Source of the DNA: a virus
Lineage: Duplodnaviria > Caudoviricetes
IMG/VR virus record: IMGVR_UViG_2754412319_000001
Coordinates: 1 to 64,000 of that record
Direction: 5' to 3' (one strand)
DNA: 64,000 nt
Positions 1-64,000 of the stretch are shown piece after piece. Position numbers and translations under genes: made by a program. How positions within the stretch are numbered: position 1 is the stretch's first letter; each line of letters starts with the position of its first letter. Under the pieces are notes generated by a model, which was not told where the DNA came from, searched no databases, and was given only the letters and a program-made list of their open reading frames with translations.

Positions 1-300
1 TCATCGGTTGACCGCATGCGCGGCGAGGTGCTGACGGATCAGCGACAGGTAGCGATCACCGACCGAGAAGTCGCGCGCCGCGCGCGGCCGCTCTGCCTGA
101 CGCAGCGTGGCCGGCGCGCTCATGCCGAGGTATCGGCATACCGCCGACGGGAAGGGCTTGCGCGTATGCCCGAGTTGGCGCGCCGCGCGCTCGACGCGGG
201 CGTCGCCGACCTGCGCGCGCAGCCATGCCAGCACTTGGCGATCGGTGTCGTTGACGATACGGACCAGATGTTCCACTTTAAACAGGGACCCTTGTTGCAT
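1..300 (-). CDS. Small hypothetical protein resembling the Burkholderia 'cryptic plasmid protein A'-like family; probably a host gene
   Basis: 99 aa ORF (MQQGSLFKVEHLVRIVNDTDRQVLAWLRAQVG...KPFPSAVCRYLG). Family recalled from memory. Tandem LexA-type boxes lie upstream. Confidence 0.55.
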   Translation of the reverse strand: MQQGSLFKVEHLVRIVNDTDRQVLAWLRAQVGDARVERAARQLGHTRKPFPSAVCRYLGMSAPATLRQAERPRAARDFSVGDRYLSLIRQHLAAHAVNR

Positions 301-435
301 AAGGCTCTCCGGGGTGTTTTCGTCGATAAATCAGGTCTGGCTACCACCCTAGCTACCATGAAAGGCTGCGCTGGACCTGGAGCCACCAACCGGTGCTGTC
401 GACGGGAGGGCTGAGCTTCTGCCGCTGCCGGAATA

Positions 436-467
436 CTGGTTGGTTGTACAGCTGGTTATCCATACAG
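436..467. promoter_or_regulatory. Two tandem LexA (SOS) boxes
   Basis: CTGGTTGGTTGTACAG (436-451) and CTGGTTATCCATACAG (452-467) both fit CTG-N10-CAG. The second reads TACTGTATGGATAACCAG on the minus strand, close to the gamma/beta-proteobacterial consensus. Confidence 0.75.
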
Positions 468-543
468 TATTTTGGGCGAAGCGGGTTGTCAAGCGCAAAA
501 CGACCGATGAGGGAACGAAGGGGGGAGATGAGGCGGGAGAGGC

Positions 544-563
544 GGCGCTCGGGGCCGAGCGCC
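544..563 (-). terminator. GC-rich hairpin just downstream of the alpA-like gene
   Basis: GGCGCTCGG/CCGAGCGCC inverted repeat, but no good U-tract. Confidence 0.35.
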
Positions 564-572
564 AGAGGGGGG

Positions 573-764
573 TTAGGCGGCGTCCGGGCCGGCCATGATC
601 GCTTCGACGCTTTCGGCGGTGATACCGCTGGAACGCTCGCCGATCTTGACCAGTTTCAGCTTCCCCTTGTCGACGAGGCGGTAGACGGTGGTTCGGGAGA
701 TGCTGAGCATGTCCATGACCGCCTTGATGCGATACAGCTTCTTCGAAGTGGTGGTGGTTTCCAT
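573..764 (-). CDS. AlpA/excisionase-family HTH DNA-binding protein
   Basis: 63 aa from METTTTS: LYRIKAVMDMLSISRTTVYRLVDKGKL is the AlpA-type HTH. Start placed at the second Met of the track ORF 573..830. Confidence 0.85.
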   Translation of the reverse strand: METTTTSKKLYRIKAVMDMLSISRTTVYRLVDKGKLKLVKIGERSSGITAESVEAIMAGPDAA

Positions 765-884
765 GTTTCGACCTAGTGTGGTGGTGGCCAGAGCGCGTAT
801 GTTATGGAGCGCTCTGGAACGTCGCAACACAAACCAAGGGACTATCGTATAGTCATCGGCGTCGCCGAAGACGCCCAGCGATCC

Positions 885-2003
885 TCACGCGGCAGAGGAT
901 GGCTTCCAGACGCCGGTCGGCGAGAGCTTCAGCATGTCGCCGGCTTTCGCGCCCGTCAGGTCGACGTCGGCGCAATCCCCAAGCGCGATCTGCAAGCTGC
1001 CTTGAGACCACGGGATGAAGCCAGCGGGTGCGGCAGCGCCGAACGGGCCGCTGAGGTTCATCGTCCACACCGACCCGACGTCCGAGCAGATGGCGGGGAA
1101 GAGCGGGAACGTTCCACCGATCGGATAGCCTCCCACGCCCGTCGCCGGGTCGTTCGAGGCGCTACCGTTCCAGATGCCGCCGTTGACCCGGAACCACGCC
1201 ATGCGCGCGGTCGCGTCGATCGCTACGCCGACCGTGTCGCCGGCAACGTTGAATGCCGCACCTGAGCCAGAGTTCGTGCCGCCGTCTCGATACACGTTGC
1301 CGCTCGACTGGAATTTCCCGATCGTCCCCTGGCCGTCGTCGTACCCAACCTGAGCGTCCATCGGCTCATTACGGGGGCACACGCCCACCGCGGCGTTCCC
1401 GCTCGACGTGCCCGAGACGAACGTGGTCTCGAAATACCACTTCCCAGCCTTCATGCCGGTCGTACCGATGGCCACGACCTGTTTACCGCCAGGGACGGTA
1501 GCGGTCAGGTTGTTGTTCGAGAGCGCCACCGTGCTCGCCTTCATTACGGGATCGAATGCCGCGCGCTCGGCGAAGCGCGAGATCCGCAGCGTGCCATCCG
1601 CGTCGGTGGTCTGGCCGGGACCAAGTTTCACGCCACCAAGCTGGGTGCTCGTTGCGACCGGGATGCCGGTGGACGGGGCATCTTTCAGATCTTTGTAGCT
1701 TCCGCTCGTGGCCACCTTCGCGAGACCGGTCACGGTGCTCGCGTCTTGCTGGCCAGTGTGGTTCTGCCGGTTGAGCAGCGTCGCGTCCGCGCTGTTCTTC
1801 GTGGCTTGCGCTGCGATGCCGTCCAGCTTCTCCTTGTCGGCACCACTCATGAAGCCCGCGACCGTCTGCGTCGCGATGCCGAACCATGTGCGCAGCGTGG
1901 ACAGCTTCAACTTGAAGTTGTTGCCGCCGTACGCCCCCGCGAGCATTGCGTCGTCAACTGGGTTCTGGAGTTCGTTGAACTCCGAGATTTTCATGTCACT
2001 CAT
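885..2003 (-). CDS. Tail fibre/appendage protein with a C-terminal SPRY (B30.2)-like domain
   Basis: N-terminal MSDMKISEF (KISE-type virion attachment motif) and fibre-like ATKNSADATLLNRQNHTG. C-terminal LSNNNLTAT..GKWYFE..GDTVGVAIDATARMAWFRVNG resembles SPRY. Confidence 0.65.
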   Translation of the reverse strand: MSDMKISEFNELQNPVDDAMLAGAYGGNNFKLKLSTLRTWFGIATQTVAGFMSGADKEKLDGIAAQATKNSADATLLNRQNHTGQQDASTVTGLAKVATSGSYKDLKDAPSTGIPVATSTQLGGVKLGPGQTTDADGTLRISRFAERAAFDPVMKASTVALSNNNLTATVPGGKQVVAIGTTGMKAGKWYFETTFVSGTSSGNAAVGVCPRNEPMDAQVGYDDGQGTIGKFQSSGNVYRDGGTNSGSGAAFNVAGDTVGVAIDATARMAWFRVNGGIWNGSASNDPATGVGGYPIGGTFPLFPAICSDVGSVWTMNLSGPFGAAAPAGFIPWSQGSLQIALGDCADVDLTGAKAGDMLKLSPTGVWKPSSAA

Positions 2004-4813
2004 AGGGAAGTCTCAGTTTTGATCAAGTTGCCGTCTTCTGCGGCGATATGGCCAGATGCGTTTTCAAGCAGGATGTTCGACTCCTCGATCTGGATTCCCG
2101 CGCCCTGCTGATTGCGCAGATTCCACATCATCAGGAGCCCTAGCGCGCGCATAATCTCGCCTGCCCAAAATCCGTAGAAGTAGTGCCCGTGCGACCAGCT
2201 CGAAAAGGCACCGCTCATGTCGGAGTAGGGGCCAGTCGGCGCTTCAATCACCTGCGTGCGCGTGAACTCGGCCATGCAGCCGCTGATCACGCGATCGACG
2301 TAGTCGGACTTCGAACCCGCGAACTTCATGCAGACTGCACCTGCCATGTACAGGGCAGTCATATGGCCCGTGTGGTCGTAGTCGTCGTTCCATGCCGGCT
2401 TGTCGGGTGGAAACTCAGTCGGCGTCAGGTTGTCGTTTGCGTCCTGGAAGTCGGCCAGATACTTCGCGTAGCGTTCGCAAAACGTGATGAGTCGAGTGTC
2501 GACGGGGAAGCCCTGCTGCACGAGCAGGTGCCACATCCGGCAACCTGCGAAGAACGCGCGAGCGTTGTAGCCCGCCCACGGGTACGGCGAGTCCGTGCCC
2601 CACGCGAACGAGTCGATGGGACCTTGATCGAGCTGGTCGTAACGCGGCCAGACGTAGAGCGGCGCTACCGGACCCATGACACCGACCTTCTTCGCGTACG
2701 CTTCCTGCGCGTCGTAGTAGAAGGCGATGCAGTTGGTGTAATACTGGGTCTTGCCCGAGAGGACCCACATCGGCCCGTACTGGTAGCCGGTGTACGGTGT
2801 GCCGCGCCAGTAATCCTTCCGCGCGCGCGAGACCGAATACTTCGTCGTGAAGGGCAGCACCCCCGGCGTGTACTTCAGCGCGAGCGGAGCAGGGTTGGTC
2901 GCGTACACATCGCCCACGGCCATCTCCATCGCCGGCTGGCACTTCACGTGGATGAACCACTCGGTGGAGTAGTCGTTGACCGACACTAGCTTCTGCGGGA
3001 TCTCGCCCCAGCAGTAGGTCGAGATCGAGCCACCTTGACCGTTGTTCGTGATGAACTCGATCTGCGTCATCGCGCCGTTCGGCGTCGGCGCGGCAGGCGT
3101 GCCTGCCGCCTGATTCGGCACGAGCGTGAAGTCAGACCAGCTGAGCGGCAGCGTGATCCACCCACCGGCCGGCAGCACGCGCTGGTATTTGTTGCCCAGC
3201 GCATCCGTGACCTTCAACCAGATCTCGCCGCTGTTCACGCGGTACGTTAGCTCCGTGAGCGCGCGGGTGGTCGGCGTGGTCAACCAGAAGCCGGCGACGA
3301 CGCCGGACGTGCCGTCGTTGATGTTGGCCGTGCCGATCCAGTCAGCGCGGCCAGCGTCGCCCAGGATGCCGCCCTCATACGTGGTGGTGTAGCCGGCGTT
3401 GCCGTACGGCACGAAGCTCGAACCGTCGAGCATCGCGTGCTGCTGGCCGTCCGATTGCGTGGCCGTGACCATCTGGCCGAAGGGGACCACCATCTGCGTC
3501 GGCGTCACGCTACCGTTCGAGGGCAGGGCATAGCGATACTGCCGGCCGTCGCTCAAGAGGTCGGTCTTCATCCGAGTCAGGAACTCGATGCGCGCCTTCG
3601 ACGTGTTGATGCCGATGGTGTTGACCATCGCGGTCTTGCTGGAGTCGATGCGCGTGTAGACCGCGATCTGTTCGAGCGCGACCGTGCTTTCCTTGCTCAC
3701 GTTCGATTCAGCGGTCTTCGACACGTGGATGTAGCCGCTGCTGTCGCGGTTGACCGTCGCCTTCGCGTCGCCGAGGTATTCCCAGTCGTACGCGATGCCC
3801 ACGTTGAACGGGTCAGCGGCCCTCGTGTCCTGGCGGAAATAGAAGCCGTCGGCTTGAAGGTCGGTCGCGTCGTTGATGGTGTAGATCGAGGCGTTGAACG
3901 CGTTGAAGTAGCGCGGGTTGCCCGTCTCCTGGAACATCAAGTAGCAGGCCTCGGCGAACCACTGCTCCGAGTCGATCGAGTTGCCCCACTGATCGGGAGA
4001 CAGCGCCATCCAGATCGGCCAGACGTCGAACGGCTGGTTACGGCCTATCATCGGGCCGGTCATGTTCGCGTAGTTCACCAGCGCCGTGCCGGTGAATGTC
4101 GTGTCGACGAGGCGGATCATCCCCGGTGGGTCGCCGTTCGGGTCGATCGCGTCCTGCTCCGCGTTGTGGCACACGCCGTCGTACGTCACGTACGAAGCGA
4201 ACGGGTAGACCGTGCCACCCGCGTTGACGCCCGAGCGCACGGAGTCGTACGAGAGCTTCCCGTTGTAGACCGAATACAGGCGCGTGATCAGCTGGCCGTT
4301 GTACGGGTCGCCGGTCGGGATCTGGCCGACGCCGTTCGTGAACTGCACCTTGACCCCCTTACCGCCAGGGCTGTCCGGGTTGTTCGGGTCGAGCGGGCCG
4401 AAGGCTTGAAACGGGCGCTTGCCGTTGATGATCCAGTTCGAGCGGTAGATCTGCGGCGTGGTCGGCGTCGGCTGGCCACCGTAGAAGAGATCCAGGTAGG
4501 CGTCGATCGCGCGCACCGCGCGGTCGAGGTAGGAGCGCTTGCCGGTGCCTTTCCATGCGTAGTAGAGGCCGAGGATGTACAGGGCCTGACCTTCGGTCGT
4601 GGCCGTGCCGTTCGGGGTGTACCAGACGCTCCCCGTCTCGTAGTGCATGTTGTTGCAGAGCACGCTCTTGCTGTTCAGGATCATGTAGTCCTGACCCGTG
4701 TCCGGGTCGTCTTTCGTGTGGCGATCGACGAACTGCATGAGGCCGTCCAGCATCGAGTTCGCATTCGCGGCGAGCTGGTTGAGGGACTGACGGGACAGGT
4801 AGAGCCGGTTCAT
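2000..4813 (-). CDS. Large tail-associated protein, putative (alpha/alpha)6 glycoside hydrolase (GH8-like) depolymerase
   Basis: 937 aa. TATTEGQALYILGLYYAW resembles the GH8 TxSEGQxY catalytic motif. Aromatic-rich helical N and C parts flank a beta-rich insert. Sits among tail genes. Confidence 0.55.
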   Translation of the reverse strand: MNRLYLSRQSLNQLAANANSMLDGLMQFVDRHTKDDPDTGQDYMILNSKSVLCNNMHYETGSVWYTPNGTATTEGQALYILGLYYAWKGTGKRSYLDRAVRAIDAYLDLFYGGQPTPTTPQIYRSNWIINGKRPFQAFGPLDPNNPDSPGGKGVKVQFTNGVGQIPTGDPYNGQLITRLYSVYNGKLSYDSVRSGVNAGGTVYPFASYVTYDGVCHNAEQDAIDPNGDPPGMIRLVDTTFTGTALVNYANMTGPMIGRNQPFDVWPIWMALSPDQWGNSIDSEQWFAEACYLMFQETGNPRYFNAFNASIYTINDATDLQADGFYFRQDTRAADPFNVGIAYDWEYLGDAKATVNRDSSGYIHVSKTAESNVSKESTVALEQIAVYTRIDSSKTAMVNTIGINTSKARIEFLTRMKTDLLSDGRQYRYALPSNGSVTPTQMVVPFGQMVTATQSDGQQHAMLDGSSFVPYGNAGYTTTYEGGILGDAGRADWIGTANINDGTSGVVAGFWLTTPTTRALTELTYRVNSGEIWLKVTDALGNKYQRVLPAGGWITLPLSWSDFTLVPNQAAGTPAAPTPNGAMTQIEFITNNGQGGSISTYCWGEIPQKLVSVNDYSTEWFIHVKCQPAMEMAVGDVYATNPAPLALKYTPGVLPFTTKYSVSRARKDYWRGTPYTGYQYGPMWVLSGKTQYYTNCIAFYYDAQEAYAKKVGVMGPVAPLYVWPRYDQLDQGPIDSFAWGTDSPYPWAGYNARAFFAGCRMWHLLVQQGFPVDTRLITFCERYAKYLADFQDANDNLTPTEFPPDKPAWNDDYDHTGHMTALYMAGAVCMKFAGSKSDYVDRVISGCMAEFTRTQVIEAPTGPYSDMSGAFSSWSHGHYFYGFWAGEIMRALGLLMMWNLRNQQGAGIQIEESNILLENASGHIAAEDGNLIKTETSL

Positions 4814-5431
4814 TTACGCAGGAATGTTGTTGCCGACGAAGTAGCCGACGTACGACTTGCCCCCGTCATAGGTTTCGAACATGAACGCGTCGCTCACGCC
4901 TTGCGCGTACGACAGGACGGGCGGGACGCCACCGTTCCACTTGATAATTGCCGGCCAGCTGTTGACCTTGTTCGAGCCGGTGCCCTGCTTGAGCACGAGC
5001 GAGAACGAGCGCACGAAGTTCGCATCCGTTGCCGGGTTGCTGATCGTGATCGCCGTCTGCGGCGCGTTGATCGTCGCGTTGAAGCAGCCGATGCCGGTCG
5101 ACAGGTCCAGGTCGAGGCCGTTGCCGGTCACGTTCATGCGCGCGATCGGCGTCTTGTTGACGTCGCCCGTATCGCCCTTGTCGCCCTTGTCGCCCTTGAT
5201 GCTGTAGCCGTTCGGCCAGACGCCGCCCGTCTTCGGGCCGAACATGAAGCTGTTGTCCAGGTTGATGTACGAGTCGCCGTCGTTACCGACGTTGTTGGCC
5301 GGCGCTCCGCGGCCGTAAAGCAGTTTCATCGGGGTCAGCTGTCCGAGGTTGTTGTAGACCGGACTCATCATCAGGATGAGCGGTTGGCCGTCCGGGTTGG
5401 TTGGGGCGAGGGGGAGGGAAGCCGCACTCAT
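4814..5431 (-). CDS. Short tail fibre-like protein with a collagen-like G-X-Y stretch
   Basis: 205 aa with KGDKGDKGDTGD. C-terminal QGTGSNKVNSWPAIIKWNGGVPPVLS..D.F.F is typical of fibre C-terminal domains. Confidence 0.6.
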   Translation of the reverse strand: MSAASLPLAPTNPDGQPLILMMSPVYNNLGQLTPMKLLYGRGAPANNVGNDGDSYINLDNSFMFGPKTGGVWPNGYSIKGDKGDKGDTGDVNKTPIARMNVTGNGLDLDLSTGIGCFNATINAPQTAITISNPATDANFVRSFSLVLKQGTGSNKVNSWPAIIKWNGGVPPVLSYAQGVSDAFMFETYDGGKSYVGYFVGNNIPA

Positions 5432-5943
5432 TGCTCACCCGCATTCAGACGATCGAGAACGTCTCGGTCGCTCCGGACGACGGCTTCGCAGGCGTTGAGC
5501 CTGAGCACGATTTCGTCGGCTCGACCGGCTTCGCCGAGAAGAAATTCAGTAGCCGGCAGCGAAAGTTCGGCTCCTCCGGTGTCAGCAGATACGCCGGCAC
5601 CGGGGCCAGCTGCACCTTCGGACGGTTGATTGCCACAGGTTGCGGCTCGGTCGCGCAGGCGCAGAGCACCAGCGCGGGCAGCAGCAATGTCACGGTCGGC
5701 TTGAGACTTCGCATCGTTGAGCTTCCTTTCGTAGTCGGTCGAGATCTGCGTGACCAGCAGGTTCGACGTCGTGGTGGCGAAGGCCGCTACCGCGTCCGCT
5801 CGCGCTTGCGCGGCACGCAGGGCCTTCTGCTGCCGATCGTCGTTCTCGGCCATGATCGCGACGTAGTGGTCGCGGGTGAAGTAGAAAGCGCCAGCGCCGC
5901 TCACGAGAGCGGCGCAGAGCGCGGCGATGGCGGTCAGCTTCAT
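5428..5943 (-). CDS. Rz: Inner-membrane spanin (Rz-like)
   Basis: N-terminal TM helix, coiled coil, AGALRLRD and ADEIVLRLNAC motifs; follows the holin. Confidence 0.9.
   Translation of the reverse strand: MKLTAIAALCAALVSGAGAFYFTRDHYVAIMAENDDRQQKALRAAQARADAVAAFATTTSNLLVTQISTDYERKLNDAKSQADRDIAAARAGALRLRDRAATCGNQPSEGAAGPGAGVSADTGGAELSLPATEFLLGEAGRADEIVLRLNACEAVVRSDRDVLDRLNAGEQ
5445..5714 (-). CDS. Rz1: Outer-membrane lipoprotein spanin (Rz1-like) embedded in Rz
   Basis: Signal peptide with lipobox LVLCAC and Pro-rich mature part, fully nested in Rz in another frame. Confidence 0.85.
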   Translation of the reverse strand: MRSLKPTVTLLLPALVLCACATEPQPVAINRPKVQLAPVPAYLLTPEEPNFRCRLLNFFSAKPVEPTKSCSGSTPAKPSSGATETFSIV

Positions 5944-6335
5944 GCGGTATCCACCTTTTGCAGAATGCGGGTCATGACCGCGTCGAACAGCTTCGAGCTG
6001 CCGTAGCCGGCGACGGTGATGGCTGCGGCCTCTTGAGCGGAATCCCAGCGGAACGATTCGGCGATGAAGAACATCAGCAGACCGGCTGCGATCGAGGAGA
6101 CCATGTCGCGCGCGACGTGCAGTTTCCAGCGCGACAGATCTTCGGCGCTCGACAGCTTTTGCAGCGTCGATGCTGCGCCGCCGATGCTGCTGAGGATGAC
6201 CGTGATCACGTACGCGATGACCGGGATGCTGGCCAGATCGCGTCCGAAAGACACGTCGCTACGTGTTGCCGCGTAGGTGACGAGAGACCACGTGAGGGCG
6301 AGGAACATCGCCCATACCTTTATCGTTCGCTGCAC
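5940..6335 (-). CDS. Holin (LydA-like)
   Basis: 131 aa with several TM helices (IGGAASTL..DMVSSIAAGLLMFF..AGYGSSKLFD), lying between endolysin and Rz. Confidence 0.7.
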   Translation of the reverse strand: MQRTIKVWAMFLALTWSLVTYAATRSDVSFGRDLASIPVIAYVITVILSSIGGAASTLQKLSSAEDLSRWKLHVARDMVSSIAAGLLMFFIAESFRWDSAQEAAAITVAGYGSSKLFDAVMTRILQKVDTA

Positions 6336-6733
6336 GCTCGACCCCGTACGTGAAAAAGATTTCGAAAACTCAGCGTCAGGCCAAACACAGCCATCGAGCC
6401 ATAGAGAACGAGGGTGCTTATCTGCACACTCTTGTAAGCCTGCTCAGCAACGAACAGATGAGACGCAAAAGAGAAGGACGCCATCGGGTACACCCAATGA
6501 CGCCACTTCAACCCCCACGTGAAAACGAATCGATCGGGCATCAAATCATTGATCACGATGTCGACCAGAAGCAGCGCGCCGGCAACCAGCAGCAGCAGGG
6601 TGAAGAACCATCCGCCGTGTTGCATCGTCGCGGCCGGGATCGAGCTTGCGTGGCACATCGAAAGCACGACGACCACAAGCGCCCACGTCGTGAAGCCGAG
6701 GCGCGCGAAGAAGTCTGCGTTGCGCGTCGTCAT
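6320..6733 (-). CDS. Multi-pass membrane protein in the lysis cassette (holin/antiholin candidate)
   Basis: 137 aa with about four hydrophobic segments; coupled to the endolysin and holin. Confidence 0.6.
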   Translation of the reverse strand: MTTRNADFFARLGFTTWALVVVVLSMCHASSIPAATMQHGGWFFTLLLLVAGALLLVDIVINDLMPDRFVFTWGLKWRHWVYPMASFSFASHLFVAEQAYKSVQISTLVLYGSMAVFGLTLSFRNLFHVRGRACSER

Positions 6734-7266
6734 TAGGCGGCTCCCGGAATGACCTTCCGAGCGAGCACGAGATACGCTTGACGATCAGCCAGACCGTTCG
6801 TGCCGCCGTTGATGACCTTTGTGACCGCGATGAAGTTCTTCTTCAGCGCGAGGTCGTCGAGCTTGTGGTTCCACCAGAACGCAGCGGCGCTGAGGCACGC
6901 GTACTGCGGTTGCTCAAGCAACTCCGGATGCGCGATCAGGTCGAGATCGAGCAGCATGCCCATCAGCAGGTAGTTGATCCGACCGGTGCATTGGATGAGG
7001 CCACGGCCCTTGTAGCGAACGCCGTCACCCGGTTGCGTGTTGCCGAGGTCCTTGCGCCCCTCGTATGCCTGCCCGCTGGCGATCTCTAGCGTGTAGCGCC
7101 CCTCGGCTGACTCGTGCGAGATCTGAGCCAGGAACTCGACGATCTCTTCCGGTGTATCGATCTCGAACTTCGCCATCGCGTCCGAGAGCAGGGGCGCGTA
7201 CGTGGCGCATCTGTCGATCGGTGCGTGCGTCCAGATCTTCCGAAGCTGGTCGGACGTAATAGACAT
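6733..7266 (-). CDS. Endolysin, glycoside hydrolase family 19 (chitinase-like)
   Basis: FLAQISHES, YEGRKDLGNTQPGDGVRYKGRGLIQCTGRINY and INGGTNGLADR are GH19 endolysin motifs. Confidence 0.95.
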   Translation of the reverse strand: MSITSDQLRKIWTHAPIDRCATYAPLLSDAMAKFEIDTPEEIVEFLAQISHESAEGRYTLEIASGQAYEGRKDLGNTQPGDGVRYKGRGLIQCTGRINYLLMGMLLDLDLIAHPELLEQPQYACLSAAAFWWNHKLDDLALKKNFIAVTKVINGGTNGLADRQAYLVLARKVIPGAA

Positions 7267-7299
7267 CTCGGACTCGTGTGGTGGTGGTGAGTGCCGAGA

Positions 7300-7336
7300 A
7301 TTTTAAGGTTGGGGTTTACGCAGACACAAAGAGTTT
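7300..7336 (-). promoter_or_regulatory. Putative sigma70-like promoter of the lysis cassette
   Basis: Minus strand AAAACTCT-TTGTGT-N18-TAAAAT upstream of the endolysin; shares the AAAACTCTTTG element with the site at 31219-31255. Confidence 0.4.
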
Positions 7337-7347
7337 TGCACTGGAAA

Positions 7348-7378
7348 TGCTAAGTGAACCTAAGTGGTTCACTTAGCA
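7348..7378. terminator. Strong hairpin ending the tail fibre-radical SAM unit
   Basis: Perfect 13 bp inverted repeat TGCTAAGTGAACC / GGTTCACTTAGCA with a 5 nt loop, directly after the 7391 stop codon. Confidence 0.65.
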
Positions 7379-7390
7379 CCTTTTCTGCGA

Positions 7391-7732
7391 TTACACGGGC
7401 ATCGGATCAACCGACGTAGACGCGCCTTCAATCGGTCGCTGCTGCGCAGCAAGCTTCCGGTTGGCGTCGTCGAGGTTCTTCTGAAGCTGGTCTGCGCGCG
7501 ATTGGCTCGCGACCAGTGCGTTCTTCGTTGCTTCGAGTGCCGCGTTCGCTTCGTCGAGCGCCGATTGCAGAGTTGCGTTTGCTGCGGCCAAGCCTTGCAC
7601 TTGCTGTTCGGCTTGACCAGCTGCGACGCTCGCGTGAGCGAGGCGATCTGCCAGCTCGTTGCGCTGTTGCGTCAGCACGTGGTGCATCATCTGGCCTTCG
7701 TTCATCAGGGGAGTGGCTTGTTGTTCGTTCAT
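7391..7732 (-). CDS. Coiled-coil protein of unknown function
   Basis: 113 aa, Ala/Gln/Asn-rich heptad pattern; ATGA overlap with the radical SAM gene. Confidence 0.75.
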   Translation of the reverse strand: MNEQQATPLMNEGQMMHHVLTQQRNELADRLAHASVAAGQAEQQVQGLAAANATLQSALDEANAALEATKNALVASQSRADQLQKNLDDANRKLAAQQRPIEGASTSVDPMPV

Positions 7733-9081
7733 GGCGTTTCCGTTTTGATCTGAATGATTTTGCGGGTGGTGGTCCGCTTATTGGCCAGAGGTCCGAAGAC
7801 AATCTGGCGATGTTCAGGCAGCGTGCCGGTCAACGGCTCGATACGCTGAAGGGTGCAGCCAGTCAGCTCATAGAGAGCCGTGGCCAGGAATACGACGTTG
7901 TCGCTGTATGCGCTCTCGCAGGTGACATCCCACAGGTCGCCTTCGAGGAACATGCAACTGCCCTTGCAGAGCTGAAGTACGGGGCACGTATTGCAGTGCT
8001 CGCGGGTCGACCAGTGGCGCGAGGACTTGAGCTGGACAGCATCCATGTCCTGAACGTTGCCGGCGAGATGAGGCTGGCCGTTCGGCGCTACCGCTACCGC
8101 GGATACGTTCTGACACGTCAGCACGTTGCCCTTCAGGTCCATCGTCAGCGTGTCAGCGCGGTCGCTGCCGCACTTCTGGCCGAGCGTGCGCGCTTCGCGC
8201 CGAGTGACCACGGACTCGCCGAAGTCGACGATCTTCTGCGTGACGCTGTCGAAGTTGAGCGCGTTTCCGCTCTTCAGCTCGTCGAAGGCGCGGGTGCGGT
8301 AGCGGACGTGCTCGTGCGCGTCGTGAAACGACATCGAGCGGCCACCCTCGTCGTACGCGTCGACGAACATGCCTTCGCCGATCGGCACGTCGGTGTCGCC
8401 CGTCAGCTTGACGAAGTAGTCACGCACCGCGCGCCGCGATGTGCTGTCCTTGTGCAGCATCGCGTTGAAGGAAATCCGGTTCAGCGGGCGCAGGCGCTGG
8501 TACAGCATGAGGATCGCTTCGCGCGTCAAGGGGTTATCGAGGGGGTCTTGACCCCGTGCCTTCTGCCCCGGCCCGTCGTGCGAGATGCCGATCGTGAACC
8601 CCATCGAAATGAGCCATCCGGCCTTCATGTGGTCGATCAGGGAGCCGTTCGTGATCATCCGAAGGGTGATGCCGGGGTAACGCATCCGCAGCCGCTCAGC
8701 GAGCGGTTTGAGCGTCTTCCAGTACACCATCGGCTCACCACCCCAAAACTCGACCGTCGCGTCCTCGGTGAGATAGCAGTTCGCCATGAGGTTGGACATG
8801 AACACGTCGACGTCGCCGGGGTTGGTCTGGTCCGCGTGCGGCACGAATCGCTGCGAGCAGTATTCGCAGCTGTAGTTGCACGAGAGGCCCAGCTGGATCT
8901 TCAGCGTGCGGACGACACGGTCCTTGTGGCCAGGGTGCGCGGCCGACGCGCGTGGCTCGCTCGGGCGCGTGGGCACCACGTCGAATCCGCGGTGGTCGGT
9001 GAGGGTGCTGCGCTGGTTGTTGTAGAAAAAGTCACGGCCGACGCCAGAGGCGTCGACCGTCTTCAGGCGAAAGGTGGTCAT
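7729..9081 (-). CDS. Radical SAM enzyme with SPASM domain
   Basis: CNYSCEYC (CxxxCxxC), FWGGEP, ITNGSL, ISHDGP. C-terminal C-X13-G-X4-C ... CxxC-X5-C-X3-C-X11-C is the seven-Cys SPASM pattern. Confidence 0.95.
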   Translation of the reverse strand: MTTFRLKTVDASGVGRDFFYNNQRSTLTDHRGFDVVPTRPSEPRASAAHPGHKDRVVRTLKIQLGLSCNYSCEYCSQRFVPHADQTNPGDVDVFMSNLMANCYLTEDATVEFWGGEPMVYWKTLKPLAERLRMRYPGITLRMITNGSLIDHMKAGWLISMGFTIGISHDGPGQKARGQDPLDNPLTREAILMLYQRLRPLNRISFNAMLHKDSTSRRAVRDYFVKLTGDTDVPIGEGMFVDAYDEGGRSMSFHDAHEHVRYRTRAFDELKSGNALNFDSVTQKIVDFGESVVTRREARTLGQKCGSDRADTLTMDLKGNVLTCQNVSAVAVAPNGQPHLAGNVQDMDAVQLKSSRHWSTREHCNTCPVLQLCKGSCMFLEGDLWDVTCESAYSDNVVFLATALYELTGCTLQRIEPLTGTLPEHRQIVFGPLANKRTTTRKIIQIKTETP

Positions 9082-9788
9082 CTGGTGGCTAGGTACGTCG
9101 CCTGCCGCGCGCGGAGCGCGGTCTTGAAGGCGACCATGTCGTTGAAGGCGAGGTCCCCATCCTTCATTTTCAGCACACCAGCGTCAAGGAGTTTCTGCCG
9201 TTTATCAGATGGAAACGCGTCGGCCGGCAGGATGGTGAACAGCAGCTCGGTGAGCAGATCCACCTGCGCTTCGAGCGCGGCGAGCGCGTCGTTCGTCTTC
9301 GTGTCTTTGAGCAGCTTGTGCTTCGCGTGCCAGCGGTCGATGACCGGCGCGACGGAGGGCATGAGCCGCTTGATGACCATGTCGCCGCCTTCATCCGTCG
9401 TGTCGACGGTTGGGGCGGGGTTGGCCGGCTCGTCGGTGAAGCAGAAGAAGACGGCAGTGTAGTCGTCCTTCGCCTCGTTGATGCCGATGACCACGACGGG
9501 CATAAACGAGTCGATGTTCTTGCGGAGCAGAGCAGACGACATGCTGTCCTTCGACTCGTGGATGTCGCTGCCCCACACGACCACGTACTGACCGCTGCGG
9601 GCACGGACCAGATGCAGGACGTCGTTACCGAACTCGACCTTGTTCAAGTCGAACTGCCAGTAGAGGCTCAGTTCCGTCGACTGCATCGTGAAGCCGGTGG
9701 GGGTCTGGATGACGGTGACGATGCCGTACGCCTTGGCGCGATCCTCATCCGACATGTCCTTGGGCATGAGCGCCTTATGCACGAGCAT
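9078..9788 (-). CDS. Hypothetical protein between the tail fibre and the radical SAM gene
   Basis: 236 aa with a beta-rich N half and a helical C half (DALAALEAQVDLLTELL); overlaps both neighbours. Confidence 0.75.
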   Translation of the reverse strand: MLVHKALMPKDMSDEDRAKAYGIVTVIQTPTGFTMQSTELSLYWQFDLNKVEFGNDVLHLVRARSGQYVVVWGSDIHESKDSMSSALLRKNIDSFMPVVVIGINEAKDDYTAVFFCFTDEPANPAPTVDTTDEGGDMVIKRLMPSVAPVIDRWHAKHKLLKDTKTNDALAALEAQVDLLTELLFTILPADAFPSDKRQKLLDAGVLKMKDGDLAFNDMVAFKTALRARQATYLATR

Positions 9789-11253
9789 GGTCGAGTCCCT
9801 TCCAGTCGAAAGTGTTGTAATCGAAGTCGAACCCGTTCGCGCCGGCCGAGACCACGTAACCTTCGGCGATGATCATGTGACACCCGCCGACGATCGGCAG
9901 GTAGACCTTCGTGTTGGGGTTCATGTCGTGCTTCACCACACGCTTGCGTTGCCAGCCGTCGATGTGGGCGAACTCATCCCAGCGGTCGTCCAAAAGGCGA
10001 ACATCGTCGTTGTTCGGCAGGCCCTTCACGACGCCCAGCTCGACGCCACGCATCCACGACTGCTTGTCCACCACACCGAACGCCTGCGCGCCGTCGCGGC
10101 GCGTCCAGAAAGCGTGATCATCCGTCCAGAAGAACGAGCGATCCTCGAACGAGACCATCTTCCGGTCGCCCAGCAGCGGCGTCTCGACGTCGAGCACGGC
10201 TTCAGGCCCGAGCGGCGTCATGACCATGTCGCCGACCTTGATCTTCTCGACATACTCCCAGCTGCCGTCAGCCATCATGATCCGCGTGCCGGCCGGGAAG
10301 CAGGTGCAGGCGCAGTTGCAGTTGCAGTTGCCCCACACGCGGACGAGCTGGACCTGACTGCCCGAGCGCTGGAGGTAGAAGGACTGCGGCGCGATCACGC
10401 CGTTGCCGACCCACGGAAACCCACCGGGGCGCCATCCGTCGCCACCATCGGTCGTGCCGACCGAATTGAGGCGGTCTTCCGCGCCCTTGCCGGCGAAGCA
10501 GTTTTCCAGCCAGCCATAGCGCGACGTCCAGATCCCGCCCGTGCCCTGTTCGAGCGTGTGCGTGTCGGTCGCGAAGCCCTTGCCGCCGTACACCCGCACG
10601 TAGCTGAAGTCGGACATGTGGATGCCGCCGCCATACGTCTGGTTGTACCAGCCGACTTGACCGTTCGAGCGGAACCAGCCGTTGTTGTACAGCTCGGCCA
10701 CCGTGTCGCCGTTGCGGCCGAGCTTGGCGTTGTTCAGCGAGTTGTAGAGGTAGTCGGCGTAGTTCTTCGTCGCGGCGTGGTAGGGCTGCGACGGGTCGCC
10801 CGAGAGCGTGAGCGGGCCGGTCATCTGGTCGCCAGAACGCAGCACGCGGTTGTTCGCCGCGGTGGTTGCCGCCTGCGCCTGCGCGTCGACGTACCGCTTC
10901 GGCGTGGCATGCAGCGCCTGCGACGGATCTCCCGAGAGCGTGAGCGGGCCGGTCATGCTGTCGCCGCTCTTCGAGACACGCGTGCCGATTGCGGCCGACA
11001 GAGCATCGATCGAATCCTGGTAGGCGATCGTGCGGTTGTAGTCGATCTCGACCACCCACGTGACCGGCGTGAGGCTCGTGAGGCGGAAGAGCTTGTTCTG
11101 CGACGTACTCAGGTACGGCATGCCGATCTGAAGGCCGTTGATCGGGAACGAGTCGCCAGCGTTGCGCGAGATCGCCGTGAGGTCGTTGTTGAGCAGCGGA
11201 GCCAGCGAGTCTGAGACCCGCTGACTGTCCGGAATCTGTGTGTAGTTCTGCAT
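9775..11253 (-). CDS. Tail fibre with C-terminal Cys-rich motif and Hint (Hedgehog/intein) domain
   Basis: Two SGDxMTGPLTLSGDPSQxxHAxxKxYxD fibre repeats, GWFRSNGQVGWYNQTYGGG segment, NCNCNCACT, then CFPAGT...TDDH...VYLPIVGGCHMIIAEG. Start placed at MQNYTQ (11253); the track start 11307 is possible. Confidence 0.85.
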   Translation of the reverse strand: MQNYTQIPDSQRVSDSLAPLLNNDLTAISRNAGDSFPINGLQIGMPYLSTSQNKLFRLTSLTPVTWVVEIDYNRTIAYQDSIDALSAAIGTRVSKSGDSMTGPLTLSGDPSQALHATPKRYVDAQAQAATTAANNRVLRSGDQMTGPLTLSGDPSQPYHAATKNYADYLYNSLNNAKLGRNGDTVAELYNNGWFRSNGQVGWYNQTYGGGIHMSDFSYVRVYGGKGFATDTHTLEQGTGGIWTSRYGWLENCFAGKGAEDRLNSVGTTDGGDGWRPGGFPWVGNGVIAPQSFYLQRSGSQVQLVRVWGNCNCNCACTCFPAGTRIMMADGSWEYVEKIKVGDMVMTPLGPEAVLDVETPLLGDRKMVSFEDRSFFWTDDHAFWTRRDGAQAFGVVDKQSWMRGVELGVVKGLPNNDDVRLLDDRWDEFAHIDGWQRKRVVKHDMNPNTKVYLPIVGGCHMIIAEGYVVSAGANGFDFDYNTFDWKGLDHARA

Positions 11254-11314
11254 CGTGGTGGTGTCCGTTAGCAAACCGAATTTTACGAGCGCCGGCCAGA
11301 GCGCCAAAGGGATT

Positions 11315-11776
11315 TCAGTACGCGTGCGCCGCCCAAGTCAAAGCGCCATCGATCTTCGCCTTATCAGCGACCCGCTCAAGGAAACAGTCGAAATACGTAC
11401 GTGTGATCGAGCCGGCGACCAGTTTCGCCGTGCAGGGGTCGCTCGCACTCTGCACGGTCAGTGTCACCTTTGGCGGAACGTGAAAAGGCCGCGCGAAGAA
11501 GATTCGCGTCGGGGTCCCACCGTTGATGATGTTGTCGCCGCTGTCGAACATGTCAGGGACATCGACGACAACGCTCAGCTTGTTGATGACCCCGCGGTCG
11601 CCGGATGTCGAGTTCATCGAGATCCGGAAGAGGGCGGTCTGATACTCATAGTCGCCCTGCACGAACGGTTGAAACGGCGTATAGCCAGTGGGGCTATCCG
11701 ACGTGAGCAAGGCGAGGAAACCATCGTCGTCGAGTACCTTCTTCGACACGGTGATGTCGGAAATTACGTGTGTCAT
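11315..11776 (-). CDS. Tail tip accessory protein
   Basis: 153 aa from MTHVISDI, immediately after the gpJ-like stop. FFARPFHVPPKVTLT resembles H-type-lectin-like fibre domains. Confidence 0.6.
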   Translation of the reverse strand: MTHVISDITVSKKVLDDDGFLALLTSDSPTGYTPFQPFVQGDYEYQTALFRISMNSTSGDRGVINKLSVVVDVPDMFDSGDNIINGGTPTRIFFARPFHVPPKVTLTVQSASDPCTAKLVAGSITRTYFDCFLERVADKAKIDGALTWAAHAY

Positions 11777-11777
11777 A

Positions 11778-14700
11778 TCAGTACAGGCTGTAGTTGACGG
11801 TTGCGCCGATGCCGCCGACGTTGAGGGTTCCTCGGAACATCGAGCCACCTTCGCGGCCGACGTAGAGAGTGCGCGTGCTGGCGTCCTGCGAAATGGCGAC
11901 CAAGTAGCGTTCGCCGATTTCGAGGTCGATCGGAATGGAGATCTTCTTGCCGTTGTTGTCGATTGCGTAGACGCTCATCGTAGACGCTTGATAGCCGATC
12001 GTGATCTGCGCACTATTGCGTCCGCAGAAGCTCGACCACGTGTCGTCGTTGTTGTCGTACGGAATGATCCAGAAGCTCGTCGAGAACACGTTCGGGATGT
12101 TCACGCTGAACGTCACGCGCGTCGGCACCGGTTGGAGTGGTGCGGTCTGCACGAACAGGCCGGACCCATACTTACCGGCGCGGTAGCTGACTGTTTGCTG
12201 CTCGGTCGCCGCACCATCATCGCCGGGGCCGGAGAATCCGAGAGTATTGTCCAGCTTGATCGCGTACAACACGTCGGGCGGAAGCGCCGTGAGCGTCGCG
12301 ATCTCCGCGCGGTAGTTGATCGACGAGATATCCCCTTGTGCTGCCCACGGCATCTGCGCCTTCGCGTCGTTCCACGGAAACGTCGCATCGTTCCATCGCA
12401 TGGTGAAGTCGACAATCGCGTCGAGGCCGATGAAGAGCGTGTTCTGCGCACGGAAGCTTGTCGGCAGCGACACGCTGAAGATGTACTCTGCCTTCGCCTT
12501 GCCATCGTCCATCCGCAGCGAATCACCGTAGATGACCATGTTGTAGCGCATCCCCGTGAAGCCTTTCGTCAGTTCGTCCGTCTCGTAGACGATGTTCGTG
12601 TTGTCGAGCTGGGCCACGTCGGTCGTGACGAACGTTGCCTTGTCCGAGTAGATGCCGGGGGCCGCGATCGCCTTCAACCAGAACTTGCGCGTGCCACCTG
12701 CGCCGGCCGTAAGACCAAAGCTGGTAGATTTCGTCTTCGCGACGAACACTGCCGTCGCCCAGGAATCCCCCTCGCGGATCTCGTAGTCGAGGATGTTGTC
12801 TTCCGGGTTCGGCTTCCAACTCATCTCGATTCGATTCGACGACTGCACGGCGATGACGCCCCGGACGGCCGAGGGGCCGTACAGTGCGATCGTCTGGATC
12901 GTCGGGATCGGCGAGAAGTTGTGACTCGTGTCGATCGCGCGGATCATGAACGAGTAGGCCCCACCGGTATCGGTCGTCCATGCGAACTGCGTCGCCGCGT
13001 AGTCGGTCACGAGAACTGTTCCGGTTTCCCAGGACGTGCCAAGGCGGATCTCATAACCAGCGCGGTCGAGATCCGGGATTGGGTCCCACTTCAGCAGGAT
13101 GTCGTTCTGACGGCGGATGACGTTGAAGTTCGTTACGTTGCTGGGCGGTTCATCCTTCCCGACGCAGCGATAGTTCCACGTCGACAGCTGCGAGCTGCGG
13201 TAATCGAACGTGCTGATCGCCCACACCGTGATGTCGTAGTCGACACCGCTCTTGCAAGGACCAAGGAACACGCTTTCGCCGGTCGTGCTCGCGGTGAGCC
13301 ACGTCGACTGCGAACTCTCCTTCCACTGCACGTCGTAGCGCTTGACGATCGCGTTCGCAGGCGCGTCCCACGATACTAGGATACGAGCCTGAATCGAGCC
13401 GTCCTGACCGATGATCAGCTCCTCCGTACCGGACGCCATGACCATGTTCATCGGCGGGGGAGGGATCAACGGGTTTTTGAACGAATATTGCGTGCTGCCG
13501 ATCGGCACGCAGTTGTCTGCTGCGGCCTGCTTGTTGATGTTGATTTCGACGGCCGTAACCTTGTAGGTGTCAGGCTGGTTGTCTACCGGCTCGATCGCGA
13601 TCGTACGGAACGGCTTCGCGATCCCGAACCCACCATTGTCCTCGATCGTGAAGACGGTGCGATCCGGAATGTTTGGCGGAATGACGCCGCTCATGATCGT
13701 CAGCTCGGTCACGGCCCCGATCTTGCCAGGGGTAACGACGAAATTCGACAACCCGTCGACGGACTGGAGCCGCAGGTTGTAGTTCTGGTTGACCGTGAAG
13801 TAGATCGGGTCTCGCAGGTAGATCTTGTTGTTGAAGATCGACTTGATCCGGCCACCAGACGACCAGCCGGTGATTGGGTCGGCGATATAGATCGGCTTGT
13901 ACGGGTCGATGACGCGGCCGAGGCGCGCGGTCACGAACGACACCGTCGCACACTCAGTAGTCGACGTGATCAGCTGATAGGTGGCCCGACGAACAGCCTC
14001 GTGCTCGTTCGTGCAGCCAATCGCCTGAAACTGGTAGGGAATGCTGCCGTTGAGCGCGATGTGCTCTTCGTTGGCGACACGTCGGTGGTCAACGTTCCAG
14101 TCGATGTCGGGGTTGACGAACTGAACCTCGTAGTCGTTGTAGCGCGTCGACATGTCCGTGAACGTGTAGCTGAAGCCTTCCGGCGTCACGTTCTCGGGCG
14201 TGAACATCAAGGTCGGTTCTTCCCATCGGTCGACGCGCAGATGGACCATTCCAGTCGCGTCGTCGAAGATAACCGCGCCGAAGCTGCCGGCGACATACTT
14301 CAGCATGTCGAGGCCGGTCTGCTGGTCGGTCAGGGCGAGGTTGAAGGTGTAGCGCGGTTGCCATCCACCGCGGCCGTCCGGGACCATCTCGTCGCACCAC
14401 CGGCCCGCATCGTAAAAATCGAAGCGGTTGCACGTGATCCACGGGTAATACTTCGCGAGACCCCACGTGGGGTTCATGATGAGGTTGTACAGAATCCATG
14501 CCGGGTTGTTCGTCCATGCGAGCTTGAACGTCCCATTCCACGGGCCGCTCGCGTCGTACGAGTGCATGTCGCCGTTGTAGTTCGTCGGAACCAGGATCTC
14601 CAGCCCGTCATAAATACCGGCGAAGTCCGGGATCGAGCTGAACTGGCTCGTCGCCTTGGCGACCAGATGGAGGAGCGCGACTTGGTTGTACGAGCGGTTG

Positions 14701-15383
14701 CCTTTCGTGACCATCTGGAAGCTTTCCCAGGTAAGGTCACAAAATTCCGTCGTACTGGCGTCGGGATTCTCCTTCAGTACCCGGATCACCCAGTTGTCAT
14801 TGATGCGAGGCACGTCCCACGCATAGTCGACCATGTAGCCGCTCGTGGTCTTGCCCGTCACCTTGATCAAACCACCTTGAACTTCCGACCATGCGGCGTA
14901 GCTGGATGCCGGGCGATACTGAATTCGGAAGCGGGCCGTGTTGTTGAAGGAGCCGTCGTTGTTCTGGATGTAAAGGACGTTGAACTGCATCCGCACTTGC
15001 AGCTGGTCGATAACGCCCTTCAGCGACTGGTCGGTCTGACGGTTGACCCACGTTCCTTGAAATAGACGTGTGCCGACCTGGGTGTTCGAGCTTTCACCCC
15101 CGAGGACGTAGTTGACCGGAGAGTCGTGCGCGGTGCCGAGCTTGACGCCGAGGTTGAACGAACTGAAATTCAGCGATCCATCCTGCGACATGAGCGGCGT
15201 CCCGCCAACATAGAAGCTCTTCATTCCGTCTACCAGCCCTCGAATGGGGCCTTGAGACAGTCCAAGGACGATCTCGACGACGTCTCGGGAAAACAGGTTG
15301 TCGTCCGTTCGCGTGGGCGAGCTGGAGCCACCGCCGCTCGCGCCACGGATGCTCTGGATAGGACGTTCTTCTTCGACAATCAT
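11778..15383 (-). CDS. Central tail tip / host-specificity protein (lambda gpJ-like) with FN3-like repeats
   Basis: 1201 aa. LSQGPIRGLV, WTNNPAWILYNL, PRYTFN and GCTNEHEAVRRA are J-like motifs; PPSNVTNF..LKWDP is FN3-like. Confidence 0.9.
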   Translation of the reverse strand: MIVEEERPIQSIRGASGGGSSSPTRTDDNLFSRDVVEIVLGLSQGPIRGLVDGMKSFYVGGTPLMSQDGSLNFSSFNLGVKLGTAHDSPVNYVLGGESSNTQVGTRLFQGTWVNRQTDQSLKGVIDQLQVRMQFNVLYIQNNDGSFNNTARFRIQYRPASSYAAWSEVQGGLIKVTGKTTSGYMVDYAWDVPRINDNWVIRVLKENPDASTTEFCDLTWESFQMVTKGNRSYNQVALLHLVAKATSQFSSIPDFAGIYDGLEILVPTNYNGDMHSYDASGPWNGTFKLAWTNNPAWILYNLIMNPTWGLAKYYPWITCNRFDFYDAGRWCDEMVPDGRGGWQPRYTFNLALTDQQTGLDMLKYVAGSFGAVIFDDATGMVHLRVDRWEEPTLMFTPENVTPEGFSYTFTDMSTRYNDYEVQFVNPDIDWNVDHRRVANEEHIALNGSIPYQFQAIGCTNEHEAVRRATYQLITSTTECATVSFVTARLGRVIDPYKPIYIADPITGWSSGGRIKSIFNNKIYLRDPIYFTVNQNYNLRLQSVDGLSNFVVTPGKIGAVTELTIMSGVIPPNIPDRTVFTIEDNGGFGIAKPFRTIAIEPVDNQPDTYKVTAVEININKQAAADNCVPIGSTQYSFKNPLIPPPPMNMVMASGTEELIIGQDGSIQARILVSWDAPANAIVKRYDVQWKESSQSTWLTASTTGESVFLGPCKSGVDYDITVWAISTFDYRSSQLSTWNYRCVGKDEPPSNVTNFNVIRRQNDILLKWDPIPDLDRAGYEIRLGTSWETGTVLVTDYAATQFAWTTDTGGAYSFMIRAIDTSHNFSPIPTIQTIALYGPSAVRGVIAVQSSNRIEMSWKPNPEDNILDYEIREGDSWATAVFVAKTKSTSFGLTAGAGGTRKFWLKAIAAPGIYSDKATFVTTDVAQLDNTNIVYETDELTKGFTGMRYNMVIYGDSLRMDDGKAKAEYIFSVSLPTSFRAQNTLFIGLDAIVDFTMRWNDATFPWNDAKAQMPWAAQGDISSINYRAEIATLTALPPDVLYAIKLDNTLGFSGPGDDGAATEQQTVSYRAGKYGSGLFVQTAPLQPVPTRVTFSVNIPNVFSTSFWIIPYDNNDDTWSSFCGRNSAQITIGYQASTMSVYAIDNNGKKISIPIDLEIGERYLVAISQDASTRTLYVGREGGSMFRGTLNVGGIGATVNYSLY

Positions 15384-15395
15384 CGTTTGGTTTCG

Positions 15396-16025
15396 TTATG
15401 CGAGAACGCAGTGGAGTGCTTGACCGTCCCCGTTCTGGTTGCAGTAGCCACCGAGGACCATGTTGGAATCGTCGTACCGCTTCGCGTCGACGTTGAACGA
15501 CAGGTAGTGCCCGAAGTGTTTCACTCGACCGAAAAGGAGCGAAAGTCGAGTGCCGATTTTCACGGTGTTCTGAGTGGAAGGAATGATCAAGCTAGAGTTC
15601 GTCGCTGAACTCGCCCCCAGCTTGGGTTGAGGGGCGAGCATTGAGATGATGCCGCCGAGCATCATCATCGCTCCCCCCATCATCATGCCGATGCCGGTCG
15701 TAACCATCGTGCCACCCGCCGGCCCGGTCCACCAGAGGATCGCGCCGACCACGACCATCACGGCCCCAATCAGGATCTGTAGGAAGCTGCCGTTGCCGCC
15801 CGCGCCGCGCAGGGCAGGATAGACGTGCAACTCGGTCTTGTCGGTCTGCACGAACAGTGCATCGCGGCAATCGAAGCCGTCGACGCGCACGTCGACGGGG
15901 TTCTCGGCGTCAAAGCCGGGGAGCTGCTTCAGCACCGTCAGCGCTTCAGCGGCAGTGGTGGCGTGGACTTTAATCGGCTCCGGGTGCCGCTCCTTCAGGG
16001 AGCCATGCAGAAAGATCGTCTTCAT
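15396..16025 (-). CDS. Tail assembly protein (lambda gpI-like)
   Basis: Ubiquitin-like N-term (IFLHGSL..ATTAAEAL), Gly-rich hydrophobic middle, QNTVKIGTRLSLLFGR. Confidence 0.85.
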   Translation of the reverse strand: MKTIFLHGSLKERHPEPIKVHATTAAEALTVLKQLPGFDAENPVDVRVDGFDCRDALFVQTDKTELHVYPALRGAGGNGSFLQILIGAVMVVVGAILWWTGPAGGTMVTTGIGMMMGGAMMMLGGIISMLAPQPKLGASSATNSSLIIPSTQNTVKIGTRLSLLFGRVKHFGHYLSFNVDAKRYDDSNMVLGGYCNQNGDGQALHCVLA

Positions 16026-16338
16026 CGAGCAAAATTACCGCGTTGTTTCTGACGTAGTAGCACCAGACATCGTGCTCGCCAATGATGTAGTGGAACCACC
16101 GTGGCCACGCCTGAAATGCACGGTAGTCCTGAGCAGATAGGTTCGGCCCCGTGCGTGGATGCGTGTGCCATGTGGCTGCAATCTGATCCTCGTATTGTCG
16201 GATAGACGCGGGGGTAATTTCAAAGCCTATTTCGGGCTGCTCATGGACGTTTTGGCACTCGACGATCGATCCGTCATTTAGGAGGAAGCCGCACCGTTCG
16301 GTCAGGGGAGTCCAGAGTTTCAACAAGTCGTCGTTCAT
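15970..16338 (-). CDS. JAB/MPN metalloprotease-like tail assembly protein (gpK N-half)
   Basis: ERCGFL..WHTHP..SAQD JAB motif. Confidence 0.85.
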   Translation of the reverse strand: MNDDLLKLWTPLTERCGFLLNDGSIVECQNVHEQPEIGFEITPASIRQYEDQIAATWHTHPRTGPNLSAQDYRAFQAWPRWFHYIIGEHDVWCYYVRNNAVILLDEDDLSAWLPEGAAPGAD

Positions 16339-16816
16339 ACTTCTCTCTCAAGTGTGGTGGCAGGAGGGTCATGAAATCGACCGACTCCGCTTGTTCCTGA
16401 TTCTTCGCTGCGATGTCCGGATGCCGGATGACATCGAGCACACGGTTCTTCCACCGGTCGTTCAGTGGGTCGGCTTTCGAGACTTGGCCATACAGGTGAT
16501 GCAACACGTACTGATTGCCGACGTAGACGCCGATGTGGTTCGCGATGCCGGACCTACTGGCGACGTGCATCATCAACAGGTCGCCGATCTGCAAGCGATT
16601 CAGCGGCGTACTGATGAGGAGAAACCCTTCACGGTTGAAGTAGTCACCGAGCAGATTGAAGCCGTCGTTTTCCCACGCGCACGGTCGAGCGTAGTTCGTC
16701 AACTTCATTCCATAGGTCTTGTCCAACCATTTGCGCACAAGGCCGTAGCAATCGTCGCGGCCTTCGACGTACGGGATTCCCTCGAACCCTTCGATGTATT
16801 TTTCATAGAGAGACAT
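16274..16816 (-). CDS. NlpC/P60 tail assembly protein (gpK C-half)
   Basis: GRDDCYGLV (catalytic Cys) and ANHIGVY..VLHH; start placed at MSLYEKY. Confidence 0.85.
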   Translation of the reverse strand: MSLYEKYIEGFEGIPYVEGRDDCYGLVRKWLDKTYGMKLTNYARPCAWENDGFNLLGDYFNREGFLLISTPLNRLQIGDLLMMHVASRSGIANHIGVYVGNQYVLHHLYGQVSKADPLNDRWKNRVLDVIRHPDIAAKNQEQAESVDFMTLLPPHLREKYERRLVETLDSPDRTVRLPPK

Positions 16817-17297
16817 GGGGGAACTCCGGTGGGTAAAAGGCACGTGCCGGCAGGTAGAACATCTGCCCGTCAAGTGGGGTACGCAGCTCGAAGGTGGCCA
16901 TCGAATTGCTCATGCTCAGGGTCTTCGACACGCGCCAGATGTTGATCTGGTAGCGGCCGACGTTGTTTTTCACATCCTCAAGGTGGCAGCGGTAGCGGGT
17001 GATCGTTGCACTGTCGGTCTTTCCCTGCGCGATAAACGCAGAAAAGATCCCGTCCGGGTTGGCGATCGTGAGCTTCGGTCGATTCCACTGGCCGTCCGTG
17101 CGAACACCCTCGCCGGCGAGGGTGATAGGGATGGACTCGAACACCATCCCTTGCCACGTGACTTGACTCTTGGCAGTCATGCAAAGAACCGTGCCACCAG
17201 AGATGCTGTTGAGTTCCATCTTGAATAGATCGACCAGTGCGTCGGCTGACAGCTCGAACGACTGGGAAACGTGTGTATCGGGAAGATCGGATCTCAC
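16803..17297 (-). CDS. Minor tail protein L-like
   Basis: LVDLFKMEL..VTWQGMVFESIPITLAG..RPKLTIAN..FELRTPLD. GTG start overlaps the upstream stop. Confidence 0.8.
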   Translation of the reverse strand: MRSDLPDTHVSQSFELSADALVDLFKMELNSISGGTVLCMTAKSQVTWQGMVFESIPITLAGEGVRTDGQWNRPKLTIANPDGIFSAFIAQGKTDSATITRYRCHLEDVKNNVGRYQINIWRVSKTLSMSNSMATFELRTPLDGQMFYLPARAFYPPEFPHVSL

Positions 17298-17686
17298 GGC
17301 ATCTCCACGAATTCGACGCTGAAGGCCTCCGACCATCCGTCGGCTCCCTTTTTACCCTTCGGCATTTCGAGAGGCTTGTTGAAACGGACGTTCAAGGTCC
17401 CCAACCACGGGTGCTTGTACTGGAAGGTCTTGTAGAGCCTGTACGTCTCGTAGAAGGCTTTGAGAAGACCCATGTTGTTGAGCGGATTCGTGGTGATGTC
17501 CACGGAGCCATCCGCGTTGATCCCGCGCCACATTGTCTCGAACGAGAGAATGAAAATGCGCTGTTCCGGAGCGGTTGGCGGCGTTGAGAACACATACGAG
17601 TTCCCGAGCTGAATGCGCGTTCCAGACTCGGGATACTTCTCTTCGACCAGATGATTCGGAAAATCAAAAGTGAGTGACGTTGCCAT
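17294..17686 (-). CDS. Distal/minor tail protein (gpM-like)
   Basis: 130 aa directly after the tape measure; RIQLGNSY, FYETYRLYKTFQYKHP. Confidence 0.75.
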   Translation of the reverse strand: MATSLTFDFPNHLVEEKYPESGTRIQLGNSYVFSTPPTAPEQRIFILSFETMWRGINADGSVDITTNPLNNMGLLKAFYETYRLYKTFQYKHPWLGTLNVRFNKPLEMPKGKKGADGWSEAFSVEFVEMP

Positions 17687-20600
17687 TTACATTTGACCTA
17701 GTGCAACTTGCTTGATCAGCTTCTTCGTAGAGCCGCCCGTGACGATGTCGTTGCTGATTGCGGCGACGACGTCATTCGGACCCATCTGCGGCTTTTGATC
17801 CGGGGCCACGACCCACACGTTGACGTGCTGCGGCTGCTTTTCGCGTTCAGGCTTCGGTGCCGGCGTGCTCTTCGAGATGACACGATTACCGTGGGCGTTG
17901 AGGTTGTCGAGGAAGTCGGTGCCGACCGCCGACACGGCCCCATCGTTTAGCACATACTCGCCGTCTTTCAAAAGAGCATGTACGGAGTCACGACCGGGCA
18001 TACCACCAGTCACGCTGCCGCCCAACACGAAGCGCTTCACGCCCGCCGAGCGGGTGACGAGACCGTTGCTGACGGAACCGCCCTGGACTGCGAGCGCGGT
18101 GCCAGTGGAGGGCATGTCGAAGCCGCCCGTGGCCGCGGGTGCAGCGGAAGCAGAAGCAGAAGCTGCCGTTCCGAACATGCTGAGGACGCCCTTGATGAGC
18201 ATCAGCGCGGCCTGCTGTTCGAGAATCTGCAAGACCATCTTCAGGAACGACACGCCGAAGTCCCTGACCGCCTGACCAGCGGTCTTGGAATGGGTGGTCA
18301 GGTCGTCGAAGAACTGGATCAACGCGTTGTCGGTCCCGTTCAGCATGTTGGCGTACCCGTCGATCGCCATCGAGGTCGCGTTGTGCGTGTCGAGGAAGTT
18401 CTTGTTCGCCTCGTTGATGCCCTGCATCAGCGAAAAGGAACCAGTGGTGGTCTTCGCAGCCAGCTTCTCTTGCAGACGCTCTTGACTCTCGACGAGCGCG
18501 TTCGATTTGTCTTGCAGCGAGTTGAGTTCTCCCTGCTGCGCAGTGCGCTCCGTGGTGAGGCGCACGATCGTCGCTTCGAGGCGTGCCTGCTCCTCCCGCT
18601 TCGCAGGATCAGCCTTCGCCGCAGCGAGTTGCGCGTACAGGCCGGTAGCGGGTGAACCAGCGCCATCGCCTTCCTCGCCGAGCATCGCCGTACGGGCGTT
18701 GACTTGCTTCCGCAGTTGCTCGATCTCGCCGCGCAGCTGGGTGATGTTCGCCTGATACGTGACGAGGTTACGAGCGTCGACAACGTCCTGGTCGGCCGCT
18801 GCCTTGAGGCTCAGCGACTGACGTTGGACCTGGCTGAACTGAGCCGAGTAGCGCGGATCGCTCATATACGCCGCCGATGCTTGATCGGCAACCACGGGGT
18901 ACGAGTTGCGTTTCAGCTCGATAGCCTGATTGCTCGCCCGCGTCTTCTCATCGCCCTTGAGCGTGGTCATGAAGGCGTTGAACGCCATTCGAGCGCGATC
19001 CTCGTCCTCCTTGAACTGCGCGGCCTTGATCTGCTCATTGAGCTTACGCACGCGCTCGGTGTTCTTGTCGATCTGCGAACGAACCTTCGCGTCCATCTCG
19101 TCCTGCAACGACTGAAGTTGCTGCTTCACGTCATCTGCATAGTCGCGGTGGTCGCCAACCTGAAGCGTCGGGCTGGTCTTCTTCAGCGTGTCGATCGCAC
19201 GGTTGTACTGGTTTTTGATCAGCTCAACGGCGACATCGCCGAGCTGCCGTGCCTTTTCCGGATCACGGGTGATACCAGCTTGGGTGTCGACTTCTGCCAG
19301 CTGCGCTTGAAGCGCGCGCTGCGCGGCCGAGTTCGTCGCCTTCAGTGATGGTGCGGCCTCGACGCGCGCGTTTTCGATCTTGCGCTGGATGTCGTTCTGC
19401 GCAACCTTCAGTCGATCGATCTGCGCGCGCAGGAACGACTTCTGGATCTCGTCGTCAGACGCGTCCAGCTGGCCCTGGAGCTGACGCATGAGCTGGCTGT
19501 TGGCCGCGCCTTGGGACGCCAGATCCGGGTTGTTCAGCAGGCTCTGGTAGCGGCCGAACGCGCCAGCGCCGCTGCCGATGCGCTGCACATAGTTGCGCGT
19601 CTCGGGCTTGAGCGCGTTGACGAACTCCGTCTCGGTCACGCCGGTCGGGTTGCGGAAGTCCATCGAGCGCCCATCCGCGCTCGTGGTGGCCAGCAGCTTG
19701 TCGACGTAACCGGGACCGCCGTTGTAGGCCGCGAGGGCGAGCGTCGAGTTGTTGCCGTACTTCTTCAACTGCGCGTTGAGGTACGCGCGGCCGATCGCCT
19801 CGTTGTACGTAGCGTCGTTCCGGTAGCGATTGTCATCCCAAGGCAGGCCGGCCAGCCGTGCCGCTTCCGGCGCGGTGTCAGGCATCACCTGGGCGATGCC
19901 GATTGCGCCCTTGCTGGAAGTGATAGGACGCCCGCTGGCGTCGAACTGCCGGTTGCCGCTCTCCTGCGTCTTCAGGGCCGTCCAGAGCGCGTCCAGACGC
20001 GACTCCGGGGAGCCGAGCACACCGGTCGTGCGCGTGACCGCCGCCGTGACCGCGTTGGCAATCTCGCGAGCGTCCGGGTTGGAGTTGGCGTAGCGCTGGC
20101 TCGCGAGGGACGTGTTCGCACGGTCCAGATCGTGCTGGTAGCCCTGCGCCGTTTGCAAGCCGTTTGTAACCTTTTGGAGATTCGCGAGAAGGTTGGACAG
20201 TGCCTGCTCCTCGGCGTACGAGTTCGCCTTTTCAGCGTCCGAGATCCCCGGCACGGCACGCGCTTGAATCGTCTTTGCGATCGCCGTATTGACGGCCGTT
20301 GCAAAGGCCCGCTGCGCGTCCAGATCGCGCGGTTGACCGTTGATGCCAGCTGCGTCCACCAAGCCCGCCTGAACGTTGCCAGACACGTCTGCGCCGGCAT
20401 CCTTCAGGTACTGAATGATTGCCGGGATGGTGTTCTTGCTCACGCCCTCGTCGATCGGCAGGTATCCGGCCGACCGCTTGCCCCCCGGCAGCGCATTGAA
20501 GCGGGTCGGCTCATACCCGGACAATCCAGTCTCGTCCATCGTACCGACACCGGGGGTGCTCATTCCCGGCGCGCGTTCGAGCTTGTCGCGCGGCCCGGAA

Positions 20601-23542
20601 AATGCCCCCTTCTGGAAGTCGCCAGCGGCTTGGCCAGCGGTTTCCTTCGCACGCTCAACCATAACGTCGAGCTGCGCGCCGAGCACGCTCGTGTTCATCT
20701 CGTAGCGTTTGCCCAGCTCGCCTTGCAGTTGTTGCAGTTTGGCGATCAGGTCTTCGGTCTTGCTGATCGCGCTCTTGTCGAGCGTCACACCGTACTTTTC
20801 GAACTGCGCGCTTACGTCGTCGATCTCGCGCTTGAGCTGTTCCGGGTGCTCGTTGAGCGCGGCCATCTTGTAGCGCAGGGTATCGATCTGCTGGCCGATG
20901 CTGTCGTACGACTGCTTCGACGAGGTCACGGCATCCTTCGCAGCGTTGACAGCCGTACGCTGGTCCTCGAAGGCCTGCTTCGAGTCATTCAGCTTGTTGA
21001 CGAGGTAGACGACGCCGGCCGTTAGGCCTGCGATGGCCCCGAGCACAAGGCCGACCTGACCGCCCATCGCGGCGAGACCAGCTGCGGCTTCGAAACCCCC
21101 GAACGTCATGCCCGCGATGCCGCCGAGCAGCCCACCGACGTACTTCAGGCCGACCGCGAGCGCTCCGGTGCCGATCAACGTGCCGACCGTCTCCGTGACC
21201 CCCGCGTAGTTCTTCAGTGCGGTCTCGGCGCTCGACGTGAGGTCGAGCAGGTGCTTCAGGCCGTCGAGCAGTGGCGTGAAACCTTCGCCGACCAGGAGCG
21301 ACGTCTGGTTCTTGAAGCGGTCGTACTGCGCGCCGAGCGTTTCCATCTGCTCGGCATTGGCGCGAACTGCGGCATCCGTGTGGTTGAGCGTCGACGAAAA
21401 GTCGTTCATCTCGGCCAGATTGCCCGAGAGCGCCGTGAAGGCCGATGCGCTGCGCGCCTCGAACGCCTGCATGGCGTCGGCGGCAGTGAATCCCGCGTCC
21501 TTCAGGTTTTTCAGCGCGCCATACAGACCTTGCGACTTGACGTTGATGTCTTCCTGCGTGAGACCCAGCTGATCCAGCGTCGCCTTGAACTTCTGGCTCG
21601 GCTTTTCGAGGTCGATCAACAGTTGACGCAGTCCACCACCGAGCGTCGCACCAGAGGCCGTACCAGTGTTCGTGATGGCCACTGTCGCCGACAGCATTTC
21701 CTTGAATGAGACACCAGCTTCGCTCGCGGTCTCACCAGCCGTTTCGATCGACGTCTTCAGCTTGTCCATCGTCAAGCGCGACGAGTTGACCGCCTGAGCG
21801 ATCATGTTCGTAACCTGGACGGTATCGCTTGCCGAGATCTTGAACGCGCCGAGCGAGCCTGTGACGGTGTCAACCGTCTTGTTGAAGTCTTCGCCGGTTG
21901 CGGTGGCGAGGTCAGCCACACCACGCAGCGCGACGCCGAGCTGGTTGGTGGTGACGCCGGTCTCCGACAGGGCGGCAGCGGCCTTGGTCAGATCCGTGGC
22001 GCTGTACCGAGTCGCATTCGAGACAGTCTCGATGGTCGCGGCGAGCGAGGCGAGTTGAAGATCGGTCGCGGACGTGATCGTCTTCAGGTGCGCCAGCGCT
22101 TCTTCGTACTGGATCGTGTTCTGCAACGCCGACGAGAACGCGGTCTGTACACCACGGGTTACGCTGTAGTTGGCGAGGAGGGCGGTCTGCGTCAGCGCGA
22201 TCGAGGCCCCACCGTCGCCAAAGGTCTGGCGATAGCGACGAGCGCGCGTGGCCGCATCCTGTTGATCCTGGTATTCCGGGCTTGAACGCAGGGCAGCGGC
22301 TTCCTGTTGCGCCGTGCGCTTTGCGTCTTCCACCTGCGCCGCGCGCAATTGACGCTCGAACGTTGCGTCTGCTTGCTGTTGGCGACGACGGTCCTCACGA
22401 ATGGCGTTATCCCAGTCGTCGAGGAATTGCTTCTCCTTTGCCTTGTCGCGTCGGAGGTTTTCCAGGTGGGCGGCATCCCACTCGGAGTTGAAGCGAGCTT
22501 CCGCCGCCTTGTCCCGCTTCAGGTTTTCGAGATGCGCCGCGTTCCACGTCTTGTCGAACGCTGCCTCGGCGTCGCGCGTGCGTTTGTGATCCTCAACCTG
22601 CGCGGAGCGCAGTTGACGTTCGAACGCGACGTCAGCGCGTTGCGTGCGCTGACGGTCTTCGACGATGGCCTGATTCCATGCCTTCTCGATCGCGGCCTGC
22701 CGGCTGCGCTCCTCGGTCAGCGCGGCGGTCCAGTCCTTTTCGAGCTGCTTGCGCTCGTCGCTCAGGGTCTTCGCCGCCTCGCGCTCGGCGCGCTGCTGCG
22801 CGCCGACCGTCGCGCGCAGCGAGGTCGCGAGATCCGCCTTGTCGGCGCTCACGATCGCGAGCTGGGCCTGCGCGACGTCGACGTTCTGGCCGCTGTCCAG
22901 CGCGCGGCCGAGGCGCACGCGCGCGCCGCGCTCGCGCAGATCAATTTCCTGCTTCAGCTGGTCGAGACGCTGCTGACCATCGCGCATGTCGCGTTTGGCC
23001 GCGGCCTGCGTCGCGGTATCGCTGTCGACGATCGCTTGCTTGTAGCGCTGCTGGGCTTCGGTGATCCGCGCGGTGATCTCGTAGATCCGCGTTGCGGCGC
23101 TCATCTGCGACGTCGAGTATTCGCGGTTCGCCTCTTGGGCGACCTGAAGCTGTCTCTCAAGGAGGACGCGGCGCTCGGCCGCGGCGTTGAGCGCGGTCAG
23201 CTGTTCGAGCTGCGCGCGATTGTCGGAGCCGAAGAGCGCCTGCGAGCGCGTGCCTTGCACCAGTGCTTGGTTGATCTGCGCCTGTGGCCCGCCCGAGCGC
23301 ACGGTAGCGAGCATGGTTCGCATGTCGCGCTGAAGGCCACCGATCGCGGCCAGGATGTTGGACTGACTCGGATCGGTGGAAGAGACACCGGGGATGGAGA
23401 TCTGCTTCGCGATCCCACTGATGTCGTTGAGGCGCTTGAAGATCTCGGTGAGGAGGGTCGAGAGGGACTGCGCGTCCTGAAAGATCTTCGGACCAAGGGA
23501 TAGGTCCAGTTGCCCTTGTTGTACTTGATTCTCGCCCGCCAT
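17687..23542 (-). CDS. Tape measure protein with an embedded lytic transglycosylase domain
   Basis: 1951 aa, Ala-rich, Trp-spaced repeats at ~22300-22760 and a TP901-like core. SLT motifs QESG..GAIGIAQVMP..ALAAYNGGPG at ~19700-19970. Confidence 0.95.
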   Translation of the reverse strand: MAGENQVQQGQLDLSLGPKIFQDAQSLSTLLTEIFKRLNDISGIAKQISIPGVSSTDPSQSNILAAIGGLQRDMRTMLATVRSGGPQAQINQALVQGTRSQALFGSDNRAQLEQLTALNAAAERRVLLERQLQVAQEANREYSTSQMSAATRIYEITARITEAQQRYKQAIVDSDTATQAAAKRDMRDGQQRLDQLKQEIDLRERGARVRLGRALDSGQNVDVAQAQLAIVSADKADLATSLRATVGAQQRAEREAAKTLSDERKQLEKDWTAALTEERSRQAAIEKAWNQAIVEDRQRTQRADVAFERQLRSAQVEDHKRTRDAEAAFDKTWNAAHLENLKRDKAAEARFNSEWDAAHLENLRRDKAKEKQFLDDWDNAIREDRRRQQQADATFERQLRAAQVEDAKRTAQQEAAALRSSPEYQDQQDAATRARRYRQTFGDGGASIALTQTALLANYSVTRGVQTAFSSALQNTIQYEEALAHLKTITSATDLQLASLAATIETVSNATRYSATDLTKAAAALSETGVTTNQLGVALRGVADLATATGEDFNKTVDTVTGSLGAFKISASDTVQVTNMIAQAVNSSRLTMDKLKTSIETAGETASEAGVSFKEMLSATVAITNTGTASGATLGGGLRQLLIDLEKPSQKFKATLDQLGLTQEDINVKSQGLYGALKNLKDAGFTAADAMQAFEARSASAFTALSGNLAEMNDFSSTLNHTDAAVRANAEQMETLGAQYDRFKNQTSLLVGEGFTPLLDGLKHLLDLTSSAETALKNYAGVTETVGTLIGTGALAVGLKYVGGLLGGIAGMTFGGFEAAAGLAAMGGQVGLVLGAIAGLTAGVVYLVNKLNDSKQAFEDQRTAVNAAKDAVTSSKQSYDSIGQQIDTLRYKMAALNEHPEQLKREIDDVSAQFEKYGVTLDKSAISKTEDLIAKLQQLQGELGKRYEMNTSVLGAQLDVMVERAKETAGQAAGDFQKGAFSGPRDKLERAPGMSTPGVGTMDETGLSGYEPTRFNALPGGKRSAGYLPIDEGVSKNTIPAIIQYLKDAGADVSGNVQAGLVDAAGINGQPRDLDAQRAFATAVNTAIAKTIQARAVPGISDAEKANSYAEEQALSNLLANLQKVTNGLQTAQGYQHDLDRANTSLASQRYANSNPDAREIANAVTAAVTRTTGVLGSPESRLDALWTALKTQESGNRQFDASGRPITSSKGAIGIAQVMPDTAPEAARLAGLPWDDNRYRNDATYNEAIGRAYLNAQLKKYGNNSTLALAAYNGGPGYVDKLLATTSADGRSMDFRNPTGVTETEFVNALKPETRNYVQRIGSGAGAFGRYQSLLNNPDLASQGAANSQLMRQLQGQLDASDDEIQKSFLRAQIDRLKVAQNDIQRKIENARVEAAPSLKATNSAAQRALQAQLAEVDTQAGITRDPEKARQLGDVAVELIKNQYNRAIDTLKKTSPTLQVGDHRDYADDVKQQLQSLQDEMDAKVRSQIDKNTERVRKLNEQIKAAQFKEDEDRARMAFNAFMTTLKGDEKTRASNQAIELKRNSYPVVADQASAAYMSDPRYSAQFSQVQRQSLSLKAAADQDVVDARNLVTYQANITQLRGEIEQLRKQVNARTAMLGEEGDGAGSPATGLYAQLAAAKADPAKREEQARLEATIVRLTTERTAQQGELNSLQDKSNALVESQERLQEKLAAKTTTGSFSLMQGINEANKNFLDTHNATSMAIDGYANMLNGTDNALIQFFDDLTTHSKTAGQAVRDFGVSFLKMVLQILEQQAALMLIKGVLSMFGTAASASASAAPAATGGFDMPSTGTALAVQGGSVSNGLVTRSAGVKRFVLGGSVTGGMPGRDSVHALLKDGEYVLNDGAVSAVGTDFLDNLNAHGNRVISKSTPAPKPEREKQPQHVNVWVVAPDQKPQMGPNDVVAAISNDIVTGGSTKKLIKQVALGQM

Positions 23543-23953
23543 TTATCGTTTCCCGAAGACTGCTGCCAACCGGCGTTGGGCGTCCGCGAAGTCTTTGGGC
23601 ACGTTTTCTTGGGAGGATTCGGATGTGCTCGAAGCAGTCCCTGTGCCGAGGACTTCGGAGAGAAGGATCGCCAACGTCTGGAACTGTTGCACGTGGTTTG
23701 CTTGGCGTTCGCCGAGCTTCAACCGTGTGCGGATTTTAATGTCCTCGCGACTGTACTTCCAGAAAATAATAGGCAGTGCAGAAGGCACCGTTTCGAATGC
23801 CCAGCACACTGCCTCGCTGAAGGTGAGATCGCGGAACCAGTCCGTGTATGCGGTTAGCTTGCCGGGCTTTCGGCCAGCTCTTTCAGGGCCTTCAACCGGC
23901 TTTCCTTGTCCTTGTGCCCCATGACGATTCTCTCCATCGTCCGGACGAAAAAA
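23543..23953 (-). CDS. Tail assembly chaperone GT extension (-1 frameshift product)
   Basis: The -1 frame relative to 23854..24255 is open from the T TTT TTC site to 23543 and reads ...KLTAYTDWFRDLTFSEAVCWAFETVP... Confidence 0.75.
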   Translation of the reverse strand, partial: FFRPDDGENRHGAQGQGKPVEGPERAGRKPGKLTAYTDWFRDLTFSEAVCWAFETVPSALPIIFWKYSREDIKIRTRLKLGERQANHVQQFQTLAILLSEVLGTGTASSTSESSQENVPKDFADAQRRLAAVFGKR

Positions 23954-24255
23954 TCAGTTGCGTGCTGCGATACCCAATCGAGCAGACGTTCACCATCTTC
24001 GATGGACATCTCGATTCGATTGACGTTGATCGGCTTGACGACGTTACCTTCTTCGTCGCGATCGGAAAGCACGACCATCAAGGCGAAGTCGCGCAGTTGA
24101 GAGTTGGCGGTGACTTGCAACGCGCCTTGAGCATCGCCAATGCCACGGCAAAGTTCGTTGAGCAAGCCAAAGGACATGAACAAGCTCTTCTTCTCGCCGG
24201 CCAGGGTGATTTCGAGTTTGGCGGAAGGGGCTTGTCGCGTGGTGGTGGTCGACAT
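23854..24255 (-). CDS. Tail assembly chaperone (lambda gpG-like)
   Basis: 133 aa between tail tube and tape measure. Confidence 0.8.
   Translation of the reverse strand: MSTTTTRQAPSAKLEITLAGEKKSLFMSFGLLNELCRGIGDAQGALQVTANSQLRDFALMVVLSDRDEEGNVVKPINVNRIEMSIEDGERLLDWVSQHATDFFVRTMERIVMGHKDKESRLKALKELAESPAS
23947..23953 (-). other. Programmed -1 ribosomal frameshift heptamer T TTT TTC
   Basis: GAT TTT TTC in the G frame; a TGA lies immediately upstream in the -1 frame. Confidence 0.8.
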
Positions 24256-24271
24256 GTTTCGGTTCCCTAAT

Positions 24272-24320
24272 GAAAAATCCCCACGATTATGAGTCGCGGG
24301 GATTGGTGCTTCAAGGTTTT
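24272..24320 (-). promoter_or_regulatory. Terminator-like hairpin after the tail tube, overlapping a sigma70-like promoter
   Basis: AATCCCCGCGA..TCGTGGGGATT plus T-run. TTGAAG(24314-24309)-N17-CATAAT(24291-24286) preceded by AAAAACC. Confidence 0.5.
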
Positions 24321-24340
24321 TCTCCGTACCGGATTGAACC

Positions 24341-25132
24341 TTAGTTTGCCGACGCCAGCATCGCTTGCCCGAACGGCAGGAAGTCGTCGTAGAACGGGTC
24401 CGTCGAGACCAGATCGTACGGCTGGAACTTGTACGGCAGGTTGCCGAACGCGTCGGTCTTGAACGCCAGCGTGAAGCCTCCCGTGATACGGATCTTCGGG
24501 ATCAGCAGCGCAACCGGCGTGTTGTCGGCGAGGTTGCCGACCACCTTCGCGGCGAGGAACGGCTGGTTGGCCTTCGAGCCGATACCCACCACGTTCACCT
24601 TCTGGACCACCGTGCCGATCGGCAGCTGGTAGTCGAACTTCTGCGAGCTGACGACTTGCAGCGTCTTCGCCGTCGAGTCGATGGCCTTGACCTTGGCGAC
24701 GAGCATCCGGTCGCTGTAACCCGGCACGACCGCTTGAATCCAGTCGCCGACTGCGAAGCCCGTGGCCGACGTGACGGGCAGCGTGTCCGCGCCCGCGGCG
24801 TTCGCCGGCACGTCGGCGTTCAGCGTGGTCTTGATCGTCGACGGGGTCAGCGCCGAGCCGTCGAGACCGAGGCCGTATGCGAGGTTCTTCGACGTGTGCT
24901 CGAACACTTCCATCGTGGCGGTCACGGGGTTGCCCGTCATCACCGAGTACACGACACTGTTCTTCACGCCCTGCGTCAGCTCGGTGTACGCCGGCTGGCC
25001 GCTGATCGTGAAGTTCTTCACGAGGCCGATCGAGTGCTCGTCGGGATTGAGGTTGAACAGGTCAGTTTGGGGGCCGATCATCACGGTGGCCGACCCCAGC
25101 ATGAACTTTTCGGACTTTGCTTCACCAGCCAT
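24341..25132 (-). CDS. Major tail tube protein
   Basis: 263 aa from MAGEAK, followed by a terminator and the chaperone genes. Confidence 0.8.
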   Translation of the reverse strand: MAGEAKSEKFMLGSATVMIGPQTDLFNLNPDEHSIGLVKNFTISGQPAYTELTQGVKNSVVYSVMTGNPVTATMEVFEHTSKNLAYGLGLDGSALTPSTIKTTLNADVPANAAGADTLPVTSATGFAVGDWIQAVVPGYSDRMLVAKVKAIDSTAKTLQVVSSQKFDYQLPIGTVVQKVNVVGIGSKANQPFLAAKVVGNLADNTPVALLIPKIRITGGFTLAFKTDAFGNLPYKFQPYDLVSTDPFYDDFLPFGQAMLASAN

Positions 25133-25166
25133 CGTTAGTTCTCCGGTTGAAAATTCTGGTGGGGCG

Positions 25167-25203
25167 ATCGTACGTGTGATACCTTCGCGAATCAAAGGTT
25201 TTT
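25167..25203 (-). promoter_or_regulatory. Putative sigma70-like promoter of the tail tube gene
   Basis: AAAAACCT-TTGATT-N17-TACGAT on the minus strand. Confidence 0.45.
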
Positions 25204-25227
25204 ATTGGTATATGGAGGAACCACACG

Positions 25228-25422
25228 ATGGAGTTGGAAGAGCGCGAAGCCTTTACGGTACGCATCCCCGTCACGCTCGATCTTCAGATCAAGCAGCGCG
25301 CAAGGGTCAACCGTCGAACGCGGAATGCAGAGATTATCCACCTGCTTGAGACCGCGATCGACAGTGCCACGAGCGCCGATCAGAAGCTCATCACCAGCAT
25401 TACGAAGAAAGATCCGCAGTAA
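25228..25422 (+). CDS. Arc-family ribbon-helix-helix regulator
   Basis: EAFTVRIPVTLDLQIKQRARVNRRTRNAEIIHLLE; GGAGG RBS; opposite strand to the flanking tail genes. Confidence 0.85.
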   Translation: MELEEREAFTVRIPVTLDLQIKQRARVNRRTRNAEIIHLLETAIDSATSADQKLITSITKKDPQ

Positions 25423-25861
25423 CTGTGGACGATGCCATGAACGCCACCCACTTCATGGATCGTCCCAACCCCCCACCTACAGGCAAGACGCGCACGCCGT
25501 TTTGCACCACCATCGTCCCCAGCTTATCCCCCTTCAACGCATCGAGCACGTCGATCGACTTCGTCGGCAGCAGCCTTTGAACCACTGCGCTCATCACTCG
25601 TGTCAGATTGAAGTCGTTCGTGTCATTCTCGGTCGCGACGCCGATGACGGCGGATACCGTCGTCAGGTGTTCGTCGAAGTCGAGCGAATACTGGGCGACT
25701 CCGATCAGGTTTCCGGCCGGTAGCTTGTCATAGTCGTGATACGAGTCGAAGAAGACTGGTTGAAGCTGTACGCCCGTCGAGGCCTGAAGGCTGGTCGCCT
25801 GATCTGCGCAGAATCGCAGGAGACTCGACAGGTGATCGCCGTAGAGGTTTTCGCTTTTCAT
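25400..25861 (-). CDS. Tail terminator/completion protein (putative)
   Basis: 153 aa immediately upstream of the tail tube; assigned by position. Confidence 0.6.
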   Translation of the reverse strand: MKSENLYGDHLSSLLRFCADQATSLQASTGVQLQPVFFDSYHDYDKLPAGNLIGVAQYSLDFDEHLTTVSAVIGVATENDTNDFNLTRVMSAVVQRLLPTKSIDVLDALKGDKLGTMVVQNGVRVLPVGGGLGRSMKWVAFMASSTVTADLSS

Positions 25862-26619
25862 AGGTATGGTTCAACTGCTCGGTTGATGATCGGAAAGATC
25901 ATGTTCTGCTGATACCAGAGGATGTAGGCGCTCACCAGTGGGCGGTACGCCCCGCGCCGGTTGTTCGTCAACTTCGCGGCGAGGTTGTTTGTCTCGGGCA
26001 GGAACTGCTCGACCATGTTGGCGATCATCACGTTCATGTTGTCGAGCTTCGGGAGCCAGTCCACTACGATGCGAACGGTGTCGGAGGGGCGGCTGTAATA
26101 TCGCCCACCCACCTTGACCCCATTGCGCATCGTCCCAGCGGGATAGCGGCCGAGACCCTGCATGCGCGTCGCGTCGATCGTCACCTTGACCTCGCCGAAA
26201 TACTGCGACGGGTTGCCGAGACGCATCAACTCGTTACGCAGGGAGTTCTTCATCTGCTTGGCGTCGCCGATGTGCTTACGGCGCATGCGACGCGACTCAG
26301 GACTGTTCTTCACCCGGCGCGGAAGGACGCTGTACTGGAAATAGTCGACGTGATCGTTTTTCTCGTAGTGGAGATAGAAATACGTCAGCTCGTTCCAGTG
26401 GACTCCGACTTCATCGAGCCATAGCGGTGGTTCGGACGAGCCGATAGAACCTGTCCCGACGAGATCGACGAAGAAGGAGTCCAGCTTCTTCGTGATCTCG
26501 TCCTTGATCTTCAGCGAAACCTTGTCGGCATAGTCGGCAAGGCTGTTCGTGACGTTCTGGAAGATGAAGTTCTGGACGAACTGCATCACGCTGTCCTGAA
26601 CAGCCTTGACGTCGGCCAT
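25858..26619 (-). CDS. Neck/tail completion protein (putative)
   Basis: 253 aa coupled to its neighbours; assigned by position only. Confidence 0.55.
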   Translation of the reverse strand: MADVKAVQDSVMQFVQNFIFQNVTNSLADYADKVSLKIKDEITKKLDSFFVDLVGTGSIGSSEPPLWLDEVGVHWNELTYFYLHYEKNDHVDYFQYSVLPRRVKNSPESRRMRRKHIGDAKQMKNSLRNELMRLGNPSQYFGEVKVTIDATRMQGLGRYPAGTMRNGVKVGGRYYSRPSDTVRIVVDWLPKLDNMNVMIANMVEQFLPETNNLAAKLTNNRRGAYRPLVSAYILWYQQNMIFPIINRAVEPYL

Positions 26620-27137
26620 TATTCAGCCTCGGCGACGGTGACACCCAGCTCGAACTTCACATTCGAGATGCGATAGTTGTTCGGCCCGATCAGGTCGCCC
26701 TCTTGCAGCGGGAACCCGGTGATGATGCGATAGCGCTGACGCTTGGAGTTGCTCACGTCAGTGGTCTGGCCGAGCGGGCGCACGTCGTACCACGTCTTTC
26801 CGATCGTCGACATCGCGTCGTTGCGCGCGAATCCAGACACAGGGTCGGTCTGGTGCGAAATTCGTTGAACATCCCCATTGAACGGGAGATGAAACATGCG
26901 GAAGATCGCATCGTTGGCCGTGCGGCTGAAATCGCCGAGCACATAGTAGAAGCCGAGGTCGTTGACGGTGTCGCCAGGGTTGGCGACAGAGCCGCGGCGC
27001 ACGTGAAGCATGCGCTGCGGCGTCGTGAACTGCTCTGACGACGACTTCGCGGACGGCGAGGACACGATGCCGTACACCTTGGCGTTGCCTCGCGACACGT
27101 TCACGAGGATTCGGGTGAGCTGCGGTAGAGTGGTCAT
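26619..27137 (-). CDS. Head closure/stopper protein (putative)
   Basis: 172 aa beta-rich; assigned by position. Confidence 0.55.
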   Translation of the reverse strand: MTTLPQLTRILVNVSRGNAKVYGIVSSPSAKSSSEQFTTPQRMLHVRRGSVANPGDTVNDLGFYYVLGDFSRTANDAIFRMFHLPFNGDVQRISHQTDPVSGFARNDAMSTIGKTWYDVRPLGQTTDVSNSKRQRYRIITGFPLQEGDLIGPNNYRISNVKFELGVTVAEAE

Positions 27138-27139
27138 GA

Positions 27140-27868
27140 CTAGCCTGTCACCGGGTCGGTGGGGGAGGAGACCACGAAGATCGTCGGCGTCACGGCGACG
27201 GTTCGGGCCAGTGTGTCGCTCAGCTGCGCGAGGCTCGCGCCGAGCTGAGTTGTGAGGTCTTCCTTCAGCTTGTCGAGGTCGACCCAGTCCCAGCGGGAGA
27301 AGTTCGAGTTCTCAACCTGCTTCGACTGCACGAGCCGCAGCTGGAAGGATGGCAGCGCATCGATCGCGGCGCGCGCCGCGAGCGCGCGGTTCGCGGCCGA
27401 GCGCGTACGACTGTCGCCGACCACGAGGGCGTTCGTGAAGTCCGTGCCGTAGTCGGCACGCAGCGAGTAGTACGCCGGGATCAGCTCGATCGCCTCGTCG
27501 GGCAGCTCGTCGACGGAAACCCCCATCAGACCGCGTACAGCGTCCGCATCGGCGCTCATCGGGATGAAGGGGTGCAGACCATAGGCCACCTGCTGCTGAC
27601 GGCTCTGGCCCGACGTCTTGAAGGCGAGGGATACGAACCGGGTCTCGGTGTCGTTTCCCGCTGCGATGCCGTTCACGCTCGCCGGCAGCAGGAGGTGGGC
27701 GGTCGTGCCCGGTACGTCGAGCGCCGCGTGGTCCAGACCGGCCAGGACAGCGCCGCTCTGGTCACGCACGGTGTACGTCACGGAGCCGGCATCGGGCTGG
27801 ACCTGGACGCCACCGGCCATCAGCTCGACTTCGAAGGTGAGGTCTTCACCAGCCTGGAACCACTGCAT
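27140..27868 (-). CDS. Head-tail adaptor (putative)
   Basis: 242 aa; ADAVRGLMGVSVDELPDEAI helical adaptor-like segment; position after the capsid gene. Confidence 0.6.
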   Translation of the reverse strand: MQWFQAGEDLTFEVELMAGGVQVQPDAGSVTYTVRDQSGAVLAGLDHAALDVPGTTAHLLLPASVNGIAAGNDTETRFVSLAFKTSGQSRQQQVAYGLHPFIPMSADADAVRGLMGVSVDELPDEAIELIPAYYSLRADYGTDFTNALVVGDSRTRSAANRALAARAAIDALPSFQLRLVQSKQVENSNFSRWDWVDLDKLKEDLTTQLGASLAQLSDTLARTVAVTPTIFVVSSPTDPVTG

Positions 27869-27879
27869 GGCGCGTCTCC

Positions 27880-28209
27880 TTACGAGCGGCGACGACGGGT
27901 GGTTGCCGGCGCGGCGTCTTCACCTGCCTCGGTCGGCTCGGCGTCGATGCCGTACACGGCCAGGAACGATTCGTTGGCCACGTCGAAGTCGCCATCCGCT
28001 TCCTTCAGGAAGCGGACGTATTCGGCGTCGGTGGCCTCGGGCTTCAGCTCCGCGACGATCTCAACCTGATTCAGACCGACACGAGTGTTGATGAACGGGG
28101 TTTGACGAACGACCGAGGGGCGGAACGCGTCCAGCTCGTCGCCGCTCATGCCGTCGAGCAACATGAACTTGCCGGTGGTGTGTGCGAGGATCTTTTTCAT
28201 CTTCATCAT
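27880..28209 (-). CDS. Small hypothetical virion-module protein
   Basis: 109 aa ORF with RBS after the capsid terminator. Confidence 0.65.
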   Translation of the reverse strand: MMKMKKILAHTTGKFMLLDGMSGDELDAFRPSVVRQTPFINTRVGLNQVEIVAELKPEATDAEYVRFLKEADGDFDVANESFLAVYGIDAEPTEAGEDAAPATTRRRRS

Positions 28210-28227
28210 CTATCCATGAAAGGGCAT

Positions 28228-28257
28228 AAAAAAGCCCGCCCGAGATGGGCGGGCTTT
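28228..28257 (-). terminator. Rho-independent terminator after the major capsid gene
   Basis: AAAGCCCGCCC-N5-GGGCGGGCTTT followed by a T run on the minus strand. Confidence 0.85.
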
Positions 28258-28277
28258 CAGGCGCTCAACCGCAGGCC

Positions 28278-29471
28278 TTACGCGGTCACGTCGAGGACTT
28301 GGCGCGTGTCCGGGAATGCCAGCTTGTAGCCGGTGTTTTCCGTACGCACGTAGGTGATCGACTGGTTCAGGATCGAACGCTCGTTTTCCGAGATGTTCGA
28401 GCCGGCTTCGATCAGCTCTTCCAGCGTTTCAGCCTTCGTGAAGCCGACCAGCTTGCCTTCCGGCACGGCCGACGACAGGTGGAAGTTCACCGACTGGTTG
28501 AGGATCGGCACCTGCGTGTTGATCTTCGGCGTACCCTGCGCGACCAGCGCCTCGATGTCGGTCGCATGCGCGCCCGAGATGCCCGTCACCGGCTGGAACA
28601 TGAACAGCAGCTCCACGAACATGTCGTAGTTGCCGATGATCGTGTCGATCGGGTAGCCGGCCTTCGCGCGTGCCATGAGCCACTTCGCGAGCGCCTTGTA
28701 GTTCGACGAGAACGCCTTGCTCGCGTCGCCGCCGAAATCCGACACCTTGACCACGCCGGCTGCGCCGTTGACGCCGTCGCCGTTGATCAGGATGGCCGTC
28801 GCGGCACGCACCTTCGAGATCTCCAGCTCGCGGCCGACGCGCGCTGCAAACGGCGTCATGATGTCGAGCGAAGCGCGGCGGTTGAATTCGTACGAGGTAC
28901 GGTAGCCCGAGCCGTGCTTGAAGATGCCGACCGTCTGTTGCGACGTGCGGATCGTGCGAACCGGGATGCGGCCCAGTTCCGGGATCGTGTGCGTCGTGCG
29001 CTCGTTCGAGTCGTCTTCGACGAACGTCGAGATCATCTCGGTGCCGTTGATCGTGCGCGACTGCGCGACGAGCGGAGCGACCTGTTCGATCTGGTCCTGG
29101 CGGTTCTTCCAGCGCAGAATGTCGTCCATGACTTCCGGGAACATCGCGCGGGTGCCCGGATACGTCTGGAACGTTTCCGAAGCGGCTTGCAGCAGGACGC
29201 CTTGCGACAAGTCCTGACGCACCGGCAGGTTGAGGTAGGCCAGGGCGGCTTCGTAGCCGTTCAGGCCCTCGTAGCGGCCGGCGTCGTCGGCACGGCGCGG
29301 GTCGATCGCGAGCGTGAGGTAGTCACGCAGGTTGAGGCCCGAGTCTGCGGCGAGGCGCACGAGGCGCTGGCCAGCGTTGATCGAGCGCTGGACGTCGGTG
29401 GTGTCGTCCGGTTTGAGGCCGGCGAGAACTTCCGCGGGTGCGCGGCGTTCGATGTCGATCAGATCTGCCAT
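28278..29471 (-). CDS. Major capsid protein
   Basis: 397 aa after protease and decoration genes and followed by a terminator. KHGSGYRTSYE and AILINGDG are HK97-fold-like segments. Confidence 0.85.
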   Translation of the reverse strand: MADLIDIERRAPAEVLAGLKPDDTTDVQRSINAGQRLVRLAADSGLNLRDYLTLAIDPRRADDAGRYEGLNGYEAALAYLNLPVRQDLSQGVLLQAASETFQTYPGTRAMFPEVMDDILRWKNRQDQIEQVAPLVAQSRTINGTEMISTFVEDDSNERTTHTIPELGRIPVRTIRTSQQTVGIFKHGSGYRTSYEFNRRASLDIMTPFAARVGRELEISKVRAATAILINGDGVNGAAGVVKVSDFGGDASKAFSSNYKALAKWLMARAKAGYPIDTIIGNYDMFVELLFMFQPVTGISGAHATDIEALVAQGTPKINTQVPILNQSVNFHLSSAVPEGKLVGFTKAETLEELIEAGSNISENERSILNQSITYVRTENTGYKLAFPDTRQVLDVTA

Positions 29472-29596
29472 GTTTTGATCCGTTGTCAGTTGTTTTTGAA
29501 CCCCCGTCGGCCCGGTGGTGGGCGGAACTGACGGGGGCTTTGCAGCACTTCCAGCAGATGACCCCGGTGGTGGGCGAGGTCATCTGCCGCCGTTCT

Positions 29597-30019
29597 TTAC
29601 AGCTCGATGGCGACCACGTTGCCGCTGGCCAGCACTTCGACGACGCACCACGGCGAGTAGCCGCCGAAGGCGTCCTTCGCGGGGTCGGCCTTGCGAACCG
29701 TGCCGCCGCCACCGCCGACGAGGCGATCACCCGGCGTCGCGGCGTAGCCCGCCTTGACCGGGAAGTCGAGACCGCCTTCCAGCGAGACCGTGCCGACGTT
29801 CAGGCCTTCGGTCACGCGGTTTTCGATCGTTTCGAGTCGGCCGGCCAGCAGGTCGCCGTCGCCTGCCAGCTTCACCGTGTTCGGCGCGGTCGGGTCGATC
29901 GACACGGCCTTGCCTTCATCCTGGCCTTTCTTGATGCCTGCGGCCAGGTTGAAGGCGTACTGCGAATCCTCATCGTAGATACCACGAAGGGAGACGCCGT
30001 TACCGATAGCGTTGCTCAT
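29597..30019 (-). CDS. Head decoration/cement protein
   Basis: 140 aa Gly-rich beta protein between protease and capsid genes. Confidence 0.65.
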   Translation of the reverse strand: MSNAIGNGVSLRGIYDEDSQYAFNLAAGIKKGQDEGKAVSIDPTAPNTVKLAGDGDLLAGRLETIENRVTEGLNVGTVSLEGGLDFPVKAGYAATPGDRLVGGGGGTVRKADPAKDAFGGYSPWCVVEVLASGNVVAIEL

Positions 30020-30047
30020 GAATTACTCTCTCGTGTTGCGGGTTCGC

Positions 30048-31175
30048 TTAACGCGGCGCGGACTTGAACGCGCTCGACGCGTGAAGCGTCGTCCCCTTCG
30101 TTGCACCAGTGCCAGTCTCGGAACCTTGCGAGCGGCCGCCGTTGCCAGCGCCCGCCTTCAGGACTTCAACCTGCGCTTCTGCGGTTGCGAGCTTCGCCTT
30201 CAGATCGGCGACCTCGGTTTCAGCAGTCTTTGCCGAAGCTTCCAGCTCCGTCACCTTCGCTTGCGCCTCGGCCAGCGAGGTTTGCGCGGCCTTCAGCTCC
30301 GTGCCTTCCTTCAGCGTCTTGTTCTCGGTGCTCAACGCCTCGTTGGTCGTCTTGAGCGCCGCGATTTCCGCGTCTTTCAGCGAAATCGTGTGTTCGTGGA
30401 TCTTCTGGCCAGCCTTCAGGTTGGCCAGTTCTTCGATCAGTTCCTTATCCATCTTCTTCGGACTCCGAGGGGATGTGGTGGTGGTGGCAATCAGCATCAA
30501 ATGCTCGGGTGCGACGCCCGAAGCTGCCAAGCGGTCGTACTGCTCTTGGCCGAGCCGCTGCTTTGTGCGGCCCAAAATCTTTGCGTTGTTCGCCGCGCCT
30601 TTCGACACGAGCGACGTTTCGGTCCATCGATCCAGCCCGTTGATCTTCAGATACGCGCCGTCTTCGCCGAGCACGTGGTCATTCCCGCACACGCGGTCGT
30701 AGAAGTTCGAGAAGCTGGCCTCGGGACCACGCCAGTCCCAGCTGCACTTCGAACAGAGCAGCTGTTGACCGACAAACCCGACGCTGACCTCGTCGATGAT
30801 CCCGTTTTCGAGCTTCGGGACATTCGAGTCGTCTTTCGGCAGGTAGAAGAGGCAGACCAGTTCGCTCGATCCGTCGCCGAGCGTCGACGGGAGGACTTCG
30901 CCGTAGAAGAAACGACCGAGGGGGAGTTCGTCTCCGTTCGGGTGAAGGGTCTGGAGGGGGACGAAGCCGCCACTGTTGAGGTAGCTGGCCATCTGGTTGA
31001 GCGTGTCAACCTGGATCTGGCCTTTGTCGAAAATTGAACCGGGCTTCGTCAACGGGCGCGTGTTAGTGACCGAGGCTTCGAACACGACGATCGCGTTGAA
31101 GTCGACCTGATCACCCCCGGTGTTGCGGGTGATCAGATTCTGAATTCTCGGTGTGATCGGAACGCTCTTAGCCAT
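30048..31175 (-). CDS. Prohead protease with C-terminal scaffold
   Basis: LQTLH..GRFF..DEVSVGF..ETSLVSKGA protease-like motifs; coiled-coil C-terminus. Confidence 0.8.
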   Translation of the reverse strand: MAKSVPITPRIQNLITRNTGGDQVDFNAIVVFEASVTNTRPLTKPGSIFDKGQIQVDTLNQMASYLNSGGFVPLQTLHPNGDELPLGRFFYGEVLPSTLGDGSSELVCLFYLPKDDSNVPKLENGIIDEVSVGFVGQQLLCSKCSWDWRGPEASFSNFYDRVCGNDHVLGEDGAYLKINGLDRWTETSLVSKGAANNAKILGRTKQRLGQEQYDRLAASGVAPEHLMLIATTTTSPRSPKKMDKELIEELANLKAGQKIHEHTISLKDAEIAALKTTNEALSTENKTLKEGTELKAAQTSLAEAQAKVTELEASAKTAETEVADLKAKLATAEAQVEVLKAGAGNGGRSQGSETGTGATKGTTLHASSAFKSAPR

Positions 31176-31218
31176 ACCAGTGTGGTGCTTTTCATGCTGC
31201 CCGGTGAATGTAGCCCGT

Positions 31219-31255
31219 ATTATTTCGACCAGCTAAACGAGAGTCAAAGAGTTTT
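31219..31255 (-). promoter_or_regulatory. Putative sigma70-like promoter of the head genes
   Basis: AAAAACTCT-TTGACT-N17-AATAAT on the minus strand. Confidence 0.55.
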
Positions 31256-32838
31256 TAGGGCTTCACCGCGTTACTCGCTGCCGACTTCGAACCTTTCGAC
31301 GAAAGCGATCGGCCGAGCGGGTCGGAGTTAGGGCTGACCTTGCTGACATCCGGACCATGCGGGCCGTTCGTCTTTCCCGAACCTCCCCCAGCACCACCCG
31401 CGTTCGGTTGGTCAAGGTTATCCTGAGCGGTCAAGACCTGGACGTTCGTTCCCGGCATGAAGTTCGTACCACTGAGGATCGGGGCCGAGTCGGGACGGAT
31501 GCGGCCGTACATCTCAAGGTGGTACTCGTCGTCGTCGATGATGCCCAGCGACAGGTCAGCCTTCAGGCGCGACGCGCGCATCGTGAGCTGCGGTTCCAGC
31601 TCGGTCAGCGGGCGCATCTCGGCGGGGCGGAACTTGCATACCACGCGGGACTGCGAGCCTTGCAGGCGAATTGCGAGCGTCAACATGTCCGAGAACAGGT
31701 CAGCGATCGGCTGGTTGATCTCTTCGGCCGTCATGCTGAAGAGACGTGCTTCGACCGAGGCCGTGTTCACGCCAGCGTTGCCTCGTCCGAGAATCGTCCC
31801 CATCGTGCGCAGACCGGCTTGGTTCTGCGCGTTCAGCGTTTCGATGATCGACGAGATGTCGATACCCATCCCAGGTGCCTTGTCGTTGATCATCTTGACC
31901 TCCGACGAGTCAGTATGGATGAACGCCTGATCCGGTCGGATGTTCGCGATCTGGCCGCTGATCCCGTTGAGCACGCTCGCGACGTACTGCTGCAACTTGA
32001 CGGGGTTGGCTTTCGTGTCGAGCGGTGCATTGCGCGTGATGACGTCTTCCAGCACCTTCACTTCGAGACGAGGGTAGCCGGTCAGCTGCATGATCCGGTA
32101 CAGGTCGTTGATCACCTGCTGCCGGCCGGCGATCGTGTTGATCGCGGACACAAACGGCGAGTAGGTGTAGATCGTCGTCGGGTCACGCCGGAAGAACTTG
32201 CAGAAGAACGTCGGGATCGTCAGGTCGATGGTGTCGCCGGCCGACGTGCGCTGCTCAGGCGTGAAGACGCCCGGTTGAGGTTCGATCCACCAGAGGGTCT
32301 TCGGGTCGAGCATGCGGAACTCGGTCGGCACGAAGGTCTTGTCGAGCACCATTTCGCACGGCAGCGATCCGCCGGCGAGGATCATGTACCGGAAGTTCTC
32401 GGCCAGCTCCTTGAACGACGGCCTGAAGTCGAAGCCCTTGGAGTAGTCGTTGCGAACCTCGTAGCCTTGCATTACCGCGTTGAGGATCTTCTGGCCGTCA
32501 CGGTCGATCATCCCGTTCACGTCATAGACGACTGCCATCAGGTCGGTGTTGGCCACGGTCAGATAGGCGTTGGCTGCGGCCGACACGTCCGGGTCCTGGA
32601 CGAGCAGGGTCTTGATCAGGGCGCGCGAATCGTTCGCCGTGCGCGAGCTGAAGATGTCGGTCAGGTGCTCGCGATACGTCGGCATCGTGAGCAGCTGAGT
32701 CGGCGCGCTCGGGTTATAAGTACCCGGCATCGACATGCCGCCCTTCGCAGAGCGGCGTGGCAGGATAATGGAGAGCGCCGCGCCGAGCGCCCCGCCAATG
32801 CCCTTAGAAGAAGACTTGGGGGTGGTGGTCGTTGCCAT
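31255..32838 (-). CDS. Portal protein
   Basis: 527 aa directly after the large terminase. Confidence 0.8.
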   Translation of the reverse strand: MATTTTPKSSSKGIGGALGAALSIILPRRSAKGGMSMPGTYNPSAPTQLLTMPTYREHLTDIFSSRTANDSRALIKTLLVQDPDVSAAANAYLTVANTDLMAVVYDVNGMIDRDGQKILNAVMQGYEVRNDYSKGFDFRPSFKELAENFRYMILAGGSLPCEMVLDKTFVPTEFRMLDPKTLWWIEPQPGVFTPEQRTSAGDTIDLTIPTFFCKFFRRDPTTIYTYSPFVSAINTIAGRQQVINDLYRIMQLTGYPRLEVKVLEDVITRNAPLDTKANPVKLQQYVASVLNGISGQIANIRPDQAFIHTDSSEVKMINDKAPGMGIDISSIIETLNAQNQAGLRTMGTILGRGNAGVNTASVEARLFSMTAEEINQPIADLFSDMLTLAIRLQGSQSRVVCKFRPAEMRPLTELEPQLTMRASRLKADLSLGIIDDDEYHLEMYGRIRPDSAPILSGTNFMPGTNVQVLTAQDNLDQPNAGGAGGGSGKTNGPHGPDVSKVSPNSDPLGRSLSSKGSKSAASNAVKP

Positions 32839-34588
32839 AGATCAAGTTGCCAGTGGTGTGTTTGGTATTGGCCAGCGTGAGTTGACTGGTCTCGTTCATG
32901 CCCACGGTCGCGCCGACGATCTGGATGACACTGCGCGTTTCCGTGTTGAAGAGCGCGGATGCGTTGGTGGTGTGCAGCTTCACGGCAGACAACATGAAGC
33001 CCAGCGCGTGGAAGAAGTGATCGTTGCCGTTCAGCTTCTTCCATTCCGCTTCTTTCTCAGGTTCCTCATTGCGAACCATGTCTTTCAGGTGCTCAACGAT
33101 CGCCGATCGATGCGTCCCGTATCCGGAGAACTTGATCTTGCGCAGCCGGATGGCGCGGGCCACTTCGTCGAGCAGGAGCGTCCGGTTGGACTGCATGTGC
33201 GTGATCTCGCCAGCAGGGTCCTTGACGAGATTGATTTCCTTGGAGCCACGGTACTCGTTCGGCAGGACACGGCGATGCGACACGTCGCGCACCGCCTCGG
33301 CGGTCGGCGTGTACGGGTGACGGTCACAACCACCGGCAACGATGCGGTACGTGGTCAGGATGCGCGCGATCTCCTCCAGCAAGCGGCCGACCGGCACGGT
33401 CAGGAACTCGACCACGTGGATCGACGACACGTCGTAGCCCTCGCCGACGACGATGTGGCAGGTCTGGCCGATGTCGATGCCGATCCACGCCGGCATCGTG
33501 TTGCTCGACGGACGGACCAGCTGGAATTCGGTGAAAGCCGCGTTGATGTCCGCGTCGTTCAGACGCTGGTCGCCCCCGGTGTGGGAGCGCCCGAGCACGG
33601 TGTTGTACCAGCCGCGGATGAAGTCCTTGCGCTTGTAGATGAAGAGCTGCCGCAGGATGTACTTCGGCGGCAGGCGCTCGGTCGAGAAGGCGCGCACGCG
33701 GTAGCCGCGCGCGTGCTTGCGCTGGGGGTACTTCGGCACCCATGCGCGGCGCTCGTGGTCGCCAAGGTTCAGCGGCGCACCGCAGTGCTCGCAGTGGATC
33801 GAGACGGCGTCGAGGTCGACCGTGCCGGCGTCGATCATCGCCTCTTCGATCTCCTCGAAGTCGAGACTGTCGGGAAGGCCAGGGATTCGGACGAACGGGC
33901 GCTCGAAGTCGGGCACCTGCCAGTGGTTGCAGCAGGCGCACTTCAACATGTACTCGTGCTGGTCGCTGACCTTGTACGTCTGGTCGATGCCATAGTCCTG
34001 GAAGGTCGGCGTCGAAAACCGGTGGTTCAGCTTCCAGTCGGAGCCTTGAAGTCGCGAGTTGAAGAGGGCAAGCATCGACTGATCGGTCAAGTCCACTTCG
34101 TCGTTCACGACCATGTCTGCGGAGATGGACGTCGCGGCCCCTTCGCCAGCGGCCGTGAGGTAGAGGAAGCTCTTGCCGACCTGAATGATCTCTTTCGTGC
34201 GCGTCGGCTTCTTGCCGCCGAGCGATTCGAGGTTGAATGCGTGCTCCTCGTCGACGAGCGGGCGAACGCGGCCGACCGAGATCCGCTCCATCATGGCCTC
34301 GTCGGGCAGCGTGTAGATGACGTTCACGCCACGGTTTCGAGCGATGAACGCGAGCACCTTGCGGATCTGCACTTCGGTCAGACCGACCTGCGACGGCTTG
34401 ATGCAGTCGAGGTTGTCGTGCATGTCGTCTGCGATCTGCTTCTGGAACGGATAGCGCTTGAACGAGAAGGCCCTGTCGTTGTGCGTGGTGTTTTCGCAGA
34501 TCCAGTCGCCATAGGTCATCGACGCGCGGTCCTTCGACCAGCGGTTCGCGGCGCGTTCGTAGAGCTGTTGGAGATACTGGTTTGACAT
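32804..34588 (-). CDS. terL: Terminase large subunit (lambda gpA-type)
   Basis: CIKPSQVGLTE (Walker A region), MVVNDEVD (Walker B), STPT, CxxC..CxxC zinc finger, GIDIG nuclease motif, NDHFFHA. Start placed at MSNQYL. Confidence 0.9.
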   Translation of the reverse strand: MSNQYLQQLYERAANRWSKDRASMTYGDWICENTTHNDRAFSFKRYPFQKQIADDMHDNLDCIKPSQVGLTEVQIRKVLAFIARNRGVNVIYTLPDEAMMERISVGRVRPLVDEEHAFNLESLGGKKPTRTKEIIQVGKSFLYLTAAGEGAATSISADMVVNDEVDLTDQSMLALFNSRLQGSDWKLNHRFSTPTFQDYGIDQTYKVSDQHEYMLKCACCNHWQVPDFERPFVRIPGLPDSLDFEEIEEAMIDAGTVDLDAVSIHCEHCGAPLNLGDHERRAWVPKYPQRKHARGYRVRAFSTERLPPKYILRQLFIYKRKDFIRGWYNTVLGRSHTGGDQRLNDADINAAFTEFQLVRPSSNTMPAWIGIDIGQTCHIVVGEGYDVSSIHVVEFLTVPVGRLLEEIARILTTYRIVAGGCDRHPYTPTAEAVRDVSHRRVLPNEYRGSKEINLVKDPAGEITHMQSNRTLLLDEVARAIRLRKIKFSGYGTHRSAIVEHLKDMVRNEEPEKEAEWKKLNGNDHFFHALGFMLSAVKLHTTNASALFNTETRSVIQIVGATVGMNETSQLTLANTKHTTGNLIYGNDHHPQVFF

Positions 34589-34618
34589 AGGGATGATTCG
34601 GCCATCTAAGCAGGCGCT

Positions 34619-34655
34619 ATTCTCACGCGGCCGGTCATCGGAGCACAAAGAAAAT
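34619..34655 (-). promoter_or_regulatory. Putative promoter of terL / late operon
   Basis: TTTTCT-TTGTGC-N18-GAGAAT; weaker match than the other late sites. Confidence 0.3.
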
Positions 34656-34793
34656 CTGCTGAACGTGGCTGTTGTTGTCCCTTTCAGCGGCTTCAGATGA
34701 TAGAGGCGAACGTTTATCAGATAGATGTCGTGATTTCCATTCTGCGCGGAGAGGCTGGCCGGTATTCTTGCACTCCTCTTCAGCGAGAACCCT

Positions 34794-35345
34794 ATGAGCA
34801 ACGACTTTCACTACCCGGTCATTACCGATCATGTCGAGTGGTCGATCAAGATGATCATTACCTTGGCCACGGAGAACGCCGCCTACCTCGACGACGAAGC
34901 ATGCCCTTACGGTGCTGACTTCAAGAAAGTGATCTCGAACCTGACTCAGCGTCGGGTTCAACCCGAGCAAAAGAAGGTTGACATAGCGGATTTCGAGATC
35001 ACCGAGGACCAGATCGATTCGAGCCTCGACATCGACCTGTATCGAGTCTTCACCGATCTGAAGAACTACGGCAAGACCATCCCTCAATCCGACCAGACGG
35101 AGCGCATGGCGTACTTCCGCACGGCGACCAGTCTTCTCGAACGTCTGGTGACAGCTCGTGAGCGCGCGCTGGGGATCAAGCAGATCCGCGACTTCCAGGA
35201 CACCGTCCTGAGCATCATGGAAGAGTGCATGTCGCCGGATCAGCGCACCGAGGTCATGGAACGCCTGCGCAGCGCAATCACCACTCGTCGTTCCGACGAT
35301 GACGCTGCGTCCACCACCACACAAGAGTCTTCGAATGAGAATTGA
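34794..35345 (+). CDS. Helical protein, candidate terminase small subunit
   Basis: 183 aa all-alpha, adjacent but divergent to terL; no other terS candidate seen in the window. Confidence 0.4.
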   Translation: MSNDFHYPVITDHVEWSIKMIITLATENAAYLDDEACPYGADFKKVISNLTQRRVQPEQKKVDIADFEITEDQIDSSLDIDLYRVFTDLKNYGKTIPQSDQTERMAYFRTATSLLERLVTARERALGIKQIRDFQDTVLSIMEECMSPDQRTEVMERLRSAITTRRSDDDAASTTTQESSNEN

Positions 35346-37854
35346 ACGTCAACCGATCTTTGCGCAGACCGCACCCCGGTACTACGCGAAGGGCCTGCCC
35401 GTCATCCCTCTTTACCCCGAAGAGAAGAAGCCGATCCCGAACGACTGGTCGCGTTACTTTGATCATCCGGTCGAGCCTGAGCAACAGCAGGCGTGGATCG
35501 AGCAGTGCCCGACGTCGAATATCGGCATCGTGCTCGGCCCGCAGTCAGGCATCGTCATGATGGACATCGACACGGTCGACCAGCGGCTGACGTCGATCAT
35601 CCAGAGCCTGCTGCCGGCCTCGCCGTGGTGCCGTATCGGCAAGAAGGGGATGATGCTCGCGTTCAAGTACACGGGCCTGAAGACCTTCCGTATCAAGAAC
35701 ACGTCGGGCGAGACGATCTGCGAAATGTTGTCGGCTCGCACGCAATCCGTGTTGCCGCCGTCGATCCACCCGGACACGAAGCGCCCGTACGAGGCGAACT
35801 GCGATCTGGTGGACGTCGTCCACATGCTGCCGGCGCTCGATCCGCAGATCGAGTCGATGCTGCGCGCCGCGTTGCAGGAAGCCGGCGTCGAGCTGTCGCA
35901 CTCGGGTTGGACGCGCGTGGTCGATTTTGCGTCGGCCGGCTCGCGCGACACGTCGCTGACGGAGCGCGCAGGCCTGTTCGCGTACGCGGTCATGCGTGGC
36001 GATCGCTCGTTGAAGGAAGCCATTGGCATGCTTCAGGCGTACGCGGCCGACTTCGTGGAGAACGTGGCGGGTGATCCGATCGACGTCGACAAGCACATCA
36101 AGAACATGATCAAGTTCCTGCACCGTGACGTCTACGACAAGCAGAAGGTGCTGCCGAGCGGTTGGGACGAAGGTCTGACCGATGAAGAGAAGCAGGCGTA
36201 CAGCCTCGACTTCACGAAAGAGCAGGAAGAGTGGGGTTTCGATGATCTCAAGCAGTTCCTCCTGGACGAATTCGAGCGTTTTCCGAAGGATTCGCCGCAG
36301 CGCAGCCAGTCGATCGACAAGGCGCTGCACAAGGTGGCCACGACGTCGAGCCTCAACAAGCTCGAAGAGGACCGTATCCTCGACTTCATTTCGACGTCGG
36401 GTGGCATGGGTCTGAAGCTTTCCTCGCTCAAGGCGCGCATCAAAGAGCTGCGTATGGGTGAGATCAAGGGTCAAGATCAGTCGGAAGTGGCGCGCGCCGT
36501 CATCAAAGACCTCGAACAGATGTTCCCCGTGCGCGCGCACAACGGCTTTCTCTGGAAGTGGGCGGGTTCGCACTGGGAAAAGCTCGACGACAACTACGTG
36601 CTGTCGAAGATCTCGTCCGACTATGGCCATCTGACTGCGTGCAAGAAGTTCAACGACATCCGCGGCATCCACAACCTGATGAAGACCATCTTGCCGCAGG
36701 GTATTCGTACGCTCGACGTGCGAGGCGTAAACTTCGCGAACGGTTTCCTCACGGAAGACCTGAAGCTGCTTAATCACGACCCCGGCTACGGCATGATTTA
36801 CACGTTGCCGTTCCGTTACCTTCCGGAAATCGCGGGTAACTGCCCGATGTTCTTCGAATTCCTGAAGAAAAGTTGGGGTGAAGACGAGGACTACCAGCAG
36901 AAGCTCGATGCCATTCAAGAGGCGCTGGCCGTCACGTTGTTTGGTCTCGGCCCGCGTTTCCAGCGCGCCGTGCTGCTTCAAGGTGCGCCGAAGTCGGGGA
37001 AGAGCCAGTTGCTGAAGATCGCGCAGTCGCTCGTGCCCGACAACGCGCGCGCTGCGGTGCCGCCGAACGAATGGGCCGACAAGTTCCTGCCGACGCAGAT
37101 GTTCGAGAAGATCATCAACGTTGCAGGCGAGCTGAGCGAGAAGAAACTGGTCGACGGACAGCGCTTCAAGGACATTATCGACGGTGCGGAGATGTCGGGG
37201 CAGATGAAGGGTGGCCAGATCTTCCGTTTCCGGCCGATCTGTACGCACTGGTTCGCGTCGAACCACTATCCGCGCACGGAGGACACGTCCGAAGGCTTCA
37301 ACCGTCGCTGGCTCGTGCTTCAGTTCAACCGGCCCGTAAAGGCCTCGGAGCGCCGCCTGGACCTCGGGGATGTGATCGTGGTCGAGGAGCGTGAAGCGAT
37401 CGTAGCGTGGGCCGTGCAATCGATGAGTCGGTTGAAGGCGCACAACGAGTTCACGTTGCCCGATTCGCATAAGCAGACCATGCGTGAAGTCGCCAACCTC
37501 AACAACAGCGTCCGGTTTTTTCTCACGGAGAGTGGCAAGGTGCGGATGGGCGCTCTCCAACCGGAGGCATCCGCTGGGTCGAAGAGTTCAGCCCCCATCT
37601 CGGTGGTGGAAACGAAGCTCTATCAGACATACTGGTCCTTCTGCGTAGGGCCGGGAAGTGCCAAGCCTGTTGGATCGACGCAGTTCAGAGCCAAGATGCG
37701 GGAATTGGCTACCGAGTTCGGATTCAAGCTTACGATCAGAAACACGGAGCTGGGGGGACAGGAGATTCAGTACGAAAACCTCACACTTGTGGGATCGTCG
37801 GGTTCGCCGAGTACATCGACGGCCCATTCTGGCGCGAAGCCCATCGCCGCTTGA
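35335..37854 (+). CDS. Bifunctional primase-polymerase / D5-like SF3 helicase (P4 alpha-like)
   Basis: N-term GLPVIPL..NIGIVLG..MDID prim-pol motifs; D5_N VNFANG; Walker A GAPKSGKS; FASNHYP..GFNRRW. Confidence 0.9.
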   Translation: MRIERQPIFAQTAPRYYAKGLPVIPLYPEEKKPIPNDWSRYFDHPVEPEQQQAWIEQCPTSNIGIVLGPQSGIVMMDIDTVDQRLTSIIQSLLPASPWCRIGKKGMMLAFKYTGLKTFRIKNTSGETICEMLSARTQSVLPPSIHPDTKRPYEANCDLVDVVHMLPALDPQIESMLRAALQEAGVELSHSGWTRVVDFASAGSRDTSLTERAGLFAYAVMRGDRSLKEAIGMLQAYAADFVENVAGDPIDVDKHIKNMIKFLHRDVYDKQKVLPSGWDEGLTDEEKQAYSLDFTKEQEEWGFDDLKQFLLDEFERFPKDSPQRSQSIDKALHKVATTSSLNKLEEDRILDFISTSGGMGLKLSSLKARIKELRMGEIKGQDQSEVARAVIKDLEQMFPVRAHNGFLWKWAGSHWEKLDDNYVLSKISSDYGHLTACKKFNDIRGIHNLMKTILPQGIRTLDVRGVNFANGFLTEDLKLLNHDPGYGMIYTLPFRYLPEIAGNCPMFFEFLKKSWGEDEDYQQKLDAIQEALAVTLFGLGPRFQRAVLLQGAPKSGKSQLLKIAQSLVPDNARAAVPPNEWADKFLPTQMFEKIINVAGELSEKKLVDGQRFKDIIDGAEMSGQMKGGQIFRFRPICTHWFASNHYPRTEDTSEGFNRRWLVLQFNRPVKASERRLDLGDVIVVEEREAIVAWAVQSMSRLKAHNEFTLPDSHKQTMREVANLNNSVRFFLTESGKVRMGALQPEASAGSKSSAPISVVETKLYQTYWSFCVGPGSAKPVGSTQFRAKMRELATEFGFKLTIRNTELGGQEIQYENLTLVGSSGSPSTSTAHSGAKPIAA

Positions 37855-37902
37855 TGCTTAGCATGTACAACCGCGAAGAGAACTATTAGAAACGCGAGTA
37901 CG

Positions 37903-37942
37903 AAAAAAAATCGCCCCGAGGGTAGCTAATCCACGGGGCGAT
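37903..37942 (-). terminator. Terminator between the convergent primase and HNH genes
   Basis: ATCGCCCCG..CGGGGCGAT stem with an 8-T tail on the minus strand. Confidence 0.65.
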
Positions 37943-38085
37943 CTAACAGCTAACATTGATCAAAACATGTCCCTGAAGGGGACGACAGTGAGGCTGGCCA
38001 CCTCAACTGCCTAGACAAGTCTCTCAACCTGTCATGCTTGACTCACCACCACAGATCATCAAGCACTTGTAAGACTTTACCTGTC

Positions 38086-38661
38086 TCAACCTCCCTTTGC
38101 AAGTCCCTTTCGACTCATCAATAGAGGTTTTAACAATTCATCTGTACTTACTCCTCTGTTAAGTGGGCTATGCAGTACGACTTTGGCGGAAAGGTACATC
38201 TGGTGAGCCTCTTCGGGCGTTGAGAACGTGCCCAAGTGGATAGCCTTGTCTCGAAAAATAGTCGCCCTGTAGTTGCCTGACTTAGTGACGACGACCCCTG
38301 GTAGAGATTCTTTCGCGATAGAAATGTTACTTTCAGTTACAGCTTGAGCGGGGTCAAACAAGTTTTCAATTCTGTTGTTTTGCTTGTCATTGTCGCGATG
38401 CTTAACTTGACCGGTGGGCCAGTAGCCACAGGCTAAGGCCCATACCAGGTGATGCTCGTAGACGACCAGTCCCTTGAAAACTACCTGCCGAAAGCCTGAC
38501 GCCTTGTGTAAGGAACTAGCGACTTTTCCGGCTGATCTCGGTCCTCTAGCGCTGTTTGTCAGTCGAATGACACGACCCGCCTCGGGATCGTACCCGAAGT
38601 GCTCACGCGCCATCTCGACCGTGAAATCCTGGCGCTTCAGCTTCTCTTTCTCCATCGTCAT
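38086..38661 (-). CDS. Free-standing HNH homing endonuclease with AP2-like C-terminal DNA-binding domain
   Basis: EHHLVWALACGYWP..KHRDNDKQNNRIENL plus YRATI..IHLGTFSTPEEAHQMY; lower GC than flanks. Confidence 0.8.
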   Translation of the reverse strand: MTMEKEKLKRQDFTVEMAREHFGYDPEAGRVIRLTNSARGPRSAGKVASSLHKASGFRQVVFKGLVVYEHHLVWALACGYWPTGQVKHRDNDKQNNRIENLFDPAQAVTESNISIAKESLPGVVVTKSGNYRATIFRDKAIHLGTFSTPEEAHQMYLSAKVVLHSPLNRGVSTDELLKPLLMSRKGLAKGG

Positions 38662-39080
38662 CTCGTCGTCATGTGAGTGTGCCGCACGATCACAGTGGGC
38701 AAGCACACCTGCGGTGCATCAATCAAGAAAAATCGGGTTGGTCTAGACCGTTCGGAGTCCGACCGTCGTATGTAGGCGTTGTCGGCGCTGCAACAGTCGC
38801 CTCAATTATTGCGATCCCACCCCATCTAACCGCCGTCGCTCGACCGTGTCCCTGTCCGCGGGGCGGGGGCGGTAGCGTGAGAAGTATAAAGCATACTATG
38901 GTTGTAAAATCGAAAAATTCAAAATGACCGGCCCTACCATAGTCGCAACCGCAGCGCAACTAGCCCGCTTAAAATCATAGTATCCTTATAACCGTGGTAG
39001 ATGCAGTGACGCAGCGACCACGGGGCAAGCGCCCCGTGCGCGCTGGGGGAGACGTGCGCCTTGTGCACACGTAAGCCCCA

Positions 39081-39136
39081 AAGGTTCAACGTTGAACCTT
39101 TCGCAAGGCAGGTAAGCGAAAGGTGCAAGTTGAACC
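39081..39136. promoter_or_regulatory. Pair of palindromic operator sites upstream of the first early gene
   Basis: AAGGTTCAACGTTGAACCTT (perfect 20 bp palindrome) and GGTGCAAGTTGAACC; first members of a 12-copy family. Confidence 0.7.
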
Positions 39137-39191
39137 AAAGCAAACGGCGCAATCCCGCGCAATTCGCAAACCTACGTTTAGGGGTACTGAC

Positions 39192-39950
39192 ATGGCAGAC
39201 TTTCAAATCGCAACCGGCGCGGCAAGCTACGCTGCTAAGGAAATCATCGGCACGGAACGCAGCGCAATCACGCGCGCTTACTCGGCAATCGTTGCGCTTT
39301 GCCTGCGTGACGACAATCACGGCGCGCGCGGCTATGCGGCCCGCCTGATTGACGTTCTGAGCGAGCAAATCGCCGAGCAGCGCGCCGGTAAAAAATGGGC
39401 GGAAATGGGCGCGGCCGATCGCGTAAGCGCCACGCGTGCCGCGTTTCCGACCGCGAAACGCTACGCGGAAAAATCGGTCGGCATTGCCAAGCAAGCGGCG
39501 GACAAGGGCGCACCCGTAACCGAGATCGCGAACGCGGAAAAAGACGACGAAGCGGCGGCGATCGTGCGCGCATGGTTGCTCGGCATGGGCTGCACGTCGC
39601 AAGACGCGCTGTTTGCCGCGTTCGGGTTCGCAAAAGCGGCCGGAAATCGCGAGCCGAAAGCGGCAACCGCGAAAACGCCGTCAGCAGTGACGAACGCGAC
39701 GCCTGAAGCGCCCGCGAGCGACGCACAACCGGCAGAAACGCCCGCCGCTGAGGCACCCGCGCCGGATAACCGCAGTGTCGCGGATGTTTCGCGCGAAAAC
39801 GCGGCGCGTTTCGCTGAATCCGTGCGCGCCGTGATGGCGGGTATGTCCGATGCGGATCGGCAATTCTTCGCGCAAACCATTCTCGCCGACGTACAGGCAG
39901 CAGCAGCCCTTAATGTGGCAGTCGCTGAGGCTGAAGCGGTAGCGGCATAA
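39192..39950 (+). CDS. Ala-rich hypothetical early protein
   Basis: 252 aa from MADFQIATG with a GGGG RBS; low-complexity Ala/Pro linker near the C-terminus. Confidence 0.75.
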   Translation: MADFQIATGAASYAAKEIIGTERSAITRAYSAIVALCLRDDNHGARGYAARLIDVLSEQIAEQRAGKKWAEMGAADRVSATRAAFPTAKRYAEKSVGIAKQAADKGAPVTEIANAEKDDEAAAIVRAWLLGMGCTSQDALFAAFGFAKAAGNREPKAATAKTPSAVTNATPEAPASDAQPAETPAAEAPAPDNRSVADVSRENAARFAESVRAVMAGMSDADRQFFAQTILADVQAAAALNVAVAEAEAVAA

Positions 39951-40188
39951 GTCAACCGCGCCCGGTTGCCAGACCGGGCGTGTTTGAACGGCTCGCGCGT
40001 GGTGGCGTGAGTCGTTCCTTTTTATTCCCCCTATAGGGGCCGGCGCTACCGTTCATGCGCCGGCTCCTGGGACATCTTCGCATCCACGAATCCGGTCATG
40101 CCTCTGCGGCAGGCGTAGTAGCGCCCAATAGGCGGCTTGACCCGAAAACTGGATCAAAAGTGCAAGTTGAACCTTCCGGAGAATTCCG

Positions 40189-40569
40189 ATGCGCTACCTT
40201 GACCCGACGATCAGCAATTACTCGAAGGCGATTTCGAGCGGTCTCGAAACGCAGCGCCAGTATTACCGCGCGTTTTGCTTCGATCAGCAGCATGGCGAGC
40301 GCGCCGAGCGGCTGGCGTGCATTGCGATGATCCGCGCCAATCTCCCGGAGGAGGAGTGGCCCGAGTTCGCGCGCGAACCCGCTACCGCGCCTGCGGCTGA
40401 AGCGGTAGCGCGGCCCATGACGCGCAAGCGCCGCCGCGCGGCGGAGGCGCGATACGTGCGCGAGCAACAGATTCAGGAGACGCGGCTGGACCTGAGCCGG
40501 CTCGTCGACGCGTGGGGCGCGAATGTGCGCGATGGTGCGACGCTGCGCGCGATCCGCGGAGGGCGCTGA
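40189..40569 (+). CDS. Hypothetical protein
   Basis: 126 aa ORF with GGAG RBS, preceded by an operator copy. Confidence 0.7.
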   Translation: MRYLDPTISNYSKAISSGLETQRQYYRAFCFDQQHGERAERLACIAMIRANLPEEEWPEFAREPATAPAAEAVARPMTRKRRRAAEARYVREQQIQETRLDLSRLVDAWGANVRDGATLRAIRGGR

Positions 40570-40570
40570 C

Positions 40571-40684
40571 ATGGTCGCAGGAGCGGTAGCGGTAGCGGGC
40601 GTGGTAGCGCTGCTCGTGTGGGGCGCGCTCGATCGCTGGGAAGTGCGGCGCGTGGAAAGGTTCAACTTGAACCGAAATGGTTAA
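40571..40684 (+). CDS. Small single-pass membrane peptide (37 aa, not in the ORF track)
   Basis: MVAGAVAVAGVVALLVWGALDRWEVRRVERFNLNRNG; GGAGG just upstream of the ATG. Confidence 0.5.
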   Translation: MVAGAVAVAGVVALLVWGALDRWEVRRVERFNLNRNG

Positions 40685-41172
40685 TGAATGGCAATGCCGC
40701 GTCAGGCGAGACGCGCCCATTTATCTGATAGTTGGAGGGGGCGAATTAGCGGGAGCGGTAGCGAATGTGCGGAGCGTAACCCGGTTCGGAAACTATGTTG
40801 TTTCCATACAACATATTTTTCCTTGCCCCTTTCGGCGCTACCGCCCCCACTCCCGGACCATTGGCGTTGATGGCCAGGAGGGTTTGCAAAGCGCAGCGGC
40901 AACTATCTGATAGTTGTTTTGACTTTGTTTCTAGAATCAAGGACTTAGCAATATAACTTATCTTCTTTTTCTCTTTCACTTTCCCGTTCCCAAGAAGAAA
41001 AAGGAGGGACAAGGATGAGCGCCAAAGTCGACTTCATTGCGAAATCGCATCTATCTGATAGTTCTAGTTTTATATAAAGAATGAATCAGACGTCCATCCT
41101 TGTCCCCCCTGTTTCAGCGAATTCTGGCCGATTCGCGATTCCGATCCATCTATACGATAGTTGCTCACCACC

Positions 41173-41568
41173 ATGAAAAATCCGTCCGTAAACCCGATAT
41201 GCTTGTCCCCCTCGCAGCAAATCATCGAGACCGCGCGGCGTAACGCGCTGCTCGCTACCGCTCCAGCTCGTGCTCTTGCTCCAGCTCGTGCTCCTGTAGC
41301 GTGCCGCGCGCTCGTGCTCCACGCTACCGCTCCAGCTCTTGCTCCGCGAAACGTGCAACTTGCACCTTCGCTGCACGACGCCCGAGCCTATGTGCGGACA
41401 ACGACCGTCTCGACGAGTCGCACCATCAACGGCTGGAACGTGAAGGTGCAGCTCACCGCTCGCGAGCTGGCAACCGCGGATTCCGCCGATCGCACCATCG
41501 GCAGACTGTGCGCCCTGATCGCCGGGATTCTGGCCATGATCGGGATCTGGACGCACATCTTCGGCTGA
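41173..41568 (+). CDS. Hypothetical protein with APARA repeats and C-terminal TM helix
   Basis: GCTCCAGCTC(G/T)TGCT repeats; C-term IGRLCALIAGILAMIGIWTHIFG. Confidence 0.55.
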   Translation: MKNPSVNPICLSPSQQIIETARRNALLATAPARALAPARAPVACRALVLHATAPALAPRNVQLAPSLHDARAYVRTTTVSTSRTINGWNVKVQLTARELATADSADRTIGRLCALIAGILAMIGIWTHIFG

Positions 41569-41692
41569 ATCCACGGGCCAGACCGTTTTTCCAGGCATAG
41601 GCGGGCCTTGCGGGACCTCCCGAATACCCACCTAGCCAAAGACAACGCCAGCGGCTTATAGCGCCTCTGGCACAACCCTTCCGAAAGGACTC

Positions 41693-42106
41693 ATGAGCAC
41701 CACCACCATGCCGCTTTATGCTGCGATCGCATCCCTGCGCGCAACGATCGAGCGCTGCACCGCCGCTGACACGCAGCACCCATTCCTTCCCATTCACGAA
41801 GCACGCCTCGGAAAGCTGCTCGACATGCTTCCTTCAGGCTCAGGCATTGATTCGGGCACCAAACTTCTCGAAGACGAGTGCAAGAGCAACAAGCTGGTAT
41901 TTCAAGCTGATTTTCACCACATGAACGAACATGGGATGTACGACGGCTGGTCGGAACACCACGTGATCGTCACACCATCGCTGGAAACGGGGGCTGTCAT
42001 CCGGATCACGGGTCGTAACCGGAACGGCATCAAGGACTATTTGCACGACGTGTTTCATCACGCGCTGTTTGACGAAGTCGACCCTTACTCGATTGGTTCA
42101 ACTTGA
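41693..42106 (+). CDS. Hypothetical early protein
   Basis: 137 aa, AAGGA RBS; LPSGSGIDSG..FHHMNEHGMYDGW. Confidence 0.75.
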   Translation: MSTTTMPLYAAIASLRATIERCTAADTQHPFLPIHEARLGKLLDMLPSGSGIDSGTKLLEDECKSNKLVFQADFHHMNEHGMYDGWSEHHVIVTPSLETGAVIRITGRNRNGIKDYLHDVFHHALFDEVDPYSIGST

Positions 42107-42146
42107 ACCATCGCCTGAGAACCAACAAGAAGAATCAAGAAAGACC

Positions 42147-42266
42147 ATGAACGCAATCTACTCCGAAGCGCCCCAGCTGTTTGATGCAATCGATGAGCTG
42201 TTCAAGTCGCGTGAAGACGTCGATGCGCAGGACATTCGACCCATTTTGACCCTGTTCGCGGACTGA
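42147..42266 (+). CDS. Small hypothetical protein
   Basis: 39 aa MNAIYSEAPQLFDAIDELF... Confidence 0.5.
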   Translation: MNAIYSEAPQLFDAIDELFKSREDVDAQDIRPILTLFAD

Positions 42267-42304
42267 CATAGATCAGCCTGAACCCCTGAAGAGAACCCAC
42301 CACC

Positions 42305-42607
42305 ATGAGAACGATCAAGACGTACGAGACGGCCGATGGCCGGCAATTCAGCGACTACACCGAGGCACTGAGCCACGAAGTGAACGTGGCATTGCCCGAC
42401 AACCTGGCTCAGATCATCAACGACGCGTATGCCAACGCCTCGTGCGGCGTTGCGTTGCAGGATGAACCGCTCATGAAGATCGTGGACGGGATCACCAACA
42501 ACCTCGCGCAAGTCGAGGACATCCTTCAGCGGATCAGGGAAGGGCGGAGCAAGCTCGAAGGGCTGGAGACCGTGCAGCGGATCGTATCGCAAACGGGCAG
42601 GGGGTGA
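42305..42607 (+). CDS. Hypothetical protein (paralog of 42612..42902)
   Basis: MRTIKTYETADGRQFSDYTEALSHE N-terminus. Confidence 0.7.
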   Translation: MRTIKTYETADGRQFSDYTEALSHEVNVALPDNLAQIINDAYANASCGVALQDEPLMKIVDGITNNLAQVEDILQRIREGRSKLEGLETVQRIVSQTGRG

Positions 42608-42611
42608 GGCC

Positions 42612-42902
42612 ATGCGCGAGATCCGCAAGTACACCAGCTCGGACGGCAGGGAGTTCGCCACGCAACGAGAGTGCGCCGAGCACGAATGTTCCGTCACGGT
42701 GCCGGCCAAGCTCCGGCAGCGCCTGCTCAAGTTCTATCAGGAGGAGCACGGCGCGATCACGAGCAAGGTCGAGCAGGCAACGTTCGATCGCATGTGCGCC
42801 ACGCTGGTCCTCAACCGGCGCAACGCACGGGTCATCCGTGACGTGTTGCAGGAGTTCAGCAACGCGGCCACCCACCTGCCGCTGGAGCCGGTCTATGCCT
42901 GA
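42612..42902 (+). CDS. Hypothetical protein (paralog of 42305..42607)
   Basis: MREIRKYTSSDGREFATQRECAEHE N-terminus; GAGG RBS. Confidence 0.7.
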   Translation: MREIRKYTSSDGREFATQRECAEHECSVTVPAKLRQRLLKFYQEEHGAITSKVEQATFDRMCATLVLNRRNARVIRDVLQEFSNAATHLPLEPVYA

Positions 42903-43236
42903 CCGCATGCTCGCTCCGGACGCTGGTGCGACCTTCATCTACAGGGGCCGCACCTATCGCGTCAACTCGTGGATCTGCGTGGCCGAGCCGCCACCCACAA
43001 CCGACAACTGGATCGACGAGATCCTGTTCGACGCGGCCTATGAACGCAATGGCGTGCGCTTCCGCTACTGCCCCCGCGACATGGCCACCCACGTCTCCGG
43101 TTCCGGCATCGCGGGCTGTATCGCGCCGATCGCCGAGATCGAAGTAACCGGCACCGTCAAGTGGCCGGTAGAACAACTCGAAGCCCACCGGATGAGTGCC
43201 ATCCTGCGCGGCAAGCGGGGGCAACTCATCATGTAG
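42895..43236 (+). CDS. Hypothetical protein
   Basis: 113 aa from MPDRML, GGAG RBS. Confidence 0.6.
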   Translation: MPDRMLAPDAGATFIYRGRTYRVNSWICVAEPPPTTDNWIDEILFDAAYERNGVRFRYCPRDMATHVSGSGIAGCIAPIAEIEVTGTVKWPVEQLEAHRMSAILRGKRGQLIM

Positions 43237-43244
43237 GAGGGTCT

Positions 43245-43523
43245 ATGTGGTTCTCGCGTCGACCCAATCCCGTCGAATGGCGAAAAGGTCGATGCCCGAG
43301 CCTCGTGGGCAAACCTATCGTCGACTGCGCGCTCGTGAACGGCAATGCCGTGTTCATCGTGCCGCGCGAAGACGGGCATTGGGATTACTTCGTCTATGGC
43401 TGCATCCGCAAAACCGCTGACACCTGGGAAGACGCCGCGCGTCTCGTGACTGCGGCTGCAAACCTGCAATCTGACTATTACCTTGGGCCAAAAGAGTTCG
43501 AAGCTCTGGTTGGTTCAAGTTGA
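43245..43523 (+). CDS. Hypothetical protein
   Basis: 92 aa from MWFSRR, GGAGG RBS. Confidence 0.6.
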   Translation: MWFSRRPNPVEWRKGRCPSLVGKPIVDCALVNGNAVFIVPREDGHWDYFVYGCIRKTADTWEDAARLVTAAANLQSDYYLGPKEFEALVGSS

Positions 43524-43537
43524 ACCGAGGAACAATC

Positions 43538-44182
43538 ATGGGCAACACCACCACCTACGGCCCGTTCGAATCGTTCGAAGAGATGATGACCGACGCTGGC
43601 CAGCGCGCACCCTACGTCGAACGTGCAATGCAGATCGTGCTGACTGCGAGCGTGTTCGAGCAGCTGAACGACGAGCAGCGCGACGTGAACCTGCCGCTCG
43701 ACGTCCTCATCGACAACATGGCGAAGCAGTGCGGCATGGTCATCAAGCCGCACGAGGACGGCCCACGTCTGCGCAAGGCGTGGTACTACGAGCTGGAAGA
43801 CGAGCGCAACGTGGTCGACCATCCCGACTCGCTCAACGAACGCGAAGTGATCCTGCATCTGACCGCGCTCCTGGAGCATTTCGCCGGCATGCAGGAGACG
43901 AACGAGCAGCGCATCGCGGCTCTGTATGCGCAGCGTGGCCGCATGTGCCTGAAACAGCGTCCGCATCCGATCTCGTCGCTGCCTTACGCGGATCGCCAGC
44001 GCATGGCATTCAACATGCGGGACTTCGCCGGCGGTTTCGCTCAGAAGCTGGCTCACGCATGGATCAACGCGGACATGACGAACGCCAGCAAGATCGAAGA
44101 AGCATTCCCGCACCTGTTTGTGAAATACGCGGACACGTATTTCGACAAGGTGCGTGAAGAGCGCGAGGGAGTGCCGGCATGA
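43538..44182 (+). CDS. Hypothetical protein
   Basis: 214 aa from MGNTTTY; GAGG RBS adjacent to an operator copy. Confidence 0.7.
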   Translation: MGNTTTYGPFESFEEMMTDAGQRAPYVERAMQIVLTASVFEQLNDEQRDVNLPLDVLIDNMAKQCGMVIKPHEDGPRLRKAWYYELEDERNVVDHPDSLNEREVILHLTALLEHFAGMQETNEQRIAALYAQRGRMCLKQRPHPISSLPYADRQRMAFNMRDFAGGFAQKLAHAWINADMTNASKIEEAFPHLFVKYADTYFDKVREEREGVPA

Positions 44183-44355
44183 ACAACCCTAACTTCAGCT
44201 ATTACGCGATCAACCGCAAAACGAAGTACATCGTGGCGGGCTTCGACAGCGCGCTCGATGCCAACGCGTTTGTAGCTAAGCAGCTTCACGACGAGTACAC
44301 GGTCGTATCTCGTTCTGAAATCGCTCAGATGTACCCGGAACACCGGGCAAGCTAA
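44179..44355 (+). CDS. Small hypothetical protein (58 aa, not in the ORF track)
   Basis: MNNPNFSYYAINRKTKYIVAGFDSALDANAF...; ATGA overlap and GGAG RBS. Confidence 0.6.
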   Translation: MNNPNFSYYAINRKTKYIVAGFDSALDANAFVAKQLHDEYTVVSRSEIAQMYPEHRAS

Positions 44356-44377
44356 CACCACCACCACGGATCAAAAC

Positions 44378-44686
44378 ATGAACAACCAGGAACTGGCCAA
44401 GAACACGACTGAAGTCGATATCAATGCCGCGGCCGCGGCTGACGTCGACAAACTCATCACGAACGCAACGGTTCAACTTGAACCTCCTGCGCCGTACACG
44501 CGGCGCGAAGTGAAGTTCGCTCGCGATCTGCTTCAGTTTCAACTGAGCGAGCACATCAAGCGGGTGATTGCCCGATTCGAGAGCGAGACCGGCGCAAAGG
44601 TTACGGGCATCACCTACAACCCGTACACCACGGCCGATACCCCGGTGGCGCTGACCGTCTACCACAACGACGAATACGTCTTCTGA
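44378..44686 (+). CDS. Hypothetical protein
   Basis: 102 aa ORF. Confidence 0.65.
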   Translation: MNNQELAKNTTEVDINAAAAADVDKLITNATVQLEPPAPYTRREVKFARDLLQFQLSEHIKRVIARFESETGAKVTGITYNPYTTADTPVALTVYHNDEYVF

Positions 44687-44693
44687 GGCGACG

Positions 44694-44969
44694 ATGAAAA
44701 TCCGCCACGTCTTCGACTTCAACAAGGCGCTGGACCACGGGCCATACACATGGCCCGGTGGATATCCGTGCTACTTCATCACGTCCGACTGCGAAGCACT
44801 TTCGTTCAAAGCTGCGCAGGAGAACGCCGGCCTGATTCGTGACGCGATCATCACGAACGACAAGCATAGCGGCTGGAAGCTGATCGCGATGGACATCAAC
44901 TGGGAAGACGCAAACCTGACCTGCTCGCAAACGGGCCAGAAGATTGAGTCTGCGTACGGGGAGCACTGA
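44694..44969 (+). CDS. Hypothetical protein
   Basis: 91 aa; YTWPGGYPCYFITSDCEALS..INWED..C..TG..IESAY. Confidence 0.7.
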   Translation: MKIRHVFDFNKALDHGPYTWPGGYPCYFITSDCEALSFKAAQENAGLIRDAIITNDKHSGWKLIAMDINWEDANLTCSQTGQKIESAYGEH

Positions 44970-44970
44970 C

Positions 44971-45405
44971 ATGCACGTCGAACGTCTCAATATGCTGAGC
45001 AACCTGCTCAAGACCGCCAACCCGAACCACTTCGATCTCGGCGACTGGGTAGATACGCCGTGGTCGACCGACGAAGCGCTGGCAATCCCGAACAGCGATC
45101 TCCGTCAGCGCGTCATCGAGTGCGACACGACCGCGTGCGCAGTTGGCTTGGCCTGCATGACGCCCGAGTTCCAGGCTCAAGGTCTCAACTATAAGTGGGA
45201 CACCGCGTGCCTCCATTCGGCACTCAGCCCAACTTTCGAGGGCGAAGAATCGTGGACGGCCGTGTGCAACTTCTTCGAGATCGACCGACCCACGGCCGAC
45301 CGCTTGTTCTCGCATCACGAGTACGCGGATGGGCGTGAAACGGAACCTTCGCAGGTCGCGGAACGTATCGATGCGCTGGTCCGCGGGGAGAGCATCAATG
45401 GCTAG
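44971..45405 (+). CDS. Hypothetical protein
   Basis: 144 aa; FDLGDW..CDTTACAVGLAC..LF. Confidence 0.7.
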   Translation: MHVERLNMLSNLLKTANPNHFDLGDWVDTPWSTDEALAIPNSDLRQRVIECDTTACAVGLACMTPEFQAQGLNYKWDTACLHSALSPTFEGEESWTAVCNFFEIDRPTADRLFSHHEYADGRETEPSQVAERIDALVRGESING

Positions 45406-45577
45406 ATTTACCATCACTGTCGCGCGGCCGACGTACTACACGCACGACTTCGAGGCATCGAGCGTGGAAGAAGCGAAGCAGGCTGCGCTGGACGCATTCG
45501 AACAGCACGGCTCCGAAGCTTTCGACTACGAGAGCAGCGGAGCTGCTACCGCTCATGAAGGAGATGCACCGCAATGA
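45398..45577 (+). CDS. Small hypothetical protein
   Basis: 59 aa from MARFTITV. Confidence 0.6.
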   Translation: MARFTITVARPTYYTHDFEASSVEEAKQAALDAFEQHGSEAFDYESSGAATAHEGDAPQ

Positions 45578-45846
45578 GCCTGAACAACCCGAACATCCCC
45601 CGATTGGCGACGCTCGACTTCACGAGCGACGAGACCTGCACCTTCTACGCGGTCGAGTGGATCAACGCGGCCGGCGAGTGGTTCATCGACGTGTACCGTC
45701 AGGAGGCGGGCCGCGACGATCACGCCGTGCAGCTTCACAGCGACGGTGCAAAGTCGGTCGTCATCTATGACCTCATCGGCCCCTTCAACGCGGACATTGA
45801 CGAGGCTGGAGACTTCGCTCGCGACAACCGGCGCCTGCACGTCTGA
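45574..45846 (+). CDS. Hypothetical protein
   Basis: 90 aa, ATGA overlap. Confidence 0.6.
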   Translation: MSLNNPNIPRLATLDFTSDETCTFYAVEWINAAGEWFIDVYRQEAGRDDHAVQLHSDGAKSVVIYDLIGPFNADIDEAGDFARDNRRLHV

Positions 45847-45873
45847 AGTTCAAGTTGAACCAAGGATAACGAC

Positions 45874-46203
45874 ATGAACGTGGAACAACGAATCAAGATC
45901 GAGAAACAGATCGTCGAGAAGATCGTCGTCGACGCACTGGCCGCAGGATTCAAGCTCAGTGTGTTCGACGGAGAAGAAACTGCCATCTCGAAGAGTACGG
46001 ACAAGGACAAGATCCTCGCCCGACTCTTTGAATGTGAAGTCGAATATCTGCGCTTCTGGAAATTCGACGTGATCGTCGGCACCGTGACACTCGTCTACGG
46101 CAACGACGGCTGGGACGTGATCTGCGATCACCACCTCGCTCTGGAAGACGTCCTCAAGGGCGCGAACGAACTGGCCAAGCAACTGGAGGCGCGGCACGGA
46201 TGA
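45874..46203 (+). CDS. Hypothetical protein
   Basis: 109 aa, AAGGA RBS after an operator copy. Confidence 0.7.
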   Translation: MNVEQRIKIEKQIVEKIVVDALAAGFKLSVFDGEETAISKSTDKDKILARLFECEVEYLRFWKFDVIVGTVTLVYGNDGWDVICDHHLALEDVLKGANELAKQLEARHG

Positions 46204-46397
46204 ACCACGAGCAATTGCTGGAGCACATCAAGCGCCTCGAAGCGCGCATCGCCGAGCTGGAGCGCGACCTGTATTCGATGCCCGAAATGGATGAGCGCCG
46301 GCAGCGGCGGCAGCTGATCGAGCGGTTCCGCGCGCAGGGTATGAGCGGCAAGCAGGCGAAGAATGCCGCGTGGCGCGAGTTGCATGTCCCGAGCTGA
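46200..46397 (+). CDS. Small coiled-coil hypothetical protein
   Basis: 65 aa, ATGA overlap. Confidence 0.55.
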   Translation: MNHEQLLEHIKRLEARIAELERDLYSMPEMDERRQRRQLIERFRAQGMSGKQAKNAAWRELHVPS

Positions 46398-46421
46398 CCC
46401 CAATTTCACAATGTGGAAACC

Positions 46422-46628
46422 ATGAGCAAACCGATCTACCGCACCCGCTTCACCACCAAGACCGGAGCGTACCGCGTCCGGGAATTCCGGTCGCAGAAGA
46501 ACGCTGAGACCCATGCCAAACGGCTCGCCAACGAGGGCGCTTACGGCTACGTCGAGCGCACCACCGCCGTGTCGACGCGCGTGGTCAGCAACTGGGGCCG
46601 GGGCACACCCGAAACGCCGGCCGCATAG
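46422..46628 (+). CDS. Small hypothetical protein
   Basis: 68 aa from MSKPIY. Confidence 0.55.
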   Translation: MSKPIYRTRFTTKTGAYRVREFRSQKNAETHAKRLANEGAYGYVERTTAVSTRVVSNWGRGTPETPAA

Positions 46629-46662
46629 CGTAGAATCAACTTACAAAGTACAAGGAGAAATC

Positions 46663-47025
46663 ATGATGTCTGTCGCATTCGACACCTTGGCTTACGTCAA
46701 GCGCCTCGAACAAGGTGGGGTCCCGCGCGAGACGGCGGTCATGCAGGCCGAGGCACTGGCTGACGCGATCGACCAGACCTTGGCGACCAAGCAAGACCTA
46801 CTCAACACGCAGGCTGCGGTTGAGCAGAAGGTCGACGCGACGCGCACTGATCTGCGTCGGGAGATCGACAACGTCCGCGCAGACATGAAGCTTGGCCTCT
46901 CGGAGACACGTGGCGAGTTCCGTGTCGAGATCGAGAAGGCGAAGACGTCCATGATCATCTGGCTCGTGAGTCTGACCATTCTCGCGACCGCTGCGCAGAT
47001 CGCATCACGCGCGTTCCTGCACTGA
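46663..47025 (+). CDS. DUF1640/CCDC90-family coiled-coil membrane-anchored protein
   Basis: AFDTLAYVKRLEQGGVPRETA..AEAL..LATKQDL and a C-terminal TM helix; AAGGAG RBS. Confidence 0.85.
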   Translation: MMSVAFDTLAYVKRLEQGGVPRETAVMQAEALADAIDQTLATKQDLLNTQAAVEQKVDATRTDLRREIDNVRADMKLGLSETRGEFRVEIEKAKTSMIIWLVSLTILATAAQIASRAFLH

Positions 47026-47046
47026 TACACCGCGTCAACCGAAGAA

Positions 47047-47077
47047 GGGCGCGCTCTGGCCAGCGCGCTCTTTTTTT
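47047..47077 (+). terminator. Rho-independent terminator
   Basis: GGGCGCGCT-N6-AGCGCGCTC followed by T7. Confidence 0.8.
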
Positions 47078-47100
47078 GTATTCATCGTCACCACCACATA

Positions 47101-47556
47101 ATGAAAACCATCGAACTCAAACCCACGTGGCAGGCGCTCGTGCCGGTGCTGCTGGCCGTTATCGAAAGCGGCACGGCCGAAGGGCGAAGCAAGGCGAAGG
47201 CAGAATTGGTCGACCTCGCGAAGAGAGTCGACGAGATCAACGAAGAGATCAAAAAGCGGGCAACCACGCCCCGCGGCAAGAAGGTCCAGTACCTCGAAGC
47301 ACAGGGTGCGTACGAAGCCGGCGTCATCCTGCGCAATGGCGACAAGGCCGCGCTCGTGACCAACGAAGGCCGCGTCGAGTGGTTCAAGTTGAACGAATTC
47401 GGCGGTATCCAGCAGCTGGCAGTTCTGCCGCAGCTGGTCGCCGCGCTGGACGACATGCTGTCGATCGACGACTGGCATGATGACTTGATCGCGAATCCGC
47501 AGACGATCGCGAACGCTCAGGCTGTGCTGGCGCTCGGGAAGGACGCGCTGAAATGA
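47101..47556 (+). CDS. Hypothetical protein
   Basis: 151 aa ORF. Confidence 0.65.
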   Translation: MKTIELKPTWQALVPVLLAVIESGTAEGRSKAKAELVDLAKRVDEINEEIKKRATTPRGKKVQYLEAQGAYEAGVILRNGDKAALVTNEGRVEWFKLNEFGGIQQLAVLPQLVAALDDMLSIDDWHDDLIANPQTIANAQAVLALGKDALK

Positions 47557-48218
47557 GCAGCCCCTTCAAAACCAAACTCATCCTGTCCGAGTCGGACCAC
47601 GAAGGTACGGGCTTGCTGCTCAAGGAAGTCGGCGAGCAGGTGATCTGCGAGTTCGACCGTACGCCGCAGATGCAAGAGCACGCCGCGTACATCAAGCAGG
47701 CGGTCAACGAGCACCCCGAGCTGCTGCGCAAGCAAGAGATCATCTTCGACCTCTCGTTCACGCTCGGCAACCGCTGGAACACGCTCTCGGACCAACTGAC
47801 GGGCGACATCATGGACCACAACGGTGGCTCGCGGGGGTTGTGCGATCTCGTGAAGTCCTGGGCCGACGAGTTCGACGCCGACTGGGAATCGCGCAGTGAA
47901 GACGACCAACAGAACTACCTCGTGGATGTCGACGAGTTCGCGAATCGCAAGATCGCCGAGCTGCTCGATTCCGTGAAGCGCCCCGAGCCGCCGCCGCCGA
48001 AGCCGATCAAGGTCACGCACCGCTACAACCGCGAGCTTGCCGAGAACACCTTCCACTACGTCGGCGTGAAGTGGCAGATCGTCTTCAAGTGCGACGATGG
48101 GTCCGTCTACTGCCGCGAGACGCTGCCGGCGATGAAGACCCTGAACGACGTTCTGACGTTCATTCGGGAACAGTGCAACTTGCGCGGTTTGAGCAGCGCT
48201 GACATTCATCGGTGGTGA
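47553..48218 (+). CDS. Hypothetical protein
   Basis: 221 aa, ATGA overlap. Confidence 0.65.
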   Translation: MSSPFKTKLILSESDHEGTGLLLKEVGEQVICEFDRTPQMQEHAAYIKQAVNEHPELLRKQEIIFDLSFTLGNRWNTLSDQLTGDIMDHNGGSRGLCDLVKSWADEFDADWESRSEDDQQNYLVDVDEFANRKIAELLDSVKRPEPPPPKPIKVTHRYNRELAENTFHYVGVKWQIVFKCDDGSVYCRETLPAMKTLNDVLTFIREQCNLRGLSSADIHRW

Positions 48219-48562
48219 TCATGAAAGAACCTGTCCGATACTTCACCCCATATCCGTTCACGATCGAGACGCTGCAACGTCCCGGCGAGCCTGCTCGTTA
48301 CATCATCTCTCGCGCGAGGGTGGGTGGCCGCTACAGCGACGAGCTGTTGAGGAAGGAAGAGGCCGAGCTGCTGCTGCACACGTTGACGCGTGAAGAAGCC
48401 GACAAGGAGCAGCTGCGCTACCGCATCTGGCAACTCGAACAGCAGTTCACCTGGGCGATGTCCGAAATCAAGGAGCGTTACGAGGGACCGTACGAAGAGT
48501 GGGCACCTGAGCGCGCTCGATACAACGAAGCGCTGACCGTGCTGCGGGGGATAAAGCAATGA
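48212..48562 (+). CDS. Hypothetical protein
   Basis: ~114-116 aa ORF in the coupled series. Confidence 0.6.
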   Translation: MVIMKEPVRYFTPYPFTIETLQRPGEPARYIISRARVGGRYSDELLRKEEAELLLHTLTREEADKEQLRYRIWQLEQQFTWAMSEIKERYEGPYEEWAPERARYNEALTVLRGIKQ

Positions 48563-49146
48563 AATTGCCGATTCGAATCGAAATGGCCAGCGAGTTGATG
48601 GATCTGTCGCCTGAAGAGTGTGCCGACTACACCGATCGCGTCGAGCGAGTGGTCGACGCTGCGGACGACACGGTCTGCTACACCGAGAACGGATATTTCG
48701 CGATGCCGTTTCTCGACGCGCACGCAATCGTCGTCGCGATCAACACCCACCAGAAGCTGGTCGACGCATTGCGCACGGCGCAGGGCTACGTTGAAGAGGT
48801 TTCCGAGGCAAGCGGCTTTGGTGCCGATCATACGTTGCCAACGATCAACGAAGCGTTGCTCGCGGTCGAGCAAGAAAACTGGTTGACATACGACTCCGGC
48901 CCGCAGGACAACGACCGTTACACGGTCTTCCCGTACTGGATGGACGATGAGGCCGACGACGTGTCGCGTCGCACGTACCTCGGCTTCAACATGACCCCAT
49001 CGTCACCGAACACCGGGGTCAGCGTGTGGGGAGAGCTGCCGAAGGGACAGCATCCGGGGGCATACCTCGGAAAACTGATTCGCTTCGCCGAGCTGCCCGA
49101 AGCCCTGCGCAAACATGCCATCGCACGAGTGAGGGATATCGGATAA
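48559..49146 (+). CDS. Hypothetical protein
   Basis: 195 aa, ATGA overlap. Confidence 0.65.
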   Translation: MKLPIRIEMASELMDLSPEECADYTDRVERVVDAADDTVCYTENGYFAMPFLDAHAIVVAINTHQKLVDALRTAQGYVEEVSEASGFGADHTLPTINEALLAVEQENWLTYDSGPQDNDRYTVFPYWMDDEADDVSRRTYLGFNMTPSSPNTGVSVWGELPKGQHPGAYLGKLIRFAELPEALRKHAIARVRDIG

Positions 49147-49149
49147 CCC

Positions 49150-49635
49150 ATGAAGATCAAGACACACGAACTGCTCGGCGCGGGACTCGACTGGGCCGTT
49201 GCCAAAGCCGAGGGCAAGCCGATTGTCCACGATCCGATGGGGTTCAAGATTGGATCGGAAGCTGGCTACTGGATATGGGACAAGACGCCGAAAGGCCTCA
49301 TGACCAAGATCGGCCGTGACTACACGCCGTCAACCGACCGAGACAAGGGGTTCGAGATCGTAGAGCGCGAAGGCATCGCGATCCGCAAGCACACGAAGAC
49401 GGGCAACTGGTACGCGATGACGAGTGCAGATCTCGGCAACGACACAACTGCTCGTTGGGAAGAGATGACAGCGCGCGGCGGCGAACGTTACGGCGTGGAG
49501 TCGTGGGCAATCCACAAGCGCCGGCAGCGCTTCATCGGTGAGATGCCGCTCATCGCCGCGATGCGCTGCTTCGTCGCCTCGAAGCTCGGCGCTGAGGTTG
49601 ACGTGCCCGATGAACTGGTTGGGGGCCAACAATGA
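49150..49635 (+). CDS. NinX/DUF2591-family phage protein
   Basis: MKIKTHELLGAGLDWAVAKAEG..PSTD..G.EIVERE..PLIAAMRCFVASKLG.EVDVP. Confidence 0.8.
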   Translation: MKIKTHELLGAGLDWAVAKAEGKPIVHDPMGFKIGSEAGYWIWDKTPKGLMTKIGRDYTPSTDRDKGFEIVEREGIAIRKHTKTGNWYAMTSADLGNDTTARWEEMTARGGERYGVESWAIHKRRQRFIGEMPLIAAMRCFVASKLGAEVDVPDELVGGQQ

Positions 49636-50312
49636 AATTGAGTGAAGTCGGTGGTGCACGCGGTGCACCGATGGGGCGTCGCGACACCCACGGCGACTAC
49701 GATGCCGCCATCAAACTGATCGTCCACCACTGTCCCTTCGTCGACGGCGCCTACGACGAAGGCGGAGCGTACTGGGGCGCGGGGGAGCCACTGTGGCGGG
49801 CTATCGAACCCGAGGGTGACGTGGAGTTCTTCCTGCGCGGCAAAGACCGCTGGGAGATTCTGGAAGACGTTCGTGACCTGTATCCGAACGCGAAAATCAT
49901 CGACACACCGCGCGAACGCTGGTTCGTAGAATTCTTGGCAGGCTACGAAGAAGCTGCACTATGGTCGAACGTCGACGCGATCATGAACGATGACGGGGAG
50001 GAGGAAACGGTGCATCTCGACGGCGGCTACGAGCTGCACGACGAGACGAAAACGAAGTTCCGCGAGGACTGCAAGAATTTCTGTGACTTCGCCGAGCCGC
50101 AGTTGCGCCGTGCAATTAATTGCAACGGCTACGGGGCGGTCGAGGCGGGACGTGATTTCTGGCTCACGCGAGCGGGCCAGGGGGCCGGTTACTGGGATCG
50201 CAGCCAGCTACCGCGTGAACTGCGCGACCAGCTATCCGCCGCAGCCCGTGACGCCGGAGGCAGAGAGCTATACATCGGCGACGACGGGTTGATTCACCAA
50301 GGGCAAACATGA
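49632..50312 (+). CDS. Two-domain hypothetical protein
   Basis: GAYDEGGAYWG N-domain; FLAGYEEAALWS..AGRDFWLTRAGQGAGYWDR C-domain. Confidence 0.7.
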   Translation: MKLSEVGGARGAPMGRRDTHGDYDAAIKLIVHHCPFVDGAYDEGGAYWGAGEPLWRAIEPEGDVEFFLRGKDRWEILEDVRDLYPNAKIIDTPRERWFVEFLAGYEEAALWSNVDAIMNDDGEEETVHLDGGYELHDETKTKFREDCKNFCDFAEPQLRRAINCNGYGAVEAGRDFWLTRAGQGAGYWDRSQLPRELRDQLSAAARDAGGRELYIGDDGLIHQGQT

Positions 50313-50434
50313 CCCCGAAGACTCGGAATTCAGTACAAGCCCGTTCAGGGCAGTAATAGCAACGCCCGTCGGGGAGATTTGCTACCTCCCCTGTATCGAG
50401 CGGGAAACATAACCACCACATTGAGGTAATCACC

Positions 50435-50665
50435 ATGTTGAGTGCAATCATCACCATGTTTACGGGCAAGTCGCCCGCTAAAGAAGCGAAGAACCAGCTG
50501 CGCATGACGCGCCTCGCTCTCCTCGAAGCGCGTGCTGCATTCGAGCATTTCCAAGCGGAAGTCGCGAAGCTTGAGGCACGTGAGGCGCGTCTGGCCGCGC
50601 ACGTCTCCGACGACGAGCGCCAATACCAGCGGGAAGCTCAAGCCTCGATGGCAGCTGCGATCTAA
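50435..50665 (+). CDS. Small coiled-coil hypothetical protein
   Basis: 76 aa, GAGGT RBS. Confidence 0.65.
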   Translation: MLSAIITMFTGKSPAKEAKNQLRMTRLALLEARAAFEHFQAEVAKLEAREARLAAHVSDDERQYQREAQASMAAAI

Positions 50666-50742
50666 AAGTTCAAGTTGAACAAGGCACGTCTGGCCACGCG
50701 CCTCGTTTACCGAATCAGCTAACAAACCACCACAGCATAACG

Positions 50743-51501
50743 ATGACCAATATTGATAAATCCGCGCTCGACGAGCGCGCGCGTCAGCTCGTCCGTGAAG
50801 AAGTGCATGCGTGTGTCAGCGTGTTGATCAGCGACCTCAGCAAACTGGTCGCTAATGCCGATCCGCATGTGCTGCGTGAGATAAGCGTCGATCAGGATGA
50901 GTTGTTCGGGATCTGCGTTCAGGATGACCATAAGTCCGCAGCAGAACACGAAGACTACGTCCTGTTCGAGAATGAATATGGTGAGTACGTCGCGCTTCAT
51001 CCCGAAGATGACGTAAAAGGGAATCTCACTCTCGACAACCTCGAATACTTCGAAAACGCGGGGAAGTTCTATGTCCTTCCTGAAGAATCGGTGGACGAGA
51101 TCAAAGAGCTGGACGCGCCCGATCAGGCGAAGATCAGCACAATCATTGCAACCGCGAAGGCGCGTGAAGATAGCGGAGACACCGATGGGATGTTCTTCGA
51201 AGCAGAAACTGAACACGCAGTGTTGAGCGCGTACCTTAACAAGCACTACGCCGACGAATGGTACAGCGACGAACAAGAAGCGTGGCGTGCAGCGTGTGAA
51301 ACGAACAGCATCGAGCCGGATACCTGCGAAGCCTACGAACACTGGATCGTCTCTGGCTGGCTCGCAGGAAAGCTTGAAGAGCGGGGCGAGATGGTGAATC
51401 GCGACATTTGCGGTCTCGTCGTGTGGGGACGCTGCACGACTGGGCAGGCCATCTACATGGATGGTGTCATCCAGGAGATAGCGCGAGACCTTATCGACTG
51501 A
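50743..51501 (+). CDS. Acidic hypothetical protein
   Basis: 252 aa; C-term EAYEHWIVSGWLAGKL..GE..VWGRCTTGQAI.MD.VI. Confidence 0.7.
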   Translation: MTNIDKSALDERARQLVREEVHACVSVLISDLSKLVANADPHVLREISVDQDELFGICVQDDHKSAAEHEDYVLFENEYGEYVALHPEDDVKGNLTLDNLEYFENAGKFYVLPEESVDEIKELDAPDQAKISTIIATAKAREDSGDTDGMFFEAETEHAVLSAYLNKHYADEWYSDEQEAWRAACETNSIEPDTCEAYEHWIVSGWLAGKLEERGEMVNRDICGLVVWGRCTTGQAIYMDGVIQEIARDLID

Positions 51502-51545
51502 GGTAGGGCATACTTCTAGTCCTTTTATAGACAGAGAGGGCGGAA

Positions 51546-51959
51546 GTGAACAAGGTGATTCTCTGCATTGCTCTTACGGGGTGTTTGACGGCGTGTGCGT
51601 CGAGAACTCTTCCACTTGAGCAGGCAAAGGACGTTCCTGCGGACAGGGTCTATTCGACGAAGTTTGCGCAACCGGTGGAAGGTGCGCAGAAGATCACGGT
51701 TATACGCACTGGGGGCTCGTTTATCGCGGGCGGGGGTGCGCGCTATGAACTGTTGGCCGACGGTGTGAAGATCGCATCAATGGCGACTGATGAGCGCGTC
51801 AATCTATACCTCCCCGCGGGCGAGCACCTGCTTTCGGCGCGCAACGGCGTGTGGACAAGCATTGAGCCGCAGTCCATCGTGATCAACGTTCCCAGTCGAT
51901 ATAAAACATTCCGGCTCGATTCTTCGAGCGGGGTGTTGTTGCAACCTGCCCTTGAATGA
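51546..51959 (+). CDS. Lipoprotein (moron-like)
   Basis: Signal peptide with lipobox LTAC; lower GC; followed by its own terminator. Confidence 0.75.
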   Translation: MNKVILCIALTGCLTACASRTLPLEQAKDVPADRVYSTKFAQPVEGAQKITVIRTGGSFIAGGGARYELLADGVKIASMATDERVNLYLPAGEHLLSARNGVWTSIEPQSIVINVPSRYKTFRLDSSSGVLLQPALE

Positions 51960-51986
51960 GCGACGTCTAGTCGCTACGCCATGTTC

Positions 51987-52012
51987 AAAGCCCACCTACC
52001 GGTGGGCTTTTT
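51987..52012 (+). terminator. Rho-independent terminator
   Basis: AAAGCCCACC-TACC-GGTGGGCTTT plus T-rich tail. Confidence 0.8.
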
Positions 52013-52044
52013 ATTTTCTCAATTCAGCACAAAAGGATCTGCAC

Positions 52045-52209
52045 ATGTTCATGTCTGATACGCAAGTTTTGCGGACGTACCTCGTAGCGGCGACTGTTGA
52101 GCAAGCACGCAAGGTGGGCTTCGAGGAATCGTTTCGTTCCCTCGTCACGCAGCAGCTTCATGACATGTCGGATGCAGACGTCCGCGCAATGGCAAGGATC
52201 ATCGTATGA
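52045..52209 (+). CDS. Small hypothetical protein
   Basis: 54 aa, AAGGA RBS. Confidence 0.5.
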   Translation: MFMSDTQVLRTYLVAATVEQARKVGFEESFRSLVTQQLHDMSDADVRAMARIIV

Positions 52210-52520
52210 CGCCCATGAAGTTCCACCAAACCTACGCGGTCGTCACCGACGAGAGCGCGGAGAACGGTGAAGCAGAGGAGACCGGATTCGACTGGCAGGA
52301 CATGCCGTACACGTTCAAGCAGCTGGTCCACACACTCGAATTCGAGTACGCCGGGGCCGAGCCGAGCGATTACCCCTCAAGCAACCCTCGCTGGATCACG
52401 AGCTACGGCGAGCGTGGCATGCACGATGGGTCATTCCGCAACATCTCCCTGCATCCGGCAAACGACCGCGCGCGCCGCTGGTGGCCGCAGGCCCTGAAGG
52501 CCGCAGGAATCACGAAATAA
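52206..52520 (+). CDS. Hypothetical protein
   Basis: 104 aa, ATGA overlap. Confidence 0.65.
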   Translation: MTPMKFHQTYAVVTDESAENGEAEETGFDWQDMPYTFKQLVHTLEFEYAGAEPSDYPSSNPRWITSYGERGMHDGSFRNISLHPANDRARRWWPQALKAAGITK

Positions 52521-52531
52521 GGGAACCAGTC

Positions 52532-53254
52532 ATGCGACTGTACAACGGGGACACTTTCGAGCACGAAGGTTATACCTTCAAGGTTCAATTTGAACGCGAC
52601 GACGACGTCGAGGAGCCGTGGAATCGCTCCGAAGGCAATGGCGTCGTGTCGGACTGGACGCGTCGCGATAAGCAGCCGGGTGAAGTCGTGCTGACGTCCG
52701 ACCGTGGCATGTACCGCTACTACGACATCGCCAAGACCAACGCGATCGCTAAGCGCGATGGTTGGGGTTTGACTGAAGAGGACAAGGCCGAACTGGTCAA
52801 GCGCCTCGCTCAGAAGCGTGTGGTGCGGCGACCAATCGGTAAACCCAGTCTTGAACATCATTCAGGAGGAGTCTTTAAGGTTAAAGGGGCGAATTCTGAA
52901 GTCGTGGAATTGCCGGGACGAGATCCTGGCAAACGTTTAACGGCTGGCGAAATACGGGCTGAAGCCGTTCGCCGCAATTTCGAATTCATGCGCCAATGGT
53001 GCAATGATCAATGGGAATACACGTGGGTCAAGGTGACTCTCGTCCGCATGGACGACGATGGCGAGCCGGTCGAAGACGAACGCTTCAGCGATAGCGTAGG
53101 CGGCGTCGAGTCGTACAACGACTACCACATGCAGGTAGCGCTCGAATGCGCAAACAACGTGCTTTCTTCGATTCAAAACGCACTATTGGACGATCAGAAG
53201 GAGGAGGTCGAACGCCGGCATTGGGCCGAGCGCGATGTGCCAACTATCGTATAG
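52532..53254 (+). CDS. Hypothetical protein
   Basis: 240 aa from MRLYNGD. Confidence 0.65.
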   Translation: MRLYNGDTFEHEGYTFKVQFERDDDVEEPWNRSEGNGVVSDWTRRDKQPGEVVLTSDRGMYRYYDIAKTNAIAKRDGWGLTEEDKAELVKRLAQKRVVRRPIGKPSLEHHSGGVFKVKGANSEVVELPGRDPGKRLTAGEIRAEAVRRNFEFMRQWCNDQWEYTWVKVTLVRMDDDGEPVEDERFSDSVGGVESYNDYHMQVALECANNVLSSIQNALLDDQKEEVERRHWAERDVPTIV

Positions 53255-53416
53255 TCAAAATGGAAGGAGAACCCTTTATCAAATAGAATGGCATCTCTCT
53301 CAACCGACCGATGAACGTTGCGGGCAACAAACAGTTATACCCAACTGCACGGTTAATATTTCAACAAAGAAATGATCATCTAATGTATGATCTTGTGATC
53401 GAAAGGTGACAGCAAG

Positions 53417-53650
53417 ATGGCACTGCAAACGGCAGCACAGAAGCGGAAGTTCGTGAAAGACCTCATCAAGAATGTGCAGGATGACGTGATGAAGCGCATC
53501 GAGCACATGCCTGCTGACTGGGACGGCGTCGAGCTGCGCACGTACATCGGCACGAAGTTCGAGAATGAAAAGGATACCTTCGCATTGCGGGGCAACACCG
53601 CACGAGGCCGCGCCTTCAACGCCGAACTGTCGAGCAACCGCCACCTGTAA
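53417..53650 (+). CDS. Small hypothetical protein
   Basis: 77 aa after an AT-rich intergenic region. Confidence 0.6.
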   Translation: MALQTAAQKRKFVKDLIKNVQDDVMKRIEHMPADWDGVELRTYIGTKFENEKDTFALRGNTARGRAFNAELSSNRHL

Positions 53651-53709
53651 ATACAAGAACACCGACGTACCGATAAGCTGGCCCTTGTCGTTGCGTCGCG
53701 GAATAAGAC

Positions 53710-54090
53710 ATGACCACCACCACCACAATCTGGACGGACGACGACGAGCGTCTGCTGCGCGAACTGGCATCGCGCAAACAGGAAGTTGAAGCCCACCAGC
53801 GGGCGACTGTCGAAGCCGTCGTGAGCACGTTTGCTTTCCACAGCATTAGCGAGGCCGAGATCACGGACTCGTTGATCGACCGGGCTGAGCAGATCTGCCG
53901 CGCACTCGTGCCTTACCTCCCGCGACCCAGCGAAGCTGAAGCTGCGACCATGCGCAAAAAGGCCATCGATGCCATCGCACTCGGTCTCGGCGAATGTGTC
54001 AGGAATTTCCCGGCGTCCACACCGGTAGTAGTCCTGCACAACCTCATCGCGAAGGGATTGCTACCCGTCTCGATGAAGAGTCGTTCCTGA
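53710..54090 (+). CDS. Hypothetical protein
   Basis: 126 aa starting MTTTTTIW. Confidence 0.65.
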   Translation: MTTTTTIWTDDDERLLRELASRKQEVEAHQRATVEAVVSTFAFHSISEAEITDSLIDRAEQICRALVPYLPRPSEAEAATMRKKAIDAIALGLGECVRNFPASTPVVVLHNLIAKGLLPVSMKSRS

Positions 54091-54145
54091 TCGGCCTACT
54101 GGCAGGCTGATTTCCCTCAACCAAAACAAACCTGAAGGATTTACG

Positions 54146-54553
54146 ATGGACACCACCACGAACAAGAACACCGCTGCTGCCGCGAAGAAGAACAAGGGCG
54201 GCAACGATGGCAAGTCCCCGCGCGCACTGCGCGGCGCGCCGAAGGCCGCGTCGAACTGGTCGGCCGCGGACGAAGCTCGCTTCCAGGAACAGCAGAAGGC
54301 GCGTGAAGCATTCGTCGCCGAGCGCAACGCGTCGCTGAAGAAGATCACCGGCTTCCTGCTGGCCGGCGCGAAGCCGGTCCAAGTCGAAGCCGTGAAGGGC
54401 GCTGACGGCGCGGTCATCTCCGAAGGCTACGAGCTGCCGGTCTCGGCGACCGAGGAGCAGCTGCTGGCCAACCTGGAAGCGCACGGCGACGCGATCCTGA
54501 CGTACCTCTCGAAGCACTACAAGCTGCAACCGACGCTGCTGAAGACGCAGTGA
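54146..54553 (+). CDS. Hypothetical protein with Lys-rich N-terminus
   Basis: 135 aa, AAGGA RBS, followed by a terminator. Confidence 0.7.
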   Translation: MDTTTNKNTAAAAKKNKGGNDGKSPRALRGAPKAASNWSAADEARFQEQQKAREAFVAERNASLKKITGFLLAGAKPVQVEAVKGADGAVISEGYELPVSATEEQLLANLEAHGDAILTYLSKHYKLQPTLLKTQ

Positions 54554-54583
54554 TTCGCTGAAGCACCGTAGTTCATCGAACTG

Positions 54584-54617
54584 AAGCCGCATGGTTTAGG
54601 CCATGCGGCTTTTATTT
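54584..54617 (+). terminator. Rho-independent terminator
   Basis: AAGCCGCATGG..CCATGCGGCTT plus T tail. Confidence 0.8.
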
Positions 54618-54636
54618 CGACTTTTCGAGAGAAAAC

Positions 54637-55539
54637 ATGGCCAAACAACAGTATGAAGACAAGCGGTTCAAGCAGTCGACCCTCGAATTAATCGCGATTA
54701 TCAACGACATCGTTGACGAGTATCAAAGACAAGGTTACGTCCTGACAACTCGACAGCTGTATTACCAGCTCGTCGCGCGCGACATCATCCCGAACAACCT
54801 TCAGGAATATAAGCGAGCCGCGTCGATCATCAACGACGGCAAGCTCGCAGGCTTGATCGACTGGGACATGCTCGAAGACCGGACGCGTGCGTTCATCCGA
54901 CGCTCGCGCTGGACGTCGCCGACGTCGATCATCGACGCCTGTGCGAACCAGTACCATCAGGATCTCTGGATTGGACAGTCGCGCCGTGTGTTCGTCATCG
55001 TCGAGAAGGAAGCACTGGTCGGCGTGCTCGAACGCGTCTGCCATCGCTACGACACGCCGCTGCTCGCCGCGCGTGGCTACCCCTCGTCAACCGTGCTGCG
55101 TGAGTTCGCGTTGAGCGACATCATCCCGGCGATGCGCGAAGGCCAGCGTGGTCTCATCCTTCACCTGGGCGATCATGACCCGAGCGGAATCGACATGACG
55201 CGCGATCTGCTCGAACGCCTCCGCATGTTTGGGGGCCACTCGTTCGAGCTGAAGCGCATCGCGCTCAACATGGCGCAGGTGGAAGAGCTGGACCCGCCTG
55301 AGAACCCGGCAAAGTCTTCCGATGCTCGGTTCAAGTCGTACCTCGACCAGTATGGCGAATCGAGCTGGGAACTCGACGCGTTGCCCCCGCAGTATCTCGA
55401 CCAACTCGTGTCGTCGCACATCGACGCGGTCATCGATCGCGGCGCATGGGACGTTAATAAGAAGATCATCGAAGACGCGAAGATGATGATCGGCAAGGCA
55501 TCGAGCTACATCTCGGACGGTTGCCCTGACTATGAGTGA
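54637..55539 (+). CDS. Spo11/TopoVI-A/JetD-like winged-helix + Toprim protein
   Basis: TTRQLYYQLV (WH Tyr motif), VIVEKEAL (Toprim E), ARGYPS, LGDHDPSG (DxD), ELDAL. Confidence 0.8.
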   Translation: MAKQQYEDKRFKQSTLELIAIINDIVDEYQRQGYVLTTRQLYYQLVARDIIPNNLQEYKRAASIINDGKLAGLIDWDMLEDRTRAFIRRSRWTSPTSIIDACANQYHQDLWIGQSRRVFVIVEKEALVGVLERVCHRYDTPLLAARGYPSSTVLREFALSDIIPAMREGQRGLILHLGDHDPSGIDMTRDLLERLRMFGGHSFELKRIALNMAQVEELDPPENPAKSSDARFKSYLDQYGESSWELDALPPQYLDQLVSSHIDAVIDRGAWDVNKKIIEDAKMMIGKASSYISDGCPDYE

Positions 55540-56128
55540 GATCGTCGATCTTAAAGTCGAGCTGGAAGAGCTGATCGCACGTATCAAGGACCGTATCGAG
55601 AACTTCGGCCAGTCCGACGCGTGCTGGCCGTGGAAGGGTGCCAAGACGAAGGCTGGTCCCCGCTTGAAGATGGCGCGTACAAGCGATATGGTTCCCTTCT
55701 ACCAGCCTGCCGTCGTGACCTCGTACGGGCTTGTGAAGATCGGCAAGGGAAGGCGAAAGGTGGTCCACAAGATCGTCTACGAGTGGGCCACCCCCGACGT
55801 TGCCAAGTCCGACAGGTACAGGCTCGTGAACGAATGCGGCAACACGCTGTGCTGCAACTACACGCACTGGCGTTTCATCGACAACGGCCCGCCGACGCAT
55901 ACGGAAGGGGAAGGCACCCCGGACGCGAAGGCCGTGCTGAAAGAAGCATGTGTCGAGCTGCTGGAATCCATGCTCGCGGTGACTCAACCTCGTTCCTTAC
56001 CGGACGTGATGAACCACCCGTACATGGTCGATTTTCAACCCGAGCTGATAAAGGAGGTACTACGTGACATCGGAAAAGGGCACCTTGTTGAATCCGCCGC
56101 AGGTGATACAGGTCCAGCATCTGGATGA
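55532..56128 (+). CDS. HNH/His-Me finger-like protein, possibly degenerate
   Basis: CWPWKG..YG..VHKIVYEW..VNECGNTLCCNYTHW; the usual H of the vxHxC motif is absent. Confidence 0.55.
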   Translation: MSEIVDLKVELEELIARIKDRIENFGQSDACWPWKGAKTKAGPRLKMARTSDMVPFYQPAVVTSYGLVKIGKGRRKVVHKIVYEWATPDVAKSDRYRLVNECGNTLCCNYTHWRFIDNGPPTHTEGEGTPDAKAVLKEACVELLESMLAVTQPRSLPDVMNHPYMVDFQPELIKEVLRDIGKGHLVESAAGDTGPASG

Positions 56129-56279
56129 CCACATGGAACCGAAGTATTTCACCCATGAACGCGTGCTCGATGCGTGGGTGCGTACCATGAGGACGCTGGA
56201 GAAACTGCGCGTCATCAAGACCTTCTTCGTCCTGCCGGTCGGCTACATCCCGGAAGGCGCGAAGATCGAGATGCGATAG
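56064..56279 (+). CDS. Small hypothetical protein
   Basis: 71 aa with GGAGG RBS. Confidence 0.5.
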   Translation: MTSEKGTLLNPPQVIQVQHLDDHMEPKYFTHERVLDAWVRTMRTLEKLRVIKTFFVLPVGYIPEGAKIEMR

Positions 56280-56579
56280 ATGGAAGTCATCGTCTATCGC
56301 GCCGAGAGCGGCAAGTTGCGCGACGTCGTTGACGTCGCGCTCGTTGTGCTCCTTCAGGTCGACATCAACGCCTTCGTCGACCTGAAGGAGAAGTACCTGC
56401 CACACGGGCTGAAGCAGGCGATACGCATGCCTGATCACCCGTTTTGGCAGGACGAAGGATTGCGGATGTGGGAGGAGATAAAAACCCTTGTCAACGCACG
56501 TCTCGATCCTGGATACTGGTTCGGGCAATCGCTGGAGACGCCCGCTGAAGTTGGAATCTTCCGTACGGAATCAGAATGA
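56280..56579 (+). CDS. Hypothetical protein
   Basis: 99 aa. Confidence 0.6.
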   Translation: MEVIVYRAESGKLRDVVDVALVVLLQVDINAFVDLKEKYLPHGLKQAIRMPDHPFWQDEGLRMWEEIKTLVNARLDPGYWFGQSLETPAEVGIFRTESE

Positions 56580-56842
56580 ACACCACCACCACTGAGGCAA
56601 GACCTCACCCGCTGGCCAATGTCCCCAAAGCAGTCGACGCACTGATCAAGACCGGAGAAGCGCTCCGAAAATTCGCGAACGTGAAGGTCGCCGACGACCA
56701 CGGCAAGGAATCCCCGATTTCGCGCGACACGTGGTACTCGGCCGTCGCGAACACGATCAACTCCGGCCTGCTGGACAAGAAGCAGATCGCGCGTCTGAAG
56801 CGCCTGCGTGATGAACTCCGTCGCACGAAGGTGAAGGCATGA
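56576..56842 (+). CDS. Hypothetical protein
   Basis: 88 aa starting MNTTTT. Confidence 0.6.
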   Translation: MNTTTTEARPHPLANVPKAVDALIKTGEALRKFANVKVADDHGKESPISRDTWYSAVANTINSGLLDKKQIARLKRLRDELRRTKVKA

Positions 56843-57048
56843 GTCAATCACCACTGGCTCGCAACCTCGCGATCGTCGCCGCGGCACACGAAGCCGCCGA
56901 GAACGATCGGATGCGCCGGGAATTCGAGCAGCACGAATGGCTCGAAGGCCTGTCCCTCGAACGCGACCCGAAGGACGACGGGTACATCAACTCTGAAGTG
57001 CACCGCTACTGGACCTTCTGGCGCGACGGGTGGAGGGCAGCGACGTGA
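56839..57048 (+). CDS. Small hypothetical protein
   Basis: 69 aa; Y...VHRYW.FWRDGW phage motif. Confidence 0.6.
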   Translation: MSQSPLARNLAIVAAAHEAAENDRMRREFEQHEWLEGLSLERDPKDDGYINSEVHRYWTFWRDGWRAAT

Positions 57049-57308
57049 TGACTCCCGTCAAGACTGCGCGCACGACCCACGACCTTGGCCGGCCGGCAGG
57101 CTGGAGCGAGGAGCGCGATGGTAAGTGCATGTCGCTACCCGTCGTGCGCGACAACGAGCAGAACGTCTGGATGTCTTACTGGCAACCGAGTCAGGAGGAT
57201 GTCGAGAAGCTGCGCAACGGCGCGATGATCAAGCTGACCGTGTTCGGAATCGGTCAACCGCCGGTTGCAATCGAAGTACCGGAAGAAATCGTGCTGTATG
57301 CAGGCTGA
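57048..57308 (+). CDS. Small hypothetical protein
   Basis: 86 aa; CMSLPV..SYWQPS.E....L.NG..IKLTV.G..QPPV. Confidence 0.65.
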   Translation: MTPVKTARTTHDLGRPAGWSEERDGKCMSLPVVRDNEQNVWMSYWQPSQEDVEKLRNGAMIKLTVFGIGQPPVAIEVPEEIVLYAG

Positions 57309-57424
57309 GCAGTAAAGCCTCGCGGTAAGCGTGTCACCACCACGCATCCCGTAAAGGCTCACCGTAGTAGAGCGGGTGCCACCACCACCTGAACATAAAC
57401 CTTCAATCTATAAGAGATCGAAAC

Positions 57425-57652
57425 ATGAAATCTGGCTACACGTCTGTGACCTCGTCGCAGATCTCCGCATTCGCCTATAACGAACAAGATCAGCGGCTCA
57501 ACATCGTCTTCGTCAAGAACGGCGACGAGTACCAGTACAGCAACGTACCGAAGGAAGTCGTCGACCAGCTGGTCGCGGCCGACTCGTTCGGTTCGGCCTT
57601 CAGCGGCCTCATCAAGAAGCACCCGACCCGTTTCCCCTACATGAAAGTCTGA
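57425..57652 (+). CDS. KTSC-domain protein
   Basis: VTSSQISAFAYN....LNIVF..G.EYQY.NVP......LV.ADS.GS.F...IK. Confidence 0.9.
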   Translation: MKSGYTSVTSSQISAFAYNEQDQRLNIVFVKNGDEYQYSNVPKEVVDQLVAADSFGSAFSGLIKKHPTRFPYMKV

Positions 57653-57660
57653 GCCTTGCG

Positions 57661-58065
57661 ATGACGAAGGAGGAACGCGATCAACAGATCGCGGATCTCT
57701 ACGTCGACGGCAAGTCGGCCTCGGCTCTCGCTCGTGATTTCGCTCTGTCGATTCCGTCGATCAGGGCGATCATCGCAGCCAAGGGGGTCAAGGCGTCTCA
57801 GCGGAAGAAGGTAGAGAACGCTGAACAACAGGGACAACCTGTCAGGCGCACGCTTGGCCGCACTCATGAGCGGCTTGGCGAAACGCTTGCGTTCAGCAGA
57901 GCGATCGAACTCAAACACACCCGAAAGGAAGCATCCGAACGGCTTGGTTGGACCGTTCATAAGGTCGCGGCCGTCGAGACCGGACGTTACGAAGTGACGC
58001 TGACGGATCTCATGGACCTTTCGGGATACACGAAGAAGCACGTCGGCGAATTGATACGGCTATGA
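57661..58065 (+). CDS. Regulator with two HTH domains (C-terminal XRE-type)
   Basis: LYVDGKSASALARDFALSIPSIRAII and HTRKEASERLGWTVHKVAAVETGRYEVTLTDL. Confidence 0.75.
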   Translation: MTKEERDQQIADLYVDGKSASALARDFALSIPSIRAIIAAKGVKASQRKKVENAEQQGQPVRRTLGRTHERLGETLAFSRAIELKHTRKEASERLGWTVHKVAAVETGRYEVTLTDLMDLSGYTKKHVGELIRL

Positions 58066-58790
58066 AGGACCAACACAACGAGGAAGCAGACCACAAGATC
58101 GAAGTACGGACGTACGGAATCCACTGGAACGCTGAAGGCGTTGCGTACCTGCATCAAGGTCGCAACGCATCGAACTTCCTGTCGCTCAAGGCACCGTCCC
58201 CCTACGCGGTGGTGCCGGCGCGCAGGCTTGCATGCAATCACCTTTTCCCCGTGAGCGCGGCTGTTCCGGACCCGACGCACTGGAAGCAATTTCAGGCGCT
58301 GGCTCGGGACCCGCTGGTCAAGGCCATGCTGCCGATCCCGAAGGCAGATGGCGAGGCCGGGGTGTTCGTGATGGAGGACACGAACGATGAGATGACGCTG
58401 ACGCTGCTCACGCTCTCGCGCATGAGCAGTCCGATTCAGCCGATCGTGCGACCAATCTGGCACTTCTCGCCGAGCGACATCAGTGCCGAGCTGGAGCGTA
58501 CCAATGTCCAGCCGCTGGTGCTGACGCAGGCGAACCCGAAGTACCAGAAGGTCGTCGACACCATCATCGACCAGTCGGTCTATATGCCGCGCCGCGTGAT
58601 CATCACCGGCACGTACGACGTGGTGGCCCGTAAGCCCGCCCAGCGGCTCAAGACGGGCCTGCTGGCCGGCGAGGAGGGGCTGATAGTGTCGCTGCCGCTC
58701 GAAAGCCTTGGCGTGGCCGTATTGCGGCGCTATGCGCGTCGCGAGGACATGCTTTCCGATCTACCGAATGCCCGAGGGAGGGCCGCATGA
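58062..58790 (+). CDS. Hypothetical protein
   Basis: 242 aa, ATGA overlap. Confidence 0.65.
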   Translation: MKDQHNEEADHKIEVRTYGIHWNAEGVAYLHQGRNASNFLSLKAPSPYAVVPARRLACNHLFPVSAAVPDPTHWKQFQALARDPLVKAMLPIPKADGEAGVFVMEDTNDEMTLTLLTLSRMSSPIQPIVRPIWHFSPSDISAELERTNVQPLVLTQANPKYQKVVDTIIDQSVYMPRRVIITGTYDVVARKPAQRLKTGLLAGEEGLIVSLPLESLGVAVLRRYARREDMLSDLPNARGRAA

Positions 58791-59137
58791 GTACCGCAGT
58801 CGAACTTCGGACGCAGATCGAGCGTCGGACCCAGGTCGACACCACGTTCCGCTGGCGTGACCGCCACGGCGACAAGCACGATCCGGCGAAGATGGAGACC
58901 CGTCACGTCTTCAACACCCTGAAGATGATCTGGAACAACACGGTGCCGGCGTATTACCGCGTCGGCCGCAATGTTCGTCTGTACAGCTTCGGACCTTCGT
59001 ACACGAAGGAGTACATGATCAAGGCGGTGTACCAGCTCGGTCACGAGCTGACGAAGCGCACGCTTACCAGCGAGCAAATGAGCCTGCTGAGCAAGATGCA
59101 CTCGTACTTCACGAGCGTGTCGGGGTTGCTGACCTGA
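58787..59137 (+). CDS. Hypothetical protein
   Basis: 116 aa; W....G......KMETRHVFNTLKM motif. Confidence 0.65.
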   Translation: MSTAVELRTQIERRTQVDTTFRWRDRHGDKHDPAKMETRHVFNTLKMIWNNTVPAYYRVGRNVRLYSFGPSYTKEYMIKAVYQLGHELTKRTLTSEQMSLLSKMHSYFTSVSGLLT

Positions 59138-59141
59138 TGCC

Positions 59142-59309
59142 TTACGTGCCCGTCTGCTGAAGAACGATATGACCGCGCTTCCCGATGTTGATGAGCTTGT
59201 TGCGTCGGCCGCAGTGCGGGCAAAACACGTAGATGCCGAACGAGTCGATTCCGACTTTTTCGGCATCGAATGGAAATTCCAGATGGCACTTGATGCAAAG
59301 CCAATTCAT
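59142..59309 (-). CDS. Small zinc-ribbon protein, counter-oriented
   Basis: MNWLCIKC..FCPHCGRRN (two CxxC pairs); GGAGGT RBS on the minus strand. Confidence 0.6.
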   Translation of the reverse strand: MNWLCIKCHLEFPFDAEKVGIDSFGIYVFCPHCGRRNKLINIGKRGHIVLQQTGT

Positions 59310-59341
59310 GACGACCTCCTGAACGGAGTGTAGGAACCGAA

Positions 59342-59629
59342 ATGAACGATAGGACAACCCTGGAGGAATGCAAGGTACTCCACGTCGGACAAGTGTGGCG
59401 CGCGAAGCGTCCTTCAAACGCGAACGGCTTCGTGAATGACAGGGTGATCATTCACATCAACTTCCTCGGCGCAATCACATACGACGGCCCTGCTGTTGGG
59501 ATTGGACGACGCTATCCGATCGTGACCCGTGAGACATTTGAGAAGTGGGCAGGCCGACAGGTCAAAGACGAACTGCCCGAGAACGAGTGGCAACGTTGGG
59601 ATTTTCGAGACAGGAGCAGGAACAAGTGA
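59342..59629 (+). CDS. Hypothetical protein
   Basis: 95 aa. Confidence 0.55.
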   Translation: MNDRTTLEECKVLHVGQVWRAKRPSNANGFVNDRVIIHINFLGAITYDGPAVGIGRRYPIVTRETFEKWAGRQVKDELPENEWQRWDFRDRSRNK

Positions 59630-61071
59630 TGATCGAGAAGAAAGTCCCGCGCGAGCACCAGATTGCGGATCTCGCCTTCTACATCATGACGCCGCGCTGC
59701 ATGAACTTGTCCGACCCGGCGACGCAGAAGACTGGCTCTGCTTGCATGTACACGCAGTACCTGTGGGACGAGCTGGGCTTCAAGTCGTACTTCGTCATGC
59801 CGATGTCGCTCCTGCGCAAGAACAAGGACGAACTGCTGGAATTCACGAACTTCCATCCTAGTGAGATCCAGATCATCGACGGCGAGGCGAAAAGGCGCGA
59901 GCGTCAGATGCGCAACGAAGACGCGAAGGTGTTCATCATGGGGTTCCAGCGTTTCTCCGACGACTGGCAGCGGTTGAAGCAATGGCACCCCCAGCTGAAC
60001 GCCGCGATCTTCGACGAGTGGCACCTTGGCTACTCGGGCCACGACTCGGGACGCACGCAGAACATGTACATCGCGATGCGCAGCATCGAGCGCTTCATGG
60101 CCATGACCGGCACGATCATCAAGGGCACGCTCGCGAGCGCGTACCCTGCGCTTCAGGTGATCGAGCCGCGCTTCTACGGCACGTACGGCGCGTTCCTGGC
60201 ACAGCACCGGCTTCAGGACGAGTATGGCACGACGATCGGGTGGCACAACCACCAGAGACTCGGCCAGATCCTTCAGCACGTGGCCGTGCGCCACACGTTC
60301 GAGGAAGTCCACGGTCCCGAAGCGAAGGTCATCGTCACCGAACTGTGCGACATGTCGCCGAAGCAGCGCAAGGCGTACGAGGAGATGGAGCAAATGGCGC
60401 TCGTCGAGCTGGAAGACGAGTTTCTTGAAGGCCAGTCGCCTGCCGTCAACGCTATGCGCTGCCGGCAGATCATGGCCCATCCTGAGACCTTCGGGTTGGC
60501 CAAGGGCGAAACGACCGGCAAGGACGAGCGCCTGAAGATCCACTTCGCGGACGCGGTCGTGTCCGGGGAACCGATCGCGGTGTTCGCCGCGCTCGTCCCC
60601 GAGCAGGAACGCATCGTCGCGATCGCGAAGTCGATGGGCCTGCGAACGGCGTTGATCAACGGCCACGTGTCGTCGACGCAGCGCGCGCGAATCGACGAGG
60701 CGTTTCGCCGCGGCGATCTCGACTGCGTGGTGGCATCGCCGGATACGGCTGGTGTCGGCTTCAACTGGCACCATCTCGAAACGATGGTCTTCACGTCGCT
60801 CAACTACATGGACGACTCATTCGTGCAGGCCTATCGCCGAGGCATCCGTGGCAAGCGCGCGCGACCGCTGCGGATCTACGTGCTGGAGTACCGCGATTCG
60901 ATCGACCAGCGGATCATGCAGATCATCGAGAACAAGTCGCGTGATGCAAACCTCGTCGACCCGACGAAGGAAGTCTTCAGGTTGTCGGAACAGCGCCGCC
61001 AGCAGGAAGAGGAGATGTTCGATTCAACCAAGGCCACCGATCGCAAGATCTCGATGGCTGAGTTCGCGTAA
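59629..61071 (+). CDS. SF2 (SNF2-like) DNA helicase/translocase
   Basis: IFDEWH (DExH), MTGT, INGHVS..R.RID..F, AGVGFNW, QAYRR; motif I reads DPATQKT. Confidence 0.85.
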   Translation: MIEKKVPREHQIADLAFYIMTPRCMNLSDPATQKTGSACMYTQYLWDELGFKSYFVMPMSLLRKNKDELLEFTNFHPSEIQIIDGEAKRRERQMRNEDAKVFIMGFQRFSDDWQRLKQWHPQLNAAIFDEWHLGYSGHDSGRTQNMYIAMRSIERFMAMTGTIIKGTLASAYPALQVIEPRFYGTYGAFLAQHRLQDEYGTTIGWHNHQRLGQILQHVAVRHTFEEVHGPEAKVIVTELCDMSPKQRKAYEEMEQMALVELEDEFLEGQSPAVNAMRCRQIMAHPETFGLAKGETTGKDERLKIHFADAVVSGEPIAVFAALVPEQERIVAIAKSMGLRTALINGHVSSTQRARIDEAFRRGDLDCVVASPDTAGVGFNWHHLETMVFTSLNYMDDSFVQAYRRGIRGKRARPLRIYVLEYRDSIDQRIMQIIENKSRDANLVDPTKEVFRLSEQRRQQEEEMFDSTKATDRKISMAEFA

Positions 61072-61216
61072 GGAGGACGCGGTCTATCGTATAGAACCGG
61101 ATTGTGTAGTTAGTAGGACGAAGGTACGATTCCAACTCCTCGACGTGTCCACCACCACGGCGAGAGAACAGAAGCATAAACAGACGCATAAACAGCTAAC
61201 ATTTGAAGGAAAACAT

Positions 61217-61930
61217 ATGGACCCGATCCAAGCAGCAATGCAGCGCGCCAAGGAAGCAGCGGCTGGCGCCGTCGCAAACGCAGCAGCTAGTGCAGCAGCC
61301 GCGCCCACCACCGGCACGGCAGTCGCAGCAGTCGGTGCGTCGGGCGGTGCAGTCGCAGTCCCCGGCCAGAAGCTCTCGATGGAGCAGCTGATGTCGGCGG
61401 GCATGGCGGTCGATCTCTGGATCAAGCCGAAGGAATTCGGTCTCCAGATCGGCGCAAGCGCGAAGCTCGTGCAGTCGTTCGAGGCAGTTATCGACATGAC
61501 GGAAGGCACGGGCTTCATGGTCAAGATGTCGATCAAGGCCGGCAACCCGGCGCAATACTGGTCGACGTACGACGGCGTCACGAGCGACAAGGGCATCCCC
61601 TGGTCCGAGGCGCAAGCCAAGGCCATCTCGCTCGACGCGAAGGCCCGCGCGTACCGCAGTGCCGACGTGCCGATGATCCTGACGGCCGACATCGTCTCCG
61701 CGGACGGTGAAGTGCTGGCCAAGGCTGGTCAGCGCGTGGGTTACGCGACGTCGACGACCAACTGGCGCGCGTGGCAGGACTTCTACCAGAAGGTCATGGA
61801 AGCGAACGCTGGTGGCCAGCGCGTGGACGTGAAGGTTGGCTTCCAACGGATGACCAACAAGAACAACAACGCGTGGGGCATCATGACCTGGGAATACCAG
61901 GGCATCGAAGCGGAAGCCGAGATGGCGTAA
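61217..61930 (+). CDS. Putative ssDNA-binding/replication protein
   Basis: 237 aa lying between helicase and exonuclease; acidic C-tail EAEAEMA; followed by a terminator. Assigned mainly by position. Confidence 0.45.
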   Translation: MDPIQAAMQRAKEAAAGAVANAAASAAAAPTTGTAVAAVGASGGAVAVPGQKLSMEQLMSAGMAVDLWIKPKEFGLQIGASAKLVQSFEAVIDMTEGTGFMVKMSIKAGNPAQYWSTYDGVTSDKGIPWSEAQAKAISLDAKARAYRSADVPMILTADIVSADGEVLAKAGQRVGYATSTTNWRAWQDFYQKVMEANAGGQRVDVKVGFQRMTNKNNNAWGIMTWEYQGIEAEAEMA

Positions 61931-61947
61931 GCCACAAGCTGTACGGA

Positions 61948-61978
61948 AAGCCGCGAGTCAAAAGCTCGCGGCTTTTTT
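61948..61978 (+). terminator. Rho-independent terminator
   Basis: AAAGCCGCGAG..CTCGCGGCTTT plus T tail. Confidence 0.8.
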
Positions 61979-61997
61979 CATGTCCTGCGAGGTCATC

Positions 61998-62774
61998 ATG
62001 GGTTTGCATTTCATCGACGGAAACAACCGTTTCCGCACCATCTTCGAAACCAGCGGCTCGATTCGCAACGTGCTGGTCGACATGAAGATGCTGCCGATGT
62101 TCGACACCATCATATGGGTTTGGGACGGACACGGCGCGAAGGATCGACGCCGCGCGCTCTATCCCGGATACAAGGTCGGCCGGCAAAGCGCCGTAGACGA
62201 GTTCTACAAGACGATGGATCTGTTCAAGCAGGTGCTGCGCTTCACGCGCTGCATGTCGCTTGAGATCCCCACGTGGGAAGCAGACGACGTTATCGCCACG
62301 CTGCATCGTCTCTACAAAGACCAGACGGACTCGATCACCATCCATTCGACTGACGGCGACTATCTCGCGCTGTGCGACGGCAAGCACACGAAGCTCGAAG
62401 GGCGCGACAAGGTCGAGTACGCCAACACCGACTTTACCGAAGTGCGCCTGTACAAGACGCTCGTCGGCGACAAGTCCGACAAGATCACCGGCATCCCCGG
62501 TTTCGGCGACGTGGCGTGGGAGCACTGCGACCGCGAACGCTGGATGCAGTTCTTCACCGAGGGCTACGTGCCCTGTTGGGATAGTGAAGCCGGTTCCTTC
62601 AACCTCGGCAAGAAGCCGCTGGCGTGGGTGAAGGAAAACGAAGCAGCACTGAAAGGCATGTGGGAGATCACGGGCTTCTACGAAGTTGACCCGGACCTGA
62701 TCGCGAAGCACCTGGTTGTCGGCCAGCACGACGACAAAGCGATCAACCACATCCTCTCAGATTTCATGATGTGA
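61998..62774 (+). CDS. 5'-3' exonuclease / flap endonuclease (T4 RNase H, T5 D15 type)
   Basis: FIDGNN, VWDG, RRALYPGYK, EADDVIA, STDGDY, LVGDKSD.I.GIPGFG. Confidence 0.92.
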   Translation: MGLHFIDGNNRFRTIFETSGSIRNVLVDMKMLPMFDTIIWVWDGHGAKDRRRALYPGYKVGRQSAVDEFYKTMDLFKQVLRFTRCMSLEIPTWEADDVIATLHRLYKDQTDSITIHSTDGDYLALCDGKHTKLEGRDKVEYANTDFTEVRLYKTLVGDKSDKITGIPGFGDVAWEHCDRERWMQFFTEGYVPCWDSEAGSFNLGKKPLAWVKENEAALKGMWEITGFYEVDPDLIAKHLVVGQHDDKAINHILSDFMM

Positions 62775-62796
62775 CCACCACCACAAGGATCAAAAC

Positions 62797-62985
62797 ATGG
62801 CCTCTGCTGAACGTATTCAGCTGCTCGTCATTCAAGACGAGATTTCGAAGCTCCCCGAAGACGATCGCACGAAGATCGACGGCATCGCCGCCCAGTTCCG
62901 GGCGATGCTCGATGCGGAACCGACTCACGCGATGATGGCACTCGCGCTGGTCGGTGCCGAAGCCGCTGACAAAGTGTCGGGGTAA
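62797..62985 (+). CDS. Small hypothetical protein
   Basis: 62 aa with AAGGA RBS. Confidence 0.6.
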   Translation: MASAERIQLLVIQDEISKLPEDDRTKIDGIAAQFRAMLDAEPTHAMMALALVGAEAADKVSG

Positions 62986-62988
62986 GCG

Positions 62989-64000
62989 ATGGACAAGGAT
63001 CGTAAAGTCCTTGTCGATGCGCGCAACATCGACGCTCTCCTTCCGCAGATCATCGCAGAAGTGGCGTCGGCCGGATTCATCGGTTTCGATATCGAGACCG
63101 AAGACTCGCGCAGGCACGCAGGCCTCGCCGAGATCATGAAGGTCGACGACGAGGGCAGGGGGACGAACAAGAAGCTCATCTTCGACACGAACCGCACGAC
63201 CGTGTGCGGCTTTTCGGTTTACCCGGACGGGAACCATCTCGGCTACTACGTCAACCTCGCGCACGCCGACGTCGAGAACCGTGTGCCCTGGGAAACCGCG
63301 CGTCAGATCCTCGACGCGCGCCAACCTGACTCCTTCTTCATCATCCACAACGCTCAGTTCGAGTGGGTCATGATGATGAAGTCGCTCGGCTATGACATCC
63401 CGGAAGATCGCGTCATCTGCTCGTTGCAGCTGTGCGTGTCGGCGTACTCACCCGACACCTACTTCCGCGACAAGTTCATGGAACCCGGTCTCGGCGGTAT
63501 CGAGAAGATCCTGCCCGTGGTTGCCCGCGTGTTCTCTGGCTACCAACCCGGTCAAGACCTGAACTCCGAGCAGGAAGAGCTGTTGCAAAAGGTCATCGGC
63601 AAGGAGTCGAAGGCCGCGCACAGCTGGAACGGCTACGTCGATTCGATGCGGGTCGGCTACGACCTGAAGCGTGCCGTGAAGAGCTGGTTCGGCTACGCGA
63701 TGGCCACGTTCGAAGAGACGCTGGGTGACGAAGTCCACATGGGCATGCTGACCGGCGAGGAGGTCTTCGAATACGGCGTCGACGACGCATACTGGTGCGT
63801 GCAGCTGTTCCACCGTGTGCTTCAGCACATGATGGAGACCAACCCTGCGGTCTTCAGCACGTTCATGGAACAGGAGATGCCGTTCGTTCGAATCGCGGCC
63901 GAGACGTGGGGCCACGGCATCAAGCTGAACGGGCCGGCCGTGCTGCGTCGCCGGGATGAAGAGCGAGCCAACGAGGCCGCGTGCCTGCGCAAGATGAAGG
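62989..64000 (+). CDS. DNA polymerase (family A-type), N-terminal 3'-5' exonuclease domain; truncated by the window edge
   Basis: Translated by hand: MDKDRK..FIGFDIETE (ExoI), IIHNAQFE (ExoII), YGVDDAYW (ExoIII). The frame stays open to 64000. The polymerase domain itself is not in the window. Confidence 0.8.
   Translation, partial: MDKDRKVLVDARNIDALLPQIIAEVASAGFIGFDIETEDSRRHAGLAEIMKVDDEGRGTNKKLIFDTNRTTVCGFSVYPDGNHLGYYVNLAHADVENRVPWETARQILDARQPDSFFIIHNAQFEWVMMMKSLGYDIPEDRVICSLQLCVSAYSPDTYFRDKFMEPGLGGIEKILPVVARVFSGYQPGQDLNSEQEELLQKVIGKESKAAHSWNGYVDSMRVGYDLKRAVKSWFGYAMATFEETLGDEVHMGMLTGEEVFEYGVDDAYWCVQLFHRVLQHMMETNPAVFSTFMEQEMPFVRIAAETWGHGIKLNGPAVLRRRDEERANEAACLRKMK

What the first reader, a model, noticed from the sequence alone, without database searches (positions are those of the whole stretch)
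7391..11253. Candidate virion-protein maturation system: tail fibre-(NC)3ACT-Hint, unknown protein, radical SAM/SPASM, coiled coil
Seen: four overlapping minus-strand genes (14 bp, ATGA and ATGA overlaps) closed by a perfect 13 bp hairpin at 7348-7378. The fibre ends ...WGNCNCNCACT|CFPAGT (10300-10329) followed by a Hint domain. Two genes downstream is a radical SAM enzyme with CxxxCxxC and a full seven-Cys SPASM motif. Known: SPASM enzymes typically modify peptides or proteins, often at Cys (sactipeptide/ranthipeptide thioethers, anSME Cys-to-formylglycine), and their Cys-rich substrates are usually encoded next door. Inference: the Hint domain cleaves itself off to expose a Cys-rich C-terminal tag that the rSAM enzyme cross-links or modifies, or loads with metal/Fe-S. 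That would be RiPP-like chemistry applied to a phage receptor-binding fibre. I know of no characterised example but could not check the literature.
Basis: partly seen in the sequence, partly recalled or inferred. Interest (0 to 1): 0.92.

Follow-up and report, generated by a model that had tools for sequence, protein, structure and literature searches.

The report
Phage fibre cysteine-ladder maturation module
A Burkholderia prophage encodes a tail fibre ending in an Asn-Cys ladder capped by a self-cutting Hint domain, and a radical-SAM enzyme two genes away accompanies such ladders in almost every phage sampled. So these viruses probably modify their host-binding fibre tips enzymatically, which no searched paper describes.

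Summary
Four translationally coupled minus-strand genes follow the tail-tip gene J: a fibre with ...WGNCNCNCACT|C-Hint, ORF236, a radical SAM/SPASM enzyme and a coiled-coil protein. A hairpin closes the set.

- Of the 43 viral rSAM loci, all but two of those with about 6 kb of upstream DNA have a same-strand upstream ORF ending in (Asn-Cys)n. So do 47 of 48 bacterial-genome loci.
- Of 47 viral loci picked only for a C-terminal (NC)4 tail, 44 carry the rSAM downstream. Only 1 of 50 loci with the pattern in short or internal ORFs does (p = 8e-23).

The Hint is optional. Homologous fibres (Cupriavidus, 305 aa) stop right after the ladder and still sit beside the rSAM. So Hint cleavage would give the same mature C-terminus. 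The Hint fold, Cys1 and TxxH are confirmed.

ORF236 and the coiled coil are lineage-specific accessories. The chemistry is inferred, not shown: most likely Cys thioether cross-links, as made by NxxcB, PapB and CrpC.

No paper found describes this. The scan has already reported the same system on other DNA (for example e1-5845251, e1-5849278). I rate it a new variant of a known kind, with high interest.

The parts
9775..11253 (-). Tail fibre gene, 492 aa: fibre body 1-308, Asn-Cys ladder 309-317, Hint domain 318-492
   Evidence: It lies after the J-like gene and the H-lectin ORF. It matches phrog_16641 'tail fiber' at 5e-10 and Shufflon_N at 29.2 bits against a cut-off of 27.5. Homologues include JWF gp028 and the Cupriavidus fibre P0044.
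10303..10329 (-). Asn-Cys ladder NCNCNCACT (N309-T317), the predicted mature C-terminus and the proposed rSAM substrate
   Evidence: It is identical in relatives whose fibres are 64-96% identical. N309, C310, N311, C312 and C316 are nearly invariant, and C314 is invariant, across 27 fibres. The same kind of tail ends rSAM-linked ORFs in more than 100 loci.
9778..10302 (-). Hint (bacterial intein-like) autoprocessing domain, 175 aa, starting at Cys318
   Evidence: C1, T60 and H63 (TxxH) are invariant. A profile hits inteins in the PDB: 8w20 at 4e-10 and PI-SceI at 7e-7. The AF2 model has pLDDT 83-92 in this region. Foldseek matches BIL2 6y75 at E = 1.8e-8 and TM 0.77, and also the C. thermocellum BIL domain 2lwy and Hedgehog 1at0.
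9078..9788 (-). ORF236, a lineage-specific accessory of unknown fold (N-terminal beta domain plus C-terminal helices)
   Evidence: It has no Pfam, NCBIfam, PHROG or PADLOC family. Only 21 cluster homologues were found. The AF2 model has pLDDT 87.8, with no convincing PDB match. Homologues hold the same position in JWF-like phages, L017, L018 and a Negativicutes prophage.
7729..9081 (-). Radical SAM/SPASM enzyme, 450 aa, the proposed ladder maturase
   Evidence: It matches phrog_1802 at 1.2e-59 and the TIGR04085 SPASM domain above its cut-off. Three plus seven cysteines are invariant. PDB relatives by sequence are 8vpo, anSME 4k37 and CteB 5wgg. The family has 270 clusters (50% identity) at E <= 1e-30.
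7391..7732 (-). Coiled-coil protein, 113 aa, co-transcribed, role unknown
   Evidence: Only weak coiled-coil-type family hits were found. Homologues follow the rSAM in JWF-like phages. An 80-aa protein with the same QRN motif follows it in the Cupriavidus prophage. It is absent from other lineages.
7348..7378 (.). Palindromic hairpin closing the gene set, ahead of the lysis cassette
   Evidence: The scan finds 13 pairs. RNA folding gives z = -4.85. JWF has a terminator annotated at the same position.
11315..11848 (-). Context: H-type-lectin-like ORF between J and the fibre
   Evidence: PF09458 scores 22.6 bits, just under its cut-off of 24. The ORF is conserved in JWF-like loci and is longer in L019 and L021.
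11778..15383 (-). Context: J-like central tail fibre (tip attachment protein)
   Evidence: PF24801 FNIII-A_GpJ and PF13550 Phage-tail_3 both score above their cut-offs.

Best explanation
This is a two-part virion maturation system carried by many tailed phages. One part is a tail-fibre or small fibre-tip protein whose C-terminus is an (Asn-Cys)n ladder. The other is a dedicated radical SAM/SPASM enzyme that modifies that ladder in the infected cell's reducing cytoplasm, before lysis.

In this prophage the ladder (NCNCNCACT) is capped by a Hint domain. Cys318 would make an N-S acyl shift, assisted by the TxxH motif. The thioester would then be resolved, the Hint would leave, and the fibre would end at Thr317. 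That is the same kind of end that Hint-less relatives are simply translated with.

The most likely chemistry is thioether cross-linking. A ladder Cys thiol would bind the open iron site of auxiliary cluster I. The 5'-deoxyadenosyl radical would abstract a hydrogen from an acceptor residue, most probably the C-beta or C-alpha of Asn. A C-S bond would form, within one chain or between the three chains of the fibre. The result would be a redox-insensitive, protease-resistant tip.

What is shown: the anatomy, the Hint fold and its catalytic residues, the cluster-binding cysteines, and the two-way genomic coupling. What is inferred: that the enzyme acts on the ladder, that the Hint cleaves, and the thioether chemistry. 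ORF236 and the coiled-coil protein are lineage-specific helpers of unknown role.
For: 1. Forward coupling. Among 43 IMG/VR loci with rSAM homologues (34-98% identity), all with enough upstream DNA except L044 and the truncated L016 have a same-strand upstream ORF ending in (NC)n. Among bacterial genomes the figure is 47 of 48 loci with at least 6 kb upstream.

2. Reverse coupling, with a control. Of 120 IMG/VR loci picked only by the DNA pattern (AAYTGY)4, 70 have it as a C-terminal tail of an ORF of at least 60 aa. Of the 47 of those with at least 3 kb downstream, 44 have the rSAM, always on the same strand, and 2 of the 3 exceptions have a more distant rSAM. Of the 50 loci with the pattern in short or internal ORFs, 1 has the rSAM. 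Fisher p = 8e-23.

3. The pair persists while everything else changes.
- Fibre backbones range from 67 to 709 aa.
- Accessory genes differ: the ORF236 family, families c1, c2 and c4, 2OG-oxygenase-like proteins, and a second rSAM.
- Phage types differ: the JWF siphovirus, the Ackermannviridae phage RSP15, and the jumbo phage RP12, which has an unannotated 65-aa ladder ORF.
- Hosts range from Burkholderiales to a Negativicutes prophage.

4. The Hint is dispensable. Fibres P0044 and P0046 are 48-49% identical over the fibre body and end ...NNNCNCNCNCANN* without a Hint, yet lie three genes from an rSAM that is 50% identical.

5. The enzyme is a SPASM maturase type. Its best NCBIfam hits are the geopeptide, PapB, QhpD and anSME families, and the PapB alignment runs nearly full length. 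Its PDB relatives are anSME and CteB. Only seven SPASM cysteines are invariant. From my own knowledge, CteB likewise has seven and leaves one auxiliary-cluster site free for a substrate thiol, whereas anSME uses eight ligands.

6. Ladder composition. The x position in (xC)n is Asn in 82% of cases, then Ala, then Asp. The ladder starts with Asn in 126 of 132 tails, and 60 of 132 end exactly on Cys. NxxcB makes Cys-to-Asn beta-thioethers in NxxC motifs and also accepts Ala, Gln and Asp (PMC9389541). (NC)n contains overlapping NxxC motifs.

7. A SPASM rSAM that installs thioethers on a whole Cys-rich protein has a precedent in CrpC/CrpA (PMC13692751).

8. The genes are translationally coupled in the late tail operon.
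Against: - There is no biochemical or proteomic evidence that the ladder is modified, that the Hint cleaves, or that the fibre sits in the virion.
- The enzyme falls far below the cut-off of every characterised family, for example PapB at 47.7 bits against 340. So the chemistry cannot be transferred by homology.
- No recognisable RRE was found. About 55-60 residues precede the rSAM core.
- AF2 models the ladder at pLDDT below 50, so nothing is known of its geometry or of contacts between chains.
- Alternating Cys is also a metal-thiolate motif.
- One peripheral homologue at 29% identity (L252) has no ladder nearby, so the coupling has limits.
- NC dipeptides also occur separated from the ladder by two residues in 27 of 132 tails. 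This fits an 'NC unit' at least as well as a strict NxxC register.
Confidence: 0.66

Rival explanations
1. The rSAM does modify the ladder, but not by thioether formation. Candidates are anSME-like oxidation of Cys to formylglycine (a reactive aldehyde tip), epimerisation, C-C or C-O cross-links, or Cys desulfurisation.
For: anSME is among the closest solved relatives, with a near full-length alignment (4k37, residues 66-381). It is also among the NCBIfam hits. No characterised family's cut-off is reached, so the reaction type is open. Some lineages add 2OG-oxygenase-like proteins or a second rSAM, which suggests multi-step chemistry.
Against: From my own knowledge, anSME substrates carry a C/S-x-P/A-x-R motif, which the ladder lacks. 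Strict conservation of Cys paired with Asn, Ala or Asp acceptors matches the acceptor range reported for NxxcB. Seven rather than eight SPASM cysteines fits the thiol-binding, thioether-forming type.
Confidence: 0.15
2. The ladder is a metal-thiolate or Fe-S binding site at the tip of the trimeric fibre, a cysteine counterpart of the HxH iron sites of T4 gp37. The rSAM-like protein would help load or assemble it, or would act on something else.
For: Alternating C-x-C is typical of metallothionein-type metal sites, and metal ions held by repeated residues are known in fibre tips (both points from my own knowledge). AF2 gives no structure for the ladder, so nothing excludes it.
Against: A metal site needs no dedicated enzyme. 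Yet the rSAM accompanies the ladder in 44 of 47 loci, and 47 of 48 rSAM loci have a ladder. The enzyme keeps the SAM-cluster cysteines and the full SPASM set, so it is built for radical catalysis. The strong preference for Asn at the x position (82%) has no obvious role in metal binding.
Confidence: 0.1
3. The linkage is by co-inheritance only. The rSAM would act on another target, such as a nucleotide, a cofactor, host envelope sugars or another virion protein, and the ladder would be an unrelated fibre feature.
For: Weak viperin and MoaA hits exist. Phage rSAMs of other kinds exist, for example in Campylobacter phages.
Against: Those hits cover only the generic core, residues about 54-175. 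Viperin has no SPASM domain. The pair stays together across unrelated fibre backbones, accessory genes, phage morphotypes and host phyla, while the neighbouring genes are replaced. That is not what hitch-hiking predicts.
Confidence: 0.05
4. The ladder proteins are RiPP precursors for released peptides, such as a bacteriocin or a signal, rather than structural parts.
For: Many ladder ORFs are small (67-130 aa) and occur in tandem, as RiPP precursors do.
Against: In this window the ladder sits on a 308-aa fibre body, after Hint removal, with a conserved fibre N-terminus behind gene J. No protease or exporter gene is present in the set. After Hint cleavage the ladder stays attached to the fibre. 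The small versions lie next to Peptidase_S74 fibres.
Confidence: 0.03

Closest known systems
NxxcB / NxxcA (streptococcal RaS-RiPP; PMC9389541 and its ref. 91)
   Same: It is a radical SAM enzyme with auxiliary Fe-S clusters. It links a Cys thiol to the beta-carbon of an Asn three residues upstream, and it tolerates Ala, Gln and Asp as acceptor. The phage ladder (NC)n contains overlapping NxxC motifs and uses Asn, then Ala, then Asp at the x position.
   Different: Its substrate is a short leader-dependent peptide with a single motif, from a quorum-regulated operon. Here the substrate is a repeated ladder at the C-terminus of a virion fibre. I had no NxxcB sequence or model to compare, and the phage family is defined only by phrog_1802.
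PapB (freyrasin ranthipeptide maturase, NF047865), CteB and the SCIFF maturases
   Same: They share the SPASM architecture. PapB gives the best near full-length NCBIfam alignment (residues 58-377), and CteB is a PDB relative. They make repeated Cys thioethers on Cys-rich cores.
   Different: The score is 47.7 bits against a cut-off of 340, so this is not a member. No RRE domain was found. In PapB the donor Cys lies upstream of the acceptor (C-x3-D), whereas the ladder starts with the acceptor-type residue and ends with Cys.
CrpC / CrpA of Methanococcus voltae (TIGR04463; PMC13692751) and QhpD / QhpC
   Same: A SPASM rSAM installs thioethers on a whole Cys-rich protein encoded next door, rather than on a small peptide.
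   Different: These are cellular proteins with C-x-x-Q/D repeats inside long domains. TIGR04463 scores 28.1 against a cut-off of 525. The paper does not mention phages.
Bacterial intein-like (BIL) and Hedgehog-type Hint autoprocessing domains; functionally, the Peptidase_S74 intramolecular chaperone of phage fibres
   Same: The Hint fold, Cys1 and TxxH are present. It is a C-terminal domain of a fibre that is expected to remove itself, as S74 domains do. S74 fibres occur in sister ladder loci.
   Different: There is no C-extein and no terminal Asn, so it cannot splice. It is unrelated in fold to S74. Cleavage has not been shown.
CXXX-repeat rSAM systems in phage tail modules
   Same: The theme is the same: a Cys-repeat protein beside a SPASM rSAM, inside phage tail-fibre gene blocks.
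   Different: The repeat differs (Cys every fourth residue over long domains, against an alternating Asn-Cys C-terminal tail), and so does the enzyme family. I did not test this system here.

Membership tests
Radical SAM superfamily | CxxxCxxC motif that binds the SAM-cleaving [4Fe-4S] cluster | tested here: met
   C68, C72 and C75 are invariant in 24 homologues. Fer4_12 scores 24.2 against a cut-off of 22. PF04055 scores 25.4, below its cut-off of 29.5.
SPASM subfamily (TIGR04085) | C-terminal seven-Cys motif Cx9-15Gx4C ... Cx2Cx5Cx3C ... C for two auxiliary clusters | tested here: met
   C304-x13-G318-x4-C323, C363-x2-C366-x5-C372-x3-C376 and C388 are all invariant. TIGR04085 scores 31.6 against a cut-off of 27.
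phrog_1802 (phage radical SAM proteins) | Profile match over most of the protein | tested here: met
   E = 1.2e-59, residues 25-417.
PapB-type ranthipeptide maturase (NF047865) | Score above the curated cut-off; N-terminal RRE | tested here: not met
   47.7 bits against a cut-off of 340. Only about 55-60 residues precede the rSAM core, and no RRE family was hit.
Anaerobic sulfatase maturase (TIGR03942) | Score above the cut-off; eight auxiliary-cluster Cys ligands; substrate motif C/S-x-P/A-x-R | tested here: not met
   42.8 bits against a cut-off of 349. Seven, not eight, invariant SPASM-region cysteines. The ladder lacks the motif.
CrpC family (TIGR04463) | Score above the curated cut-off | tested here: not met
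   28.1 bits against a cut-off of 525.
NxxcB-type beta-thioether synthase | Sequence membership of the enzyme; NxxC motif in the substrate; Cys-Asn beta-thioether product | tested here: inconclusive
   The substrate motif is present as overlapping NxxC within (NC)n. No NxxcB model or sequence was available in the libraries used. The product cannot be tested here.
Viperin / nucleotide-modifying rSAM | Full-length match; no SPASM domain | tested here: not met
   NF038283 scores 44.8 against a cut-off of 180, and the PADLOC pVip hits cover only residues 66-174. A SPASM domain is present.
Hint superfamily (BIL / Hedgehog-type autoprocessing domain) | Hint fold; nucleophile at position 1; TxxH in block B | tested here: met
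   C1, T60 and H63 are invariant. PDB profile hits reach 4e-10. Foldseek gives E = 1.8e-8 and TM 0.77 to BIL2 6y75, plus 2lwy and 1at0. Single-sequence Pfam scores fall just below the cut-off, at 29.5 against 32.1.
Intein (protein splicing) | C-terminal Asn, a +1 nucleophile and a C-extein | tested here: not met
   The domain ends the protein (...WKGLDHARA*). There is no terminal HN and no C-extein.
Phage tail fibre | Position in the tail module; fibre-type sequence; presence in the virion | tested here: inconclusive
   Position after the K, I and J homologues and a match to phrog_16641 'tail fiber' at 5e-10 are both met. There are local matches to T4-type long tail fibres. Virion presence cannot be tested here.

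The most novel reading that the evidence does not exclude
Tailed phages of several morphotypes and host phyla use a dedicated radical SAM enzyme to cross-link the tips of their receptor-binding fibres covalently through an Asn-Cys ladder, possibly between the three chains. This would be the first enzymatic RiPP-type cross-link in a virus particle. It would also be a way to build disulfide-like stability inside a reducing cytoplasm. In some lineages a Hint domain acts as a removable cap that generates the ladder C-terminus.
Probability: 0.55. Interest if true: 0.88.

Novelty: new variant of a known kind. Interest (0 to 1): 0.8.

Why it matters
If true, RiPP-type radical chemistry extends from secreted peptides to virus structural proteins, and a new post-translational step enters tail-fibre assembly.

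It would explain how phages that assemble in a reducing cytoplasm can give extracellular fibre tips covalent, redox-proof cross-links.

It offers a compact two-gene tag-and-enzyme pair, a C-terminal (NC)n tail plus one enzyme, that could be tried for stabilising proteins.

It matters for phage engineering. Receptor-binding proteins moved between phages without their rSAM may misfold or be unstable.

The family is large, with 270 clusters at 50% identity, and I found no paper describing it. The hypothesis is directly testable by mass spectrometry.

Tried and rejected
No binding test was made.
- ORF236 gave nothing. It has no family in Pfam, NCBIfam, PHROGs or PADLOC. The ESM Atlas gave no usable hit. 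Foldseek against the PDB found nothing at E <= 0.001. VIA-align's best hits were generic helical matches of Z 5-6, plus a weak N-domain match to SPP1 gp22 (Z 5.1, 96 aligned residues, rmsd 3.5), below a meaningful level.
- hhalign found no relation between the ORF236 family and accessory families c1, c2, c4 and c13 (probability <= 2%). Only c1 and c2 show a faint C-terminal similarity (23.6%).
- The ORFs downstream of the rSAM are not one family across lineages.
- AF2 of the whole fibre as a monomer gave a poor shaft and ladder (mean pLDDT 61, ladder below 50). Only the Hint part is usable.
- Five full-text searches found no paper on an rSAM acting on a phage fibre or on Asn-Cys repeats. PMC12801897 mentions a cyanophage rSAM only as an 'antibiotic synthesis gene'.
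- Of three peripheral rSAM homologues tried, two were on contigs too short to judge. The third (L252, 29% identity) has no ladder.
- I rejected the idea that ORF236 tracks the Hint. L017 and L018 have ORF236 homologues with Hint-less tails, and L012 and L038-L040 have a Hint with c1-type accessories.
- There are no tRNA genes in the window.

Full report
**Anatomy**

The window is 64 kb of a 79-kb IMG/VR provirus record. Its closest relatives are prophages of Burkholderia paludis MSh1 (rSAM 97% identical) and B. ubonensis. It shares its tail and lysis gene order with the Achromobacter siphovirus JWF.

The minus strand reads as follows:
- K-like JAB, I and J-like tail-tip genes;
- an H-lectin-like ORF (11315-11848);
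- the fibre (9775-11253);
- ORF236 (9078-9788);
- the rSAM (7729-9081);
- a 113-aa coiled-coil ORF (7391-7732);
- a hairpin (7348-7378);
- then a GH19 endolysin, holins and an Rz spanin.

The hairpin is real: 13 pairs by the scan, 16 by folding, z = -4.85. Its T-run on the gene strand is weak.

**The fibre and its Hint**

The fibre reads ...QVQLVRVWG-NCNCNCACT-CFPAGT.... Window 10300-10329 encodes N309-C318 exactly.

The last 175 residues are a Hint domain.
- In an alignment of ten such domains (20-93% identical), C1, T60 and H63 (TxxH) are invariant.
- The profile finds inteins in the PDB: 8w20 at 4e-10 and PI-SceI at 7e-7.
- The AF2 model of this part (pLDDT 83-92) superposes on the BIL2 domain (6y75, E = 1.8e-8, TM 0.77), inteins, the C. 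thermocellum BIL domain and the Hedgehog autoprocessing domain.

The domain ends the protein and has no terminal Asn or C-extein. So it can cleave at its N-terminus but cannot splice.

**The enzyme**

- The CxxxCxxC cysteines (C68/72/75) and seven SPASM cysteines (C304, C323, C363, C366, C372, C376, C388) are invariant in 24 homologues. No eighth conserved Cys exists.
- The protein belongs to phrog_1802 (1.2e-59).
- In NCBIfam only the SPASM domain model passes its cut-off. The best family hits (geopeptide, PapB, QhpD, anSME, CcpM, DynA) are all peptide or protein maturases, and all fall far below their cut-offs. The viperin and MoaA hits cover only the generic core.
- PDB relatives by sequence are 8vpo, anSME and CteB.
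- The family has 270 clusters (50% identity) at E <= 1e-30.

**The decisive test: co-occurrence**

Forward direction.
- A scan of IMG/VR with the rSAM gave 43 loci (34-98% identical). Every locus with enough upstream DNA, except L044 (34% identical) and L016 (cut by the contig end), has a same-strand upstream ORF whose C-terminus is an (xC)n run dominated by Asn.
- A profile scan of one genome per bacterial species gave 180 relatives, of which 80 were fetched. Of 48 loci with at least 6 kb upstream, 45 had such a tail by a strict pattern. Two more had variants: L201 with a Hint, and L222 with an acidic extension. That makes 47 of 48.
- In 23 of the 38 largest genome loci a J-like gene lies on the same strand, so these are prophage tail modules.

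Reverse direction.
- I scanned IMG/VR for the bare DNA pattern (AAYTGY)4, without reference to the enzyme. This gave 120 loci.
- In 70 loci the pattern is the C-terminal tail of an ORF of at least 60 aa. Fifty of these carry the rSAM, always on the same strand. With at least 3 kb downstream the figure is 44 of 47, and two of the three exceptions have a more distant rSAM.
- In the other 50 loci the pattern lies in short or internal ORFs (low-complexity DNA, giant-virus bins). Only one of these has the rSAM.
- Fisher's p is 8e-23.

**What varies and what does not**

Across 132 distinct tails:
- the ladder begins with Asn in 126;
- 60 end exactly on Cys;
- the x position is 82% Asn, then Ala, then Asp;
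- the ladder has 3-11 Cys;
- carrier proteins range from 67 to 709 aa.

The genes between tail and enzyme differ by lineage. They include the ORF236 family, two other unknown families (c1 and c4, as in RSP15 ORF047 and ORF046), family c2, weak 2OG-oxygenase-like proteins and a second rSAM. hhalign finds no relation between ORF236 and the others. The ORF after the enzyme also differs by lineage.

The pair itself occurs in several settings:
- the siphovirus JWF;
- the Ackermannviridae phage RSP15, whose 'side tail fibre' ends ...NTNCQCGN;
- the jumbo phage RP12, where I found an unannotated 65-aa ORF ending ...NCNCNCACTRGSL;
- a Negativicutes prophage.

So only the ladder and the enzyme are universal.

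**The Hint is an optional cap**

Close homologues of this very fibre end at the ladder with no Hint:
- P0044 and P0046 from Cupriavidus (305 aa, 48-49% identical over the fibre body) end ...SNNNCNCNCNCANN*;
- P0088 and P0109 end ...NCNCNCGNG* and ...NCNCNCACDCCC*.

P0044 lies behind gene J and three genes ahead of an rSAM that is 50% identical to the window's. Hint cleavage at T317|C318 would therefore reproduce the C-terminus that most relatives have by translation. This is the best available evidence that the Hint removes itself.

**Mechanism**

Shown: the anatomy, the cofactor-binding residues, the Hint fold and catalytic residues, operon coupling, and the two-way association.

Inferred: the rSAM modifies the ladder. 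The most likely reaction is thioether formation, for four reasons.
1. All the closest families are Cys-directed SPASM maturases.
2. Seven SPASM cysteines leave one auxiliary-cluster site free. From my own knowledge, this is as in CteB and unlike the eight ligands of anSME.
3. NxxcB links Cys to the beta-carbon of an Asn three residues upstream and accepts Ala, Gln and Asp (PMC9389541). That is the same residue set as the ladder's x position, and (NC)n is a run of overlapping NxxC motifs.
4. CrpC shows that a SPASM enzyme can install thioethers on a whole Cys-rich protein (PMC13692751).

A functional rationale, also inferred: virions assemble in a reducing cytoplasm where disulfides do not form. 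A radical enzyme could fix the fibre tip covalently before release.

Two points stay open. NC dipeptides set two residues apart from the ladder occur in 27 of 132 tails, so the register is unsettled. It is also unknown whether links form within a chain or between chains.

**Rivals**

- Another modification of the ladder (0.15).
- A metal-thiolate tip (0.10).
- Mere co-inheritance (0.05).
- Released RiPP peptides (0.03).

The evidence for and against each is in its own section.

**Limits**

One peripheral homologue (L252, 29% identical, in a T4-like contig with three rSAMs) has no ladder. The ladder itself is unmodelled. No paper in five searches describes the system.

**Earlier notes of this scan**

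The scan has already reported the same system on other DNA. My tests were run independently on this window and agree with those notes.

**Verdict**

The system is a new variant of the 'SPASM maturase plus Cys-rich substrate' kind, here applied to a virion fibre. Interest is high.

Noticed in passing
L252:5242-5514, 8719-9105, 9108-9668 (T4-like metagenome contig): This contig carries three radical SAM genes, one of them 29% identical to the window's enzyme, and no Asn-Cys ladder. Three small paralogues instead begin MK[IV]R[QN]GFVSNSSSSSF, which may be a different substrate motif.
   Followed up: partly
L003:990-1187 (Ralstonia jumbo phage RP12, NC_041911): An unannotated 65-aa ORF ending ...YGSNCNCNCACTRGSL lies in the gap between ORF074 and ORF075, about 1 kb upstream of three radical SAM genes. 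ORF074 looks like a ladder-less paralogue.
   Followed up: partly
L064 (IMG/VR contig 3300044622_000764): Here the ladder ...NCNCNCNC is followed by a 169-aa C-terminal domain (SKIICTKLFSLG...) that did not match my Hint start pattern. The rSAM lies next to it. This may be a second kind of removable cap.
   Followed up: no
L222 (Paraburkholderia sp. BCC1886), ORF ending 43 nt before the rSAM: The ladder ...YNCNCDC is followed by an 18-aa Gly/Asp-rich acidic tail rather than a stop or a Hint.
   Followed up: no
P0080, P0081 (metagenome proteins, 468-477 aa): These proteins have a signal-peptide-like N-terminus and carry the same Hint subfamily after ...PPSCT|CFPAGN. They have no Asn-Cys ladder and no fibre body, so this Hint type is not confined to ladder fibres.
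   Followed up: no
P0064 (318 aa, metagenome): About 150 residues of dense NC/xC motifs run straight into ...NCACACNCT|CFPAGS and a Hint. It is an extreme, almost all-ladder version.
   Followed up: no
L250:7304-8083 (Negativicutes MAG prophage): A 259-aa ORF lies between a Hint-capped fibre (...ATNCSNC|CFAPGT) and a 344-aa rSAM. It is homologous to the C-terminal helical half of ORF236 (30% identity, E = 1e-11). So the ORF236 helical module recurs across phyla in the same position.
   Followed up: partly
window 4814-5431 (-): A 205-aa ORF after the lysis cassette has a short collagen-like GDKGDKGDTGD stretch and no Pfam family. It lies where JWF has gp036 and gp037, annotated as tail proteins, so it may be a second fibre or tail component placed after the lysis genes.
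   Followed up: no
L028-L037, L043, L045 (IMG/VR): Small proteins of 117-124 aa carry two Cys-rich segments: an internal CGWACACNACNSACNCNCGNC and the C-terminal ladder. They lie directly after a fibre with a Peptidase_S74 chaperone domain and before a family-c2 accessory and the rSAM.
   Followed up: partly
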